Shown one piece after another: positions 1 to 64,000 of a stretch of DNA of 64,000 bases. Positions within the stretch are counted from its first letter, which is position 1, and each line of letters begins with the position of its first letter. The position numbers and the translations under genes were made by a program. The notes beneath the pieces are model-generated. The model saw nothing but the letters and a program-made list of their open reading frames with translations, did not search any database and was not told where the DNA came from. The stretch lies in NCBI GenBank assembly GCA_965240325.2, contig OZ251231.1, positions 558,001-622,000 of the forward strand, written 5' to 3'. Source of the DNA: Rebecca billardiae RCC1528 (lineage: Eukaryota > Protista > Haptophyta).

Positions 1-93
1 TCCGGTCCCGCTGATGGGCGCATCAGCCACCCTGCGTTCAGGAATCAGCAAGGGCGTTCCCGGGATCCTGCTCACCACACGCTCCCGATGCCC

Positions 94-823
94 GAAAAGC
101 AAAGCCCCCCCTGCTGGGCCCGCCCGCCCGGGGCATTATGATAGGTAGTCGGGGCTACTAAGTAGTGCTACTTTGGTTTACTTGACTAAGTAGCGCCGAC
201 TACTTAGCTACCTCGGTCGGCTCCCGGGCAAAGTAGTCGCGACTACTTAGCTACCTAGCTTTCCGAGACCAGCTGAGTAGTCGCGCTACTTCACTACGTA
301 GTACTACGTAGTCGACTAGGTAGCTGCCAGCCGTGGGCGTGAGCGAGCACGGGCCACTGCCCACCGATTCGCGCGAATCGCGAGTCGCGACGAGACTCCC
401 GTCATTCACCCGAGCCCGGCCGAGATCATCAGTTCATCAGAGCCCCGATTGGCCCGCCGCCGAGGCACGGGTCACCTTGTCCTTACTCCGCTTTGCGCGC
501 GCGCCGACTGCAGTCGACGCCGCGCCGCCGCTGCACCGAGTGCACGCGGCCGTCGCGCCGGCCCGCGGCAGCCAGCTAGGCACGGCGACTACGTAGGTGT
601 ACGTAGTGGCTACGTAGTCCAACTACTTAGCTACCTCGGTCGGCACCCCGGGCAAAGTAGTCAGCACTACGTAGCTACCTAGTCCTGGAACCGAGTGGAG
701 TAGTGATGGCTACTTACGCAACTACTTAGTAAGTAAAGGTTTACCTACCATGCCCTGCGCCCCCCCCCCCCCCCCGCGGGCGGCGGGCGGGCGGGCGGGG
801 CCTGGGGGGGCTTTGCCTTTTTC
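94..823. mobile_element. MITE/foldback-like non-autonomous element with nested imperfect inverted repeats and ACTAC/GTAGT-rich arms
   Basis: GAAAAGCAAAGCCCCCCC (94-111) is an imperfect inverted repeat of GGGGGGGCTTTGCCTTTTTC (804-823). A ~40-bp direct repeat ACTACTTAGCTACCTCGGTCGGC..CCCGGGCAAAGTAGTC lies at ~199-238 and ~622-662. The palindrome ACTACGTAGTACTACGTAGT is at 293-312. No credible ORF; no TSD resolved. Confidence 0.55.
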
Positions 824-922
824 CGTATTCATCAATGTACCCGTTTCAAATGGACGAAGCCCGTTCCAATAGGAAGACGGTTCAATTTGGCGTATGACCG
901 ATGCGGGGAACGCCCCTGATGG

Positions 923-2263
923 ATGATCGGATGGACCGATCCCGCTGATCGACCGATGGCGCCCACCACCCAACCGAGGGCACCCACCACCCGGTGCGTG
1001 CTGCATGCAATGCATCGCTGGGCTCTCTTCGCCCTCGTGGCGCTCCTCGTTGCACCGCCCTCGTCGCTCGCGACCAACGTGCAGCACGGCAGGGCTGAGC
1101 GGCTGAGGCTGTGCGTGACGGTGCTCATCGAATACGAGGAGCGCACCATGAATCATTGGCTCGCGTACCATCAGCTCGTTGGCGTGCGGGAGGTATGGCT
1201 GTATATCGACGACCGGCCAATGGCTGGCAAGGACCCTCAGCGCATCGAGGAGGAGGCCAAATGGCTGCAGCGACTGGAGCGCACGTGGGGGCCGTTTGTG
1301 CGTGTTCTGTCCTTCACCCGATCACGGCTCGCTACGCAGCCGAGGGCCATGGTCCATTGCCAGTGCGAGGCTTTGCGCTTGCACGACCACCCGAACGCAA
1401 CGTATGGCGGGATCACGTGGGTTGCTTCGATCGACGGCGACGAGTACCTGCACCTCGGGGCGCCGGTGCGCGGGGCACGTGCGCCCACCACCCATGGCGG
1501 CGCGCACCCGGCATGGCGAGTGAGTGAGGTGCTCGCGGCCGTCCCGAGGCACGTGCTCGGCCTCATCATGCCGAGGCGCACATTCGTGGATGTCTATGAC
1601 GCGGACACGGGCAGCCCAGAGCATCCGGTGCAGCCCAGTGCGGCCGAGGTGGGCCAGGACTTCTTTGAGCCCAAGGTGTACACGCGCGCCGTCGCGTACG
1701 GGCCCCGCTGCCCCGGCAAGGCGCTGCTCCGCATCGGCCATGGCATGCTGCGGCAGCTGCGGCTGAATATCCACTTGATCTGGATGGTCGAGCCTTATGA
1801 GGACTGGACCTGCAAGGTGAACTTCCGTCGGGATCTGGAGAACGAGCTGCACTACCCGACGCCACTCACCAGCCTGGAAGCGACGTACATGTGCGGCTAC
1901 TTCCAGCGCACACAGCAGCTGCCAGCAGGCACCGTCGTGAAGCAGGGAAACAAACCGCTCCCTCTCGACTATGCCGCGCTGCAGGTGTACCACTATCGCA
2001 TGCGCTCGCGCGCGGAGTGTGAGCTCAAGACGTTCCATCAGAGCACCGGCGTGGATGTGCAGAAGCCGCGCGGTCGTGGCGGGCCTGGGCACCGCGCCAA
2101 AGAGGGTGCCGGGGTCTGCACCGTGCCGCCAAACCAGACGGTCAACGTGTTTGGCCTGTCAGCTGCAGCAGGTGCGGTGGACACTCGCGCGAGCCAGGCT
2201 CTCGCTGCTGGGGCATCAGGCCGGCCGCGCGCTCATGGCAACGCCAAGCCCGAGTGGGACTGA
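923..2263 (+). CDS. Putative glycosyltransferase, GT92/GT2-like (GT-A fold), secreted or type II membrane; true start may be 956 or 1010
   Basis: Hydrophobic N-terminus (WALFALVALLVA). Motifs WLAYHQLVGVREVWLYIDD, WVASIDGDEYL (DxD) and late K-x-(L/I) and YHY motifs are typical of GT92/Glyco_tranf_2_4 proteins. Intronless. Confidence 0.7.
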   Translation: MIGWTDPADRPMAPTTQPRAPTTRCVLHAMHRWALFALVALLVAPPSSLATNVQHGRAERLRLCVTVLIEYEERTMNHWLAYHQLVGVREVWLYIDDRPMAGKDPQRIEEEAKWLQRLERTWGPFVRVLSFTRSRLATQPRAMVHCQCEALRLHDHPNATYGGITWVASIDGDEYLHLGAPVRGARAPTTHGGAHPAWRVSEVLAAVPRHVLGLIMPRRTFVDVYDADTGSPEHPVQPSAAEVGQDFFEPKVYTRAVAYGPRCPGKALLRIGHGMLRQLRLNIHLIWMVEPYEDWTCKVNFRRDLENELHYPTPLTSLEATYMCGYFQRTQQLPAGTVVKQGNKPLPLDYAALQVYHYRMRSRAECELKTFHQSTGVDVQKPRGRGGPGHRAKEGAGVCTVPPNQTVNVFGLSAAAGAVDTRASQALAAGASGRPRAHGNAKPEWD

Positions 2264-2769
2264 TGATGGCACGCTCCGATGTCAAAAGCGCGCGTGCGCC
2301 GGAGGTGCGCGCGCGTGCCGATGTGAGGGGCGCGCGCGCGTGACTCCGCGTGAGGGCGGCAGGTGCGCTTGGCCCCGGCCCGCGGCCGCCCGCCGGCGGC
2401 CGCCGCGGCCGGGCCCGGGGCCACTAGTACTCGTCTGTCTTGACCGTACTGCTAGCTAAGCAGTAAGGCGCAGTATAGTATTATAACTACTCATCAGATG
2501 CCGCGGGGCGCTGACAGTGTCAGACGTCAGTGACACTGTAATAACAGACCTGTAGTGGCAACCTGCCGGACTACTGTCGTCGAGTGTCGTGTCTCAGTTA
2601 GTCATAATACTCATATGCTGATGTGCCGTGATCGGTCGATCTGATCGGTGATCCGTCCTAAGTGATCCACTGATCGGACACACCGTCACACGGCTCTGAC
2701 TGTGCCAAGCAGGCTAGGCTGCAGAAGCCAGCGGCCCAGAACTAGAAGTAGAACTCGCGGGGCTGCTGA

Positions 2770-4707
2770 TCAGGCGCCCAACGTGCTCCCGATCGAGCGC
2801 AGCCGGCCGCCGACGCTCGCGCTGCTAGCGCGCGCCCCGATCTCGCGCTCCAGCGCGGCGCGCGGCGCTGCGATGGTGCTGCTCGCACCCGCCGCGCGCC
2901 CGAGCAGCTGCTTGCCTGTGCCCTCGAGCAGGTGGCCCAGGCCGTTGGACAGCAGCAGCCGCGAGAGCGCGCGCGCGTACTCCTTCGGGTTCGCGTGGTA
3001 CACGCAGTTGTGCGCGCACAGGGTGACGTGGTCTTCGAGCGGGTGCAGCCTGCGCGCCGGGACGGGCGCGCACACGGCGCGCGGCACGCAGGAGCGGGGG
3101 CGTTTGTGAGAGGCGCGCGCTCGAAGCAGCAAGCAAGCGCGGAGAACGTGGCGCGCCGGCGCGCGGAGGGGCGGCGCGTCGGCCGCACCCACACGCGCAG
3201 AGCGCGGGCAGCCGGTTGGGCAGCTGCTCGACGCGCTCCTTGAGCAGGGCGCGCAGCGCGTCCGAGTACCGCGCCGCCTGCTGCGCGCCCTTCTCCTTGC
3301 GAGACGCTCGCTCGACCTGCGCGCAAGCGAGCAGGCGCCGCGGCGGTGGGCAGTGGGGCGGTGCGGTGCGGTGCGCGGAGTGAGCGCGCGCGGCCGCGAG
3401 CGGCGGCGGTGGGCGGCGCTCGCGCGGGTTCACGCCCGCGCGGTGCGGCCATGCCTTGCTCGAGCGCTCCCGCGCGGCCGCCTGCTGCTGCGCCGAGAGC
3501 GCGCGTGCCTCCACCTGCGTGCACACGCGTGCCGGCGGCGGAGGGCGGCGGGCGGCGGGCGCGGGCGCGGGCGCGGTCACAGGCGGCTCGCACGGCCGCG
3601 CACGGGTGTGGCCAGGCGTCGCGGTGGCCGCATGGCGGCGCGCGACGCGGCTCCGTTCAGCGCGCGCGTGCCCACCTCGCGCGCCTTCGCCGCCTCCGCC
3701 TCGCGCGCGCGCTGCGCCTCCGCCGCCTGCCGGCGCGCCGCGCGCTCTGCCGCCTCATCCGACCTCAGCTGCGCGAGCCGCCGCGCGTTCTCGCGCTCGG
3801 CGGCGAGGTGCTCGCGGCGCATCGCGTCGAAGACGGCGAGCGCCTGCGGCGTGCGCCCCCACTGCGCGACCGGCGTCGCCGTCGCCGCGCGGCTCGACAG
3901 CGCCGACACGCTCGGCGCAAATTGCATGCTGCTGCGCGGGTCGCCCAGAGCGTCTGTGCGCGCGTGCGCGCGCGCACGCGCGCTGCCGGCCGGCGCCGGT
4001 ACGGCCGAGTCGCGGGCGGTGGAGAAGTGCGGCGGCTGGCGCCGGCGGCCGGTGGGGTGCGTGGGCTGCGCGCCCTCTACCTCCCCGGCCGCCTCGTCCC
4101 CACCCTCGGCCGCGCCGTCATGCGCCGCCGCATCGTCCGCGCCGCGCGCGCCGCCGTCCTCGTCACCCGTCCCCGCGTCCGAGCGCTGGCCGTCCTCCTC
4201 GTCGAGGTGGTCGGCGCGTGCGCGTGCGCGGAGCGCGGAGCGAGCGTCGCGCGTCGCGCGCAGCATCTGCTGCGCCTGGGCGAACAGCTTCGTGCGCTCG
4301 TGCGGCGGGGCCGGCGGCGTCGGCTCGGCCGGCGGCGGCGCCGGCGCTTCGGCCGCAGGCCGCGCGTTGAGCAGCGCCTTGGAGATCTCGGCCGAGGCGT
4401 GCGACGCGAGGCGCCGCGCGCGCTCGCGCTCTTCGTCCTGCGCCGTGAGCAGCTGGCTCGTCAGCGCGCGCTGCTCCTGCCGCTTCTGCGTCTCGTGCCG
4501 CCGCAGCCGGCCGAGGAGGTCCGACTGGAAGGCGCGCAGCTGCTCGAGCTTGGCCTGCTCGCGGAGCTCGGGGGGCTCGACGCCGGAGACGTCGGAGGTG
4601 GGCGCGACGCTCTTGTCCACGCGCACGACCGACGCCGAGAGCGGCGCGTTCGGCTCGATCTGGTGGTTCCTCGTCGGGCGCAGCGGCAGCCGGAGCGTGG
4701 GCTGCAT
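2770..4707 (-). CDS. CCDC15-like coiled-coil centriolar protein, 4 predicted exons (4707-3676, 3514-3455, 3316-3189, 3049-2770)
   Basis: Splicing restores RYSDALRALLKERVEQLPNRLPALCACGLHPLEDHVTLCAHNCVYHANPKEYARAL, which matches my recollection of the conserved CCDC15 C-terminus (YxxALR...LPPLCxCG...TCANNCxFYxNxxxYxRAL). Exon phases are consistent. Confidence 0.7.
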
Positions 4708-4842
4708 GGCGCCGCCCCCCACTTGAAAAAGGCCGTTGGCGCACCACAGCCAATAATTCGCCGCCCGCCGGTGACTCGCTCCGGGGATCGTGATCACGAG
4801 TCCGGTTGGAGGTGGCAGGGCGACCGGTGGCGCCTGTGCGCC

Positions 4843-7489
4843 CGGGGAACTTACAGTCAGACGCTCTGAATCGGCCCCCTCGCTCAGAGCGCTCTGAGCG
4901 AGGGGCCGATTCAGAGGGTTTTCCGCCCGCCCCACTGGCGAGCGCGGTGCGGGACGCACATCGCACTGGGGCGGTGCTCAGCACTGCACTCACGGCGCGC
5001 CGCGATGTGTTCGGGCGGTGGACGGGGCTGAATCGGCCGAGAGTGACGGTGCGATGGGCCGTGGTGACTCTGCCATCACCCAGTGATCTCGTGCGGTGCC
5101 AGCTCGCCCTTCGCTTCGTCGCCACTCGCACTCGCACCAGTCGCGTGCGCCCATGGCTTGCCTTTCGCGCGCTGTGTTCCCGCGCAGTGTGTGCTTGGCA
5201 GCAGGGTGCTGGTGGCCGGTGGTTGCCGGCGCGGAGGAACGAAATGTTCGCAGCTACGCTACATCCCAGACGCTATGTGCCCGTCCTCGTCGAGCGATGG
5301 ACAGACACGCGTGTCGCGCATGCGCTCGCGGAAGCAGGCTGCACAGCGGCGCGCGGGCCTGGCTGCACGCGCAGGACAAGCTGCACCACACAGCTGCCCC
5401 CGCCATGAGCCCCAGCTGCGTACGCACACCTCTTCCGTGTTGTCTGATCCGCCAGGCCGACACCGCGCGGAGACTGCGTGAGACACCGACAGTCAGCGGC
5501 CACGGCGCACACCGGTCACTGGCACATGCGGCGGCGCGCAGCAGCTGATGCAGCCGTTGCTTCGATTGATGAAACAGCAACAGCGCCGGTGGCAGTCGCC
5601 CCATCGCTGCCGCTGGCACACCCGCACTTGCTGACATATCGCCAACAGCACTCGCAGCCCTTGCACCTCCGGCAGCTGTGGCTCGACGATCGGCTGAGCG
5701 GCGGCAATCTGAGGACACTGTCGTCCGAGCAGCCGCGCGGGAAGGTGCTTCGGGGGGTCGCTGTCGCGGGAGTCCTGCTCCAAGCAGCTGCTGCAGATGC
5801 TGCGGCTGGGACAGCAACTGTTGTGGCTCGCGTTGGCAGCTTCAACGCAGCCGTACCAGCGTTATGAGGGGAGATGACTTGCTGTGGATTGGGATTTTAT
5901 GCAGCCTCTTTTTACATTCCGCCTTGCAGGGATTTTAAATTTAAAAAATCCAGCTTGAGCAGAGTCCGAGACTTGGCGTTTGCAGAAGCTGTGCAGCAGG
6001 GCTCAACTCGTCACCGCGTACAGCGTCGGCGCTCGGAGCCTTAGGAGGAGTTCGTACCCGCCGGGCGTGGTGGGCGTGTCCCGCCCGGCGCGCAGCTTAG
6101 CGCTGTACGTGGGCGAGACAGCCCCTTCCGCGTCTGGCACTTCGGCGGCGGTGCCGATGGTGGAGGCCGCTCGCCGCGCGCGCCTGACGGCAGCACCTCA
6201 AGCAGCGCTGACCCATGCGCATGCGGACGGGTGCGGCAATGGCGGTGGGTTTCGCAACATGCACAGCGTCAGACGCTCGGCACCAGGTCCGCTCAGCTGC
6301 AGCAATAGCACCATCGGTGCGGCGCCTGGCGCTCAGTGGGCGGCGTGTCGGGCGGATGCAGATGCACTTGCCGTCTGAATCAGGACGCCGGGCATGCGTG
6401 CCGAAGCAGTTCGCCCCAGCGCGCGCACTCGCAGAGTGAGAACGGCCGCCCTGCCGGCCGGAGGCCAATGCACTCGCCTGGCGGCTGCCGGCGCACGGTA
6501 GGCCAGGGCAAACGTAAAGCACCCGAAAGCACCACGGCGGTGGTGACCGAGCTCACTACCACGGGCGGTGGCGCGGCCGATGTCGCGAGCGTGAGCGCAA
6601 GCGTGGCCGTGAGCAATGCGAGCAGCGCGAGGGAGGCGTGGCGCGGTCGCGCCCGCCCTTCCGACGAGGAACGAGGGCTTTCTTGCGCGAGGGGTCCCCA
6701 ACGGCAGGTTGCAGCGATGTCGCGCCATCGCTTAGCGCACCGACTTTGCCAGCCGGTCGACGTGGCCATCGCTTCCGAGAGAAAGCTGTAAGCCAGATTG
6801 CTGCCGCACGCAACCGTGTGCGCTGTGGCCGCTGACTGTTGGTGTCTCACGCACGCAGTCTCCGCACCGTGTCGGCCTGGCGGATCAGACAACACGGAAG
6901 AGGTGTGCGTACGCAGCTGGGGCTCATGGCGGGGGCAGCTGTGTGGTGCAGCTTGTCCTGCGCGTGCAGCCAGGCCCGCGCGCCGCTGTGCAGCCTGCTT
7001 CCGCGAGCGCATGCGCGACACGCGTGTCTGTCCATCGCTCGACGAGGACGGGCACATAGCGTCTGGGATGTAGCGTAGCTGCGAACATTTCGTTCCTCCG
7101 CGCCGGCAACCACCGGCCACCAGCACCCTGCTGCCAAGCACACACTGCGCGGGAACACAGCGCGCGAAAGGCAAGCCATGGGCGCACGCGACTGGTGCGA
7201 GTGCGAGTGGCGACGAAGCGAAGGGCGAGCTGGCACCGCACGAGATCACTGGGTGATGGCAGAGTCACCACGGCCCATCGCACCGTCACTCTCGGCCGAT
7301 TCAGCCCCGTCCACCGCCCGAACACATCGCGGCGCGCCGTGAGTGCAGTGCTGAGCACCGCCCCAGTGCGATGTGCGTCCCGCACCGCGCTCGCCAGTGG
7401 GGCGGGCGGAAAACCCTCTGAATCGGCCCCTCGCTCAGAGCGCTCTGAGCGAGGGGGCCGATTCAGAGCGTCTGACTGTAAGTTCCCCG
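4843..7489. mobile_element. Non-autonomous Mutator-like (MULE/Foldback) DNA transposon, ~670-bp TIRs, 9-bp TSD CTGTGCGCC
   Basis: 4843-~5512 is the reverse complement of ~6815-7489 (ends CGGGGAACTTACAG / CTGTAAGTTCCCCG). Identical 9-mer CTGTGCGCC at 4834-4842 and 7490-7498. Mirrored ORFs in the track (5083+/7249-, 5096+/7236-) confirm the inversion. No transposase recognised inside. Confidence 0.9.
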
Positions 7490-7540
7490 CTGTGCGCCGC
7501 CCGGCCGGGCTCCCAGCGCCTCGCAAGCTCAAACGCGGGC

Positions 7541-8386
7541 ATGGAGACGACCAGTTTTCGCGCGAGGCGGCCACGGGCCGCCCTGTGCGCGGCATGCGCG
7601 GTGGCGGGGGGCGTGACGGCGATTGTCGCGCTCTGCGCGACGCCCGTCACATTACACGCCGCCGCGGTCCTGCTGGAGGACGACACCCGCGGCCTGGACT
7701 CCCTCTTCCGCGCGCAGCTCGCCGAGAGCGCCGAGCGGATGGACGACATGGCTGACGCCATGCGCGAGTTCGTCCAGCGACGCGGGAGCTCGATCGAGCC
7801 CGCGGAGCAGGGTGTGAGCGATATGTTTGCGCGCGCCTTCGAGGCGGCGTGCGGTGGCCGCCGAGCCAAGGTGCGCGCGGTCAAGGCCGCGGGCGCACGC
7901 GAATCGGACGCGACGCTGCGCGAGGTCGCGAGCAGCTACCTCGCCAAGCTGGTCGGCGAGATGGAGAAATACTGCGGCGACGCGATCAGGCTGATCGACA
8001 CGTTCCTCGTCCCCGCGTCCGCTGCCTCGGGCGAGCCCCACCCCTCCGTCTACTGGTACACCCTCAAGGGGAACTACTACCGATACCTCGCAGAGATAGG
8101 CGAGGGCGACGCGGCCGCGCACTCGTCCGAGGCGGCGTACAGGGCAGCGCACCACATCGCCGTCTCGTCGCTCGGCGCGGCGGACCCGCTCCGCCTCGGC
8201 GCGGCGCACAGCTACTTCATCCTCCTCATCGAGGAGGGCGGCCGCCGCGACGAGGCGCTCGGGGTCGCAGGGGGCGCGCTCCGGGCGGCCAAGCAGGCGA
8301 TCGAAGCCAGCGGCCGCGCGCAGCCCGCTGGCAGTCAGCAGCTGCTGCGCGCACTGCGGGATGACATCGAGCGGTGGCAGCGGTGA
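7541..8386 (+). CDS. Divergent 14-3-3 family protein with N-terminal hydrophobic segment
   Basis: Motifs AQLAESAERMDDM, GGRRA, LKGNYYRYLAE, AAYRAA, DPLRLG and LRDDIERW map onto 14-3-3 helices. ATG at 7541 lies just downstream of the MULE TSD. Intronless. Confidence 0.85.
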   Translation: METTSFRARRPRAALCAACAVAGGVTAIVALCATPVTLHAAAVLLEDDTRGLDSLFRAQLAESAERMDDMADAMREFVQRRGSSIEPAEQGVSDMFARAFEAACGGRRAKVRAVKAAGARESDATLREVASSYLAKLVGEMEKYCGDAIRLIDTFLVPASAASGEPHPSVYWYTLKGNYYRYLAEIGEGDAAAHSSEAAYRAAHHIAVSSLGAADPLRLGAAHSYFILLIEEGGRRDEALGVAGGALRAAKQAIEASGRAQPAGSQQLLRALRDDIERWQR

Positions 8387-9205
8387 CAGCCATGCCCGCC
8401 GAGCCATGGGCGCCCTTTCTCATGCAGGCGATGATCGCGGAGTGATCGTGGCTTCGCAGTCTCACGCAGGCTCAGTGGCGGCAGTCTCAGCAGTGCTGAG
8501 TGCGACGGCGGTGCGGCGGCGGCAAAGTTGCACTGGGCGTCACTGGCGCGCTCGGGCTCGGTCACGCCGTCACGGGCGCCGGGGACAGTGGGGTGCCACG
8601 CCCACAGCGAGCGTCGCCCTCGGCGCCGGCGCGGCCGTGAGTGAGCTGGTGAGGCATCGATGCTCACCGCTGCGCGGCCTGCGCGAGTACGACGGTACGG
8701 TTATCGGTTGAGTCGTCGGACGAGCGCGAGCCATCGTAACTCATCACTCACATCAGTTTATTCGATCCGCCATATTCGGACTTTGATCGAGCGCGCAGCC
8801 GCGGGCACCGCCACTGTGACTGTTGGTGCCGGCGATGCTAAATAATAATGACGATCTATCGTACATATGCGCTGCTAGCTGTCCCGGCTCGGTCAATGGC
8901 TGATACTGCTTATCGCGTTGATATGATGGTGTACATGCAGCGCACATGGATGGCGGCGGCACACGCGCGCTGTGAGTGGGACTCGGGCACTCAGCCGGTT
9001 GCCCGCCGCGTTTGAACACGGTTCAGCCCATACTCCACTGGCAATCGCCGGGCGGCCGCGGAACAGTTCACGGCTGCGGTTTGGCTGACCGCTGAGCGGC
9101 TGAGGTCACGGGCCACCGGCAGCCGTTATTCATGGGCGCAGGCAGGGTGCGATGAGGGCGCGTGCGGGCTGTCGCCCCAAGTGCTGCACGAGGAGGCGGG
9201 CCTCT

Positions 9206-11450
9206 TCAGAACAGCCGTCGGCCGCCGAGCGAGGGCGCGGCGGCCGCAGCCGCGGCGCCCGCGGCGCCCGCGCCGGCGGCGTCTCCGCCGCTGCCATCGC
9301 CGAGCACGCTCGCGACTATCAGCTCGACCTCCTTCTCGGACTCGCCGGCGGTCTTCCGGCGCATGAGCTTGGTCAGCCCGCCCGCGGCGCAGATGAACAG
9401 GCTCTGCACCGTCGACTCGAACGAGCCCGCCGAGAACCACCCCTGGATCGCGAGGAAGATGAAAGTGAACACAAACGTGAGCCAGAGCGCGAGCATCATG
9501 AGCGCGAGCGCGATGCGTGCGTCCGAGACGCCCATCGTCTCCGCGGCCTCCTCGATCATCTGCTCGACGAGGAAGTCCCAGCCGTCCTCGAACTGCGGGG
9601 CGGCACGCGCCGGCGGGAGGGCGGTGAGCGCGCGGCACGGCGGCGCGCGCGCGCGGGAGCGCCGGCTCGGGCTCGGCGCGGCGCGGCGGGGACGGGCGCG
9701 GCCGCGCGCGCCGCCCGGCCCGAGCAGGCGGCGGCGCGCGCGCCGGGCGCGGCGGTCTCACCTCCTTCTGGTCGATGAAGCCGTCGCCCGAGATGTCCAT
9801 GAAGGCGAAGAGCTGCTCGCGCCGCGCCTCCGAGAGCTGCAGCCCGAACCGCGTGAACATCTCGTCGAAGTCGGCGACGGCGAGCCGCGCCTCCGGCCGG
9901 CCGTGCGAAAGCATCGCAAAGACATCCGAAGGCAGTAGCGTCCCGTTGTCATCCTCCATCGCCTCAGGGAGGGCCTGCTCGGTGGCGATGACGGCGGGGG
10001 CCTCGGTCATGCCCGCGCGCGTCCCGCCCACCGCGCTCGCCGCGGGCAGCGCGCCGCCGCCGCCGCCGCCCGGCGGCACCCCCAGCGCCGTCGCCACGGG
10101 CATGCCGCAAGTCGAGTAAACATCCGATTGGTTGCAGTCGGGCATCGCGACTGTCGGCGGCGCGACCACGGCCGCCTCCTCGTCCGCGACGAGGACGGTC
10201 TGGCCGAGGACCTGGGTGCGCGTGAGCCCGACGTCGCGGAGCTGCGCCGCGCGCCGCTCGGCGGCGTACGCGTCCTTCGCGCGGCGCAGCACGCCGCGCA
10301 GCTGCGACTGGAACGCTGCGGCGAGCGCGGTGCGCAGCGCGCGCGCGGCAGTCATCAGCTCGCGCCGCGTCGTGAGCACAACTGCGATGCCGACGATGAT
10401 GGCGGTGCCGGCGGGCAGGAAGGAGTCGGGGTCGAGCACGGCGGCGAGCAGGCACCAGGTCAGCGCGAGCGTCACGTGGAGCAGCAGCACCGTCGAGTGC
10501 AGCAGCAGCAGCGCGGCGTACAGCTTGGCGCACGCGCGGTCGACGGCGCGCGCGCCCATGAGCAGAGCGGCGCGCGCGCGAGCGGCGACGCGGCGCGCGC
10601 CGCCGCCGTCCGCGGACGCGGACGCGCCGGCCGAGGCGCGCGGTGGTGCGGCGCGGCAGCACGCGGCGCCGACGAGCGCGCGCATCGAGAGCCCCGAGTA
10701 CTGCAGCAGCATGTGCACCAGCGTCAGCGCGGTGAAGGCGAGCAGCTCGACCACCTCCAGCCGCACGTACGGCAGAATCAGCGGCCAGTCGGTGAGAAGT
10801 GCGGACGTCCACGCGCCGCGGCGCGCGGACTGCCACGCGAAGAGCTGCCACCACTCGAGCGGGAGCGCGGGCGCGGTGGTGCGCGCGTACACCGACTGCG
10901 CGTACAGCGACGCCGCGAGCAGCACCAGCCCGGGGCCCACCAGCAGCCAGAAGTGAAGGCCGACCGCATAGGCCTCGAGACCAAAGTGCTGGCAGCTGAG
11001 AACGGGCGGCTGCGGCGCGCGTGCGCCGCCCGCCGCGGCGTCGGCGGGCTTGGCGCTGCCGCTGCCGGTGCTGCGCGCGGAGACGGGCGGCGGCGGCCCG
11101 GCGGACAGCAGCTCCATCCCGTACACCGTGCGCTGCCGCGACTCGAGCACGACCACGCCGAGCTCGCTGAGCGCGTGCGTGACCTCAACCTCGCGCGGCG
11201 AGCGCACGCCCTCCGCCCGGCACCAGGCGCGCAGCTCGGCCGCAAAGGAGCGGCCGTCGCCCTCGTCGACGGAGGAGAGGTACTGCGTCGAGCCGATGAC
11301 GAGCTCGCACCGCGCCGCGACGAACTGACGCACGTGCAGCGTCGCGTTGAGGAACGCGGTCGCCGGGTCTGGCTCCTCGGTGGGCGGCGCTTGGATGGCG
11401 GGCTGCGGCGGCGCCGCGTTGGCGCGCCGGCCTGAAAGCCAACCGAAAAG

Positions 11451-11483
<33 letters not shown>

Positions 11484-14400
11484 CTGCTTGCGCGTGGGCT
11501 GCTTCTGCAGGCCGCCCGCGCCGCTCATGCGGGTATTGCCGCTCGGCAGCGGCTCCTTCTCCATCGCGGCGAGCACGTCCGCGCGCAGCGGCAGGCGCGC
11601 CGGCGTCCCAGACGGCTCGGAGTGCGCGGCCGCGGCCGCGGCCGCTGAGTGCGTGCTCTGGTCTGTGCCTCCGCGCTGGCCTGGGCCCCCCGGGGCGGGC
11701 TCGTCGAAGGGCGAGCCGTTGCGCTCGCGCGGCGGGGGCGTGCCCGCGGGCTCCGTCTCGCCGGCGCCGCTCGAGGCCGCGCGCCCGCCGCTCTCGCCGC
11801 TCTCAGCGCGCGCGCGGCCGTTCGCGCCGCCCTCCTCGCCATCGCCGCCGCCGTCGGCCGCAGGGCGGGCGCCCGCGCTGTCGCGGCGCGGGCGCGCGCC
11901 GTCCGTCGCCCCGTCGGCGCCGCCGCCCTCGCCCTCGCCCGCCGCGCCGTCGCGCCCGCCCGCAGCCGCGTCGCCAAAGGCCGGGCTGGACGACGCCGCG
12001 CCGCCGCGCCCGAGCGCCGCCGGCCCGCCGCCGTCCGCGCCCTCCTCCTCCTCCGCCTTCCACCGAAGCCCTTGGAATCGAAGCAACGGCTCGACGGCGA
12101 CGCGGCAGTTGAACGTGCCGATGAGCATGCGCTGCACCGCGTCGCGGCTCGGCTCAATCTCGAGCCCGTACTGCCAGCAGTAGATCTCGTACGCCGAGAT
12201 CAGGTCGTCCATCGGCACCGTCGGGCGGCCATGTGCTTCGTCAATCCGCAGCTCGGTGCGCAGCTCGTGCGACGGCGTCGGGTCGCCAAAGCCGCGCGCG
12301 ATCGAGCCGCGCGCGGCGCGCCGCGTGCCCGGCAGCCGCCGCCCGAGCATCCGCCCGCGCGCCTTCGAGCCCTTGCCCCCCTGCCCCCCGCGCTCCGAGC
12401 CGCCGCGCGCGCCGCGCCCCACGCCCAGCGCCTCGTCGTCCAGCGCGCACATGTCTCTCACGAACGCCGGGAATGAGCGCACCGAGCGCCGCCGAACCGG
12501 GTCGACAAACAGCGTCGAGATGAAGGCGAGCGGCATCTCGAAGACGTTGAAGGTGGGCTCGCCGCCGCGCTGCTGCGACGAGCCCGCCTCCGCGCCGCCG
12601 CCGCCGCCATCCACGTGGTGCGGGCTGTTGTCGTCATGGCTTTTATTCTCATTATTCTGGCTCACGCCGTAATTCACGCCGTACGCAAACTCGAGCTCGA
12701 GGCCCTTCGAGCGGAGCACGCGCAGCTTGGACTGCTCGTCCTTCCACGTGCGGCGCATGAGCTCGCGCGCGGTGGAGTGCAGCGCGGTGAGCACGCCCAC
12801 CACCACGATCAGCGCCGAGAGCACCGACATGAGCACGGCCGCCTGCAGCGTGCGCGAGACGCGCGACGCGGACAGCGGCTGCACGCGCACGGTCGGCGGC
12901 ACAGCATGGCCGCCCGCCGTGCCGTCGGCGCCGTCCTCCGTGCGGATCACCTCGTACAGCGCGTGCGAGGTGCCCGTGAGGCCGAAGCGCGACATCCAGC
13001 TCTTCCGCCGCGGGCCCTCCACCTCGCCCTCGCCCGCCTCCTCCGCCACGTCCTCCTCCAGCCGCGCCGCCACCGAGCCGTCGTCGTCGCCCGGCGCCGC
13101 GGCCGCGCCCTCGTCCGGTTTCAGACTCTCGAGCATAGCCGCGTCGTCGGGCGAGACGACGAGGAGGAGCGAGCCGCGCGCGGAGCGGGTGGACTTGCCG
13201 TTGGAGAGAAGCGCGCGCTTGAGCCCGTCGTGGATCGCCGCGAGCCGCGCCGCGTGGTCCGCGTACACAGCCTCCTCGCACAGCGCGCGCTCGGATGACG
13301 ACGCGAGGGCGTCGGAGATATCAGCTGGGAGGTAGGCGGGCGCGCACGGCACCGCGCGCGTGGCGGCGGCGGTGGTGTTCTCGTCGCAGCCCGCGTGGTG
13401 GAAGCGCACGCGGTACCGGCGCAGCGCGGGCACGAGCGTGCCCAGCGAGAGGTGCGCGAGCGTCGCCGGCTCGAGCACGTGGTACACCTTCGGCAGCGCG
13501 CGGGCGCACAGCCGACGGTGGCGCGGCGCGGCGAGGGGCGCCCGAGCAGAGCCGTGGGCGGCGGCGGCGGCGGCGCGGCGCGGCGCGGCGCGGCGCGGGA
13601 AGGCTCGTGAGCGCGTGTTGGCGGGCGCGCGGCGCACGAGGCGGGCGCGGGCGTGGCACGCGCGGCGCACGCGCGGCGCGCGCGCGGCGCGCGCACCTGC
13701 GCCGTCGCGTACGCCCACATCGAGCGCGGCACGCCCGGCGCGGCCGGCACGTCGAAAATAATAAATCCGTGCTTTGTCGTACCCTGGTCGCCAAACACTG
13801 GCCCGACTTCGGTCTGCAGCCGCTTCGCGTCGGCGGGGATGATGCGGATGCCCGGGTAGCGCGCCTCGGGGGCGAGGAAGCTCGCCTCGCCGCCGCGCGG
13901 CGCGGCCGCCGACGACGCGTGCACCCGGCTCCCGCGCCACGCGCGCAGCGAGAGAGGCCACGCGGTGAGCTCGCGCGCGAGGCGGATGCCGACGCGCACG
14001 CTGCCGCCGGGCGCGTCGAGCGCGCTCCAGACGACGGGCACGGCGGCGGCGGCGGCGGCGGAGGCGGCGGCGGCGGCGGAGGCGGCGGCGCCGACGCTCG
14101 CGCCGACCACGTCCGCGAGGCTCGCCTCGAGCGCGAAGGCCGACGTGCCGTTCGTGCCGTTCGCCCGGAGCGACGCCGCAGTGTCGTTGGCGGCCGCGGG
14201 CGGCGGCGGCAGGCTGGGCCGGCGCGGCGCCGCGGGCGCGCCCGCCGGCCTCGTGCTCACGCCGCCCGTCGGCGTGACGAGCACGCTCGCGCGGCAGTCG
14301 GGGACGAGCTGCGTGAGGTTGAGCGCGAGCACGCGGCGCAGGAACTCGCCGTTCGACAGCAGGTTCGCGCGGTTGGCGAAGCCGCTCGGTGAGTCCGTGT

Positions 14401-15964
14401 CGGCGGCGCCGCCCGAGCCGGCCGACGCGGCGCTCGGCGCCCACGAGAAGATCTTCCACGAGAGCGGGTCGCACCACGTGCCGTAGGGGCAGGAGGCGGC
14501 GCCGCAGCAGATGGGCACGGAGGGCAGCACGCCGAGGAACTCGTCGCGGTCGATGAAGTGGTCCTTGTCCGTGTCGAACCGCGCGAGCATCTGGTTGGTG
14601 TAGAAGGGCGTGTCGCTGTTCTTCCATGAGCTGAACGTTCCGGAAGTTTCGCCCGGCAGCTCGAGCCCGCCCGCGCACGAGCCCGCCGCGGCGGCGCGCG
14701 AGGCGGGGGCGGCGGCGGGCGCGCGGCACGCGCGCGAGGCGTCGGGCGGCGCCGCCTCCGCCGCGACGCACTCGTAGTTCATCGGCTGGTGCACGCGCAG
14801 CTCGAGCGGGCGGGACTTGTGCGGCAGGGGTGCGTCAATGTTGATCATGCCGGAGCGCGTGCGCACGTCCACGGCCGCGCTCGGCCCGAGGGAGCACTCC
14901 TGGCAGAAGAGGCTGCCGCGGTCGAGCGAGGCGTACAGCGCGTGCGTCACCGCGAGCCGGCTCGCCACCACCTCGAGCGTCGGCCCCGTCACGTCCCAGA
15001 ACTGCCCGGCGTTGCCGCGCACGCGCAGCGTCTTGAGCCGCACGCCAAAGATGCCAAGCATCAGCGTCGGCGACGGGTCGTCGGGCTCCTGCGAGACGTG
15101 GAGCTCCTTGGCGCCGGTGGGCACGCGGATCGTCACGACGCACTGGTGCGCGCACCGCTGGAACGGCAGGCGGAAGCACGGGGAGACGGCGCGCGCCAGC
15201 ACGTGGTGCACGACGTCGTCGCCGCTGACGGCAGACCAGTGCACGCGCGTCGTCGCGCGCATGCCGCGCACGGACACCTTGCCGAGCACGCGCTGCGGCG
15301 CCGGCGAGGGCTCGGCGCCGGGCCTGGCGGTGCGCGTGGTCGGCAGCATCCGCACGTCGCACCCCGACACGTCCACCGCGAACGTGCGCGCCGGGTCGAA
15401 CGACTGCGTGAAGACGACCTCGTCGAAGGGCAGGTGCGCAAAGCGGATCGCGAGGCAGACCGAGACGATCGTGAGCGCCCAGCAGATGAGGCGCAGCGTG
15501 CGCTGCCGGCTGACGGCGGGCGGCGCGCGAGGGATGATCGGGCGGCGCGCGGGCGGCGGGCTCAGCGTCACGGCGCGGCTGCCGCCACCGCCGCCGGCGG
15601 CGGCGGTGGCCGCGGTGGCGGCGGCGCCGCCGGCGGCACCGGCGCCATCGCCGCCGCCGCCGCCGCCACCGCCGCCGGTGAGGACTTGCACCTGCTCCTG
15701 CACGTGCGCGACCACGTTCGCGAGCGGCTGGAAGATGCCCGGCAGCTCCATCGCCGAGGCCGCCGCGGGGGCCGCCTCCTCCGCCACGGGCGCGTCCGCG
15801 AGCGCGCCGCCCACCTCGGCCGCCGACGTCGGCGAGAGGCCGTCCGCGCGGTCGTCAGCGGGGTCCGCGCCGCTGCGCCGCTCGCTGCGCGAGACGCGAC
15901 CATCAAGCAGCTCGCGCGAGTCCTCGTGCCGCGCCGCCGGCATCGACGCGCACGCTTGACCCAT
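9206..15964 (-). CDS. Large (~2126 aa) polytopic membrane protein with two EF-hand motifs and two putative winged-helix domains; exons 15964-13697, 13487-9762, 9592-9206
   Basis: Three long ORF segments are joined by phase-0 GT-AG introns (13488-13696, 9593-9761). EF-hand loops DTDKDHFIDRDE and DISGDGFIDQKE (the second is followed by FEDGW after splicing). About 8-9 hydrophobic segments. Confidence 0.75.
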
Positions 15965-16726
15965 GCTGCCGTCGCGCCGCCGGAGAGCGGCAGGGGGAAG
16001 TTGGGCGGCAGCAGCGACGCAAGCTGCTTCGTGTGCCGCACTGCTTCGTCATCCGCCGGTCGAGGGTAATTTCTGAAATTGGGGGTAAGTAATACCTGGA
16101 AAATCAAGAAGGACGGGGGTGAGTCGTAACAAAGGAATGAACGGGGGTTGTAAGTGTATGCAAGTATTCATACCAAGGGGCTTACAAAATACCACAAGCC
16201 CCTTGTTCATACTACATTGATGCGAGTATTTGTGCTTTCGCATAATTTATGACGAGGCTGACGTCATCCGGCGAATATTCGCTCATTGGGAACCGGACAA
16301 ACCGACCGTACCCGGACCGGACAAATCCGTTTCTTGCCGTTTCTGCCCGACGGGCCGACAGCCCGAACGGCGAACGATGTGCATCCGGATAGTTAAACCT
16401 GTTTATAATACGTGTTCTGCTCATTTCTATGTACTTTCAACTTGCAAAAATGCTATTGAATGAGCCATGAGAGTTAAATAATAGGGTATCGATCGTCGGC
16501 TATTCATCATCCAGGCGCCACCAAACGGCATTCGCGATGAGAGTCCGAATACAGCTCCTAACCGATTCTAATGGATCGATATTCATTGCGCACTCTCATC
16601 AACCGCGTGCGTGGCGTGCAACCAATTGGTGCAACCCACCCTAAACCGATCCAATTCGGGTTCCCTGCCCCCCGGGACGGCGCGTGACTCGGTTCCCCTT
16701 CGCCACTGCTTGCCAGCACTGAGCCG

Positions 16727-19700
16727 ATGACGCGGACGTCCGCGCTCGGGGCGCTCGCGCTCCTCACCTTCTCCGTGCCCTCCGCAGCCGCGGCCGGCGC
16801 GGTGCTCGCCGGCGTCACGCCAACGGGCGCGCCGCTCAGCGCGGCCGCGGCCGAGCTCGCGCTCACGCTGCGCGGCGCGGGCTTCGACTCGCTCGCCGAC
16901 GCGGGCGCCTTGAGCTGCGCGTTCGCGCCGGCTGAGGCTGGGGGCGGGTACGCGCTCGCGCCCAGCGCCACCACGCCCGCCACCCTCGTCGACGACCGCA
17001 CGGCCACCTGCGCGCCGCCGGCTGCGGGCGAGCTGGGCGCGCACGGCGCCGGTGCGTTTGCCCTTCGGCTGCTCGCGGCCGCCGGCGCGCGCGAGGTGCC
17101 CGCGCTCTTCGACGAGGTGAGCGTGACGATGTACAACACGGCGAGCGTGGTCGTCCACGCGCTGCACCCGCCCGCCGGCCCCGTGGGCGGGGGCACCGTC
17201 GTGACGCTCGAGGGGCGCGGGTTTGCCGATCACGGCGACGGCCAGCTGTGCTGCGTGCTGCCCGCCGTGGACGCGCGCGCGTGCGCCGCGCCCGCGGAGC
17301 TGCTGCCCAGCGTGAACGGCACGAGCCGCGCGCGCTGCACCACCCCGCCCGCGGCCGCCGCCGCGTCCGTGCCGCTCGAGCTCTCGCTGCGCGCGGGCGC
17401 GCCCAACTCGAGCACCGCCTCCGGCATGCAATTTCACTACTACGACGAGCCGACTGTTTCGTCGATCCTGCCGACGAGCGGCCCGTTCGGCGGCGGCACG
17501 GCGGTGCGCGGCTCGGGCTTCGACGCGCTGCTCGACGCGGGGCTCGACCCGCGCGAGCTGCTCCGCGTATCCTTCGGCGGCGCCGTCGCGCCCGCCGCGC
17601 AGTCGGTCGAGGAGGGCTCGGTCGTCGTCAACGCGCCCGGCCACGGCCTGCACGGCGCGGCGCAGGTTCGGGTCGCGCTGAACGGGCAGCAGTTCTCGCC
17701 GGCGGCGCAGGCGGAGGGTGGCGGCGTGCTCTTCACGCCGACCGGGCTCCACGCGCCCGCCCTCCTCCGCGCGCACCTCGGCGCCACCGCCACCACCCTC
17801 GAGCTCCACTTCGACGCGCAGCCGACCGACCGCGCGTCGATGCCGCCGGGCGCGTCCGCGTGCGCGCCGGTGCTCGACGACGCGACCCTCGCGCTCGTGC
17901 GCGGCGAGGGCGAGGCGGCGGCGGTGTGCGAGTGGGCGGGCGCGAGCCTGCTCGTCGCGCAGCTCGGCCCGCGCACCGCCCTCGCCCCCGGCGCCGCCGT
18001 CGGCGTGCGCGCCGGCGCCGTCGGGCCGGCGTCGTGCGCGCCCGCGTGTTCCGAGAACCTTCTCGCGGAAGCTCAGACGGCGACCGTGCCGCTCGACGCG
18101 CCGTGCGGCGAGGGCGGTGCGTGCCCCGCGCCGTCGGCGGCGCTGAGCGGCGCGCGCAGCGTCTCGTCGTGCGCCAACGAGACCCTCCGCCTCGACGCGA
18201 CCGCCTCCACCGGCGGCGGCGCCGCCTACCCACTCGAGTTCGACTGGCGCCTTGACCCGGCCACGACGGACGCGCCCGCGGCCGAGGCCGAGCGCGTGTC
18301 TGCGCAGCTGCGCGCGCTGCCGCCGACGGCGAGCGCGGCGCGCGTGGTGCTGCCGGCCGGCGGCGCGGCGTACGGCTTCGCCGTGCGCGTGCGCTCCGCC
18401 CTCGGCCCGCCCTCCGCGCCGGCGTTCTGGGCCGTCCAGCGCGTCGCGGCGCCCGCGCCCCAAGTGACTGTGGATGGGCCGGCGCGGCGCGCGGCGCGCG
18501 CGGACGTTGCACACGTGCTCAGCGCTGCGAGCACGCTGGCGGCGTGCTGGCCGGCGGGGATGTCGGCGGAGGTGGCGTACGCGTGGTCGGTGCTCGGCGT
18601 GACCGACGCGGAGACCGGAGAGCCCGTCGAGCTCGGCGCCGTCTCCGTCCCCGAGCTGAGCGCGCGCTCGGCTTCCGTGCGCGTGCCCGCGCGGTCGCTA
18701 AGTGGCGGCCATGCTTATGAGATCGGCGTCGTCGCGACCATGGCCGCGTGGCCCGCGGCGAGCGCGAACGCCAGCGTGACCCTCGTCGTGCGCGCGCAGC
18801 CGCTCCGCGCCGTCATCGCCGGCGGCGACCGCCGCGTCGGCGCCGCCGACGCGCTGCGCGTCGACGCGTCGGCGTCCGTCGACCCAGACGCGCCCGCCGC
18901 CGCCGACGCCGACGCCGCCGACGACGACGACGACGACGACGACGCCGACGCGGCGGCGGCGCCGCCGCCGCTGGCCTTCGCGTGGCGCTGGGTGCAGGGC
19001 ACGGCGGCGGGCGAGGCGGCGGAGGACGCGACGGTGGGGGTCGCCCTCGCCGCGCTCGCGGCCAACGCCACGGCCGCGCTCTTCGAGCTCCCGCCGGACT
19101 CGCTCCAGTCCGGCCGCTCGTACTTTCTCGAAGTTTCCGTCTCCGCGCCCGCGCGGCCAGAGGCGGCGCGCGCGCGCGCGGCCGTCGCGCTAGCAGTGGT
19201 GGCGGGCTCGGTGCCGACGATCCGCTTCGCGCCGCTCGAGGCGCCTGCGTACGTCTCCGACTTTGCGCTGCCCACCGCGCCGCGCCTCGCCATCCGCACC
19301 TCCCTCGACGACCCCGACGGCGGCAGCGCGCAGTGGGAGTTTGCATGGCGCGCGCTCGTGAATGGCGCGGGCGGCGCCGCGTCGGCCGCGCCGCTGAACC
19401 TGGCTGACACGTCGGCCGTGACGACGACGGGCGGCGTCGGGCCGTCGCTCGCGTTCCGGCGGGGCGCGCTCACGCCCGGCGCGACGTACACCTTCGAGCT
19501 CACCGCCTCCGCGCCCGGCCGAGCCTCCGCTCTCGGCTCCGTCACCGTCGCCATCCGCGCGCCGCCGTTCGCAGGCGGACTGTCGCTGGAGCCGAGTCGC
19601 GGCGTCGCGCTGACTACGGCGTTCGAGCTGAGCGCGCCGGGCTGGGTGCCGGCGGGCGACGGGCCGGAGGGGCTGCCGCTCGGGTACGCGTTCTCGCACG

Positions 19701-22700
19701 CGGGCACCCGTGCCGACGGCGGCGCGCTGCCCGCCGAGCCGCTCGGCCCCGAGCGCGCCTCCGCCCAGCTGCCCGAGCTGCTACTGCCCGCAGGCAACGG
19801 CACTGTGACTGTTCGCGTGTGCGACGCTCTGGGCGCGTGCGCGGCGCGCGGCACGGCGGTCGCGGTGGAGCCGCTGGGTGGCGAGGCGCGCGACGCGGTG
19901 CTCGCGACGCTCGCGGACGGCGCCGCGGTGCTCGCCGCCGCGGGCCGCGCCGACTCCGCCTACCGCCTCGTCCGCGCCATGGCCACAGAGCTCGACATCA
20001 GCGCGCAGACCAGCGGGGGCGCGGCCGGTCTCGCCGTCGACCGGAGCCGGCTGATCGAGCTGAGCGGGCTCGCGGCCGCGGCGGGCGGGACGGCGCTCAG
20101 CGCGGGCGCGCGCGCGCAGGCGGCGGCCGTGCTGCGCGCCGTGCTCAGCGGCGCGGCCGACGCCTCCGACGAGCTCGCCGCCGACGCGCGCTCCGGCGGC
20201 GCCGCGCAGGCCGCCGAGCTCGCCTCCCTCGCCGTCGAGACGGGCGTCGACGACGACACGGCGGCCAACTTGCTCGGCGCGGTCGACGGAGCGCTGAGCG
20301 GCGTGGCGGGCGCGGGCGGTGCCGACGCGGGCCGCGCGGTGCTGCCGGCGCCTCTGAGCCCCGACGAGGCCTCGAGCCTCCGCAACTCGGTCGAGTCCGC
20401 AGTCCGCGCGCTCGGCGCCGCGCTGCTTCCTGGCCTGGCGCGCGGCGAGGGCGCGGCGAGCGCGCGCGCGGGCTCGCTCTCCGTGACCGCGTCGCGCCAC
20501 GCGCCGAGCGCGCTCGGCGGCGCGAGCGTGAGCGCGCCGGGCGACCTCGGCTCCGTGCGCATCTCGGCGCAGGCCGTCGCGCGCGCGGTCGAGAGCAGCG
20601 CCACGCTCGGCGCAGACGAGGACACGGGCGGCGCCGGCGACGTCCGCGATCTGGCAGTTGTGCTCTGGTCCAGTGTGGCCAACGTGCACGAGCCGCCGGC
20701 CGCGGCGGGCTCGGCGGCGGACGGCACGGCACTGGGCGGGCTCGGCACGCGCGTGCTCTCGGCCACGGTCGTCTCGCCCACGCGCACGACCACCGCGCTC
20801 GAGGTGAGCGGGCTCGACGAGGCGGGTGCGCTCGTTCTGCGCATTCCGCGCGCCGCCGGCGCGACCGCCGACGACGCCGTCGACCAGTGCCTCTGGTGGA
20901 ACGAGGCCGAGGCGCGGTGGTCGGGCGCGGGGTGCGAGGCGCGGGCGGACGAGTCGACAGCCGACAGCCTCGTGTGCGCGTGCACGCACCTCACCGACTT
21001 CGCCGGCGTGAGGGTGCCGAAGGACCGGGACGAGGCCGACGAGCAGGTGAGCGCGGTCAAGCTGACGACCGCAGACGACGATGACGCCCGCACCGCGCTT
21101 GACGCGGACCGCGCCGCTCCGGGCAGCTCCCTCATCCACAGTGTGATCTACGTTCTCGCCGCACTCAACGCGCTCGGTCTCGCCATCGCGCTGCTCGCCG
21201 ACCGGCGCGGGCTCGCGAGGCTCGGCGCGGCGGGCGGCGGCGGCGGTCTCAAGGCGCTCCAAGGCGGCTCGGCGACAGGTACTCATCGGGGCACCCCGAT
21301 GTCGGGCTCGCGCACTCCGGCCGTCGGCGGCGCGGGCGCGGTGCAGCCGACGGCGCCCTCGGTCGGCAGCGCTGGCTCGCACGCATCGACGCCGGCCGGG
21401 AGCGCGCGGCTCTCCGGCCCGTCCGCCGCGGTCGGGCTGCGCCGGGCGCCGAAGCAGTCGGCGACCGTCGCGCCCATCGTCGATCCAGACGGCCGAACGG
21501 CGACGCAGCGCGTGCGCGACCGCGCGCGCGAGACGGCCGTCGTGCCTATCGGCGAGCACGGCGCGCGGGCGGACGACGACGGCGCGGCGCCGGGCGCGGA
21601 GGCGGCCGAGGGCGCGCCGGCGCCGGCTGCCGGCGCGAAGGCCCCAGCCACCGCGGACCCTCCGGCCGCGTCGGCGCACGCGTCCGCGCCCGGCGCCGCC
21701 GTTCCTGACCGCGCGGCCGCGCAGCAGCCGCAGCAGCAGCAGCAGCAGCAGCAGCAGCCGCAGCAGCAGCAGCAGCAGCAGCAGCGCCGCGCCCCCGGGA
21801 CCCGGACGGCATCGCTCACGCTCTCCTCCTGGTCGTCCCGCTCGTCCAGCCTTCTCGACTCGACGCGGCTGTGGCGCGCGGCGGAGCGCGCCGCGTCCCT
21901 GCACCCGGTACTTGCGCTGTTCCGCGCATCAGACGGTCTCATCCGGCGCACCGAGCTCGCTCAGAGCCTCTTCAACCTGCTCGCCCTGCAGCTGGTGCTG
22001 GAGGCTCTCGTCTTCGAGTCCGGGCAGCAGACGCGCGCCGACGGCGACGGCGCGACGCGCGTCGAGCCGGAGCCGCCGGGGCTGCTCACGCTGCTGTTGT
22101 ACGCGCTGATCGTCGGCGCGATCGCCGCGCCCGCGCCGCCCCTCTTCCGGCTCATCTGGTGGGCGGGGCGCTCGTCCGCGCGCGAGCCGCCGTCGTGGCT
22201 CCTCTTCCGAGTCCTCCGCGCCGGCCCGCGCGCGCACGGCGCCGGCGGACTGGCAGAGGAGGGCGCGCGCTCGCGCGCCGGCGCCGGCGACGACGACGAG
22301 CTCGGCGTCCCGCCCATCTCGCGCTGGGCGCAGCGCGCGGCGGGCGGGCGCACGAGACTCACCGACGCGGAGGTGGCGACAATCCGTGACGCGCTCACGC
22401 GCGCCGAGCTCGCCATGCTCACCGAGCGCTTCGCCTCGCACGCCGCGCCGGCCGAGACGGGCGAGCCGATGCCGACGCTGTCCGAGGACGGCGTGCGCGG
22501 CATGCTCGACGCCGCCGACGAGCCGCTGCCGCCGGGGCTCGCGCGGCGGCTCACGCGCGAGCTCGACATCGGCCACGACGGCCAAGTCGACGAGGCGGAC
22601 TTTGTCGCGTGGTACGCGCGGCGCAAGCAGCTCGAGCGCGCGGCGGAGCCGCTGCAGCGCGCGCTGCGCCGCTGCGCGCCGCCCGACGCGGTGCGCGGCG

Positions 22701-22975
22701 CGTGCGCGTGGCTGTGCATGCTCGGCATCTTCGCCGGGCTGTGCATCACGCTGCTCATCCTCACCGCCGCGCTCGGCCCGGAGAATGCCGAGGCGATGGT
22801 CTCGTCGTGGGCGCTGGCCGTCAGCTACTCGCTCGTGCTGCAGACGCCGGTCACGCTCGTGCTCACGCGCTGCCTGCACGAGCTCATCGACGGCTGCGTG
22901 AGCCTCAACCTCGTCATGCAGCTGGGCGCGTGCGCCGAGCGCACGGGCTCGGCCATCTGCTTCTTGTTCCAGTGA
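16727..22975 (+). CDS. Polycystin-1/REJ-like receptor (signal peptide, IPT/TIG repeats, REJ region, GPS, ~5 TM, EF-hand)
   Basis: Signal peptide; IPT-like motifs (LHPPAGPVGGGTVVTLEGRGF, ILPTSGPFGGGTAVRGSGF); REJ-like LRVDASASVDPD and GVALTTAFELSAPGW; canonical GPS CLWWNEAEARWSGAGC...CACTHLTDF; EF loop DIGHDGQVDEADF. Single 2082-aa ORF. Confidence 0.85.
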   Translation: MTRTSALGALALLTFSVPSAAAAGAVLAGVTPTGAPLSAAAAELALTLRGAGFDSLADAGALSCAFAPAEAGGGYALAPSATTPATLVDDRTATCAPPAAGELGAHGAGAFALRLLAAAGAREVPALFDEVSVTMYNTASVVVHALHPPAGPVGGGTVVTLEGRGFADHGDGQLCCVLPAVDARACAAPAELLPSVNGTSRARCTTPPAAAAASVPLELSLRAGAPNSSTASGMQFHYYDEPTVSSILPTSGPFGGGTAVRGSGFDALLDAGLDPRELLRVSFGGAVAPAAQSVEEGSVVVNAPGHGLHGAAQVRVALNGQQFSPAAQAEGGGVLFTPTGLHAPALLRAHLGATATTLELHFDAQPTDRASMPPGASACAPVLDDATLALVRGEGEAAAVCEWAGASLLVAQLGPRTALAPGAAVGVRAGAVGPASCAPACSENLLAEAQTATVPLDAPCGEGGACPAPSAALSGARSVSSCANETLRLDATASTGGGAAYPLEFDWRLDPATTDAPAAEAERVSAQLRALPPTASAARVVLPAGGAAYGFAVRVRSALGPPSAPAFWAVQRVAAPAPQVTVDGPARRAARADVAHVLSAASTLAACWPAGMSAEVAYAWSVLGVTDAETGEPVELGAVSVPELSARSASVRVPARSLSGGHAYEIGVVATMAAWPAASANASVTLVVRAQPLRAVIAGGDRRVGAADALRVDASASVDPDAPAAADADAADDDDDDDDADAAAAPPPLAFAWRWVQGTAAGEAAEDATVGVALAALAANATAALFELPPDSLQSGRSYFLEVSVSAPARPEAARARAAVALAVVAGSVPTIRFAPLEAPAYVSDFALPTAPRLAIRTSLDDPDGGSAQWEFAWRALVNGAGGAASAAPLNLADTSAVTTTGGVGPSLAFRRGALTPGATYTFELTASAPGRASALGSVTVAIRAPPFAGGLSLEPSRGVALTTAFELSAPGWVPAGDGPEGLPLGYAFSHAGTRADGGALPAEPLGPERASAQLPELLLPAGNGTVTVRVCDALGACAARGTAVAVEPLGGEARDAVLATLADGAAVLAAAGRADSAYRLVRAMATELDISAQTSGGAAGLAVDRSRLIELSGLAAAAGGTALSAGARAQAAAVLRAVLSGAADASDELAADARSGGAAQAAELASLAVETGVDDDTAANLLGAVDGALSGVAGAGGADAGRAVLPAPLSPDEASSLRNSVESAVRALGAALLPGLARGEGAASARAGSLSVTASRHAPSALGGASVSAPGDLGSVRISAQAVARAVESSATLGADEDTGGAGDVRDLAVVLWSSVANVHEPPAAAGSAADGTALGGLGTRVLSATVVSPTRTTTALEVSGLDEAGALVLRIPRAAGATADDAVDQCLWWNEAEARWSGAGCEARADESTADSLVCACTHLTDFAGVRVPKDRDEADEQVSAVKLTTADDDDARTALDADRAAPGSSLIHSVIYVLAALNALGLAIALLADRRGLARLGAAGGGGGLKALQGGSATGTHRGTPMSGSRTPAVGGAGAVQPTAPSVGSAGSHASTPAGSARLSGPSAAVGLRRAPKQSATVAPIVDPDGRTATQRVRDRARETAVVPIGEHGARADDDGAAPGAEAAEGAPAPAAGAKAPATADPPAASAHASAPGAAVPDRAAAQQPQQQQQQQQQPQQQQQQQQRRAPGTRTASLTLSSWSSRSSSLLDSTRLWRAAERAASLHPVLALFRASDGLIRRTELAQSLFNLLALQLVLEALVFESGQQTRADGDGATRVEPEPPGLLTLLLYALIVGAIAAPAPPLFRLIWWAGRSSAREPPSWLLFRVLRAGPRAHGAGGLAEEGARSRAGAGDDDELGVPPISRWAQRAAGGRTRLTDAEVATIRDALTRAELAMLTERFASHAAPAETGEPMPTLSEDGVRGMLDAADEPLPPGLARRLTRELDIGHDGQVDEADFVAWYARRKQLERAAEPLQRALRRCAPPDAVRGACAWLCMLGIFAGLCITLLILTAALGPENAEAMVSSWALAVSYSLVLQTPVTLVLTRCLHELIDGCVSLNLVMQLGACAERTGSAICFLFQ
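21722..21784 (+). repeat. (CAG)n tract encoding interrupted polyglutamine
   Basis: CAG run with two CCG interruptions, encoding QQPQQQQQQQQQPQQQQQQQQ in the polycystin-like CDS. Confidence 0.95.
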
Positions 22976-23542
22976 GGCGTCGGCGTGAACGGCGTAAGCG
23001 CTCGTCCGACGTGTCAGTCAGTCAGTCACGAGCCCAGGGCGGGCAAGGGTTGGTAACGTCGGCGCCGATGATGCGTGATGATCCGATCTATGGCCGATGA
23101 TGATGCGCTCGTCATGCTGATGCCTGCTTGCCGCGCAGTGTCGTCGTCGTCCGATTATTTATTGCTGCATCATCGTCATCGATCATATCATCATCGTCAT
23201 CGCGTCGCGTCATCATCAGCGCCAGCATGCAGTGATGTCACAGTTCTGATGAGTTAACGGCTACGCACCGGCACTAGCTTTAAATGAGTAGCTACTCGAT
23301 CGCCGCCGTCACGGCGTCAGCCGTCAGTCCCCGTCTCGCCTCTCATCAGTCTGACGACGAATCTGATGATGGTCAGTAGTCGGCCTCGGCTCGGGCTCGG
23401 CCTTTGCTCGATCGCGCGGTCTCTGATGAGAGCAGTCAGCAGATGATTCGTCAGACTTATGAATAGACGAGCGAGGACGAGTCGTCTGCCGCTGACGAGT
23501 GACGACGCACGACGATGACGCGACTCTGACACGCGACGCGCC

Positions 23543-25617
23543 TCAGTCCAGCTCGGATGCCTCGATGCTCCTGTTCGCCTGCCAGACAGCCGAGTTGCAC
23601 TTGAACCCGCTGCCAAAGCCAATCTGCCAGATCTTGTCGCCACGGCTGCGCGGCGTCCGTGTCGCGTGTCGCGCGGAGCGGCGGGGCGGCGGGGCGCACG
23701 GTGAGCCGAGCTTCCCAGCGAGCCCCACCCGCGCCGCGCCGCGCCGCGCGCGCACCGGACCCGCCCGGACTTCTCGAGGAAGTCCATTTCGTACCACACG
23801 GACGCGGAGGAGACGTTGCCCCAGCGCCACAGCGAGTAGCGCGAGGGCTCGAGGTGGTGGTCTGTGAGCGAGAGGTTCTTCTGGATGGCGTCGAGGACGG
23901 CGCGGCCGCCCGTGTGGATGCAGAAGTGGCTCACCGCCTTGGTGAAGTCGGGCACGTACCCCTTCACCCCTTTCAGCTTGAGCCACTTGCGCGCGACGTA
24001 GCTGGCGAGGAAGCGCGCCTGCTCGGAGACGGGCAGGATCAGCGGACCGAGCACCGTGATGTTCGTCTTCATCGCCTCGCCCGCGCAGTCCATCACGTTC
24101 TTCTGCAGCCGCACGCCGACGTGCCCCGCCTTGTCCTCCTCCTGGAACACGCACCGGTACGCGCCGTCGTCGCCGCCCTTGTGCGTGCGCACCGTGTGCA
24201 GCAGCGTGTACTTGGCGCGCCGCCTGTCCGCGTGCCGCCCAGAGAGCAGCACCGCCGCGCCGCCCATCCGGAAGAGCGTGTTCGAGATGAGCATCGACTT
24301 CTCGTTGCCCTGGTAGAAGTTCTGCGTGATGTTCTCCGTCGAGATCACCAGCGCGCGCTTGCGCGGGTACACCTGCGCGGCGCGGCCGGCAGGGCGGCGG
24401 GCGCGTGAGCGAGCCGCAGTCGGAGCCGCAGAGGGCGGCGGCAGCGCCGCTGCGCCCGCGCCGCCGTGCGCGCTCGCGCGCGGCTCGGGCGTGGGTGGGC
24501 GGCGCGTGCAGAGGTGCACGGCCGGCGAGGCGCGGGAGGGGCGGCACGGCACACCACGCGCCGCACGGCGCACACGCCCCGCCCCGGCTGCGCCGGCGCA
24601 CGCGCCCCTGGCCCAGGAAGCGGCGCGCGCACACACGCACCTGCAGCAAGTCCTTTGCGAGATGTACTGAGATGATGCCCGCCGAGCAGCCCATCCCGCC
24701 GAGCGAGTAGGACTGGATCGAGTCCTTCATCTTGTAGTGGTTGATCACGATCGCCGCGAGCGACGGCGTCGGGTTGAAGAGCGAGCAGTTGATCACCAGA
24801 ATGTCGATCTGCGCCGCAGCGGGCGCACAGGCAGTCCAGCGCGCAGGCGAGCGTGCGGGGCCGCGGCGGCGGTGAGCGATCACGCGCGCCGGCCGCGGGG
24901 ATGCCGTGCTCGCTGCGTGCGGCGCGGCGCGCGGGCGCCGAGGCTCACATCGGACGGCTTGGTGCGCGTCTTGCTGAACAGCTCGTCGCACGTCGAGAAG
25001 ATCACGCGCTCGAACTCGGTGCGAGCCGCCGCCATCGAGAAGTCGAACTCACACTCGCCCTTCTTGTAGTCGCGGATGCCTGGCGGGAAGTAGCACTTGT
25101 CCGAGATCTGATTGCGCTCGAAGAGCTTCATCTGGAAGTCGACCGACTCCTTGGTGAAGTTGCCGCACTCGGTCACGGTCTCGCGGAAGAAGTCGGCGGT
25201 CGCGCACAGCCGACCGTCGTCCTCCTCGCGCGGCATGCGCCACGTCGCAAAGTCGACCAGGTACACGGGGCGCGGGCGGCGCAGGGCGTAGACGGTGAAG
25301 AAGAAGCCGGCGACGAGGGTGAAGCTCGCCGTGTATACCACCTCGAGGTGCAGCGAGTTGCGCAGCTCCACCAGGTCGTCCACGGTCACCTTTGGCGCGT
25401 GGATCACCGCCGCCGCCATGAGCAGCGCGACCGCGAGGATCTGCGTGCTGCGGATGACGAGCGGGTGCACGCCCTCGTCGAGGACGCGCAGCGCCTCGCG
25501 CATCTTCACATGCGTCCGCCCCGGGTAGGTGTACGCATCCCGCGCACTCCCCCCGGCGTACGGCGAGAGCGGCGGCTCCTCCGCGGCACCGCCTCGATTC
25601 GTGGCGCGGGACGACAT
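23543..25617 (-). CDS. KCS: 3-ketoacyl-CoA synthase (FAE1/KCS-type very-long-chain fatty acid elongase condensing enzyme); exons 25617-24949, 24808-24641, 24372-23756, 23645-23543
   Basis: Motifs [35 protein letters not shown] (catalytic Cys), [27 protein letters not shown] (His), WGNVSSAS (Asn) and [20 protein letters not shown]. Three GT-AG introns in consistent phase. Confidence 0.95.
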
Positions 25618-25805
25618 GCTGCTCCGAATACAACGGCACCGTGCCGTGTTTCGGAGCACGCGCGGTCGCCATTCACAGCTTGACGAACCCGGCCAACCGT
25701 CTTTCCGCGCTTCGTCCTTTCGCGCCGCCGTTGAGACCGGCGAGGGCCCGGCGGCAGGCACTGAGGCAGCGCTCTGGCCGTGACTGCCGCAGTCTGACCA
25801 GACGC

Positions 25806-27901
25806 TCAGCCGTAGGCCTCGCGAGCGCGCGACGTGAAGTCTTCGAGCCGCGAGAGCCGCCTGACCACATCCGATGCCGCCTGCTCCCTCCCCCACGCGC
25901 CCGACTCCGACTCGGCTGTGCGTGGACCGCGGGCCGCGGCCGCGCGAGCCCCGGCCGACGCCGCAGAACGGTCCGGTCGCCCTGCGAAAGCTGACGAGGC
26001 CGGCGGTGACGCTGCCCGAGCGGGGCGTCGGCCCTCAGCCGCGCCGCCGTCAAAGTAGGCGCCCACCGACACGCGCCCGCGCGCATGGTCCTCCTTGCCG
26101 TCGCCGCCGGGCAGCACGTCGGCTGCGCCCCCGCTGACCACGACAGTGGGAGGCCCATCGCCCTCGCCCCCGGCCACAGCGCCGCGCGCCGCGGGGCGTG
26201 GGTCCGCCCACCGCTCCTCCGCGCCGTGCGGCGGCGCGCCGCCCGCTGCCGCGCCCACACGGGACGGCCCCAGCCCGGCGTCCCCCACCGAGCCCGACCC
26301 ACGCCTGCGCGCCAGCGCCGCTCTGAACAACTCCTCCGCCTCCGCGCGTACGCCGCGAAGCTCGCCAAGCGCGAGCGCGCGCCGCGCGGCCGCGCGCACC
26401 TCCGACTCCGACGGCGCGGCGATCGACGTGCCGCCGGCCGCCGGGCGGTGTGCCGCTGCCGCGCCCGTGGGCGCGCACGGCTGGGCTGCGCCGCCGTGCT
26501 CCGGCCCGGAGCACGCCGCGCCGACCACCTGCCCTGCGCTCTCGCGCAGCGCGCGCGCCAGCGTGCTGTAGGGCCCAGCGCCGCGGTGCACCTCGGCGGC
26601 GCGCGCGTGCGCGCCCGCCACGAACGCGTCCCCTGCGGCCGGTGCGGGCGGGCGTGCCGCTCGCCGCACCGGCCAGCCCGCGCCAGCCGAGCCCACGGAG
26701 CGTGCTGGGGTGTCCGCGAACGCGTTCGCCGCGAGCGGCGGGAAGAGCGGCGGCGGCTCGGCCCGATAGCTCGGCGGAAGCTCGGCCGCCCCCGGACTCT
26801 GGTCCCCCGGACTCTGGGCCGGACTCCCAGCACCGGCCTCGCCGGCCGTGCCGGCGCGCCCCGCGCGCGGCCCCGCGCGCTGGCGCCCGCCCTCCCCCAC
26901 CGACTCGTCGGCGTTCTCCTCGGCTTCCCGCCCGAACACGAGCCGGACCCGCGACAGCGCCGCGCGCGCCTCAAAGCGCACGGCCGCGAGGCGCGGCTCC
27001 TGCGGGGTGGCGCCGACGAGCACGCGGGCCGCCTCGGCGCGCAGCGGCGCCATGAGCTGGTCGAGCGAGGCGGGCGGTGGCGTGCCGTCTGCCACGCCGC
27101 CCTCGGCCTCGTCCAGAGAGCCGCCCTCACCGCCGCCTCCGTGCGCATGCGCGCCCGCCGGGTCCTCCAGGTCAGCGTTCGCGTCCGCGGCGGAACGCAG
27201 CCCAGCTTCGAGCGCGCGGCGTGCGGCGTCGATCTCGTCGATGCGCGCGCGCACGTGCTCGAGCTGCGTGCGGATGGGCGCGACGAGCGCGCGCTCCTCA
27301 TCCTCGAGCTGCGCGCCCCATCCGGCACCGCCCAGCGCGTGGCACCGGCCGCGTCCGGGCGTAGTGTGAGTAATGTGAGTAGGAGCCAGAGCATGCAGGC
27401 GGCGCACGCGGGCGCGGCGTGGGCGCGACGGGCGCGAGGGCGCGCGCGCGCACCTGCGCGAGGAGCTGCACGAACCACGCCGCGAGCTCCCGCCGCAGCG
27501 CCTCGTGCCGCGCCTCCGCCTCCGCGTGCACGTCGCGCCGCTTGCGCGCAGCGCTCCTGAGAATCCCGAGCAGGTCGTGTTCTGCCGTCACGTGCTGTTG
27601 CTTGAGGTGCTTGAGCTGGTCGATCTGGCTGCGCGGGCGCGGGCGCGGGCACGGGCGCGCGCGCACGCTCAGCGCACGCTCAGCCGGCATGGCGAGCGCA
27701 CGCGCGTGCACCACACCTCGTGTACGGCGCCTCGCTGGCGGTAGAAGGCGCGCGCTTCGGGTCGCGACGGCGCTCATCCTGCTCGGCGGCGTGGTCGGTC
27801 GGGAGGAAAGGGTCGAACGCGTCACCCGCGCCGTCATCGTCGTCTTCCCCATCGAGCCACGCGCGCTCCGGCTCGAGATCTACCCACGACTGCTCGCTCA
27901 T
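25806..27901 (-). CDS. Hypothetical multi-exon coiled-coil protein
   Basis: Starts MSEQSWVDLE. Coding-like segments (QIDQLKHLKQQHVTAEHDLLGILR; LEDEERALVAPIRTQLEHVRARIDEID) are separated by GC-rich intron-like stretches with GT/AG ends. No family recognised. Confidence 0.55.
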
Positions 27902-28215
27902 GGCGTCGCGAGGATCGCCAGGCGCTCAGTCGCTCACGTCCACTGCGCGCGAGCGGCGATCCACACGCCGCCCACCGCAGCCGCTCGCGCGCCGCGCGCG
28001 CGCGGGCGCCGCTGCAAGAAAAGAAAAGCTGCTTTTCGCCTTTTCTCTGGCGCGCGGAGTTTCCGTTCGTGACGACGCGACATCAATGATGCTGGCTTTC
28101 TGACTCTGAAATTGCCTGACGAGTGACGAACGACCAGCGCTCGCGCTTTCAGCTTGGAGCTTGTCGAAGCTTACGTGGCAGCTTCACACGTCTGGAGCCG
28201 CATCCACGGCCATCC

Positions 28216-28822
28216 ATGATGGCGCCGGCCTTTCGTCTCTGCGTTGCCCTCGCGCTCTTCGGGCTGGCGGCGGGCGCCCGGGAGGACCCGTCAGAATGCG
28301 AGGGTACGCGCACGCCGTACATCCCCTCCGCCATGAGCGCGCCCTCACGCTCGCGCCTGCGCCTCCCCACACGCTGCGCGCGCAGTGTGCAAGGCAGTGC
28401 TGGGGCATATCGATGAGGGTCTCAGCGCAGATGAGCGCAAGGACGTGCTCAAGATCGAGGCGACGATGCAGACATACTGCGATACTGCTACTGGCAAGAA
28501 CAAGACGATGTGCTACTACATGGGCATTGGCGACAAGTTGACTGGGACGGCAGGTGGGGTGAAGCGTGAGATCAGCAGCAGCTTCAGCCGTGGCATCAAC
28601 GCAAAGAGGCTGTGCACGCGCCTGAAGAAGATGGACGGGCAGATGTGCGAGCTGAAGTACGAGAAGGAGATCGATCTGAACACCGTCGACTTCAACAAGC
28701 TGCGCGTGAAGGAGCTGCGCAAGATCATGGATGACAAGGGCATCGAGTGCGTTGGATGCGCAGAGAAGGCCGACTACATCTCAGCAATCAAGAAGTACAT
28801 GGGCGTCAAGGATGAGGTCTGA
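28216..28822 (+). CDS. MANF: MANF/ARMET-like ER protein (intron 28304-28385)
   Basis: Signal peptide; spliced ECEVCK; saposin-like Cys pattern (CYYMG, LCTRLKKMDGQMCELKY); SAP-like KLRVKELRKIM..CVGCAEKADYI; C-terminal KDEV ER-retention-like signal. Confidence 0.9.
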
Positions 28823-29322
28823 GCGGTGGCCACCGGGCAGCCGCCGCCGCGTCAGCGCACGTAGCTCCAGCCGAAAGCGGCCCATCGAGGCGCGCGCGAA
28901 CCACCCCGGATGAGCAGCCGGCAGGCTGTGCCCGAATGCCAGTGTCCTGCTGACGAGTCTGGCCATGCTGATTGCTGACACGGCCTGCCACTGCGCGCAA
29001 TCATTCTCTCGGTGCTTCGCTGAGGCGGCTCTGGCTCCGGTTGACCCCTGCCAGTCCGGTCATAGAAACCGGGCGCGTATCGAAAATGATCTTCGCATTC
29101 GATCCTGCGGCCGAATGAATATTGAATACGCCCCGGAAGTGTCCCACAGGGCCGCCCAAGAATTATATTTACTGACGACCGGCGCGGGGTAAGTTGCTCA
29201 ATAGTCAATAATCTAGAGTACTTATATTGGATGATGGCCAAAATCAAAGAAGTATATTCATCATTAGTCCAGACAAGTGCCCGGGCGGGTGTGAAACTCA
29301 GTTTGTCGTGATGACGACTTCG

Positions 29323-29500
29323 GACTCTATTTTTCATATATAGCTATATATTTATATATGTACCCAGTCGGTCCGGTGGCATATTTCCAATAGCTACGAC
29401 TACGAGTAACTACATGAAGCCTAGTACATCCGGATCGCGCCCGGACCGTGTTCTCAACCAGAGTCTGAACTGGGTAAATACATATAGTAAAAATAGAGTC
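29323..29500. repeat. Degenerate AT-rich inverted repeat (possible old MITE)
   Basis: GACTCTATTTTTCATATA...TACCCAGT (29323-29368) pairs imperfectly with ACTGGGTAAATACATATAGTAAAAATAGAGTC (29469-29500). Confidence 0.45.
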
Positions 29501-30911
29501 GTAGGAAATGTTCTGAGGAAGTGCTTGTTGGCCCAATATCGCTCTGAAGTTATCATCTAGGCATCCGTTGAGGTCCTCCTGAGTCCTGTGCAGTTTTCAC
29601 GAGTGACTTCATGAAGGAGCTCACAAGTCACAGTGCCCGTCTCTGGCAGGGGTCAACCGAAGCCAGAGCCAGGCCAGCTGCTCCCGCGATCGGAAATTCG
29701 GAAACTACTCGGAATCAGAATGTCTGGCGGTGACACGTGCCGCTGATGATGGACGACAGACGGTAGTTCCCGTCCGGGCAGAGCTGGCAGCCGGTGTAAC
29801 TCGGTAGCTAGTAGTCCGAAGACACTCCGAAGTGACTCAGGCAGCACTGACGGTACTCCTTTAGAAGTTTACTAAGTATACGGACGAATAATAAGGGACG
29901 CACACAGACGAGCCCACCAACCGTCACTGCTGTCTAGAACCACGTTTTATAAAATCACGCGTTTCAAAACTTGTTAGATCTGCTTTGATCAAGAAAAAGG
30001 GGCCGGGGGCGCGCGGGCGATTTTCAGTCGTAGAGTATACTTGTTGTGAATGTGACGTGATCGTCCGTTGGCTCGTAATCAGCTGCGTATGACACTACGC
30101 GCCACGTCAGTAATAGTATGGGCGGGCAGCTGGCGACGACTCCGACTGCTGCTCAGCAGGCAGCAGAGTCGTCAGCGATAATAAACCGTCTGCGGAATCG
30201 CCCGCTTAGAATAGAACCATGCCATGACGGCGCCGCGGCGGCCCCGCGGCCCGTGCGTCGCCCCGCGCGGCCCGGGTGATGACCGGGCCTATACTTGACA
30301 GGCCGGGCGTGCGGAGATACGATGTGAGTTGTGACCCTGTAAGACATTCCGGCCATCGGTCAGCAGACCGCTCTGACTCGGATCGGGGGCAGCGGCGCCT
30401 GACGCCGGGCCGGGGGCGCCGCGCCAGAGTAGCCGGGGCGAGGCGGCCCGCTGCAGCACTGCACGCGCGAGCCGCATCCCTCGGCTCCTTCTCGCCCAGC
30501 AGGGCGCCCGCTTACTCCAGCGCAGCGCGCACGCGCGGCGCAAGCCGCGGCAGCAGACGCACCTGCAGGCGTGCAGCATGGCTGACGACGGCCGGATCGA
30601 TTATTGAGCCGCCATCGTGGCGATGACTACCGACCGGTCCGAACTCCGAAGCAGCGGCTGCAGGCGGCAGCCCCTGCAGCGCTGGAGAGGACGCAGGCGT
30701 CGTCGTCCACGCGGCGTCACGGTGCACGGGACCGGCCTGGAGAAGGATGCTCGGGCTGTTAGGGCGGTTGGCGAGCACCCGTGCGGCTGCATGCCCGCGT
30801 AGCGCGTATAGGCTGCGTGTGCGCGTGCCCCCTTCGCCCGCTCTCGCCTGTGCTGCGCAACGACGGGCGATGCTGAACGCTGGCGGCCCATCACGCCGGC
30901 CAGACAACAAG

Positions 30912-31330
30912 ATGATCAACTAGCAGCTCACGGGCGCACGTGACGCGGAACGCATCCTCGAAGTGTGCGATGCGCACGGCCACGCGTTCAACAGGGTGGA
31001 CGAGGCCACCGCCATCTCTCGACTGGGTCGCAACGCGCGCACGTCGCGCGGCCACGCGCCGTGCACCGACAAGCGCTTCAGCGCCCTGCTCGAGCGCGTG
31101 GAGCGGCGGCTGGAGGGCACTGCAGTCGACGGCTCGCTGTATCGCGTCCGAGAAGCTGCCAACCTCGCGCACGGCCTGGGCAAGCTGCAGCCGACCAAGT
31201 GTGGTGCCAAGCGCGCATTCGGCGCGATCGCGCGGGAGGCCGAGGCGCGCGGGAGCGAGTTCAATGCGCATGACATGGCCAACACGGCGTGGGCGTACGC
31301 CACAGCTGGCGTGGACGCGCGCAGTGTAGC
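30912..31330 (+). pseudogene. Truncated OPR/FASTK-RAP-type helical-repeat RNA-binding protein remnant
   Basis: Reads MIN*QLTGARDAERILEVCDAHGHAFNRVDEATAISRLG...REAANLAHGLGKL...EFNAHDMANTAWAYATAG. In-frame TAG at 30921-30923; the repeats stop abruptly and no RAP domain follows. Confidence 0.6.
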
Positions 31331-31470
31331 CTGCCGTCGTCAGCGCGGCGGAAGAGGGCCGCCGCCATCGTCGCCCGGACTTGCATCATCAAGCTCCGGT
31401 GCGGGAGCACTGCTCATCGGGCGTCGTCGTCAGGAGGCGGCACCGCGTTCGGTCGGCCTCACCGAAAGGG

Positions 31471-33413
31471 ATGTTGGCGTCGGCGGCTCGCTCGTGGGGG
31501 CGCGCGGCGGCAGCGGCGGCGCCGCGGCGGATCGCCCGCGGTCTGTCCACCCCCGCGGGGAACGGCTCCTCGCGGGCGGAGACGATGGACCAGATCGCCA
31601 CCGCCGCGGTGATCGGCGGCGTCTATTGTGGCGCATTCCTCTGGCTGTACCGGGATGAGGCGGAGAAGCCGAAGAGAGAAGCGGAGGGCGGGGCGGGGGG
31701 ATTGGCGGGCAGTGGGCACGGCCTCGAGACGATCATCGGCGAGCTCTACACCATCCGCGACCGCCTCGACGCGATGGACCAGACCTCGCGATGGATGGCA
31801 GGCGGCTGCCGCAAGGGCCCACTGATTGTCGTCGGCACGGGCGGCGGCAGCGACAAGGTGCACACGCTCCGCATCTCGCCCGACCGGCAGCTGCTCGTGC
31901 CGACTGCCGAGGCGGTCACCGTCGCGCAGAACCCGTCCTTCGTCTCCGCCTCCGCCGACCGCTCCGTCGTGTACGCCATCGGCGAGGGCGTGGCGACCGC
32001 GCTTGCCGTCGACCACGACAAGGGCGAGCTCGCGCCCCTCGGCGAGAAGCAGTCTGCGAACGGCGCGGGCACGGCGTTCATCGAGCCGGACGGCGCGAAC
32101 AAGCACGTCCTCGTGGCCAACTACGTCGGCGGCAGCGTGTGCGTCTTGCCCGTGCGCGAGGACGGCTCGCTCGGGCCGGCGACGGACGCGAAGGCGCACA
32201 CGCCGCGCTCGCCGCCCAAGCCGGCGCTTGCCGACAGGCAGGCGGAGGCGCACCCGCACTCGGTGCGCGTGGACCCGTGGACGAAGCGGTGGGCGCTGGT
32301 GCCGGACCTGGGCAAGGACACGTGCTACGTCTACGCCTACGACGGCGAGCGCGGCGTCCTCGCCGGCGCCGAGAGCAACGAGCGCCACTTCCGCACGCGC
32401 GAGGGCGCGGGGCCACGCCACCTTGACTTCTCAGCAGCGGTGTGCAGCAGCGCACGCGCGCGCGGCCGCTGCTGCTGCTCCCGCCCGTTGGGCGCGGCCC
32501 GGCCGCCCGCTCACCGCGCGCGCCCCCGCCGGCCCGCGCGACGCGCCTCCCCTCCATCCCACCCGCGCGCCCACGCCCCTCTCGATCTCCCCGCGATCTC
32601 CCCGTGCGATCTCCTCGCGATCTCCCCGCGATCTCCCCGCGATCTCCGCCGCGCCCGCAGGCCCCCGGCGCCCCGCACCGCGTGTACCTTCTGAACGAGC
32701 TGGACGCAACGCTCAACGTGCTCGCGCTCGACGACAAGACCGGCAAGCTCGAGGAGCAGCAGACCGTGTCGCTCCTGCCGTACTTCGTCAAGCCCGACAG
32801 GCGCGGGCACTGCGGCTCGGCAGACGTGCACGTGCACCCGAACGGCAAGTTCCTGTACGCATCCAACAGGTGCGCACAGACTGCACACGTTTGCGCCTGT
32901 CTGCGTATGTGGGCGTATGGGCGGCGGCGCCGAGGCGCGGCGCGGCCGACCGCCGCGCCTCGGCGCCGCCGCCCCCGCCGCCGACGGGGCGGCCTGACGC
33001 GGCGTGCTGGCGCGTGCGCGGCGCGGCGCGGCGTGACGCGGCTGGTGCGTGCGCGCTGCCACAACGCTCACGCCGCGCGCGCGACGGCACCGGCCACGGC
33101 TGCGCGGCTGCGCCGCTGCGCCCGCAGGACCAACCACTCGCTCGCCATCTTCGCCATCGCGCCCGAGACGGGCCATCTCTCTCTCCTCAAGCACGTCGAG
33201 TGCGGCGGCCGCACGCCGCGCCAGTTCCAGATCTCGCCGTCGGGAGATTTCCTCGTCGTGGCGAACCAGGCGTCGAGCGACCTCGCCACGTTCTGCATCG
33301 ACCAGGCGACGGGCATGCTCTCCGCGCCCACCATCACGCCGGTCCCTGACTCGCCCCGCTGCGTGTGCATCATCGAGGAGCCTGCGGCCAAGAAGGCGCC
33401 GCTCTCGGACTGA
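31471..33413 (+). CDS. 6-phosphogluconolactonase-like 7-bladed beta-propeller lactonase (Pgl/YbhE family) with N-terminal extension; introns 32440-32660, 32870-33127
   Basis: Motifs NPSF, VANYVGGSV, RQAEAHPHS, VPDLGKD, GAGPRHL, LNELD, HPNGKFLYASNR, GGRTPR and LVVANQ. GT-AG introns in consistent phase. Confidence 0.85.
32584..32650 (+). repeat. Intronic tandem repeat, ~11-bp unit CGATCTCCCCG x6
   Basis: Directly visible near the 3' end of lactonase intron 1. Confidence 0.85.
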
Positions 33414-34284
33414 GCCTGGCTGACAGTACGCACCCAGCCGCTCTGGTTCCCGGACTCCTGACCCCGTCCACGCTCCCCAGAGCGACTGAGCGAGGGCGAG
33501 CCGCACCCTGAGACCGGAACGGACGCGCGCCGAGTCTGGTAGGAGGCGCTCTCGTCGCCATCGCGCGCGGCGGGGCTCGGGATCCGTGCTGCTGCGTGCT
33601 CCACAGTCACTGAAAGGCGCCGCCGCTCCTCTGACGAGCAGCCGCTCCTCCCGACGCCGAGCTCGAGCGCACAACTCTTTCAATCAACTGCGGACAGCAG
33701 AGCTCGAGGAGATTCTGACCGCTTAGTTAGCTACCGGAAGCGCATGCAGAATCTGAGCAGCTCGATTCGCTGCTCGTCTGACGTAGTCGATGTCTCGAGG
33801 CCGATAGAGCGCACGCCTGCGCACGGAGTAGATCGATCACACCGGAGTAGTCCGAGCGAGTGGCGGACACGTACCCGTGGACGCCAACGGCGCCACTTTC
33901 TCGGACTATTTCTCGCCCGGCCGGTTCAGGCGGCGGTTGCGCTGAGCAGCGTAGGCGGAGTGACTAGTAGTCTCAGACTCAGCCTTGACATCGTAGTGGC
34001 CTGCCTCATCGTCGCCCTAGAGAGCTATGCTCCCTGAGTCTCCTGAGTCTCGACGCAGATATAGTCATATAGAGTGATGCAGATGCATGTCAGTGATGAT
34101 GAGTGAGTGATGCCGACGGCCAGCGCGCAGCAGCATATTGTCATCTATCAGCAATGACGAGTCATCCGCGCTGACGACCGTGACAATATATATATGCATA
34201 TCATCATAAATATCGATCGATACATTCTGCCGCCGTCGAGATCTCGTCGATCGAAATTTCGGCCCGCCCGCACTGGCCGCACTA

Positions 34285-34795
34285 CAGGGCAATCGCGGGC
34301 AATAAGAAGTCAGAGATCTCACGGCTAGCCTCGGTTTCTTAGCCGTTCGGTAGCCCGAGCGCCTACGGAGTCTCAGTTTCTTAGCTAGGTCCGCCTGCCG
34401 CGCAGGCGCGGGGGGCGCAGGGGGGCAGAGCCCCCCGCTGAGTCTTTAGGCCCGGCCGGCGAGGCCGAAGAAAATGTTGGGCCTTTTTGGAGCAAATCTG
34501 GCAGCATGATGTTGCATGGATGCTGCGGTGCACTGGCCAGGAGTCAGTCATCAGGAGAAGTCGGGACTTGGCCTGTACTCGTAGTCGGGCCGTGCGCCGC
34601 CGCGTCCCCGACGGGCCGACTGCGCCTCGCCCTCGGCGGACCACTCGTCAGCCGGGACGACGTAGTCCCGGTTTCTTAGTGTGACTATGCGTATAGCGAA
34701 CCAGCAAATCGCTAGTCTCGGTTTCTAGGCCAGATCCGCAGATAGCAAGCCCCAGTTTCTTAACGTGACAGCTCCTTATTGCCCGCGATTGCCTG
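34285..34795. mobile_element. Tc1/mariner-type MITE with TA target duplication
   Basis: TA|CAGGGCAATCGCGGGCAATAAG at the left end and CTTATTGCCCGCGATTGCCTG|TA at the right end. Repeated internal GTTTCTTAG-like motif (~34335, 34376, 34671, 34721, 34755). No coding capacity. Confidence 0.75.
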
Positions 34796-35730
34796 TAATC
34801 CACTATACCGAGTATACGCGACAAATACGCTGAATAACTGCGGCCGGGGGCCTGGCGGCCTTATTAAATTTCGGTGCGGGCCTGGCTGAATACAGCGCCG
34901 GCAGGGCCGTCAAATCTCGTTCGATGACAGTGCGAAATAATCAGCCGTTCAGCGCCTGACGAATCTCAGGGGCGCAACGCGGCGGCGCAGCGCGGTGCGC
35001 GCGCGCGTGCGCGGCGCGGCAGCGGCACGCACTACCGCGGAAGGCCCACCGGACTGCGGGCGCGCGGCGAGCCGCGCAGCGCACGTCCTGCACGCGTCGA
35101 TGCAGCTGTCGCTGCGCCCAGCCTCGGACACCTCGCGTTGGTGTGGCATGTTGTGTTTTGCAGGCGCGCGGCGTGGGCGGCGCGGGCGACGACTTGGCTA
35201 CTGTAGCGGGACGATGTCATCATTGGCATCGTGTCGAGGTCGGCAAGGCCGTGCACGTTGATGACGCGCCGCCAGTGCGAGTTTCGCAAGTCGGCGAGCG
35301 GGTGGCTTTTTGCACGAGCGTCTCGTGCGTGTGCACTCAGTGTGCGGCATTGCCCATGATGCCTTTCGTGCACGTCTCATCTGATGCGCATGCGCTATCG
35401 CCTCCACGTGCCGCTGCTGGATCTCCGTCGTCAGATCGACAGATTCGTTCGTCACAACCGCGCTCGGATGGAGATGAACCTATTTGACGCCCGGATCCCT
35501 CATGTGGCGTTCACCAAAGGGCCTTATTGGTTCACCAGTGGGAGCGGATGGTCATAGGAAAAGCGTCAAAATATAATATGTGTGGGAATCTCACGGCATG
35601 CGCTATGAGCCGTGCTCAAAAAGGCAATTACATATGGGTTATTGATTCCCAAACCAGCATGCCTTTCGAAAAACGATTGGGGCTCACTCATGTGAAGAGA
35701 ATTCTGATCAAATTGAAGAGAGTTGTGATA

Positions 35731-35779
35731 TACAGTTTACTCAGAATAAGAGACGCACACATCTCAGGCAGGCGAGATA
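35731..35779 (+). repeat. Dispersed ~47-bp repeat, copy A
   Basis: TACAGTTTACTCAGAATAAGAGACGCACACATCTCAGGCAGGCGAGATA; near-identical copies at 37994 (+) and 62356 (-). Confidence 0.9.
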
Positions 35780-35892
35780 TTTAAAGCTGTGTTCACCATA
35801 ATCATTATATGCGCTCATCTGCTCAGCAAGGTTCCGCGTGAAATCACTGCGTGCTGAGATTCTCGCATCCCGTCGAATCAACTTGTCGAATC

Positions 35893-37137
35893 ATGTTCAT
35901 CGGCGTCACGCCCGCGACGACTGACATCGAGCAGGCCCCGAACGGCGGGAAGAAGCTCGCCAATGCGAGCAGTGCGCATGCTCACGCCTCCAGCTCCAAG
36001 CTCAAGCCCTCTCTCAAGAAGATCCAACACAGCGCCTCGTTCATCAAGTACACGCAAGGTCGTGCGGCGGAGCGGCGCGGGCAGAAGCAGCGACTCGCTG
36101 GTCTCCTCATCGCGCTGGTTTCGGTGACGACAATCTCATTCGACGGCAGTATGGTCAGCACTGCCTTGACCAACGGTGCCTCGCCTGCCGCCGTGATGAC
36201 GTACCAAGGCCTGTTCGGCACCGGTGGAATGTGCATCATGCTGCTCGTCCTGCGCAAGGTGTTCGATGAGAACGCGCGCAAGCAGCCGGGCTTGCAGCTG
36301 CCGAAGATGCCGACGACCCTCACTGGCTGGGGCCACGTCCTCCTCGTTGCCGCGTTCACCGCGTTCGTCAACGTCTGCTACGCGATGGGCTTCTTCTTCA
36401 CCCAGGTGGCGAACGTGTTGGCATTCGCGATCCTCGCGCCTGTTTGGGCGTCGCTGCTCGCCAAGCCGGTCCTCGGCGCAACGCTCCGCTACCGCACGAT
36501 GGCGGCCATCGTCGGCGCGCTCGGTGGCGGTCTCGTGCTCTGTTGGGGCGCCGGCCTGCGCTTCGATGGCCCACCGCCCGAGGGCGCCGAGGTGTACGGG
36601 CTGCTCTTCGCGCTCGGCACGGGCCTGGGTAACGCGTGCATGTTCACCGCTGTCGACTCAGCGGCGAGGCATGCACCTGAAGTGGATATGCTACTGGGCA
36701 CAGCGCTGGGCTTTGTGCTGCAGACGTGCCTTGGCATCGCGTTGGACAGCACCGTACTCGGCGGACCCGCGTACGAGCTCTCGCTGTGGGGCATGCGCGG
36801 CTTGGCCCTGCACATCCTTGTGGTCGACGGCGTTGCGCTCTCGTTTGCGCTGTCCGCGTCGAACATTGCGGCGCAGCTCGCGACGCCGGCCGAGGTGTCC
36901 ATCACATACCAATTTGAGGGTCTTTTCGGTGCCACGTTCTCCTACTTCATCCTTGGCGAGACCGTCTCGCTGCTGACGGGGTTGGGCGGAGCCACTATCT
37001 TCAGCGTCGTGATCACGCACGAGCTGGTCGTCTATCGAGAGCAGCGAGTGGCGCTCCCCAAGCTCGAACAGCCGGATGCCAACACGATGCAGCTCGTCAG
37101 GCGTCACAGCGGCCTTCCTCCCGGCGTTGCAAATTAA
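35893..37137 (+). CDS. EamA/DMT superfamily transporter (~10 TM)
   Basis: Two repeats of ~5 hydrophobic helices. Motifs TQVANVLAFAILAPVWASLLA and AEVSITYQFEGLFGATFSYFILGETVSLLTGLGG. Intronless. Confidence 0.85.
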   Translation: MFIGVTPATTDIEQAPNGGKKLANASSAHAHASSSKLKPSLKKIQHSASFIKYTQGRAAERRGQKQRLAGLLIALVSVTTISFDGSMVSTALTNGASPAAVMTYQGLFGTGGMCIMLLVLRKVFDENARKQPGLQLPKMPTTLTGWGHVLLVAAFTAFVNVCYAMGFFFTQVANVLAFAILAPVWASLLAKPVLGATLRYRTMAAIVGALGGGLVLCWGAGLRFDGPPPEGAEVYGLLFALGTGLGNACMFTAVDSAARHAPEVDMLLGTALGFVLQTCLGIALDSTVLGGPAYELSLWGMRGLALHILVVDGVALSFALSASNIAAQLATPAEVSITYQFEGLFGATFSYFILGETVSLLTGLGGATIFSVVITHELVVYREQRVALPKLEQPDANTMQLVRRHSGLPPGVAN

Positions 37138-37783
37138 CCGCCGGCAATAGCAGCATCGAGACGCGATCCCGCTCGCGGCCGACCGCTGACAGACGACAGA
37201 CTACTAGTACTCTGGCACGCCGGGGTGTCACAGTCTGACCGTCACTCTTTACTGGAGCAGTCGCGGCCACTGGCCAGCCTCCTCACCACCCGTTCAGACA
37301 CCCGCTGTCGGCCGGATTCTCCGCAGCCGGGGGCCGGCCCGCGGCGCTCGCGGAAAACATTTGAAATGGCTTCCGGCCGCGCGCCGGTCAAGTGGCCCTG
37401 CCGGTGGCGTGCGCGGCCTCGCCTCGCGTGCGCGCCAATGAAGACGAAGGCTGGCTGGGCGACGGCGCGCGAGGCGGGTAGGTCTGGTCACACCTTGCAC
37501 ACCGGTGCAAGCCACGACTCAAGCGCATGTCGCGGACAGAAGCGGACGCGGGAGGCAACGTTTGGCCTTCTCGGCCGGTGGCAGTCGAGTGGTGCTCAAA
37601 AGCCGAGAAGAGGCTGAGGCGGCACATTTCTGCAGAGCCGGATGTCCCTTGAGCAGTTCTTCAAAGCATGGTCGCGATGCGCCGTCGCCACGGCCGTGTC
37701 AGTCGCCGCAGACGAGCGCGTGCGGCGGGCGCCGCGCCAGGGCTTGGCGCTCATCGCAGCGGAGCGCACTGCGCCGCCACTGT

Positions 37784-37831
37784 GTCCGGGCGGAGTTAAG
37801 GGCCCGTCGGGCCCTTAACTCCGCCCCGGAC
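37784..37831. repeat. Near-perfect 48-bp hairpin/palindrome
   Basis: GTCCGGGCGGAGTTAAGGGCCCG-T-CGGGCCCTTAACTCCGCCCCGGAC. Confidence 0.85.
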
Positions 37832-37993
37832 TCGTGTGAGTTAGTTAGGTCGGGTCGCCTGAACGGGTGGAGTCAGAGCGCCACGGCGGGCTCATCAGTA
37901 GACCGACGACCGCCTGAAACTACTTACTTACTTACTTGTTTGTTTGTTTATTGTTTATTTATTTATTATAATAAATAAAACATTCACAATACG

Positions 37994-38045
37994 TACAGTT
38001 TACTAATAAGAATAAGAGACGCACACAGCTCAGGCAGGCGAGATA
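37994..38045 (+). repeat. Dispersed ~47-bp repeat, copy B
   Basis: TACAGTTTACTAATAAGAATAAGAGACGCACACAGCTCAGGCAGGCGAGATA. Confidence 0.9.
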
Positions 38046-38163
38046 CCAGATTCCAGAAGGCAGAACTAGTTAGTTAGGCAGAACGCGGCAGCAGTCCCGG
38101 CGGACACCGTTTAAATACTTTAATTTAATAGTAGTTAAGCACTAAGCAGTAGTGAGTGATGAT

Positions 38164-38167
<4 letters not shown>

Positions 38168-38250
<83 letters not shown>
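38168..38250. repeat. (CT)n microsatellite, ~41 units
   Basis: Uninterrupted TC run. Confidence 0.98.
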
Positions 38251-38253
<3 letters not shown>

Positions 38254-39513
38254 GTAGTCATTCCGTGACTTCTGTCATCATCAGATAGATCGGAGATCGG
38301 CGGCGCGGGCGCGGTTAGTAGCGGCTTACCGTTTAAGCGGTTCGTCGGGCACAGAGCCTGTAATGGAGTGGACGATGCATGTATAAGCTATGATTCTCGT
38401 ACGATCGCCCGACGCAGTGACCATGCCCAGGCTGGGGCGGAGGGGAAGGGCCGCACAGCGGTAGTGACGGCCCAGCGCGGCCCGCGGCCCAAACGTCGGC
38501 TCGGGAGTCCGGACTCAGGACCGTCAGTCCGCTCGCCGCACCCCCCTTAAAGTGAAACGTCCGGCCGAGCTTGATTTGCGCGTGGCTTGGTCAAAGCCTC
38601 CGGGGTGGCAATGGTGTGACACCCAACAGCCATGAAAGGGTGCAATGGGCAGTATGGGGCAAGCTCCTGAGCCAGCCCCACGACGAGTAGACTGCGTATA
38701 GTCCCGGCTGTAGTGGAGTCCTGGCCGACTCATTCAATGGGGTTGCCCACCGTTTGGTTCTCCAGCGGGCACGTCCTCGTGCGATGCGGATGCGCCCAAC
38801 TGCTCGCGCGTCCATGAGCTGATCATGTGCGATCCGAACTCCCGCTGGAAGTTGTCATGCCTGCGTGCCAGCCGTGATGTCTCCCTCGTGTACCGCCGGC
38901 AGGCTTCCAGCGCAGACTCTGCGAAGCGCTGCGTCCTTTCTACATCCGCCTCGTCATCCGCGCGGGCGTTCGCGAGGACCACCTCCGCAACGGCCTCCGC
39001 GAGCTGGGTGGCGCTCCCATCGCCCTCGTTGGCAGCAGGGCTTCCGCCTGCCGCCCCCTCGTCACCATCCGACGAGTGAAAACCGACAGCCATCGCCAAG
39101 CGGGTAAACTTTTATCTTGGTAGTATTAGTCACCGATATAGCAGCAGTGCTGGCGGTAGCGGTAGGGAATGACTTACGCCTTGCGAACAGGGTGCGATGT
39201 CCGTGGGCTGTGCGATCTCTGTCAGTTGGCTCTTGATCAGACGCTGGCCTAGGGCAGCGACAGCAGGTACGGTAGTGTCATTGCCGGCTGCCGCTGCATC
39301 AGTGCGAACGTAGTTCTTCGCGCATGGACGCTTTCACGGAATCACGGCCGAGTCACGCTTCAGACGGTTGAGCCCTCCCGCCCGACGTCGTGACTCGCGG
39401 CGCCCCGGGCTGCGTGCACATCCCAGGCTGGTCACGCAGCTCGCCGGCTCCGCGCCTTTCATGCGCGACGCCAGCAAGCCCACCACACGCCTCGTTCGTG
39501 CGCAGCCCGCGCA

Positions 39514-40040
39514 TCACGGCGCCGCCACCGGCTCGTGCGAGAGCAGGCGGTATCGCGGCGTCATCCATGGCTGGTCCCACACCTGCGCACCGCACGCGAT
39601 GAGGCGGGCGCGCGGGCGCGGTGGGTGGTGTCGGGTCAGCCGGTCGCGCGCGGGCTGGCGGCGCCTGCGCATGGCGCTCCGAGCGCAGCGCGCACCTCGA
39701 TGGCGTGGAACTCGGGCCGCGTGCCCTCGGCGACTGGGCAGTCGGCGAGCTCGTGCGCGTGCCCATCGTTCCGGCAGGTCGACTCCGCCGCCTCGAACGT
39801 GATGGTGTACTTGACACCCGCGACGACCTGCGATGTCGCGCGCACGACCCTGACGAAGCTCAGCGCGTACACGCTGTTGCGCTCGCGGTTCACGGCGGCG
39901 ACGCCGAAGCGGGCCGCGGCCAGCACTTCCTCGTTGACTTCCACCTCCGACGCGCAGCCGACGCACGGGTGCGTCGGCGCGGACTTCGCGTCAGCAAACA
40001 TGGCTGCGAGTGTAAGAAGGGCGATGTACCGCACCGCCAT
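39514..40040 (-). CDS. Secreted cystatin (cysteine protease inhibitor); intron 39583-39695
   Basis: Signal peptide MAVRYIALLTLAAMFADA; QVVAG motif; spliced C-terminus VWDQPW supplies the PW motif. Confidence 0.9.
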
Positions 40041-40296
40041 CAGACGCGCTTGGAGCGAGAGCGCACTCGGCGACGCCCGGCAGCTAAGCTTGTGCAGCTG
40101 AGCGGTCCCGACGGTCGGAAGACTGCCTGCCCAAGGACTGCTGACAGATGTTCGTCCGCCTGCTCTGCCCACCGTGCTCCAGTGCGTCCTCTCCCAGGGA
40201 AGCAGGCGGCCGATTTTTTCGCCCGCGCGCCCGGAAAGGCGGAAATACATGTATGTCATTGCGCGGTCGCGCGTCTCCGCCCGCCATCGTGCCGGC

Positions 40297-43200
40297 ATGA
40301 GCGCCACCGAGCCCCTGCTCGCCGACTACGGCGGGGCGGAGGCCCCGTCTGAGTCGGAGGTCGAGCTCGCCGTCGAAGGCATGAGCTGCGGCCACTGCGC
40401 AGCCAGCCTCGAGAAGGCCCTCGCCGCCCTGGACGGCGTCGAGCACGCGAGCGTGTCCAAGAAGACGGACCGCGCGCTCGTCGTCGGCCACGCGCCCGTC
40501 GAGCGGCTGCTGGCGACGGTGAGCAGCTGCGGGTTCAGCGCGACGCTCGTTCCCGACGCCGAGATGGCCCCGTCGCCGCCGCCCGCCGGCGACGACGCCC
40601 CGCTCGGCGCGCGCGGCGGGCCGCAGACGTTTGAGCTGGTCGTGCACGACATGCGCTGCGAGCAGTGCGTGGGCTGGGTGGGCAGCTCGGTGAAGCGGCT
40701 CCGCGGCGTGGATGGCGTCGACGTGGACCTCGCCAGCGGCCGCGTGCGCGTCCTCGCGCAGCAGGGCGCCGTCACCCGCGACGCGCTCACGGCGGCCATT
40801 GTGAGCGCGGGCTACCGCGTGCACGAGCCGGCCGCGCCGGCGGACGCAGCCAAGCTGGTGGCCAGCGGCGGCTCCGGCGCCGACGGCGCGCCGACGAGCC
40901 GGGCGAGCGAGCGCGGCGCGCGCGCGCGCGCCGCCCGCGTCCAGTTCGGCGTGCGCGGCATGACGTGCGCCTCGTGCGCGGCGCGCGTGCGCAAGGCGAT
41001 GCTGGCGGTGCCGTCGGTGCGCGACGCTTCTGTTAATCTTGTCACGGAGCAGGCGACGGCGGAGCTCGGCGCGGGGCTGACGACGAGCGCGGGGATGGCG
41101 TCCGCGCGCGCACAGCTGCTCGACGCCGTGCGCGACGCGGGGTACGAGCCCGTCGACGCCCCCGCCGCCACGGTCCGGCTGGACGTTGGTGGGATGGTGT
41201 GCGCGTCGTGCCCGCCCCGGATTCAGCGAGTCCTGCTCGAGCGCACGGCGGGCGTGCGCGGCGCGTCGGTGGACCTGAACCTCGGGCTGGCGCACGTGTC
41301 GTACGACGCGTCGCTCGTCTCGCCCGCGGCGATCGAGGGCGTGATTCGCGGGCTCGGCTACGACGTGAGCGCGTGGCGCGGGGAGGGCGCGCTGGCGGCG
41401 GCTGCGCCGGGCGCGGACGACGTCGAGCGCGGCGGCAGCAGCAGCGGCAGCAGCCGCTCTCGGCGTGTGGAGATCGAGCGGTGGCGGGCGCTGCTCGTGG
41501 TGAGCGCGGTGCTCACGATCCCGGCGGCGCTGCTCACGATGGGCCTCGACCGCGTGCCCGCGCTCAGCTGCCCGCTCCACGCCGACGTCCTCCCACCACA
41601 CGCCTGCGACGGCGGCGCGAGGCTGCCGCTGAGTTGGTTACTTGCGTGGGTACTGATTACCCCGGTGCAGTTCGGCGTCGGGCTGCGCTTCTACCGCGGC
41701 GCGCGCGCGGCGCTGTCGCACAGGAGCGCGAACATGGACGTGCTCATCGCTCTGGGCACGAGCGCCGCGTACGTGTACTCCGTGTGGATCGTGCTTGCGC
41801 GCCTGCTCGCGCCGCGGGCGGCGGCCGGCGCGGCCGGCGCGGCCGGCGCGCCCGCCGATGCCGCCGCGCCGATGGGTGGCGCCGCGCTCGCCGCCGCCGC
41901 GAACGGGCTGCCGCGCGTGCTGCAGGGCGGCTCGATGCCCTTTTTCGAGACGTCGGGCATGCTTCTCCTCTTCGTCTCCCTCGGCAAGTGGCTCGAGGCG
42001 CTGGCGAAGGCGCGCACCTCGGGCGCTCTGCAAAAGCTCGCGGCGCTCCAGCCCACGACGGCAACGCTGCTGACGCCCGCGCGCGGCGGCGCGCCCGCGC
42101 GGGGCGGCGACGGCGGCGTCGGCGGCGAGTCCGACGCGGCCGCGCCGGCGCGGCAGTACACAGAGCGCACCGTGCCCTCCTCCGCCCTGCGCGTGGGCGA
42201 TCTCGTGCGCGTGCTCCCCGGCGCGGCCGTGCCGGCGGACGGCACGATACTGCATGGCCGCTCGGCGGTTGACGAGGCGTTGGTCACGGGGGAGGCGATG
42301 CCCGTGGTCAAGGCGGAGGGCTCGCGCGTGATCGGCGGCACGATCAACCAGGCGGGCGCGCTCGTCGTGCGCGTCGACGCCGACGCCGCGCACGGCGTGC
42401 TCCACGGCATCGTGCAGCTCGTCGAGGACGCGCAGGCGAACCGCGCGCCGATCCAGGCGGTGGCAGATGCAATCTCGTCTGTGTTTGTGCCGTGCGTGAT
42501 TGCAATCTCGCTGGCGACGTTCTGCACGTGGCTCGCGCTCGGCGTGGCGCGCGCGCCGCACGAGGCCGCGCGCGTGAGCGCGAGCCGCGCGCTGCATTTT
42601 GCGCTGGCCGTCCTCGTCATCGCGTGCCCGTGCGCGCTCGGCCTCGCCACGCCGACCGCGGTGATGGTCGGCACCGGCGTGGGCGCGCGCGCGGGTGTTC
42701 TTATCAAGGGCGGCGAGGCGCTGGAGACGGCACACCGCGTGCGCACCGTCGTGTTTGATAAGACGGGCACGCTCACGACGGGCCGGCTGCGCGTGCTGAG
42801 CGTGCAGCACCTCGCGCCCGCGCCCGACGCCGGAGCCGCCGCGCCTCCCAGCGGCGCCGACGCCGAGCGCCGACCCATGCATCTCCAGCTGTTGCGAGAC
42901 ATCGCAGCGGCCGAGTCGGTGTCAGAGCACCCGATCGGGCGCGCGACACTCGAGTACGCGCACGAGGTGCTGCGCGGCGAGCTGGGCGCGGCGGGGAAGC
43001 CGCTGCTGCCGCTGCCCGAGCCGACCGAGACGCGGATCGTCGTCGGTGCGTGCCGCGCCGTGCGCCGCCACACTCGGCCGTGCCCGTCGCTCCCAGCTGC
43101 CAGCGCGCGCTCGGGGCGGCGCGAGCGCGCCATCCTTACAACCGCACTCTTCGCGCGCGCGCCGCGCCGCGCATCCTGGTGCGCCACGGCGCGCGCGCGC

Positions 43201-44334
43201 TCGCGCGCGCAGGCGGCGGCGTGTGCTGCTCCGTCGAGGGCCGCGCGCTCGTCGTGGGCACGCGCGAGCTCCTGCGAGCGGAGGGCCTCGCGCTGAGCGC
43301 GCGCGCCGACGCGCTCGCCTGCGCGCTCGAGGACCGCGGCGCGACCGTCGCCTTTGTCGGCGCGCGCGCTTCTGGTCGCGCCGTCGGTCTGATCGCGCTG
43401 GCCGATGTCCCCAAGCCCGACTCGCGCCGCGTGCTCGACGCGCTCGCCGCCGACGGCGTCGAGTGCTGGATGTGCACGGGGGACAACCCGCGCACGGCGC
43501 GCGCGATCGCCGCGCAGGTCGGCATCGCGCCCGAGCGCACCCTCTCTCGCCTCGCGCCCGCAGACAAGGCGGCGCACGTTCGGAGGCTGCGCGATGGCGG
43601 CGCGCGCGCGGTGGCGATGGTTGGTGACGGCGTGAACGACGCGCCCGCGCTCGCGAGCGCCGACCTCGGCGTCGCGCTCGGCGCCGGCACGGACATCGCC
43701 ATCGACGCCGCGTCGATCGTCCTGATGCGGGACTCTCTCAGCGGCGTGCTCGCCGCCATGCAAATCTCCCGCGCGACCTTCCGGCGGATTAAGCTCAACT
43801 TTCTGTGGGCGCTGGGCTTCAACGTGCTGGGTGCGCGCGCGCGCGCGCGCGCGGAGGGGCGCGGGCGGCGCCGTGCGAGGGCGCGCGCGGCGCGGGGCCG
43901 TGCAGGGCGGCACGCGCCCTGCCGGCGTGCCTGCGGCTCGGCTCGGCTGCGCGCGCGCGCGCGCGGCACGCCGCGCCTTGCCGCCGCGCGGAGGCCGCGT
44001 CGGCTCCCCCTCACCGCCGCCTGGTGCTGCGCCGGCACGCGCCGTCGTCTGCGCCCCGCGTGTGCCTCCGCTCATCACGTCGCCCGCAGGCATCCCTCTC
44101 GCGGCGGGCGTGCTGTACCCGCTTCTCCACGTCGCGCTGCCGCCGGAGCTCGCCGCGCTCGCCATGGCGTGCTCGTCCGTCTCGGTCGTCACCTCCTCGC
44201 TGCTGCTCAAGCGCTTCCGCCCAGCAGCCGAGCTGCCGGCCGAGCACGACGCCGGCAGGCGCGAGCGCGGGCACGTGCCGTTCGCCGAGGCGATTCTGCC
44301 ACTCGAGGCGGTGGAGGCATCGGGTCGGCCGTGA
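40297..44334 (+). CDS. P1B-type heavy-metal (Cu+) transporting ATPase with four N-terminal HMA domains; introns 43046-43212, 43831-44089
   Basis: HMA motifs GMSCGHC, DMRCEQC, GMTCASC, GMVCASC; also NMDVL, FFET, TGE, ACPCALGLATP, FDKTGTLT, SEHP, TGDN, GDGVNDAPALA and AMACSSVSVV. Confidence 0.95.
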
Positions 44335-44774
44335 GCCTTGGGGTTGGAGAGGCTGCTCGAGGCGCGCCCGTACCTTGGGAGCGCGTGTGACTGTGAGTCA
44401 TCGCAGCACTCTCCGCTGCCGCAGCTGAGTCAGAGGGTGCACGGCGCAGCACGGCACAGCGGTGCTGCCAGCGACGCTGAGCAAAAGCGGACCTAGAATA
44501 AGCTATATACTGCGGCTATGCAGTAGATCGCGATGACGAGATAGTCGGCTACTATATATATACATGCATATCGCTCGTCAACCAGCGATACCGCGTCGTG
44601 GCAGCGCTCGTCAGTCAGGTGTCAGCAGGCGTCACCCATGGCCACGAGTGGCGCGTGCGGCTGCGCGCACGCTGCAAGTGCAGCCTGCACTGTCGTCGCC
44701 GGCATCATGCAAGCCGCCAGGGCGCGTAGCGCGTCTCGCGACGGTGTTGTCGTCCCCGCTCACAGCGCGCCGCC

Positions 44775-46641
44775 TCATTTTCCGCCGCCCTTGTTCTGGC
44801 CGCGAGCGCCGCCTCGACTGATCGTGGCCTCGAGCTCTGCGACGCGCGCCTTGAGCCGTGCGTTCTCAGACGTCAGGCTCTGCTTTGACTCGCCTCGCAA
44901 CTTGGACGCCATGCGCGCAAAGACGTGGCGGCGCCCGCCGAGGCTGTACTCGCTCGGCTGCTCCCTCAGCTCGAGCTCGTCGACGCCGAGCTCCTTGGCG
45001 CGCAGGTTGACGGCCGTAGAGCCTCGCCTGCGGCCATCGCCCGCTGCCCCGCCGTGCGCGCCGTCGACGCTCGCGTATGCCCGGCGCGTGAGCAGAGGCG
45101 CTATGTACACGGCGTCCAGGCGATCGACCCACGTGTGGCCCTTGTTGGACCACGGGGCGGTCTCGGGCGTGTGCTCGAAGTCCTGCTGGTGCAGGTCGCT
45201 CTTCCCGTCGGGGTGGAGCACGCCCAGCGCGTGCGCGATCGGCTCGATCGCGCCGCCGAAGACGAAGATGGTGAACGCTGCGATAATCAGCGTCGTCTGT
45301 AGCACGTGCAGCTCCGCGTCCGCATCGCCAAACTGCTTGTCCTCGTAGATAAGCGAGGCGATGGCGAACGCGACGCCGCCGCGCAGCCCGGAGGCGAAGA
45401 GGGCGGCCTGGTACACGAGCGGCACGCGCGTGCCGAACGCGCGCAGCACGAGCGAGACCAGGCCGATGTTCGCCGCGCGGCCGAGCAGGCACGCGACGAG
45501 CGAGATGGCGGCGAGCCACCACGCGGCGCCCTTCAGGATCGGCATCGCAAATGCCGCCATCCCCAGGTACACGAAGATGTACGTCTCGCAGACGGTGGCG
45601 ATCGTCTTGTACGCGCGCGCGGTGAGCACGCGCGCCGGGCGCGACAGATTAGGGCGCACGTACCGCGCCATCGCCATCCCGCAGAACAGGATGGCCACGA
45701 TGCCCGACAGGTTGCACACCTCACACACGTAGAAGGACAGCCAAGGCGCGACGACCGACAGCGCCGTCTCGAGGAAGAGCGTGGACGCCTCGTCGGCGAG
45801 GCCGAGCAGCTTGTATCCGTACGCGCTCGCCGCGCCGAAGAGGATGCCCGCGAGCGTGGACGCGCAGAACGTGTACAGGAAGATGCCCACCGCGCCGAGC
45901 ACGCTCAGCGCCGTCACCTCTGTGTGCCGGAACGCGACAAACGTGCGCGCGAGCACGAGCGCGATCGCGTCGTTCATCACGCTCTCGCCAAAGACGAGGG
46001 CGAAGAGGTCGGGCTGCACGCCGAGCGCCTGGAAGACGCTGAGCACGGTCACCGGGTCCGTCGCCGAGATGAGCGCGCCGAATGTGAGGCTGGCGATCCC
46101 GCCGAGCGGCTCACACCAGCCGAGGTTCGAGGCACCGAACACGATCCCGCCGACGACAAAGGTCGAGATGGTGGTCCCCAGGAAGGCGTAGCTGAGCATG
46201 GGCAGAGCGGCGTCCAGGAAGGTCTGCTGGTTCATGTTGAACCCCGCCTCAAATATGATGGGCGGAAGCAGCCAAATCTGCGCACAGCGACGGCCGCGCG
46301 GCACGGCTGGCGCCGTCATGGCCGTCGCGCGCGCGCGCGCGATCAGGGACGTGGCGTCGCGCGCGAGCGCTCACCATGAAGAACTCAAAGTCGAAGACGA
46401 GATGCGATGATATCCCGTCGATGTGCGTCAGCTCGAACACGAGGGCCGCGATTGTGCCGAGGAGGACGGCGAGCCCGGCCTCGGGCAGCCACCACACACC
46501 CTTCTTCTCGAGGATGTGCCCGCCGGCAAAGGAGAGGCCAAGGCATACCAGGCCGATGATGATGGCCCCTGCAAGATCGTGCGGGTGCTCGTGTGCCTCG
46601 TGCTCCACCACCGCTGGTGCCTCCAGGAGTTCGCTCGCCAT
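44775..46641 (-). CDS. Na+/H+ exchanger (CPA1, NHE8/endosomal NHX-like); intron 46278-46374
   Basis: Motifs WLPEAG, FDFEFFM|IWLLPPIIFEAG, FGALISATDPVTVL, FGESVMNDA, SGIVAILFCG and GLRGGVAFA. Confidence 0.93.
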
Positions 46642-46973
46642 GTGGCGGCGCTTAAGTCGGCACTCGTCGCGCGGTCGTCGATGGCGCCCTGGCCGCCGAC
46701 CACTTTTCTTTTGGACGCGCCTCCCGAAAACTTGATTGCCCCGGACCGGACCGGCAGAAAGAAAAAGTGAATAACTCGAGGAAAAAGATCCGCGGCCCCG
46801 GCCGTGCTACGCAAACGATATCCGCCTCGATGACCCCTTGCTGGCACTACGGTGGCAATTAGTGGCAGGGCTGACTGGCTACCACTCTCACAACTCACTG
46901 TCTGAAACCGACACGGTGACGGTGACCATTTAGACCAACTTAGCCGACCGGGCATCTGTTGAGGAGACTGAGT

Positions 46974-47222
46974 GACGACCAGCCGGGGACGGGGTCATCG
47001 TGCGGCGCTGAAGGCGAGTGAAGCCTGGCCAGACCTGTGACTGGCACGGAGTGGCAGTGACTGAGTGGTCACTGCACCTGACCACCCGTACGGCCCGCCT
47101 CACCAGCACGGCCGATGACGACCAGCCGGGGTCATCGTGCGGCGCTGAAGCCTGGCCAGACCTGTGACTGAGTGGTCACGGCACCTGACCACCTAGTGAC
47201 CTACGGCCCCCTCACCAGCACT
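46974..47222. repeat. Two-copy imperfect tandem repeat (~110-140 bp)
   Basis: GACGACCAGCCGGGG..TCATCGTGCGGCGCTGAAG..CCTGGCCAGACCTGTGACTG..AGTGGTCAC.GCACCTGACCACC..CTCACCAGCAC at ~46974-47109 and ~47117-47221. Confidence 0.85.
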
Positions 47223-48663
47223 GGCCGTAACGGGCGTCTGTACAGAGTAGTGCGTCCGACCGGGCCGCCCTCCAGCACGAGCCGCACGCTAGGTGGCGCG
47301 CTCCTTCCGCTTCCCTGCCGATTCAGATTTGACACCTGGCATCATTGGTCCCGTGAGCTGCGGCTGCTGCAGCCGCAACGTGCTGGCGCGGCGAGACAGC
47401 CTGGACAGTGAGTGCGGACCAAGACCGTGACACTAAGCACCGTGGCTTACTCGTGCAGCATCCGCACCGTGCGCGCACAAAGAGTTCATAGCGTAACGCA
47501 GGGCGACGCGCGCGCGCGGCGAGCGAGCCGGACAACCACCGCCCGCCTCCACATGCAGCCCCCGCGCGCGCGGCGCGCACCATGACCATCCGCCCCAGAG
47601 TGCCGCATAGCGCGCAGCGTGCGCGGTCGCACCTGGGTCGTTGGACGTATGCCGTGGCGCGGGCACGGCGCGGCGATGCCGCGCTTGCTTCTCCCGGGGG
47701 CCTGAGGCCCCCACGCGCGGCGGACTCCGTGCGCGCGCCCCGCCTGATGAGCGCGCGGCGCGCGGCCATCGAGCCTCCATGTGCTGGGCCGTTGCGCGTG
47801 CCGCCTGGTGCGTATTCGGTCTCGTCAGATGCGTGCTCGGTCTCGTCAATCGTTACCCGCGTCGCTTGCGGCAGGCAGCCCCCCTTCTAGCGGTTCTCGA
47901 GGCCAAACCATCGACGCTTGGACGCCTACGGCCGCGCGAAGCGACGGCGCCGAGCGGGCGCGCGCGCCCGGTACGAGAGGTAGACTCCCACATCGTGCCT
48001 CCACACCCCGCCCGCGCCAGCGCACCCGCCCCTGGAGCTCTTCCCGCTCGTCGACGGCGCTCGGCACCCGAGCCGAGCCGAACGTGTGCACGGCGCACGA
48101 CGCAGCGCGGCGCGACGGGCGCGGCGCGGCGCGCTCGGAATTTTCCTGAAGAGGGCTCCGAGCGTACGGGCCGACGCGCCCACTCGCGGCGCGCCCCGCG
48201 CGCGCCCCGCCAAATGCGCGTGTATAGGCGAGGCGCGGGTCGAGGCGCTCGGGTGCTCGGCGCGGCCGTCAACAGGCCGCCCCCCCGCGAGTTGAGGAGC
48301 GTCCCCGGATTCCATTTGCCGGACTCTCCTTGATGCTACGCAAAGCCGCGGGGGCGGCCGTCCCGTCGAAACGGACGTGCCCCCCCCCGCGGAAAAAGGG
48401 AAAATAATGTCATCAAAATGCAATCAACCGGGGCACCGGCCGAAGCGGCGAAGCCAAGCGAGCGAGCCCGCCGCGTTTTGACCAGCTTCGCTGCAAGTTC
48501 TGAGCAAATCAACGCGACGAGGCGACCGTTGCCGTCGGCGTTGGGACAATTTGGTCGGGAGAGCTCTCCAGCGCACTGCAACGCTGCCGACCAACCTGCG
48601 CGCGCGGAAAAGGCGATCGATCATCGATCGCCGAGATCCACACCGACCGGCGCGACTCCAAGG

Positions 48664-49377
48664 ATGCTCACGGCCATGATCGCACCGTTCTTCACAGCCG
48701 GCGTCGCGGCGCGCAGCTTTCCCTCGGCGCCTCGCCTCGCCCCTCGTACAGGCCTCTCACGCGTCGCCATGTCCACCTCCGCCGAGCACTTCTCGCAGCT
48801 CGTGCACGCCCGCTACGCGTGCAAGGCGTTCGATCCGAGCAAGCCGGTTGACGACGGCGCCCTTCGCGCGTGCCTCGAGCTCGCGCAGAGGGCGCCAACG
48901 TCGTTCAACACGCAGCCATGGGTCGCGATCGTCGTGAAGGGCGCCGACGCGAAGGCGACGCTCAGTGAGGCCCTGGCGGAGGGCAACCGGCCGAAGCTCG
49001 AGTCCGCGCCCGCCGCCATCGTGTTCGCCGCCGACATGGAGCCGGAGAAGCTCCTCACTGAAGCAACTCCTGATTTTGTGCGCAATGCACTTCCCATCTT
49101 CATGGAGCAGTGCACGACGCCTGAGGCGTGGGCCTTCAAGCAGACCTCCTTCGCGGCAGGCACCTTCATGCTCGCAGCGACCGCCCACGGGTTGCAGACA
49201 TGCCCGATGGAAGGCTTTGCATCGAGCACGGCGGTGCGAGACGCAGTTGGGCTGCCGGCGCGGTACGCAGTGCCGCTCGTTGTCGCCGTCGGCCACGAGC
49301 TCGAGCCTCCCGCCAAGCGCAGCCCGCGCTTTGACCTGTCATCGCAGGTCTTCGTGGACACGTTTGGCCAGCACTGA
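48664..49377 (+). CDS. Nitroreductase family flavoprotein with N-terminal targeting presequence
   Basis: Motifs ARYACKAFDPSKPV, AQRAPTSFNTQPW, MLAATAHGLQTCPMEGF and VVAVGH; Ala/Arg/Ser-rich N-terminus. Confidence 0.9.
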   Translation: MLTAMIAPFFTAGVAARSFPSAPRLAPRTGLSRVAMSTSAEHFSQLVHARYACKAFDPSKPVDDGALRACLELAQRAPTSFNTQPWVAIVVKGADAKATLSEALAEGNRPKLESAPAAIVFAADMEPEKLLTEATPDFVRNALPIFMEQCTTPEAWAFKQTSFAAGTFMLAATAHGLQTCPMEGFASSTAVRDAVGLPARYAVPLVVAVGHELEPPAKRSPRFDLSSQVFVDTFGQH

Positions 49378-50412
49378 CTTGGTGCCGCATTGAAACTTTA
49401 ACTTTTTAGATGAATTGCCTGCAATATATGAGAATCGTTAATATATTATATAATAAGATAATAATAATAATCGATATTAATGCGAGCTGCGAGGCAGCAG
49501 GGAGGCGCAGTCGCATAGCAGTCGCCCAATTCCGAAATAGGCGGTCGCCTGACAGCAACGGTCCGACTCTCACGATTCGGCACTGCTCTCCGATCCTGGT
49601 CTGAGACCCCGCTTTAACAGTTGATTATGCAGCCGACCGACACTCTTGAGTAGCAACTTGAACTGGCAATGACATGCAGGCACCGCTGCTGTCAGTAGCT
49701 GGCTGTTTCAAACCACACTCATTACTGCGACAGCAGCCGCTGCGCTGAGTTATATTGTAATCATTTACGACAGTAATAACTAATAAGGCACCGCGTGCCG
49801 ACTGTCGGGTGCAGTAGTTACGCCGCATCAGGCCCGATTCGGCCGCTTGACGGTTTAGATAAATTAGAATTAGACCGGACTCCGCGAAACTGCTGCTTAT
49901 AAACTCCTTATTCATTTGAACTTAGCGGGATGCATCGCCGCATCCGTGCGCATCAGTGATCTGAGACCGGCGCTATGACTCATTAGCTCGGTCCATGCGG
50001 CCATGCCGCGGCACTGCCTGTCATAACAAGCGCATAGCACGCTGCTACTACTAGCAGTTCATACTGATCATAGGTCGATAGTGTTGACGTCTGATAGTAA
50101 TCACGCTGAGAATATAATTATAAACTGACTATGAATTTACAGAAAGAACTGCGCGCTGACACAGGCCCGTCGGACAGCCGTCGGACGGCCGTGCGGGCAC
50201 TGGCGCCTACTCAGGCTGCCCGCGCACGCAAGATTGAAGGTCGCGTGTTTGGCCAGCGCAGAGGCCGGTGTTCCTCCCTCGTCGTCCAACACCGTCGCCA
50301 GGTGCCAGGCTGCTTGATTGCTCCGGAAGGCACTCTGCGGCGTTGGGACGGGCAAGCTTGCGCTACTCTTGCTTGGAGGAACCATGCAAGTCGAGGGCGG
50401 ACGCGGCGGCGG

Positions 50413-50910
50413 TCAGGCCTGGGCTTGTGCCCGCGGTTCTGCTGCGCCGATCTCCTGGATTGAATCGTCCTCGGCGGTGCCATTCGGCCCGTTCGCGGCC
50501 TGCGCGTCATCTTTTGAAAGCACAAACTCTGCCATGGACTTGGCCAGTGCGCTCACGTTACCGAGCTCCTCCTTGATCATCTGCAGCTCGGACTCCAGAA
50601 GCTGCCGCTCGAGCTGCGCGACGCGGTAGTTCTGGTGCGCGACCTCCATCGCCGCCTGCGTTTTCTGCTCGAGGCCGACCTTGACAGCCTCGAGCTGCTC
50701 GCGCAGCGCGGCAACAGGTGAGGTCTCCAGCTCGGCGATGGCGCGCTCGAGCCGGGAGTCGAGCTGTGAGAAGCGCGCGAAGAGGTCCTCAATCTGCTCG
50801 CGCAAGAATCGCCCGCGCCTTTGCTGCAGAACCACGACCACCCCCACCGCCGCAGCCACCCCCACCGCCGCAGCAGCTGACACGACGTTCGCAACGCCCG
50901 CCATCGGCAT
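50413..50910 (-). CDS. Hypothetical protein, N-terminal TM anchor plus coiled coil
   Basis: Hydrophobic AAAAVGVAAAVGVVVVL followed by a heptad-rich E/Q/L region; coding-like codon pattern. Confidence 0.6.
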   Translation of the reverse strand: MPMAGVANVVSAAAAVGVAAAVGVVVVLQQRRGRFLREQIEDLFARFSQLDSRLERAIAELETSPVAALREQLEAVKVGLEQKTQAAMEVAHQNYRVAQLERQLLESELQMIKEELGNVSALAKSMAEFVLSKDDAQAANGPNGTAEDDSIQEIGAAEPRAQAQA

Positions 50911-51029
50911 GACCGTTCACTCCCTTCTCCGGCGGCCCCCCGACCGGACTTTGGCCGCGGTCACGCGGTGTGGCTCCCGGACCACCGTTCCGGGGCCGCC
51001 GAGACTTGCGCAGTGCCGGCGGCGACGGA

Positions 51030-53057
51030 ATGACGGCGCTCTGGTCCTCCGGCCGCCGCGCGGCACACCCTGCCGCGCTCCGGCGCGCCCTGTCGAGCTC
51101 GACGATGACGGGCCCGTCGGACGGGTACCTGCACCGCACCGCCATCCCGACCTACCACTTCCAGTCATCGCTTCCACGCCTGCCCGTCCCCAAGCTCGAC
51201 AAGTCGCTCGAGCGCTACGCGTACTTTGCGGAGCCGCTCGTGCCGGCCGCGCAGCTCGAGGCGACGCGCGGGCGCGTGCGCGCGTTCGCGAGGGCGGAGG
51301 GCGTGGCTCTGCAGGCCGAGCTCGAGCGCCGGGCCGCCGCCACGTACTCCAGCTTCATCTCCGCGCCCTGGTTCGACATGTACCTGCGCGACCGGCGGCC
51401 GCTCATGCTTAATCACAACCCTCACCTCGGCTTCGTGGACGAGCCGGGCGTGGGCCGGATGGAGCAGGCCGCGCGGGCCGCACGGCTGATCGACGCGTCA
51501 GTCGCGTTCTACCGCACCCTCCGCGACGCCGAGCTCGAGCCCGACGTCTTCCACACGAAGCCGAAGCTCACGCACTCTGTCGGTTGGGAGCTGATGGTGG
51601 CGGCCCTCCCCTCGCCCGTCGCCTTCTACGGCGCGGCGGCGTGCGGCGCGTACCCGCTGGACATGTCGCAGTACGGCTCGCTCTTCGAGTCGACGCGCAT
51701 CCCGCGGCCCGGCCGCGACGAGCTGCGCAAGGCTCGCGACCTGCCCACGCCCGCGCGGCACGTCGCCGTGCAGTGCGGCTCCCGTTTCTGGCAGTTGCAG
51801 GTGGTGGGCGCGGACGGGCGCTCGCTCGGCGCCGAGGCGATCGAGCGCGGGCTGCGCGAGATCCTGGCGCGCTCGGAGCCGCCGGGCACCGCGAACCCCG
51901 CCGCCGCCTCGCCGCCCCCGCCCCCGCTCGGCGCGCTCACCTCGCTGCCGCGCGACGAGTGGGCGGCGGCGCGCGCGGCGATCGAGGAGTCGTGTGTCGA
52001 GGCGCGCGACGCGCTCGGCGCCATCGACTCGGCGCTGTTCGCGGTGTGCCTGGAGCACGCGGCGCCGGAGGGGGCGGTCGAGACGAACCGCACCTTCCTC
52101 CACGGCGACGGCACCAACCGCTGGTTCGACAAGTCCTTCCAGCTGCTCGTGTGCGCGAACGGGCGCGCGGCCGTCAACTTTGAGCACTCGTGGGGCGACG
52201 GCGTCGCCGTGCTTCGTTACTTTAACGAGGTGCACGCGTACGCGTGCGCGCTGCCGGGCGGGGGGCGGCAGGGCTCGGCGAAGCGGCGGCGCGGCGCGCC
52301 CGCGCCCGTGCGCGAGCTCCGCCTCGCCGCCAGCCTCCCGCCGGAGGTCGCCGCCGCCGTGCCGCGCGCGGTCGAGCGCGCGCGGCACCAGATTTCCAAA
52401 AATGCCGTTCAGATCGTCGAGAGTGAGGCGATCGGCTCGGCGTTCGCCAAGTCGAACGCGCTGTCGCCGGACGGGCTGATGCAGATGACGCTGCAGCTCG
52501 CGCACCACCGGCTGCACGGCTGCCAGGCCTCGACCTACGAGTCCGCCTCCACCGCCGCGTTCAAGCACGGCCGGACCGAGACGATCCGAGCGGCGACGCC
52601 CGAGTCGGCCGCGCTGTGCCGAGCGTTCGCCGACCCCGCGTCGAGCGCAGCCGAGCGCGAGGCCGCGCTGCGCCGCGCGGTGGACACGCACTCGCGCGTG
52701 ACGCGCGACGCGCTCGTGGGCAACGGCGTCGACCGCCACCTCTTCGCGCTGCGCGAGCTCGCGGCCGAGCTGCACGGCGCGCCGCCCGAGGCGCTGAATG
52801 ACGAAACGTACGCGGCGTTCAGCAAGATCATCATCTCCACGTCCACGCTCAACTCGGACGCGCTCGCCGACGGCGGCTTCGGGCCGGTGAACGAGCAGTG
52901 CTACGCGGCTGGGTACGGGATCCGGCCCGAGGGCTGCAGGTACGTGCTCCGATCCGAGCGGCCGGACGTCCCGGACTTCGCAGCAGCCATTCGCGCTGCG
53001 CAGGCGGACATCCGCGAGGCGCTGCGCACCGGCGACCCCGCCGCCGCCAAGTCGTAG
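51030..53057 (+). CDS. CPT2: Carnitine O-palmitoyltransferase 2-like (choline/carnitine acyltransferase), mitochondrial
   Basis: Motifs PTYHFQSSLPRLPVPKL, WFDMYL, AYPLDMSQY, NRWFDKSF, NFEHSWGDG (catalytic His), TYESASTAAFKHGRTETIR and GVDRHLFAL; Arg/Ser-rich presequence. Confidence 0.92.
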   Translation: MTALWSSGRRAAHPAALRRALSSSTMTGPSDGYLHRTAIPTYHFQSSLPRLPVPKLDKSLERYAYFAEPLVPAAQLEATRGRVRAFARAEGVALQAELERRAAATYSSFISAPWFDMYLRDRRPLMLNHNPHLGFVDEPGVGRMEQAARAARLIDASVAFYRTLRDAELEPDVFHTKPKLTHSVGWELMVAALPSPVAFYGAAACGAYPLDMSQYGSLFESTRIPRPGRDELRKARDLPTPARHVAVQCGSRFWQLQVVGADGRSLGAEAIERGLREILARSEPPGTANPAAASPPPPPLGALTSLPRDEWAAARAAIEESCVEARDALGAIDSALFAVCLEHAAPEGAVETNRTFLHGDGTNRWFDKSFQLLVCANGRAAVNFEHSWGDGVAVLRYFNEVHAYACALPGGGRQGSAKRRRGAPAPVRELRLAASLPPEVAAAVPRAVERARHQISKNAVQIVESEAIGSAFAKSNALSPDGLMQMTLQLAHHRLHGCQASTYESASTAAFKHGRTETIRAATPESAALCRAFADPASSAAEREAALRRAVDTHSRVTRDALVGNGVDRHLFALRELAAELHGAPPEALNDETYAAFSKIIISTSTLNSDALADGGFGPVNEQCYAAGYGIRPEGCRYVLRSERPDVPDFAAAIRAAQADIREALRTGDPAAAKS

Positions 53058-54886
53058 TAACGACTGCTGCGCTGTTTGAGCGTGTAGTCGTAGTTAATAT
53101 ATATGACCGCGTTCCGCGGTCCTTCCGTAGAACCAACGTAGTTAGGGGCCCGCGGTGCACCCTCCGTCGGCATATGCTGTCCGTCCAACGCGCGGCCGTA
53201 GCGGCAGCAGCAGCGCGGAGCGCCGTCGAGCACGCGCGGCAATAAACGAATAATGGAATATATATTCTGCATCAGCGCGGGCGAGTCGACGGTCTGGAAA
53301 ATGCGCGATCACGCCACAGCAGGCTGGCAGAGTCCGCCCCGAGCTGCAGCATGCGCCGTAGGTGCTGCCCCAAGCTCTCGACTGCCCGTAAGCGGCGGCA
53401 TGTGCGGCGGCGCCGGCGGCGGCCATGCTGCCCCGCCGTTGCGCGCCGCGGGGCGCTGCCAGCACCTCCGTGGTGAAGCGCACAGCGCTCGAGCCCACAG
53501 GGGCTGGCGACCGTCAAACCGACACCCCATGACACGGGCCGGGGCTGCGTGTGCCAGCTGCACGCACCCCCTGGGCCCACCTGGCCCGCTCGAGCAGCTC
53601 GCGCCTTGGGTGCGCACAGCGGCTCGAGTATACTGGTATGGGACGCCTGCTGCGGTGCCGCCGAGCGAGCACGTGCGGCCGAGGGTCACGCAGCACGGGC
53701 GACTCGACGGCGGCGAGCAGGCGCGACGGCCTCGCCGCGCCGCGGTAGAGCCTGCCCGGGCTGCAGCACACCGTAGGAGCAGCCCAGCGCCCTCCTCCGC
53801 CCTCCAGCTTCGGCGCGCGCAGCAGGCCCGGCGGCGGACATGCTGGCGTGCCCAAGCAAGCAGGCAGATGGGCGCTGCCGGCCGCGCCGTCGCAAAGCGC
53901 GCAGAACTCGAGCTCGGGGGGGCGGACGGCCGCCAAACTGGCGCCGCAGGACGTGGCACTGCGTGCGCCAGCTGCGCGCACCCGCTGCGCCCGCGTAGCC
54001 CGTGCGAGCGCCGCGCCTCGAGCACACGCCGCAGCAGCTCGACACAGCCACTGCAGCGCGCACGCAGCCTGCACGGAGTGCACGCCGTGGCCCGTCGGCA
54101 TCTTGGAAGCCGCCGAGAGCGTGTGCTTTCCCCGCACGACGGCGGTAGCTGCCGCGATGTATACGAGCGTGCTGCCGCGCCGGCCGCCGCTGCCCGGCCG
54201 CTGCGCCGGCTTCCACTCCGCGCCCGCTGCGCGTCCGCAGCTGGCAGCTGCGCCCGCCGTCAGCCGGCCCGGTGGCCAGCTGCCGCGCTCGCTGGGCGAC
54301 CACTCGATGATGCGCGCAGCGTAAAGTGCGCGCTGGGCACCTCCTCGTCGCGTGCAATTTCGAGGTAGTCCTGCATCTGCTCCTGCATCAGCCCCTCCCA
54401 CCCTGCGCGCGGGCGCGGACGGAGTCGCACGCACGCGGTCCGATCGACGATCGATCGAGGCGCGGGCCGCGGCGGGACGGGCGTCGACGCGCAGGTTAGG
54501 TAGGTATGGTGCCGGCGCTTCCCGCAGGCGTTGCGCGCTTGGGGCGAGTGGGGCGCGTGGGCGAGACCAGCGGCCAGCCAGCCCACGCCACCGGCGCGAG
54601 GGCACCGGCGCGGCGCGCACACACACTTTGGGCCGCGGACCTGGTCGCCGTGGTCGCGGGGCCGCCGCGCGGCTGCGTGACCGGCAGCTGTGAGTGAGCT
54701 GATCGAGTGAGCAAGCCGAATGCGCGTCCGGAGGTACCTGCAGGCGCGCTCGGGGAGGGCCGAGGGCGATAGGTCGAGACCAGCGGCCGGCCGGCACCCG
54801 TCGCGCACGCACTCGGTGCGCGCCTTTGAAGGCGGCATCCTCGCTCGGGCCGATGTCGTCGCGCCGCTCGCGAGCACGAGACAGCT

Positions 54887-55162
54887 GACAGGCGGGTAAC
54901 TTGGTTGTGACAAGCGCTATTCAAAAGAATATCTTTCAATATTATCAAGGCGGTTCATCCATCGAGGCAAGCGGGTAACTGGCTTAAAATAGCGCTATTC
55001 AAAAGAATCTCTTCAATATGATGAGGAGGTTCATCCAACGAGACAGGTGGGTAACTTGGTTTAAACGCGCTATTCAAAAGAATCTCTTTCAATACCATGA
55101 GGCGGTTCATCCATCGAGACAGGCGGGTAACTTCTTTTCGCAAGCGCTATTCAAAAGAATCT
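54887..55162. repeat. Tandem array of ~3.5 copies of a ~77-bp AT-rich unit, probably transposon subterminal repeats
   Basis: Recurrent GCGGGTAACT..GCGCTATTCAAAAGAAT.TCTTTCAATA..ATGAGGCGGTTCATCCATCGAGACA. Confidence 0.9.
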
Positions 55163-55623
55163 GGCCTCATAGCTGTTTTCGACCCAAAACAATCAAACGT
55201 CGCTCGGCAAACTCGTACTCCAGCATACAAGAAGGACAAAAATACTCACTTGTTTCACCCCCGGGGTATCTGATCCCACGTCCGTCCATCGACTTATGCG
55301 GAATGGCGTGGGCGCGCTTATTTCGTCAAGCGCGTAGTTGCTAATGCAGAGCACTATGGGCCAACGTACCCCTCGAAAAATCGAAAACTCACCCTCCAAC
55401 AGCCCTCAAAATCGTCCCCCATCCCCTTTTCTTTGATCAAAAGATCTTTTTGACAACGTAGTGAGGGCCCCCGGCGGGGCTCCACGCTACGCGCTCCGCC
55501 CTGCACCGCGGGCCATAAATAGGATGGATTCCGAAGATGATCGAAGCCAACGTATTGATGATGAGTATAGCGCAGTCGCGTCATCGCGTAGGCGCATGCC
55601 ACTGATGACCGTTGACACTGATA

Positions 55624-58098
55624 CTAGACTGCTGCTGCTGATGATGATGATGTCGTCGCCGTGGGCGTGGGCCGCGTCGGCGTGGCAGCGCGGAGCCGGA
55701 CGACGAGGCCGGCGGGATGGGCATCGTCGTCGTCGTCATGCAGATGTTCGGCCGACAACAGCACCGGGCGGCTGATGAGCTCGGGACTTCGCACGTGGAT
55801 GGGCAAGGGGAAGCGCGTGCTCTCCTGATGCCAGCGCTTGGCGGGCTTGCGATGCTTGGACTGACTCCTCGCAATCCCGCCGGCCGTGCCCACAGTGGCA
55901 TCTGAATGACGGCGCCAGCGCTTGGTCGGGCGGCGCCGAGCCGTGATCTGCTCGGGCACAGCCTGGTCGACCCTCACGACGATGGCGTGGGTGTTGGGAT
56001 CGGCCGGGAGTGCAAGTGCCACCCCACGGACGCGGGTGAGCTCCATCGGCATCTGCTCCACCATGATGGCGCTGCGCAGCCAGCCCAGCCAGTTTTCCCG
56101 CCGGCTCTCGCGCATGAGCAGCGCGCCTGGCCGCTCGTCAAGAAAGAAGCCCCGAGCAGTCTCCACGCGCGCGATCACGAGGCGCACGCTGTTGATCCAG
56201 TCGTTGAGCCGCCCTTCGGTGTTGTGGAGCGTGGTGTTGAGCTCGTCCTGCCGCCCCGACTCGACCATGACGTGCCCCACCGGCAGCCCCATCAACGGCG
56301 GCACGTGCAGCGGCGACGCGGGCCGTTCCGTCCGCACGTCCAGCGTGATCACAGCGTGTGATTGGCTGAACACGTGGCTGAGCTCGTCCGAGAAGATCAG
56401 CTGGGAGGCGAGCTGGCGGCGCAGATCGCCCGACGAGGTCTGCGCCTCGCACGCGCCCTGAGGCGACGCGAGCGTGCTCCAGTGGATCAGCCCGGGTGGC
56501 CCCATCCGAGCGGCGGTAGCGACGAGAGCCGCGCGCAGCCGGTCGCTCGGGGCCACGCGCGCCTCCGTGGCCGAGCGGAAGGGCGCCGGGCACACCTGCA
56601 GCACGACGTGGGGGAGCACGCACGCTTCGAGCAGCGGCGCGAGCAGGTGCTGGTGCAGCACGCGACTCGTCTCGCCCAGATCCTCGCCCACGTACTCCGC
56701 GCTCGCCAGCACCACGAGCGCGCGGCGGCGCGGCGTGCCGTACTCGGGAACGTCCGCGCAGTGCCCAGGCAACTGCGCATCGTCCGCGAGGCCGGCGGCC
56801 TCCGCGCTCCGCCTCAGCTCGGCGAGCTCTAGCTCCCTGCTGCTCCACGCGCGGGAGCAGTCGGCATCCACGGCTGCGACGGTGCACCCCAGCCCGCTCG
56901 CGTTGTGCCCGCTCGAATTCCACCAGGTCGCGTTGCGCAGTGGCGCGTCGGCGACTTGCCCGATCCCGCCTGCGCGCACGCGCACGGCGCGGCCCGACGT
57001 GTAGCGCACGCGCACGTTGGCGATGCGGAGCGCGTGCGAGAGGAAGTGCTCCGAGTGCGGCTGGTTGCCCGCCGCGAGGTACATGCGCAGGTCCATCAGC
57101 CGCATCCCGTACGCCGCCGCCGCGTCGGGCGCGCCGAACGCCATTCGGTCGTTCAGCCCCTTGTTCAGACCCCAGTAAGGAAGGTACATCTCACGCGGCT
57201 GCACGCTCACGAGCGCGAGCACGTCGAGCGGCTGCAGCGGCTGCAGGTCGGGCCGGATGTACACGACGGCGCGGAGCGCGTGCGCGCGCGGCAGCCAGAG
57301 CTGCGTGACGCGCATCAGCGAGTTGAGCTGGCACAGCCAGTTCCGCCGCACCTCGGGCGAGCGCCACACCCTGCCGGCGCGCACGACGCCAGGACCGGTC
57401 GCCGAGAGCGTCGAGCTCGGGAACGGGAGCAGCTGGCGCATCTCGCGCAGGAACGCGTGCTGGTCGCTCACGTCGAGCGCCGCGGGCTCGAGCAGCTCGC
57501 GCATCTCGCGCCAGCCGCCGATCCGCCCCCCCTTGCCCTCCCGCGTGCGCCTCGAGTGCACGGTCGCGTTGAGCGAGTACGTGTGCACGTACAGCTCGGG
57601 CTCGAGGCACGCGCGCCGCAGCGGCTCGAGGATCAGCGCGCGGATCGAGCCGATCGTGTAGTTGAGCGAGCGGTTGATCCCGAAGAAGCAGACGGCGACG
57701 GCGCGCGGCGCGAAGGACTTGGATGGCAGCCCGCCGCACGCGCTGTGCCTAGCATCCACCCCTCCCTCCGTCGCGTTGGCGGCGTGAGCGGTTGCGTTGG
57801 CGATTTGCACGGTGGCGTTCGGACTGCGCGCAGTCGCGTTGCTTTCGAGCATGTCCACGCCCGCTCTGTACCCGGTCGCCTCGGCTCTGCTTCGCGTGTC
57901 GTCGGCGGTGCGAGGCCCCGAGGCGTTTGCGCTGCGCGCAGTCCCCGCCGGATGGTACATCGTTGCGTTGGCGCTGAGCACAGTCACATTGGACGTGCGC
58001 AATGTCTTGGCGCCGAGGAGCACGGTCCCGTTCGCCGCCTGCTGCACGAAGGGCCCCGCACCAAGACCACACACGCACCACACCACCGCCATCACCAT
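55624..58098 (-). CDS. Secreted/type II putative glycosyltransferase-like protein (AVCxxGxxR...RPD...ND...SE family)
   Basis: Hydrophobic N-terminus and a stem rich in N-x-T/S sequons. Core AVAVCFFGINRSL...YVHTY...QLNSL...YIRPDL...GLNDRMAFG...HSEHFL...VRVR. Intronless, 824 aa. Confidence 0.6.
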   Translation of the reverse strand: MVMAVVWCVCGLGAGPFVQQAANGTVLLGAKTLRTSNVTVLSANATMYHPAGTARSANASGPRTADDTRSRAEATGYRAGVDMLESNATARSPNATVQIANATAHAANATEGGVDARHSACGGLPSKSFAPRAVAVCFFGINRSLNYTIGSIRALILEPLRRACLEPELYVHTYSLNATVHSRRTREGKGGRIGGWREMRELLEPAALDVSDQHAFLREMRQLLPFPSSTLSATGPGVVRAGRVWRSPEVRRNWLCQLNSLMRVTQLWLPRAHALRAVVYIRPDLQPLQPLDVLALVSVQPREMYLPYWGLNKGLNDRMAFGAPDAAAAYGMRLMDLRMYLAAGNQPHSEHFLSHALRIANVRVRYTSGRAVRVRAGGIGQVADAPLRNATWWNSSGHNASGLGCTVAAVDADCSRAWSSRELELAELRRSAEAAGLADDAQLPGHCADVPEYGTPRRRALVVLASAEYVGEDLGETSRVLHQHLLAPLLEACVLPHVVLQVCPAPFRSATEARVAPSDRLRAALVATAARMGPPGLIHWSTLASPQGACEAQTSSGDLRRQLASQLIFSDELSHVFSQSHAVITLDVRTERPASPLHVPPLMGLPVGHVMVESGRQDELNTTLHNTEGRLNDWINSVRLVIARVETARGFFLDERPGALLMRESRRENWLGWLRSAIMVEQMPMELTRVRGVALALPADPNTHAIVVRVDQAVPEQITARRRPTKRWRRHSDATVGTAGGIARSQSKHRKPAKRWHQESTRFPLPIHVRSPELISRPVLLSAEHLHDDDDDAHPAGLVVRLRAATPTRPTPTATTSSSSAAAV

Positions 58099-59234
58099 CG
58101 TCGTCCGCGCCTTTCACAATTCAAGATTGGATACTACTAGTAGATATGGGGGTATGGCGCGGATCCGATACTCATACTGCAGTACTCCGTGCTGGACAGG
58201 AAGCCATGGCGGGCGTGAATGGCCGTCCCACCGCGATCCAAGGCGCGAGTGCAACGTCCGGGACAGGGGGGCGTTGCACTCGCCGGTCGGCGTCGCCGTA
58301 CGAGCGCGTGTGCGTGATTGAGAGCTTCCCTTCCGACTTTTCGAGCACTCTCACGTCCACGTCCACGCCCCCGTACGACCGGCGCGCCGGTGAGGTTGCG
58401 CATGGGAAGGATGGGCAGATAGCGGCCAGGATCACCGTTCTGACTGTCATACTGCCCTCTGGGGCATGCATTGCGACGGTGCATGCCTGTCGATGGTCCA
58501 TCTGACCCTACAAGCCGTGAATCTGACGAGCAAGGTTGGCTGCGCGGTAGTCGTGCGACCGCCGTCCAACACGGCTGCCGTGCGAATACGTTTGGCGTGT
58601 GCGTGCCTGTCAACGGCAGGGTGATCAACGACCGGCATGGCTAGCAAGCTGATCAGGACTAGTAACAACCTTGTCTGGGACCACGCCACCCCATTTGGCG
58701 ACCTCGCCACCGCTCAATGCCCGTCCAGAGGCACGGACGTGCCGCACTACCTGGCCAGCCACCGCCAAAGTGGGGCCCACCATCTGGACCCCCCTGTACT
58801 GCTGCCGCGACGTCGTCGTCGAAGCAGCTGCGTCGCGCAGCGCCGCTGATGCGCACGCATACCGGCGATCGACTGTCGCGGCAGCGGTACTCAGTAGTAG
58901 CCTGAGAGTAGGACACCCGCGGCGCGGCCGCGTGCCCGGCGTGGCCGGCGCCGGCAGGCCGCGTGCCGCGCTACCGGACTTCGATCTGACCCGAAGGGCT
59001 CCGCAGCCGCCCGCAGCGGGCCGCAGCCCGTCGGAGACGTTTGGAGCCGCGGAGCGGCTTATGAGCTCGCGCCGGACTACTGCTCGTCATCACTAGTGTG
59101 TGTATAGAGAGAGAGTGCTAAGACCAGTTGGTCCTCGTTTCTCCTATTCGTAACACTAATAGGCTTTCGTAGTTATGCCGCAGATGCTGTGACAGCTGGT
59201 CCCAGCGCGGCCGTGCTCGGAGTCGGAGCCGTCG

Positions 59235-60602
59235 TCAGCTGAAGCTGCTTGATGCGCTGAAATACCTTGCCCGGACGGTGCTGGGGGCCGCACAGAAGGT
59301 CGTGCGCAGCCACGTCTCGCCCGCAGTAGCGACACTCGGACGGATCCCGCGGAACGCCTGCCAGCTGCTGCGATTGCTCGGGAACGGGCCTGCGGACGGC
59401 GCGTGCCTCAGCAGCAGCACCGTGCTCTCCGCTGTGCGGTTGGGCGCGCTGCGCCGAGCCACCGCGCGTCTGAGCGCGTCCGGCCTGATCACCGCGGGCA
59501 TCGGGTAGGGCGTGCACGTCTTGTCCGCCTTCGGCCGGCCGAGCAGCGTGCCGTCCGGCATCTCCATCCACAGCGTGCACGGCGTCTCGCCGCCCTCGTC
59601 CTTGCTCAGCCGGACGATGTGCGCGAGCGCCTCCGCCTCGGGCAGCGCGTCGTACGGGAGGTCGCGGTTGCGGTAGTAGCGCACGCGGTCGCACATGCTG
59701 TCCATGTGCGCCTGCATCGCGCAGACGCCCCAGTCGCGGCGCACCGGCGGCGCCCAGTCGCCGCTGAAGTGCGCCGGCTTGGGCGCGGGCAGCCCGGGCG
59801 GCTTGCTCCGGCACGCCTCAGTCAGCTTGCACGCATCGCGACCGGGGTCCATGTGCGTGAGGACATGGTCCTCGAGCGTGCTCGGCGCGCACAGCACGAA
59901 GCCGTGGTCGTGGTCGCGGTAGTGGAAGCGCGCCGGGCGGAGCAGGCTGCCCGAGATCAGCCGCTCGCCGCTGTGCCGGCTGCACAGCTCGAGCGGGTCG
60001 ACCGCCCGGAACGCGTGTGCGCCGGGCGGGCTGGCTGTCGTCAGGATCACATCAGGCCGCAGCGCGAGCACGATGTCGTACGCGCCGAAGAGGCTGAGCG
60101 CGCGCGTCGCGCGGTGTGCGGCGGGGCTCGCTGCGATGGGCGGTCGCCGCCAGCCGCACTCGTCGCGCACGAGCTGCACGAGGCGCAGGATCCGCCACTC
60201 GAGGTAGTTGGCGAACGCGCCGTGCGGCCGCAGGTACTCGCGCCACGCGTCGTACACGGCCGGGTCCTGCGCGTACTCCGTCAGGCGCAAGTCGGGACTC
60301 TCCTCACTGATCACCGCGCGCAGCCGGTGGCCGTACACCCGGCGCAGCTCGCGCAGGCGCTGCGGCACGGAGAGCTCGTCCCAGTGCTTGTCGCACTTGC
60401 CCTCCTTGATCTTCGCCTTGAGCTCCGCGCCGCTGCCACAGCCGGTGCCGTGCATGGCGGTGAGGATCACCACGTCGGTCGAGAGGCGGCCCACCGTCTC
60501 CAGCTCGTCCAGCAGGAGCTCCTGCTTGACCACCGGCCAAGACAGCCAGAACGAGCGCATCTGCCCCGCCAGCAGCAGGAGCATCCGCGCTCCCGCCGCC
60601 AT
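59235..60602 (-). CDS. Putative glycosyltransferase-like protein related to 55624-58098
   Basis: LLLLAGQMRSF and YDIVLALRPDVI parallel the GxxR and RPD motifs of the neighbour. Intronless. Alternative start at 60692. Confidence 0.55.
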   Translation of the reverse strand: MAAGARMLLLLAGQMRSFWLSWPVVKQELLLDELETVGRLSTDVVILTAMHGTGCGSGAELKAKIKEGKCDKHWDELSVPQRLRELRRVYGHRLRAVISEESPDLRLTEYAQDPAVYDAWREYLRPHGAFANYLEWRILRLVQLVRDECGWRRPPIAASPAAHRATRALSLFGAYDIVLALRPDVILTTASPPGAHAFRAVDPLELCSRHSGERLISGSLLRPARFHYRDHDHGFVLCAPSTLEDHVLTHMDPGRDACKLTEACRSKPPGLPAPKPAHFSGDWAPPVRRDWGVCAMQAHMDSMCDRVRYYRNRDLPYDALPEAEALAHIVRLSKDEGGETPCTLWMEMPDGTLLGRPKADKTCTPYPMPAVIRPDALRRAVARRSAPNRTAESTVLLLRHAPSAGPFPSNRSSWQAFRGIRPSVATAGETWLRTTFCAAPSTVRARYFSASSSFS

Positions 60603-60735
60603 TTTGCGCTGCGCGCGCCCTCGGTTCCGGCCTTCCGTGGGCCGACTCCGCTGGGCAACGGGTGCCACGGGCACGGTGGCTCCGGCTTGCAAGCAAGCGG
60701 ACCACCCTCGGTCGGTGGCAACACTGACAGGTCAC

Positions 60736-61863
60736 ATGCCGATCGGCTTTGCACACATCTTGCTCCTGCTGGGCTCCTCAGCTCAGCCGAGGTCGCAGCG
60801 GACTGACAGCGACTCGTCTCTCGCGCACTGTACGAGCGGGCAGTGCACCGGCGTGCTCTTCGTCCACGTTGGCAAGTCGGCAGGCGGCGTGGTCATGGGC
60901 GCGTTGCGTCATCACGCGTGCGCCCGCGGCCAGCTGTTCGACACGGTGCTCGAGCTGCACGGGTGCGGGCTCAAGTACGAGGAGTGGCCCGCGGAGGGCA
61001 GGTGCACGGCGGCGATCGCCGAGGGCTTCCTCGCCGAGAGCGTCGAGGATTCCGACGTGTGCGAGTTTGAGCGGATCTCGCAGTCGGTCCACCCGTCGGC
61101 TAAGCTGACGCCGCCCGCCGCCTTCTCGATTCTCATGCGACAGCTGGACATCGTGCTCTGGCTGCGAGACCCCGTATCGCGCTTCATCTCGTGCTTCAAC
61201 TTCGTCGCGCTCTGGTGGCGCCTGCCCAGCGAGCCCGTCCGCCGCGCGTACAACCACAACCTGCTGCTCTTCGCGAGCCGCGTCGAGAAGGAGCTCGGGC
61301 TGAGCTCGTGGCGCGCGCAGGTCAACCTGGAGCTGGTGATCGCGAAGCTGAGCCGGGCGTCGGGGCGCAAGGCCCTGCGCATCTTCGCCCCCATCCCGCA
61401 CGCGATGGTCAGCCTCGCGCGCTACGTGCGCGGCGTGCGCGGTCTCGAGCGCAACAAGCACCGGCTGCTGTTTGTCGGCCGGACGGAGCAGATGCAGACG
61501 GACTTGGACGAGCTGAGGCACGCGCTGGCGGAGCGGTTCGGCGCCGGGCGCGGCGCGGCGGGCGCGGAGAGCACCCACCTTCCCGCGGCGCTGGCGCACC
61601 CGTGGCGCCCGCCGCCGCGCGACACGCGGCGGAAGCTCGGCCGAACCCATCGCCGGCTGCTCTCCAACCGTGCGATCGCGTACGTGCGCGCGCTCTTCGA
61701 CGAGGACTTCCGATCCATCGCGTGGCTCGAGGAGCACGGGTTCGTGCAGCCGACGCAGTACACGCGCGAGGCCCGCGACACGGACGGGCGGCGCGAGGGC
61801 GAGGGCCCGCACCCGTATGCCTTCGAGATCCAGCCGAGGCGAAATATGAGCGACTTCTTTTAG
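60736..61863 (+). CDS. Carbohydrate sulfotransferase-like protein (Sulfotransfer_2-type)
   Basis: Signal peptide MPIGFAHILLLLGSSA; 5'-PSB-like FVHVGKSAGG; 3'-PB LRDPVSRFIS; FVGRTE and a terminal Y/F-x-x-D helix (LFDEDF). Confidence 0.75.
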   Translation: MPIGFAHILLLLGSSAQPRSQRTDSDSSLAHCTSGQCTGVLFVHVGKSAGGVVMGALRHHACARGQLFDTVLELHGCGLKYEEWPAEGRCTAAIAEGFLAESVEDSDVCEFERISQSVHPSAKLTPPAAFSILMRQLDIVLWLRDPVSRFISCFNFVALWWRLPSEPVRRAYNHNLLLFASRVEKELGLSSWRAQVNLELVIAKLSRASGRKALRIFAPIPHAMVSLARYVRGVRGLERNKHRLLFVGRTEQMQTDLDELRHALAERFGAGRGAAGAESTHLPAALAHPWRPPPRDTRRKLGRTHRRLLSNRAIAYVRALFDEDFRSIAWLEEHGFVQPTQYTREARDTDGRREGEGPHPYAFEIQPRRNMSDFF

Positions 61864-62355
61864 CATTTCGTGCAGCGGCGAGCGCCGCCACCGACTGACG
61901 AGACGTGAGTCGTGACGAGTGAGTCGACGAGTGACGCGTGCTCCGGCGTAGTCGCGTACGACGTACAACGTATATATATAGACATGGCACGGTGGCACCG
62001 TGAGTACGGCATCACAGTATATTATTCATTCTGATTTATGCGGGCCGGCTGCCGGTCGTCGCGGTCACGTCAAGCTGCCGACAGCCCGACACTGGCTGTC
62101 CGGTCCGAGGCCTCCGACTCGGGGCCGGGCCCGCCGGGCCGCGGGCGAGTCAGGCCGTCAGCGGCGTCAGCCGCTGGCTCAGACAGTCAGACGGTCCGAG
62201 CCGGCGCCGCGCCAGAATGAGATGAATTGAGATATCAGAATACGATTACGCTGAGAGAACGGGCGCCGTCACGCCCGCGGCGCCGCGCCGTCACTCCGGC
62301 CTCCGGGAGTCCGGCGCCGCGTACTGACTGACGAAGCCTACGTCTGCTACGAGTA

Positions 62356-62402
62356 ATCTCGCCTGCCTGAGCTGTGTGCGTCTCTTATTCTTAGTAAACT
62401 GT
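62356..62402 (-). repeat. Dispersed ~47-bp repeat, copy C (inverted)
   Basis: Reverse complement reads ACAGTTTACTAAGAATAAGAGACGCACACAGCTCAGGCAGGCGAGAT. Confidence 0.9.
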
Positions 62403-62952
62403 GAGTGACGACGACTGAAAAGTAGGGAACAGAAACTGTCGTTTGAAATAATGAGTTCAGATATATATTAAATGAAGTCAGTCACTCGGTCCTACTGTCA
62501 CACTGCTGACACGGTCACGTACTGACGTAGGACCCTAAAAAGTCAGATGAGTGTTACTGCCGGCTAATAGGACTCCGATGCAGTGCCCTCCGCCGCTTCC
62601 TGACATCCAGGCCCTCGCACTCGCAGGCGGACGGCTGAATGAATCTTAGAGTTCTAAGGCGCTTCCATCATGGCAATAAGCCTTCCATCGGGCTCGGCGA
62701 CGGCTTCATGAATCATTGGCGGTGACAGTGTGAGTGTAACCTGTCAGTGAGACACTCAGACTCACTACTGACAGTCGGCGGGCGTCTATCTCGCCTGAGC
62801 AATATTCCAATAAAGGGCTGACGAGCTGTCTCTCCCCTTATTTAAATGATTCCTTGACTTGACGAACCGTTTTCGCACGAGACGACATGCAAATCCGCTT
62901 TTCCGTGATGAAACTGGCCGCGCAACGTACACGTGAAACGGCCGCGAGTTCA

Positions 62953-64000
62953 ATGGCAGACTCGCAGACAGCTCGGCGCGCGTCGGCGCTTCGTCCGCTG
63001 AGCGGCAACGAGACGCGCGCGGGCGATGCTCCCAAGCGGACCAAGTCACTTGGAGGAGGCGCGACGCGCATCCCGCGCCCCCCGCCTGCCAGCGGCGTCG
63101 GATCCTCCAAGCGCGACGCCTCCGAGCCGCCGCCGTGTGCGCGCTGCGAGCAGACCGAGGCGGTACTGCACGAGGCGCGGCAGACGATCGGCGAGAACGA
63201 GGACGAGCTCAAGTTCCTGACCGAGAAGACCGAAGAGCTGTGCATCGCCCTGTCCAACGCGCAGGAGGAGGCGAGCCAGTACGCCGCCGAGTACGAGCGC
63301 GTGCAGACGGATGCGCAGGAGCTGCACGCCTCCTACACGGCCAAGTGCCACAAGCTCACGCAGCTCGCGGCGCAGGCGACGCAGCTGACGAACGCGCTGA
63401 GCGAGCGCGACGCGCGGATCACCGAGCTCGAGCGCGCCGCGGCGGCGTCCAAGCCCGCCTCGGCCGGAGCCGACGCGGCCGAGCAGCGCGCGGCACGGCT
63501 GCGCTCACAGCTCGAGGCTGCTGAGATGGCCTCAGCTCTGCTCCGGGACGAGCTGCGCGAGGCGGTGGCGGAGCGCGACGAGTTGAAGGCGCAGCTCGAC
63601 GGGCGTGCAGCGGGCTCCGCCGGAGCCCAGCCCGCCGCGTCCGCGCCCACGCCCGCGCGCGAGGGCGCGGAGGACGCCGCGGCCGCGCGCGCGGACGCGG
63701 CGGAGGCGCGCGCGGCGCTCCAAGCCGCCGATCGCGCCAAGTCGACGCTGCAGCTCGAGCTGGCGAGCGCGATGGCCGCGAACGAGAAGCTGCAAGCGGA
63801 TCTGCGTCTCCTGTACAAGGCGCGGCGCTCCTCCGCCGCGCCGGCGCCGCCCAAGGACGACGGCGCCGGCGCGGGCGCGCGCGGCCGCGCCACCGCGACC
63901 GGGACTCAGACCGATTCGTGCGACGATGCAGAGAGCACCGCACCGGGCGGCTTGGCGGCCGTAGCGGCGGCGGAGCGGGCGGCGGCGCTCGAGGAAGAGC
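62953..64000 (+). CDS. Hypothetical coiled-coil protein, 3' end beyond the window
   Basis: Frame from ATG 62953 (MADSQTARR...CARCEQTEAVLHEARQTIGENEDELKFLTEKTEEL...) appears to stay open to the window edge, which would explain its absence from the ORF track. Strong heptad pattern. Confidence 0.7.
   Translation, partial: MADSQTARRASALRPLSGNETRAGDAPKRTKSLGGGATRIPRPPPASGVGSSKRDASEPPPCARCEQTEAVLHEARQTIGENEDELKFLTEKTEELCIALSNAQEEASQYAAEYERVQTDAQELHASYTAKCHKLTQLAAQATQLTNALSERDARITELERAAAASKPASAGADAAEQRAARLRSQLEAAEMASALLRDELREAVAERDELKAQLDGRAAGSAGAQPAASAPTPAREGAEDAAAARADAAEARAALQAADRAKSTLQLELASAMAANEKLQADLRLLYKARRSSAAPAPPKDDGAGAGARGRATATGTQTDSCDDAESTAPGGLAAVAAAERAAALEEE

What the first reader, a model, noticed from the sequence alone, without database searches (positions are those of the whole stretch)
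9206..15964. Polytopic EF-hand membrane protein carrying two apparent RFX/D5-type winged-helix domains: a possible membrane-tethered, Ca2+-linked nucleic-acid binder
Seen: the spliced ~2126-aa product has a TM, a Cys-rich region with an EF-hand loop (DTDKDHFIDRDE), a TM, a long soluble loop, a bundle of TMs, a second EF-hand (DISGDGFIDQKE-F) and two final TMs. The soluble loop holds two related segments: FVRDMC...TVPMDDLISAYEIYCWQYGLEIEPSRDAVQRMLIGTF...RFQGLRWK (~12465-12058) and VRQFVAARCEL...FAAELRAWCRAEGVRSPREVEVTHALSELGV...RTVYGMEL (~11335-11107). Established: the pattern F(L/V)xxxC..LYxxYxx(W/F)CxxxG...L...YxG(I/L)xL characterises the winged helix of RFX transcription factors and of D5/P4-type primase-helicase C-termini. 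Inference: tandem winged helices inside an EF-hand-bearing multi-pass membrane protein is an architecture I do not recognise. It could be a membrane-tethered or cleavable regulator, or a domesticated viral domain.
Basis: partly seen in the sequence, partly recalled or inferred. Interest (0 to 1): 0.8.

Follow-up and report, generated by a model that had tools for sequence, protein, structure and literature searches.

The report
Membrane protein with tandem winged helices
A real, conserved gene of a GC-rich marine alga encodes a large multi-pass membrane protein. Its internal loop carries two copies of a DNA-binding-type "winged helix" otherwise known from viral and plasmid replication helicases and RFX transcription factors, a combination I found described nowhere.

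Summary
A three-exon, 2126-aa gene on the minus strand (9206-15964) is colinear with four paralogues. Intron-less paralogues validate both splice junctions. The family has 205 database relatives in haptophytes, dinoflagellates, stramenopiles and a chlorophyte, all unnamed or auto-named.

The two segments are homologous repeats (hhalign 97.2%). AlphaFold models both with pLDDT above 90.

- An exhaustive search of 48,161 PDB chains ranks RFX5, RFX1 and the phage P4 origin-binding domain first (Z 8.2, 7.8, 6.8).
- The ESM-Atlas shape search ranks Pox_D5/DUF5906 clusters first.
- Profile-profile comparison with a Pox_D5 alignment I built gives 91.5% (shuffled controls at most 2.1%).
- No Pfam threshold is met, and Foldseek is not significant.

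Topology puts the loop in the cytoplasm: homologues carry a thrombospondin repeat between TM1 and TM2, the positive-inside rule agrees, and an EF-hand pair follows four more TMs.

Both domains are flanked by TMs, so a releasable transcription factor is unlikely. Nucleic-acid binding at the membrane is plausible (conserved basic helix 3 and wing in copy 1) but untested.

The scan noted the same reading on a paralogue (s1-365453). I rate it a new variant of a known kind, of moderate to high interest.

The parts
13697..15964 (-). Exon 1 (756 aa): low-complexity N-terminus, TM1, most of the Cys-rich ectodomain
   Evidence: ORF and splice donor read directly. It aligns with 4 paralogues at 33-39% identity over up to about 700 aa and with database homologues.
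15431..15496 (-). TM1 (residues 157-178). The basic flank is on the N-terminal side, so the N-terminus is cytoplasmic.
   Evidence: Kyte-Doolittle peak of 1.95. The positive-inside reading comes from the sequence itself.
14540..14575 (-). EF-hand-like 12-residue Ca2+ loop (DTDKDHFIDRDE) in the ectodomain
   Evidence: Pfam EF-hand_1 E 5.6e-4, 19.7 bits, below the cut-off of 25.4. The same weak hit occurs at the same position in 4 paralogues.
13488..13696 (-). Intron 1 (GT..AG, 209 nt, very GC-rich)
   Evidence: Sequence. Paralogues L021, L025 and L026 read straight through the junction.
9762..13487 (-). Exon 2 (1242 aa): end of the ectodomain, TM2, the loop with two winged helices, a four-TM bundle, most of the EF-hand pair
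   Evidence: A profile of this exon finds 205 relatives.
12777..12848 (-). TM2 (exon 2 residues 214-237), followed by a strongly basic stretch (cytoplasmic side)
   Evidence: Kyte-Doolittle peak of 2.71. Homologues carry a TSP1 repeat between TM1 and TM2, which marks that region as extracellular.
12057..12479 (-). Winged helix 1. H1 and beta1 (FVRDMCALD) lie at 12438-12479, a lineage-specific disordered insert at about 12231-12440, and the beta-H2-H3-wing core at 12057-12221.
   Evidence: AlphaFold pLDDT is 87-97 in the core. The VIA-align top hits RFX5 (Z 8.2), RFX1 (Z 7.8) and P4 OBD (Z 6.8) span this part. hhalign against a Pox_D5 alignment gives 80.6%. K/R columns are conserved on the end of H3 and on the wing.
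11367..12056 (-). Low-complexity Gly/Ala/Pro-rich spacer (about 230 aa) between the two domains. It is mostly absent from homologues.
   Evidence: pLDDT below 50. Homologues have only about 20-40 aa here.
11103..11366 (-). Winged helix 2 (H1 VRQFVAARCEL, then H2-H3-wing ending RTVYGMEL)
   Evidence: pLDDT is 86-98 in the joint model and averages 86.9 alone. VIA-align top hit is RFX5, Z 6.1. The top three ESM-Atlas clusters carry Pox_D5. hhalign against Pox_D5 gives 91.5%, P 8.5e-7, with controls at most 2.1%. It is homologous to copy 1 at 97.2%.
10368..10970 (-). Bundle of four TM helices (TM3-TM6) with conserved polar residues (E, H, Q, D-P)
   Evidence: Hydropathy peaks. Family-wide conservation. 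No Pfam family.
9530..9938 (-). Cytoplasmic EF-hand pair. The first loop is degenerate in this copy. The second (DISGDGFIDQKE, 9762-9797) is canonical and is split from its exit helix by intron 2 (9593-9761).
   Evidence: Sequence. Homologues score EF-hand_7 at 39-52 bits against a cut-off of 30 at the same position. Paralogues give weak hits.
9206..9592 (-). Exon 3 (128 aa plus stop): EF-hand exit helix, TM7 (9446-9514), a weakly hydrophobic possible TM8 (9362-9415), Ala/Gly-rich tail
   Evidence: It is 47-62% identical to the paralogues and aligns with 49 database proteins.

Best explanation
The gene encodes a member of an uncharacterised protist family of polytopic membrane proteins.

Shown:
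- The order is N-terminus, TM1, Cys-rich ectodomain, TM2, two tandem winged-helix domains, four TMs, EF-hand pair, one or two TMs.
- The two winged helices are duplicates of one domain.
- Their nearest structures are the RFX DNA-binding domain and the origin-binding C-terminal domain of P4/D5-type SF3 primase-helicases (Pfam Pox_D5). With the latter they also share detectable profile similarity.

Inferred:
- The ectodomain is outside the cell or in a lumen. The winged-helix pair and the EF-hand pair face the cytoplasm.
- The domain was captured from a mobile-element or viral replication protein and duplicated.
- The pair stays tethered to the membrane at both ends. It is not released as a transcription factor.
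- There it acts as a docking module for double-stranded nucleic acid. Copy 1 keeps a conserved basic helix 3 and wing, the DNA-contact elements of RFX. Copy 2 is more degenerate.
- Ca2+ binding to the EF-hand pair on the same face modulates the protein.

My confidence in the architecture and fold class is about 0.85-0.9. My confidence in nucleic-acid binding at the membrane is about 0.4-0.45.
For: Gene model and paralogues. Family: 205 hits, 33 of them at E<=1e-30, with full-length homologues of 1200-2087 aa. They come from Diacronema lutheri, Pavlovales sp., Symbiodinium, Durusdinium, Tetraselmis, Florenciella and Hondaea. Repeat homology: hhalign of A6 against A7 gives 97.2%, E 3.8e-11, over 88 columns. 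Fold: AlphaFold pLDDT above 90 in both cores, pTM 0.51. VIA-align against 48,161 PDB representatives ranks 8zjr_M RFX5 at Z 8.2 (80 of 82 residues aligned), 1dp7_P RFX1 at Z 7.8 (75 of 76) and 1ka8_A P4 OBD at Z 6.8. ASFV PrimPol tail (5.1) and vaccinia D5 698-782 (4.8) follow. Copy 2 alone again has RFX5 on top, Z 6.1. The ESM-Atlas top three clusters carry PF03288, DUF5906 and D5_N, with TM 0.56-0.50. Sequence kinship: hhalign of A7 against my Pox_D5 alignment gives 91.5%, P 8.5e-7, over 74 columns. A6 gives 80.6% against the nine non-P4 sequences. Reversed and shuffled controls reach at most 2.1% and 10.6%. The commonest weak per-member Pfam hits are Pox_D5 and Cdc6_C. Topology: TSP1 repeats lie between TM1 and TM2 in homologues, and an EF-hand_7 pair above the cut-off follows the bundle. 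Basic columns on H3 and the wing of copy 1 are. Published work groups the RFX DBD, the P4 OBD, the pRN1 ORF904 wH and the ASFV C962R tail as one DNA-binding winged-helix class (PMC2777425, PMC10516667).
Against: No HMM-to-sequence search reaches significance. That covers Pfam, NCBIfam, PHROGs and PDB sequences. Foldseek E-values are 0.7 or higher. By the tool's own calibration, the VIA Z values of 6-8 are in the range often seen for unrelated small folds. The isolated copy 2 model lost its beta wing in DSSP. The window's own two cores are nearly uncharged (-1 and 0), against family means of +3.5 and +2.7. Many winged helices bind proteins; cullin WHB and Slx4 CCD also appear among the hits. 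A plasma-membrane location offers no obvious DNA partner. Basic residues next to a membrane could equally bind lipid head groups. Topology is inferred, not measured. No RNA-seq run was listed for this organism.
Confidence: 0.5

Rival explanations
1. The tandem winged helices are real but have lost nucleic-acid binding. They serve as a protein-protein or intramolecular regulatory platform, for example docking the EF-hand pair, a cytoskeletal or signalling partner, or lipid head groups. They would couple the ectodomain and Ca2+ to the four-TM bundle of a receptor- or channel-like protein.
For: Protein-binding winged helices (cullin WHB, Slx4 CCD, ESCRT-II, Cdt1) are among the structural hits at Z 4-5. 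The window's own cores are near neutral. Copy 2 has few conserved basic columns. The pair is tightly tethered between TM2 and TM3 in all members. pTM 0.51 for a half-disordered 480-aa model suggests the two domains pack together. The TM bundle has conserved polar residues.
Against: The closest structures and the only sequence-level relatives (RFX, P4 OBD, Pox_D5) bind DNA wherever their binding has been tested. Copy 1 keeps K/R at the end of H3 and on both wing strands across the family.
Confidence: 0.35
2. It is a membrane-tethered transcription factor. A signal such as ligand or Ca2+ triggers proteolysis that frees the winged-helix pair, which then moves to the nucleus.
For: It has a DNA-binding-type domain on the cytoplasmic side of a membrane protein. 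Long disordered linkers in this copy could hold cleavage sites.
Against: The pair lies between TM2 and TM3, so release needs two cuts. In compact homologues the linkers are only about 20-40 aa, and copy 2 ends about 15-20 aa before TM3. No nuclear localisation signal, activation domain or dimerisation domain was detected by Pfam.
Confidence: 0.07
3. The resemblance to RFX/D5 winged helices is convergent or a modelling artefact, and the segments are an unrelated small alpha/beta domain.
For: All HMM-to-sequence searches fail. Foldseek is not significant. Z values of 6-8 are common for small domains.
Against: These are the PDB search without Foldseek, the ESM-Atlas shape search and the controlled profile-profile comparison. 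The targets are covered almost end to end (80 of 82, 75 of 76 residues).
Confidence: 0.06

Closest known systems
Pox_D5 domain (PF03288): origin-binding winged helix at the C-terminus of P4 alpha / D5-type SF3 primase-helicases (PDB 1ka8; also the ASFV C962R tail 8wvz and vaccinia D5 8apl)
   Same: Same fold, with Z 6.8 over 77 of 100 residues. The ESM-Atlas top clusters carry it. The motif layout is the same: an F-x-x-x-C helix, then a Y/F-x-x-W/F-C helix, then a G-hydrophobic-x-L/W wing. Profile-profile similarity is 91.5% for copy 2.
   Different: It is not attached to a helicase, and it sits between transmembrane helices of a eukaryotic membrane protein. It is duplicated in tandem. In this copy there is a 70-aa insert between H1/beta1 and the core. 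It is below the Pfam threshold.
RFX DNA-binding domain (PF02257; RFX1 1dp7, RFX5 8zjr)
   Same: It is the best structural match of both copies: Z 8.2 and 7.8 in the joint model, Z 6.1 for copy 2 alone, covering nearly the whole RFX domain. Copy 1 keeps basic residues on H3 and the wing, the RFX DNA-contact elements (PMC2777425).
   Different: No sequence-level match to PF02257, either in the protein or anywhere in the genome. No RFX dimerisation or activation regions. It is a membrane protein, not a soluble nuclear one. From memory, not tested here: canonical RFX factors are reported mainly from animals, fungi and amoebozoans, not from these algal lineages.
MAN1 / LEM2 / Heh1-Heh2 MSC winged helix of inner-nuclear-membrane proteins (from memory, not tested here)
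   Same: It is a precedent for an integral membrane protein that carries a winged helix beside a TM and contacts DNA or chromatin at a membrane.
   Different: It is a different winged-helix subclass and was not among the top 50 structural hits. It is a single copy after the last TM. It has no EF-hands, no large Cys-rich ectodomain and no four-TM bundle.
Membrane-tethered transcription factors (SREBP, ATF6, plant NTL, yeast Mga2/Spt23; from memory)
   Same: A DNA-binding-type domain is held at a membrane on the cytoplasmic side.
   Different: In those proteins the DNA-binding part is at a free terminus and one cleavage event releases it. Here it is an internal loop with TMs on both sides.

Membership tests
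Pox_D5 (PF03288) / P4-type origin-binding winged helix | Match to the Pfam model above its gathering score (21.4 bits) | tested here: not met
   There is no hit for the window segments. The best among 38 family members is E 0.028. There is no PF03288 match in the whole genome at E<=1.
Pox_D5 (PF03288) / P4-type origin-binding winged helix | Winged-helix fold superposable on P4 OBD / D5-type tail domains | tested here: met
   1ka8_A scores Z 6.8 at rmsd 2.4 over 77 residues, at rank 3 of 48,161. 8wvz_A scores Z 5.1 and 8apl_A Z 4.8. The Atlas top three clusters carry PF03288.
Pox_D5 (PF03288) / P4-type origin-binding winged helix | Profile-level sequence similarity over the whole domain | tested here: met
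   hhalign of A7 against 15 Pox_D5 sequences gives 91.5%, P 8.5e-7, over 74 columns. A6 gives 80.6% against 9 of those sequences. Shuffled and reversed controls reach at most 2.1% and 10.6%. The comparison set is small and was built by me.
Pox_D5 (PF03288) / P4-type origin-binding winged helix | Position directly C-terminal to an SF3 helicase core (DUF5906) | tested here: not met
   There is no helicase domain in any exon or homologue. The domains are flanked by TM2 and TM3.
RFX_DNA_binding (PF02257) | Match to the Pfam model above its gathering score (27 bits) | tested here: not met
   There is no hit in the protein, in the family members, or in the genome at E<=1.
RFX_DNA_binding (PF02257) | RFX-type winged-helix fold | tested here: met
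   8zjr_M scores Z 8.2 (80 of 82 residues) and 1dp7_P Z 7.8 (75 of 76). Copy 2 alone scores Z 6.1 and 5.0 against the same two chains.
RFX_DNA_binding (PF02257) | X-box DNA binding through the wing and helix 3 | not testable with these tools
   The only evidence is conserved K/R columns on H3 and the wing of copy 1.
EF-hand Ca2+-binding pair | Canonical 12-residue loop (D-x-D/N/S-x-D/N/G ... E) flanked by helices, in a pair | tested here: met
   The loop DISGDGFIDQKE is canonical in the sequence. The partner loop is degenerate in this copy. Homologues score EF-hand_7 at 39-52 bits against a cut-off of 30 at the same place.
EF-hand Ca2+-binding pair | Pfam score above the cut-off in the window's own protein | tested here: not met
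   The ectodomain loop scores 19.7 bits against 25.4. The C-terminal loop is split by intron 2, and the joined protein was not searched.
Proteolytically released membrane-tethered transcription factor | DNA-binding domain at a free end, with a membrane anchor on one side only | tested here: not met
   There are TMs on both sides in the window, the paralogues and the homologues.

The most novel reading that the evidence does not exclude
A widespread protist family of Ca2+-responsive membrane proteins holds double-stranded nucleic acid at a membrane. It does so through a tandem winged helix captured from a viral or plasmid replication-origin-binding domain. It might tether chromatin or organelle DNA, or sense or sequester the DNA of infecting giant viruses. 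That would be a kind of membrane-anchored DNA binder without a described counterpart.
Probability: 0.3. Interest if true: 0.85.

Novelty: new variant of a known kind. Interest (0 to 1): 0.62.

Why it matters
RFX/P4/D5-class winged helices are known as soluble DNA binders in replication initiation and in ciliary or MHC gene control. Here the class is found duplicated and wedged between transmembrane helices, next to an EF-hand pair. The proteins carrying it are conserved across haptophytes, dinoflagellates, stramenopiles and a chlorophyte. This extends where such domains can work. It also points to an ancient capture of a mobile-element replication domain by a host membrane protein. Finally, it gives a testable handle (purified domains with and without Ca2+) on a large, wholly uncharacterised family of marine-protist surface proteins. 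If the domains bind nucleic acid, the family would link extracellular or Ca2+ signals to DNA or RNA at a membrane.

Tried and rejected
- **Word-index protein search** of exon 2: no hit. Low-complexity words probably swamped the candidate list.
- **ESM-Atlas feature search** of the C-terminal half: nothing usable.
- **Family and sequence libraries.** Pfam, NCBIfam and PHROGs scans of the two segments and the paralogue copies gave nothing relevant. So did PDB sequence searches with shallow (A3, A4) and deep (A6, A7) profiles.
- **Shallow repeat comparison.** hhalign of the five-paralogue profiles A3 against A4 gave only 2.6%. The repeat relationship appeared only with 56-sequence profiles.
- **Foldseek.** No match against PDB or BFVD reached E<=0.001. 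In the PDB searches the top weak rows are ORC1, RFX and forkhead winged helices.
- **RNA evidence.** No sequencing run was listed.
- **P4 alpha C-terminus searches** against phage records and IMG/VR gave almost only near-identical P4-like copies. These were useless for a diverse profile. I used PF03288 hits in sampled bacterial genomes instead.
- **Receptor-plus-effector pairing with the neighbour: rejected.** The REJ/GPS neighbour belongs to a family with at least about 95 loci in this genome, and none lies near the other paralogues.
- **Net charge as a test of DNA binding: rejected.** The P4 OBD segment is itself about neutral.
Full report
**Observation.** The minus strand between 9206 and 15964 carries three open segments that join through two canonical introns.
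- Exon 1 is 13697-15964. Its donor reads CAG|GTGCGC and the acceptor reads GAAG|GTGTAC.
- Exon 2 is 9762-13487. Its donor reads GAG|GTGAGA and the acceptor reads CGCAG|TTCGAG.
- Exon 3 is 9209-9592, with the stop at 9206-9208.

The window's own genome (72 Mb in 41 contigs, GC about 70%) holds four colinear paralogues, on contigs C1, C26, C5 and C10. In three of them the exon 1/exon 2 junction is a continuous frame. In two of them the exon 2/exon 3 junction is continuous. These intron-less paralogues validate the spliced model without RNA data. No RNA run was listed for this organism.

**Anatomy.** Hydropathy and the sequence give the following order.
- A low-complexity N-terminus.
- TM1 (residues 157-178), with a basic N-terminal flank.
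- An ectodomain of about 790 aa. Its exon 1 part has 14 cysteines and four NxS/T sites; the exon 2 part adds three cysteines and one site. It also holds a canonical-looking EF loop, DTDKDHFIDRDE. That loop gives weak Pfam hits, below the cut-off but conserved in position in all four paralogues.
- TM2, followed by a strongly basic stretch.
- A loop of about 600 aa.
- Four TM helices with conserved polar residues.
- A coiled region and an EF-hand pair whose second loop, DISGDGFIDQKE|F, is split by intron 2.
- One strong TM, one weak one, and an Ala/Gly tail.

**Family.** A profile of exon 2 built from the paralogues (A2) was scored against 1.84 billion representative proteins.
- It found 205 proteins at E<=1e-3 and 33 at E<=1e-30. 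Many are full length, 1200-2087 aa.
- These align with exon 1 and exon 3 as well.
- Named sources are Diacronema lutheri and Pavlovales sp. CCMP2436 (the closest, so the window is probably from a haptophyte), Symbiodinium sp. KB8, Durusdinium trenchii, Tetraselmis sp. GSL018, Florenciella parvula and Hondaea fermentalgiana. Many more come from metagenome and transcriptome assemblies.
- All are 'hypothetical', 'EF-hand domain-containing' or auto-named 'Calmodulin'.
- No paper in the library mentions their accessions.

Pfam on six full-length homologues finds only two things. One is an EF-hand pair above the cut-off just before the last TMs. The other is a thrombospondin type 1 repeat between TM1 and TM2.

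The TSP1 repeat marks that region as extracellular or luminal. With the positive-inside flanks, this puts the TM2-TM3 loop in the cytoplasm. After four more TMs, it puts the EF-hand pair there too. The two placements are mutually consistent, but they are inferred rather than measured.

**The two segments.** Both are conserved in every paralogue and across the family. My local hidden-Markov scans find segment 1 in about 85 of the retrieved proteins. They find segment 2 downstream of it in about 75, usually only 20-40 residues apart.

The window's 230-aa Gly/Ala/Pro spacer is therefore a lineage-specific low-complexity insertion. So is the 70-aa insert inside segment 1.

With five sequences per side the two segments were not significantly alike (2.6%). 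With 56-sequence alignments (A6, A7), hhalign gives 97.2%, E 3.8e-11, over 88 columns, from the F-V-x-x-x-C helix to the G-L-R-W strand. They are tandem copies of one domain.

**Fold.** AlphaFold2 on the window's whole loop, with a 38-sequence alignment, gives pLDDT of 87-98 in both cores and pTM 0.51. The rest is disordered. Each copy reads helix, strand, (insert), strand, helix, helix, beta hairpin.
- Foldseek finds nothing significant. Its top weak rows are the ORC1 winged helix, the RFX DNA-binding domain and forkhead domains.
- The exhaustive VIA-align search of 48,161 PDB representatives does not depend on Foldseek. It ranks RFX5 first (8zjr_M, Z 8.2, rmsd 2.6, 80 of 82 residues). RFX1 is second (1dp7_P, Z 7.8, 75 of 76). 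The phage P4 origin-binding domain is third (1ka8_A, Z 6.8, 77 of 100).
- Lower in that list come cullin WHB, Slx4 CCD, the ASFV primase-helicase tail (Z 5.1), ORC/Cdc6/MCM8 winged helices and vaccinia D5 residues 698-782 (Z 4.8).
- The aligned ranges of the top three rows start in copy 1. I read them as matches mainly to copy 1, but I could not inspect coordinates.
- Copy 2 folded alone (pLDDT 86.9) again has RFX5 on top (Z 6.1). The score is lower and DSSP assigns no wing strands. Foldseek is again not significant.
- A shape search of the ESM Atlas with that model returns, as its three nearest cluster types, clusters carrying PF03288 Pox_D5 and DUF5906; the third also carries D5_N. These are mostly viral, with TM 0.56-0.50 and rmsd 2.4-2.9.

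The tool warns that Z values of 6-8 are common for small domains, so no single number is decisive.

Published work already groups the RFX DBD, the P4 alpha origin-binding domain, the pRN1 ORF904 winged helix and the ASFV C962R tail as one class of DNA-binding winged helix (PMC2777425, PMC10516667).

**Sequence-level kinship.** No HMM-to-sequence search links the segments to anything. Neither PF03288 nor PF02257 matches anywhere in this genome. Scanning 38 family members one by one, the commonest weak Pfam hits are Pox_D5 (best E 0.028) and Cdc6_C.

I therefore built a Pox_D5 alignment of 15 sequences. It holds phage P4 alpha and six-frame translations at PF03288 hits in sampled bacterial genomes.
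- Local hhalign of the copy 2 family against it gives 91.5%, P 8.5e-7, over 74 columns covering the whole domain.
- The copy 1 family gives 80.6% against the nine non-P4 sequences and 29.8% against all 15.
- Reversed and 24 column-shuffled controls reach at most 2.1% (copy 2) and 10.6% (copy 1).

I conclude that the domain is a divergent relative of the Pox_D5/P4 origin-binding winged helix. RFX is its best solved structural neighbour.

**Function.** This part is inferred.
- Copy 1 keeps K/R in at least 60% of family members at the end of helix 3 and at four positions along the wing strands, one of them just after the final conserved Trp. The window's copy retains these residues. Those are the DNA-contact elements in RFX (PMC2777425).
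- Copy 2 has fewer such columns.
- Net charge is uninformative. Family means are +3.5 and +2.7 and the window's cores are -1 and 0, but the P4 OBD segment is itself about neutral.
- In every member the pair is bounded by TM2 and TM3, and copy 2 ends 15-45 residues before TM3. Release as a soluble transcription factor would need two cuts and is unlikely.

My best reading is a membrane-retained tandem winged helix on the cytoplasmic face that docks double-stranded nucleic acid. The EF-hand pair on the same face would provide Ca2+ input, and the large ectodomain would provide an external input. I give the nucleic-acid step about 0.4-0.45. The main rival, at about 0.35, is a purely protein- or lipid-binding regulatory module.

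**Surroundings.** The divergently transcribed neighbour (16727-22975, plus strand, one 2082-aa ORF) has TIG, REJ and GPS domains. By eye it also has TMs and an EF loop. REJ genes number at least about 95 loci in this genome, and none lies near the other paralogues. The head-to-head pairing noted by another first-stage entry (s1-336988) is therefore probably coincidental.

A sixth, divergent family member lies at G000:C5:1408626-1420064, within a 3813-aa open frame. It has the same order of TM, tandem winged helix and TM bundle. The scan's notes hold the same reading for a paralogue on another contig (s1-365453).

**Verdict.** The winged-helix classification is supported at the fold level and, for Pox_D5, at the profile level. 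The membrane-tethered nucleic-acid-binder idea remains a plausible, untested inference. The cleavable-regulator idea is unlikely. The architecture is undescribed in the literature searched, and I class it as a new variant of a known kind.

Noticed in passing
window 16727-22975 (+): The divergently transcribed neighbour is a single 2082-aa ORF. It has IPT/TIG repeats, a REJ domain (E 6.7e-38), a GPS motif, TM helices and a C-terminal EF-like loop, so it resembles polycystin-1. REJ-domain genes are hugely expanded in this genome: at least about 95 loci, some in open frames of up to 21,132 aa. None lies near the other paralogues of the winged-helix gene.
   Followed up: partly
G000:C5:1408626-1420064 (-), loci L205/L206: A sixth, divergent family member lies in a 3813-aa open frame. 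It has the same order of TM, ectodomain, TM, tandem winged helix and TM bundle, plus a very long C-terminal extension with no Pfam hit. Its second winged helix has no insert between H1 and the core.
   Followed up: partly
window 12231-12440 and 11367-12056 (-): Long in-frame Gly/Ala/Arg/Pro-rich low-complexity insertions sit inside and between the conserved domains. Most homologues lack them. They are modelled as disordered. Similar expansions occur elsewhere in the protein.
   Followed up: partly
window 15950-15964 (-): The predicted protein starts MGQAC. A glycine at position 2 followed by a cysteine hints at N-terminal acylation, which would fit a cytoplasmic N-terminus. This was not tested, and the start codon is not confirmed by transcripts.
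   Followed up: no
window 23317-24636 (-): Part of this ORF's translation looks like a plant-type 3-ketoacyl-CoA synthase (FAE1/KCS-like), flanked by out-of-frame Arg/Ala-rich text that suggests introns. I judged this by eye only.
   Followed up: no
homologues P0007, P0010, P0014, P0021, P0034: Some homologues, mostly from unnamed metagenome and transcriptome sources, carry a thrombospondin type 1 repeat in the ectodomain. The window's copy has lost it or never had it; that region is an alanine run.
   Followed up: partly
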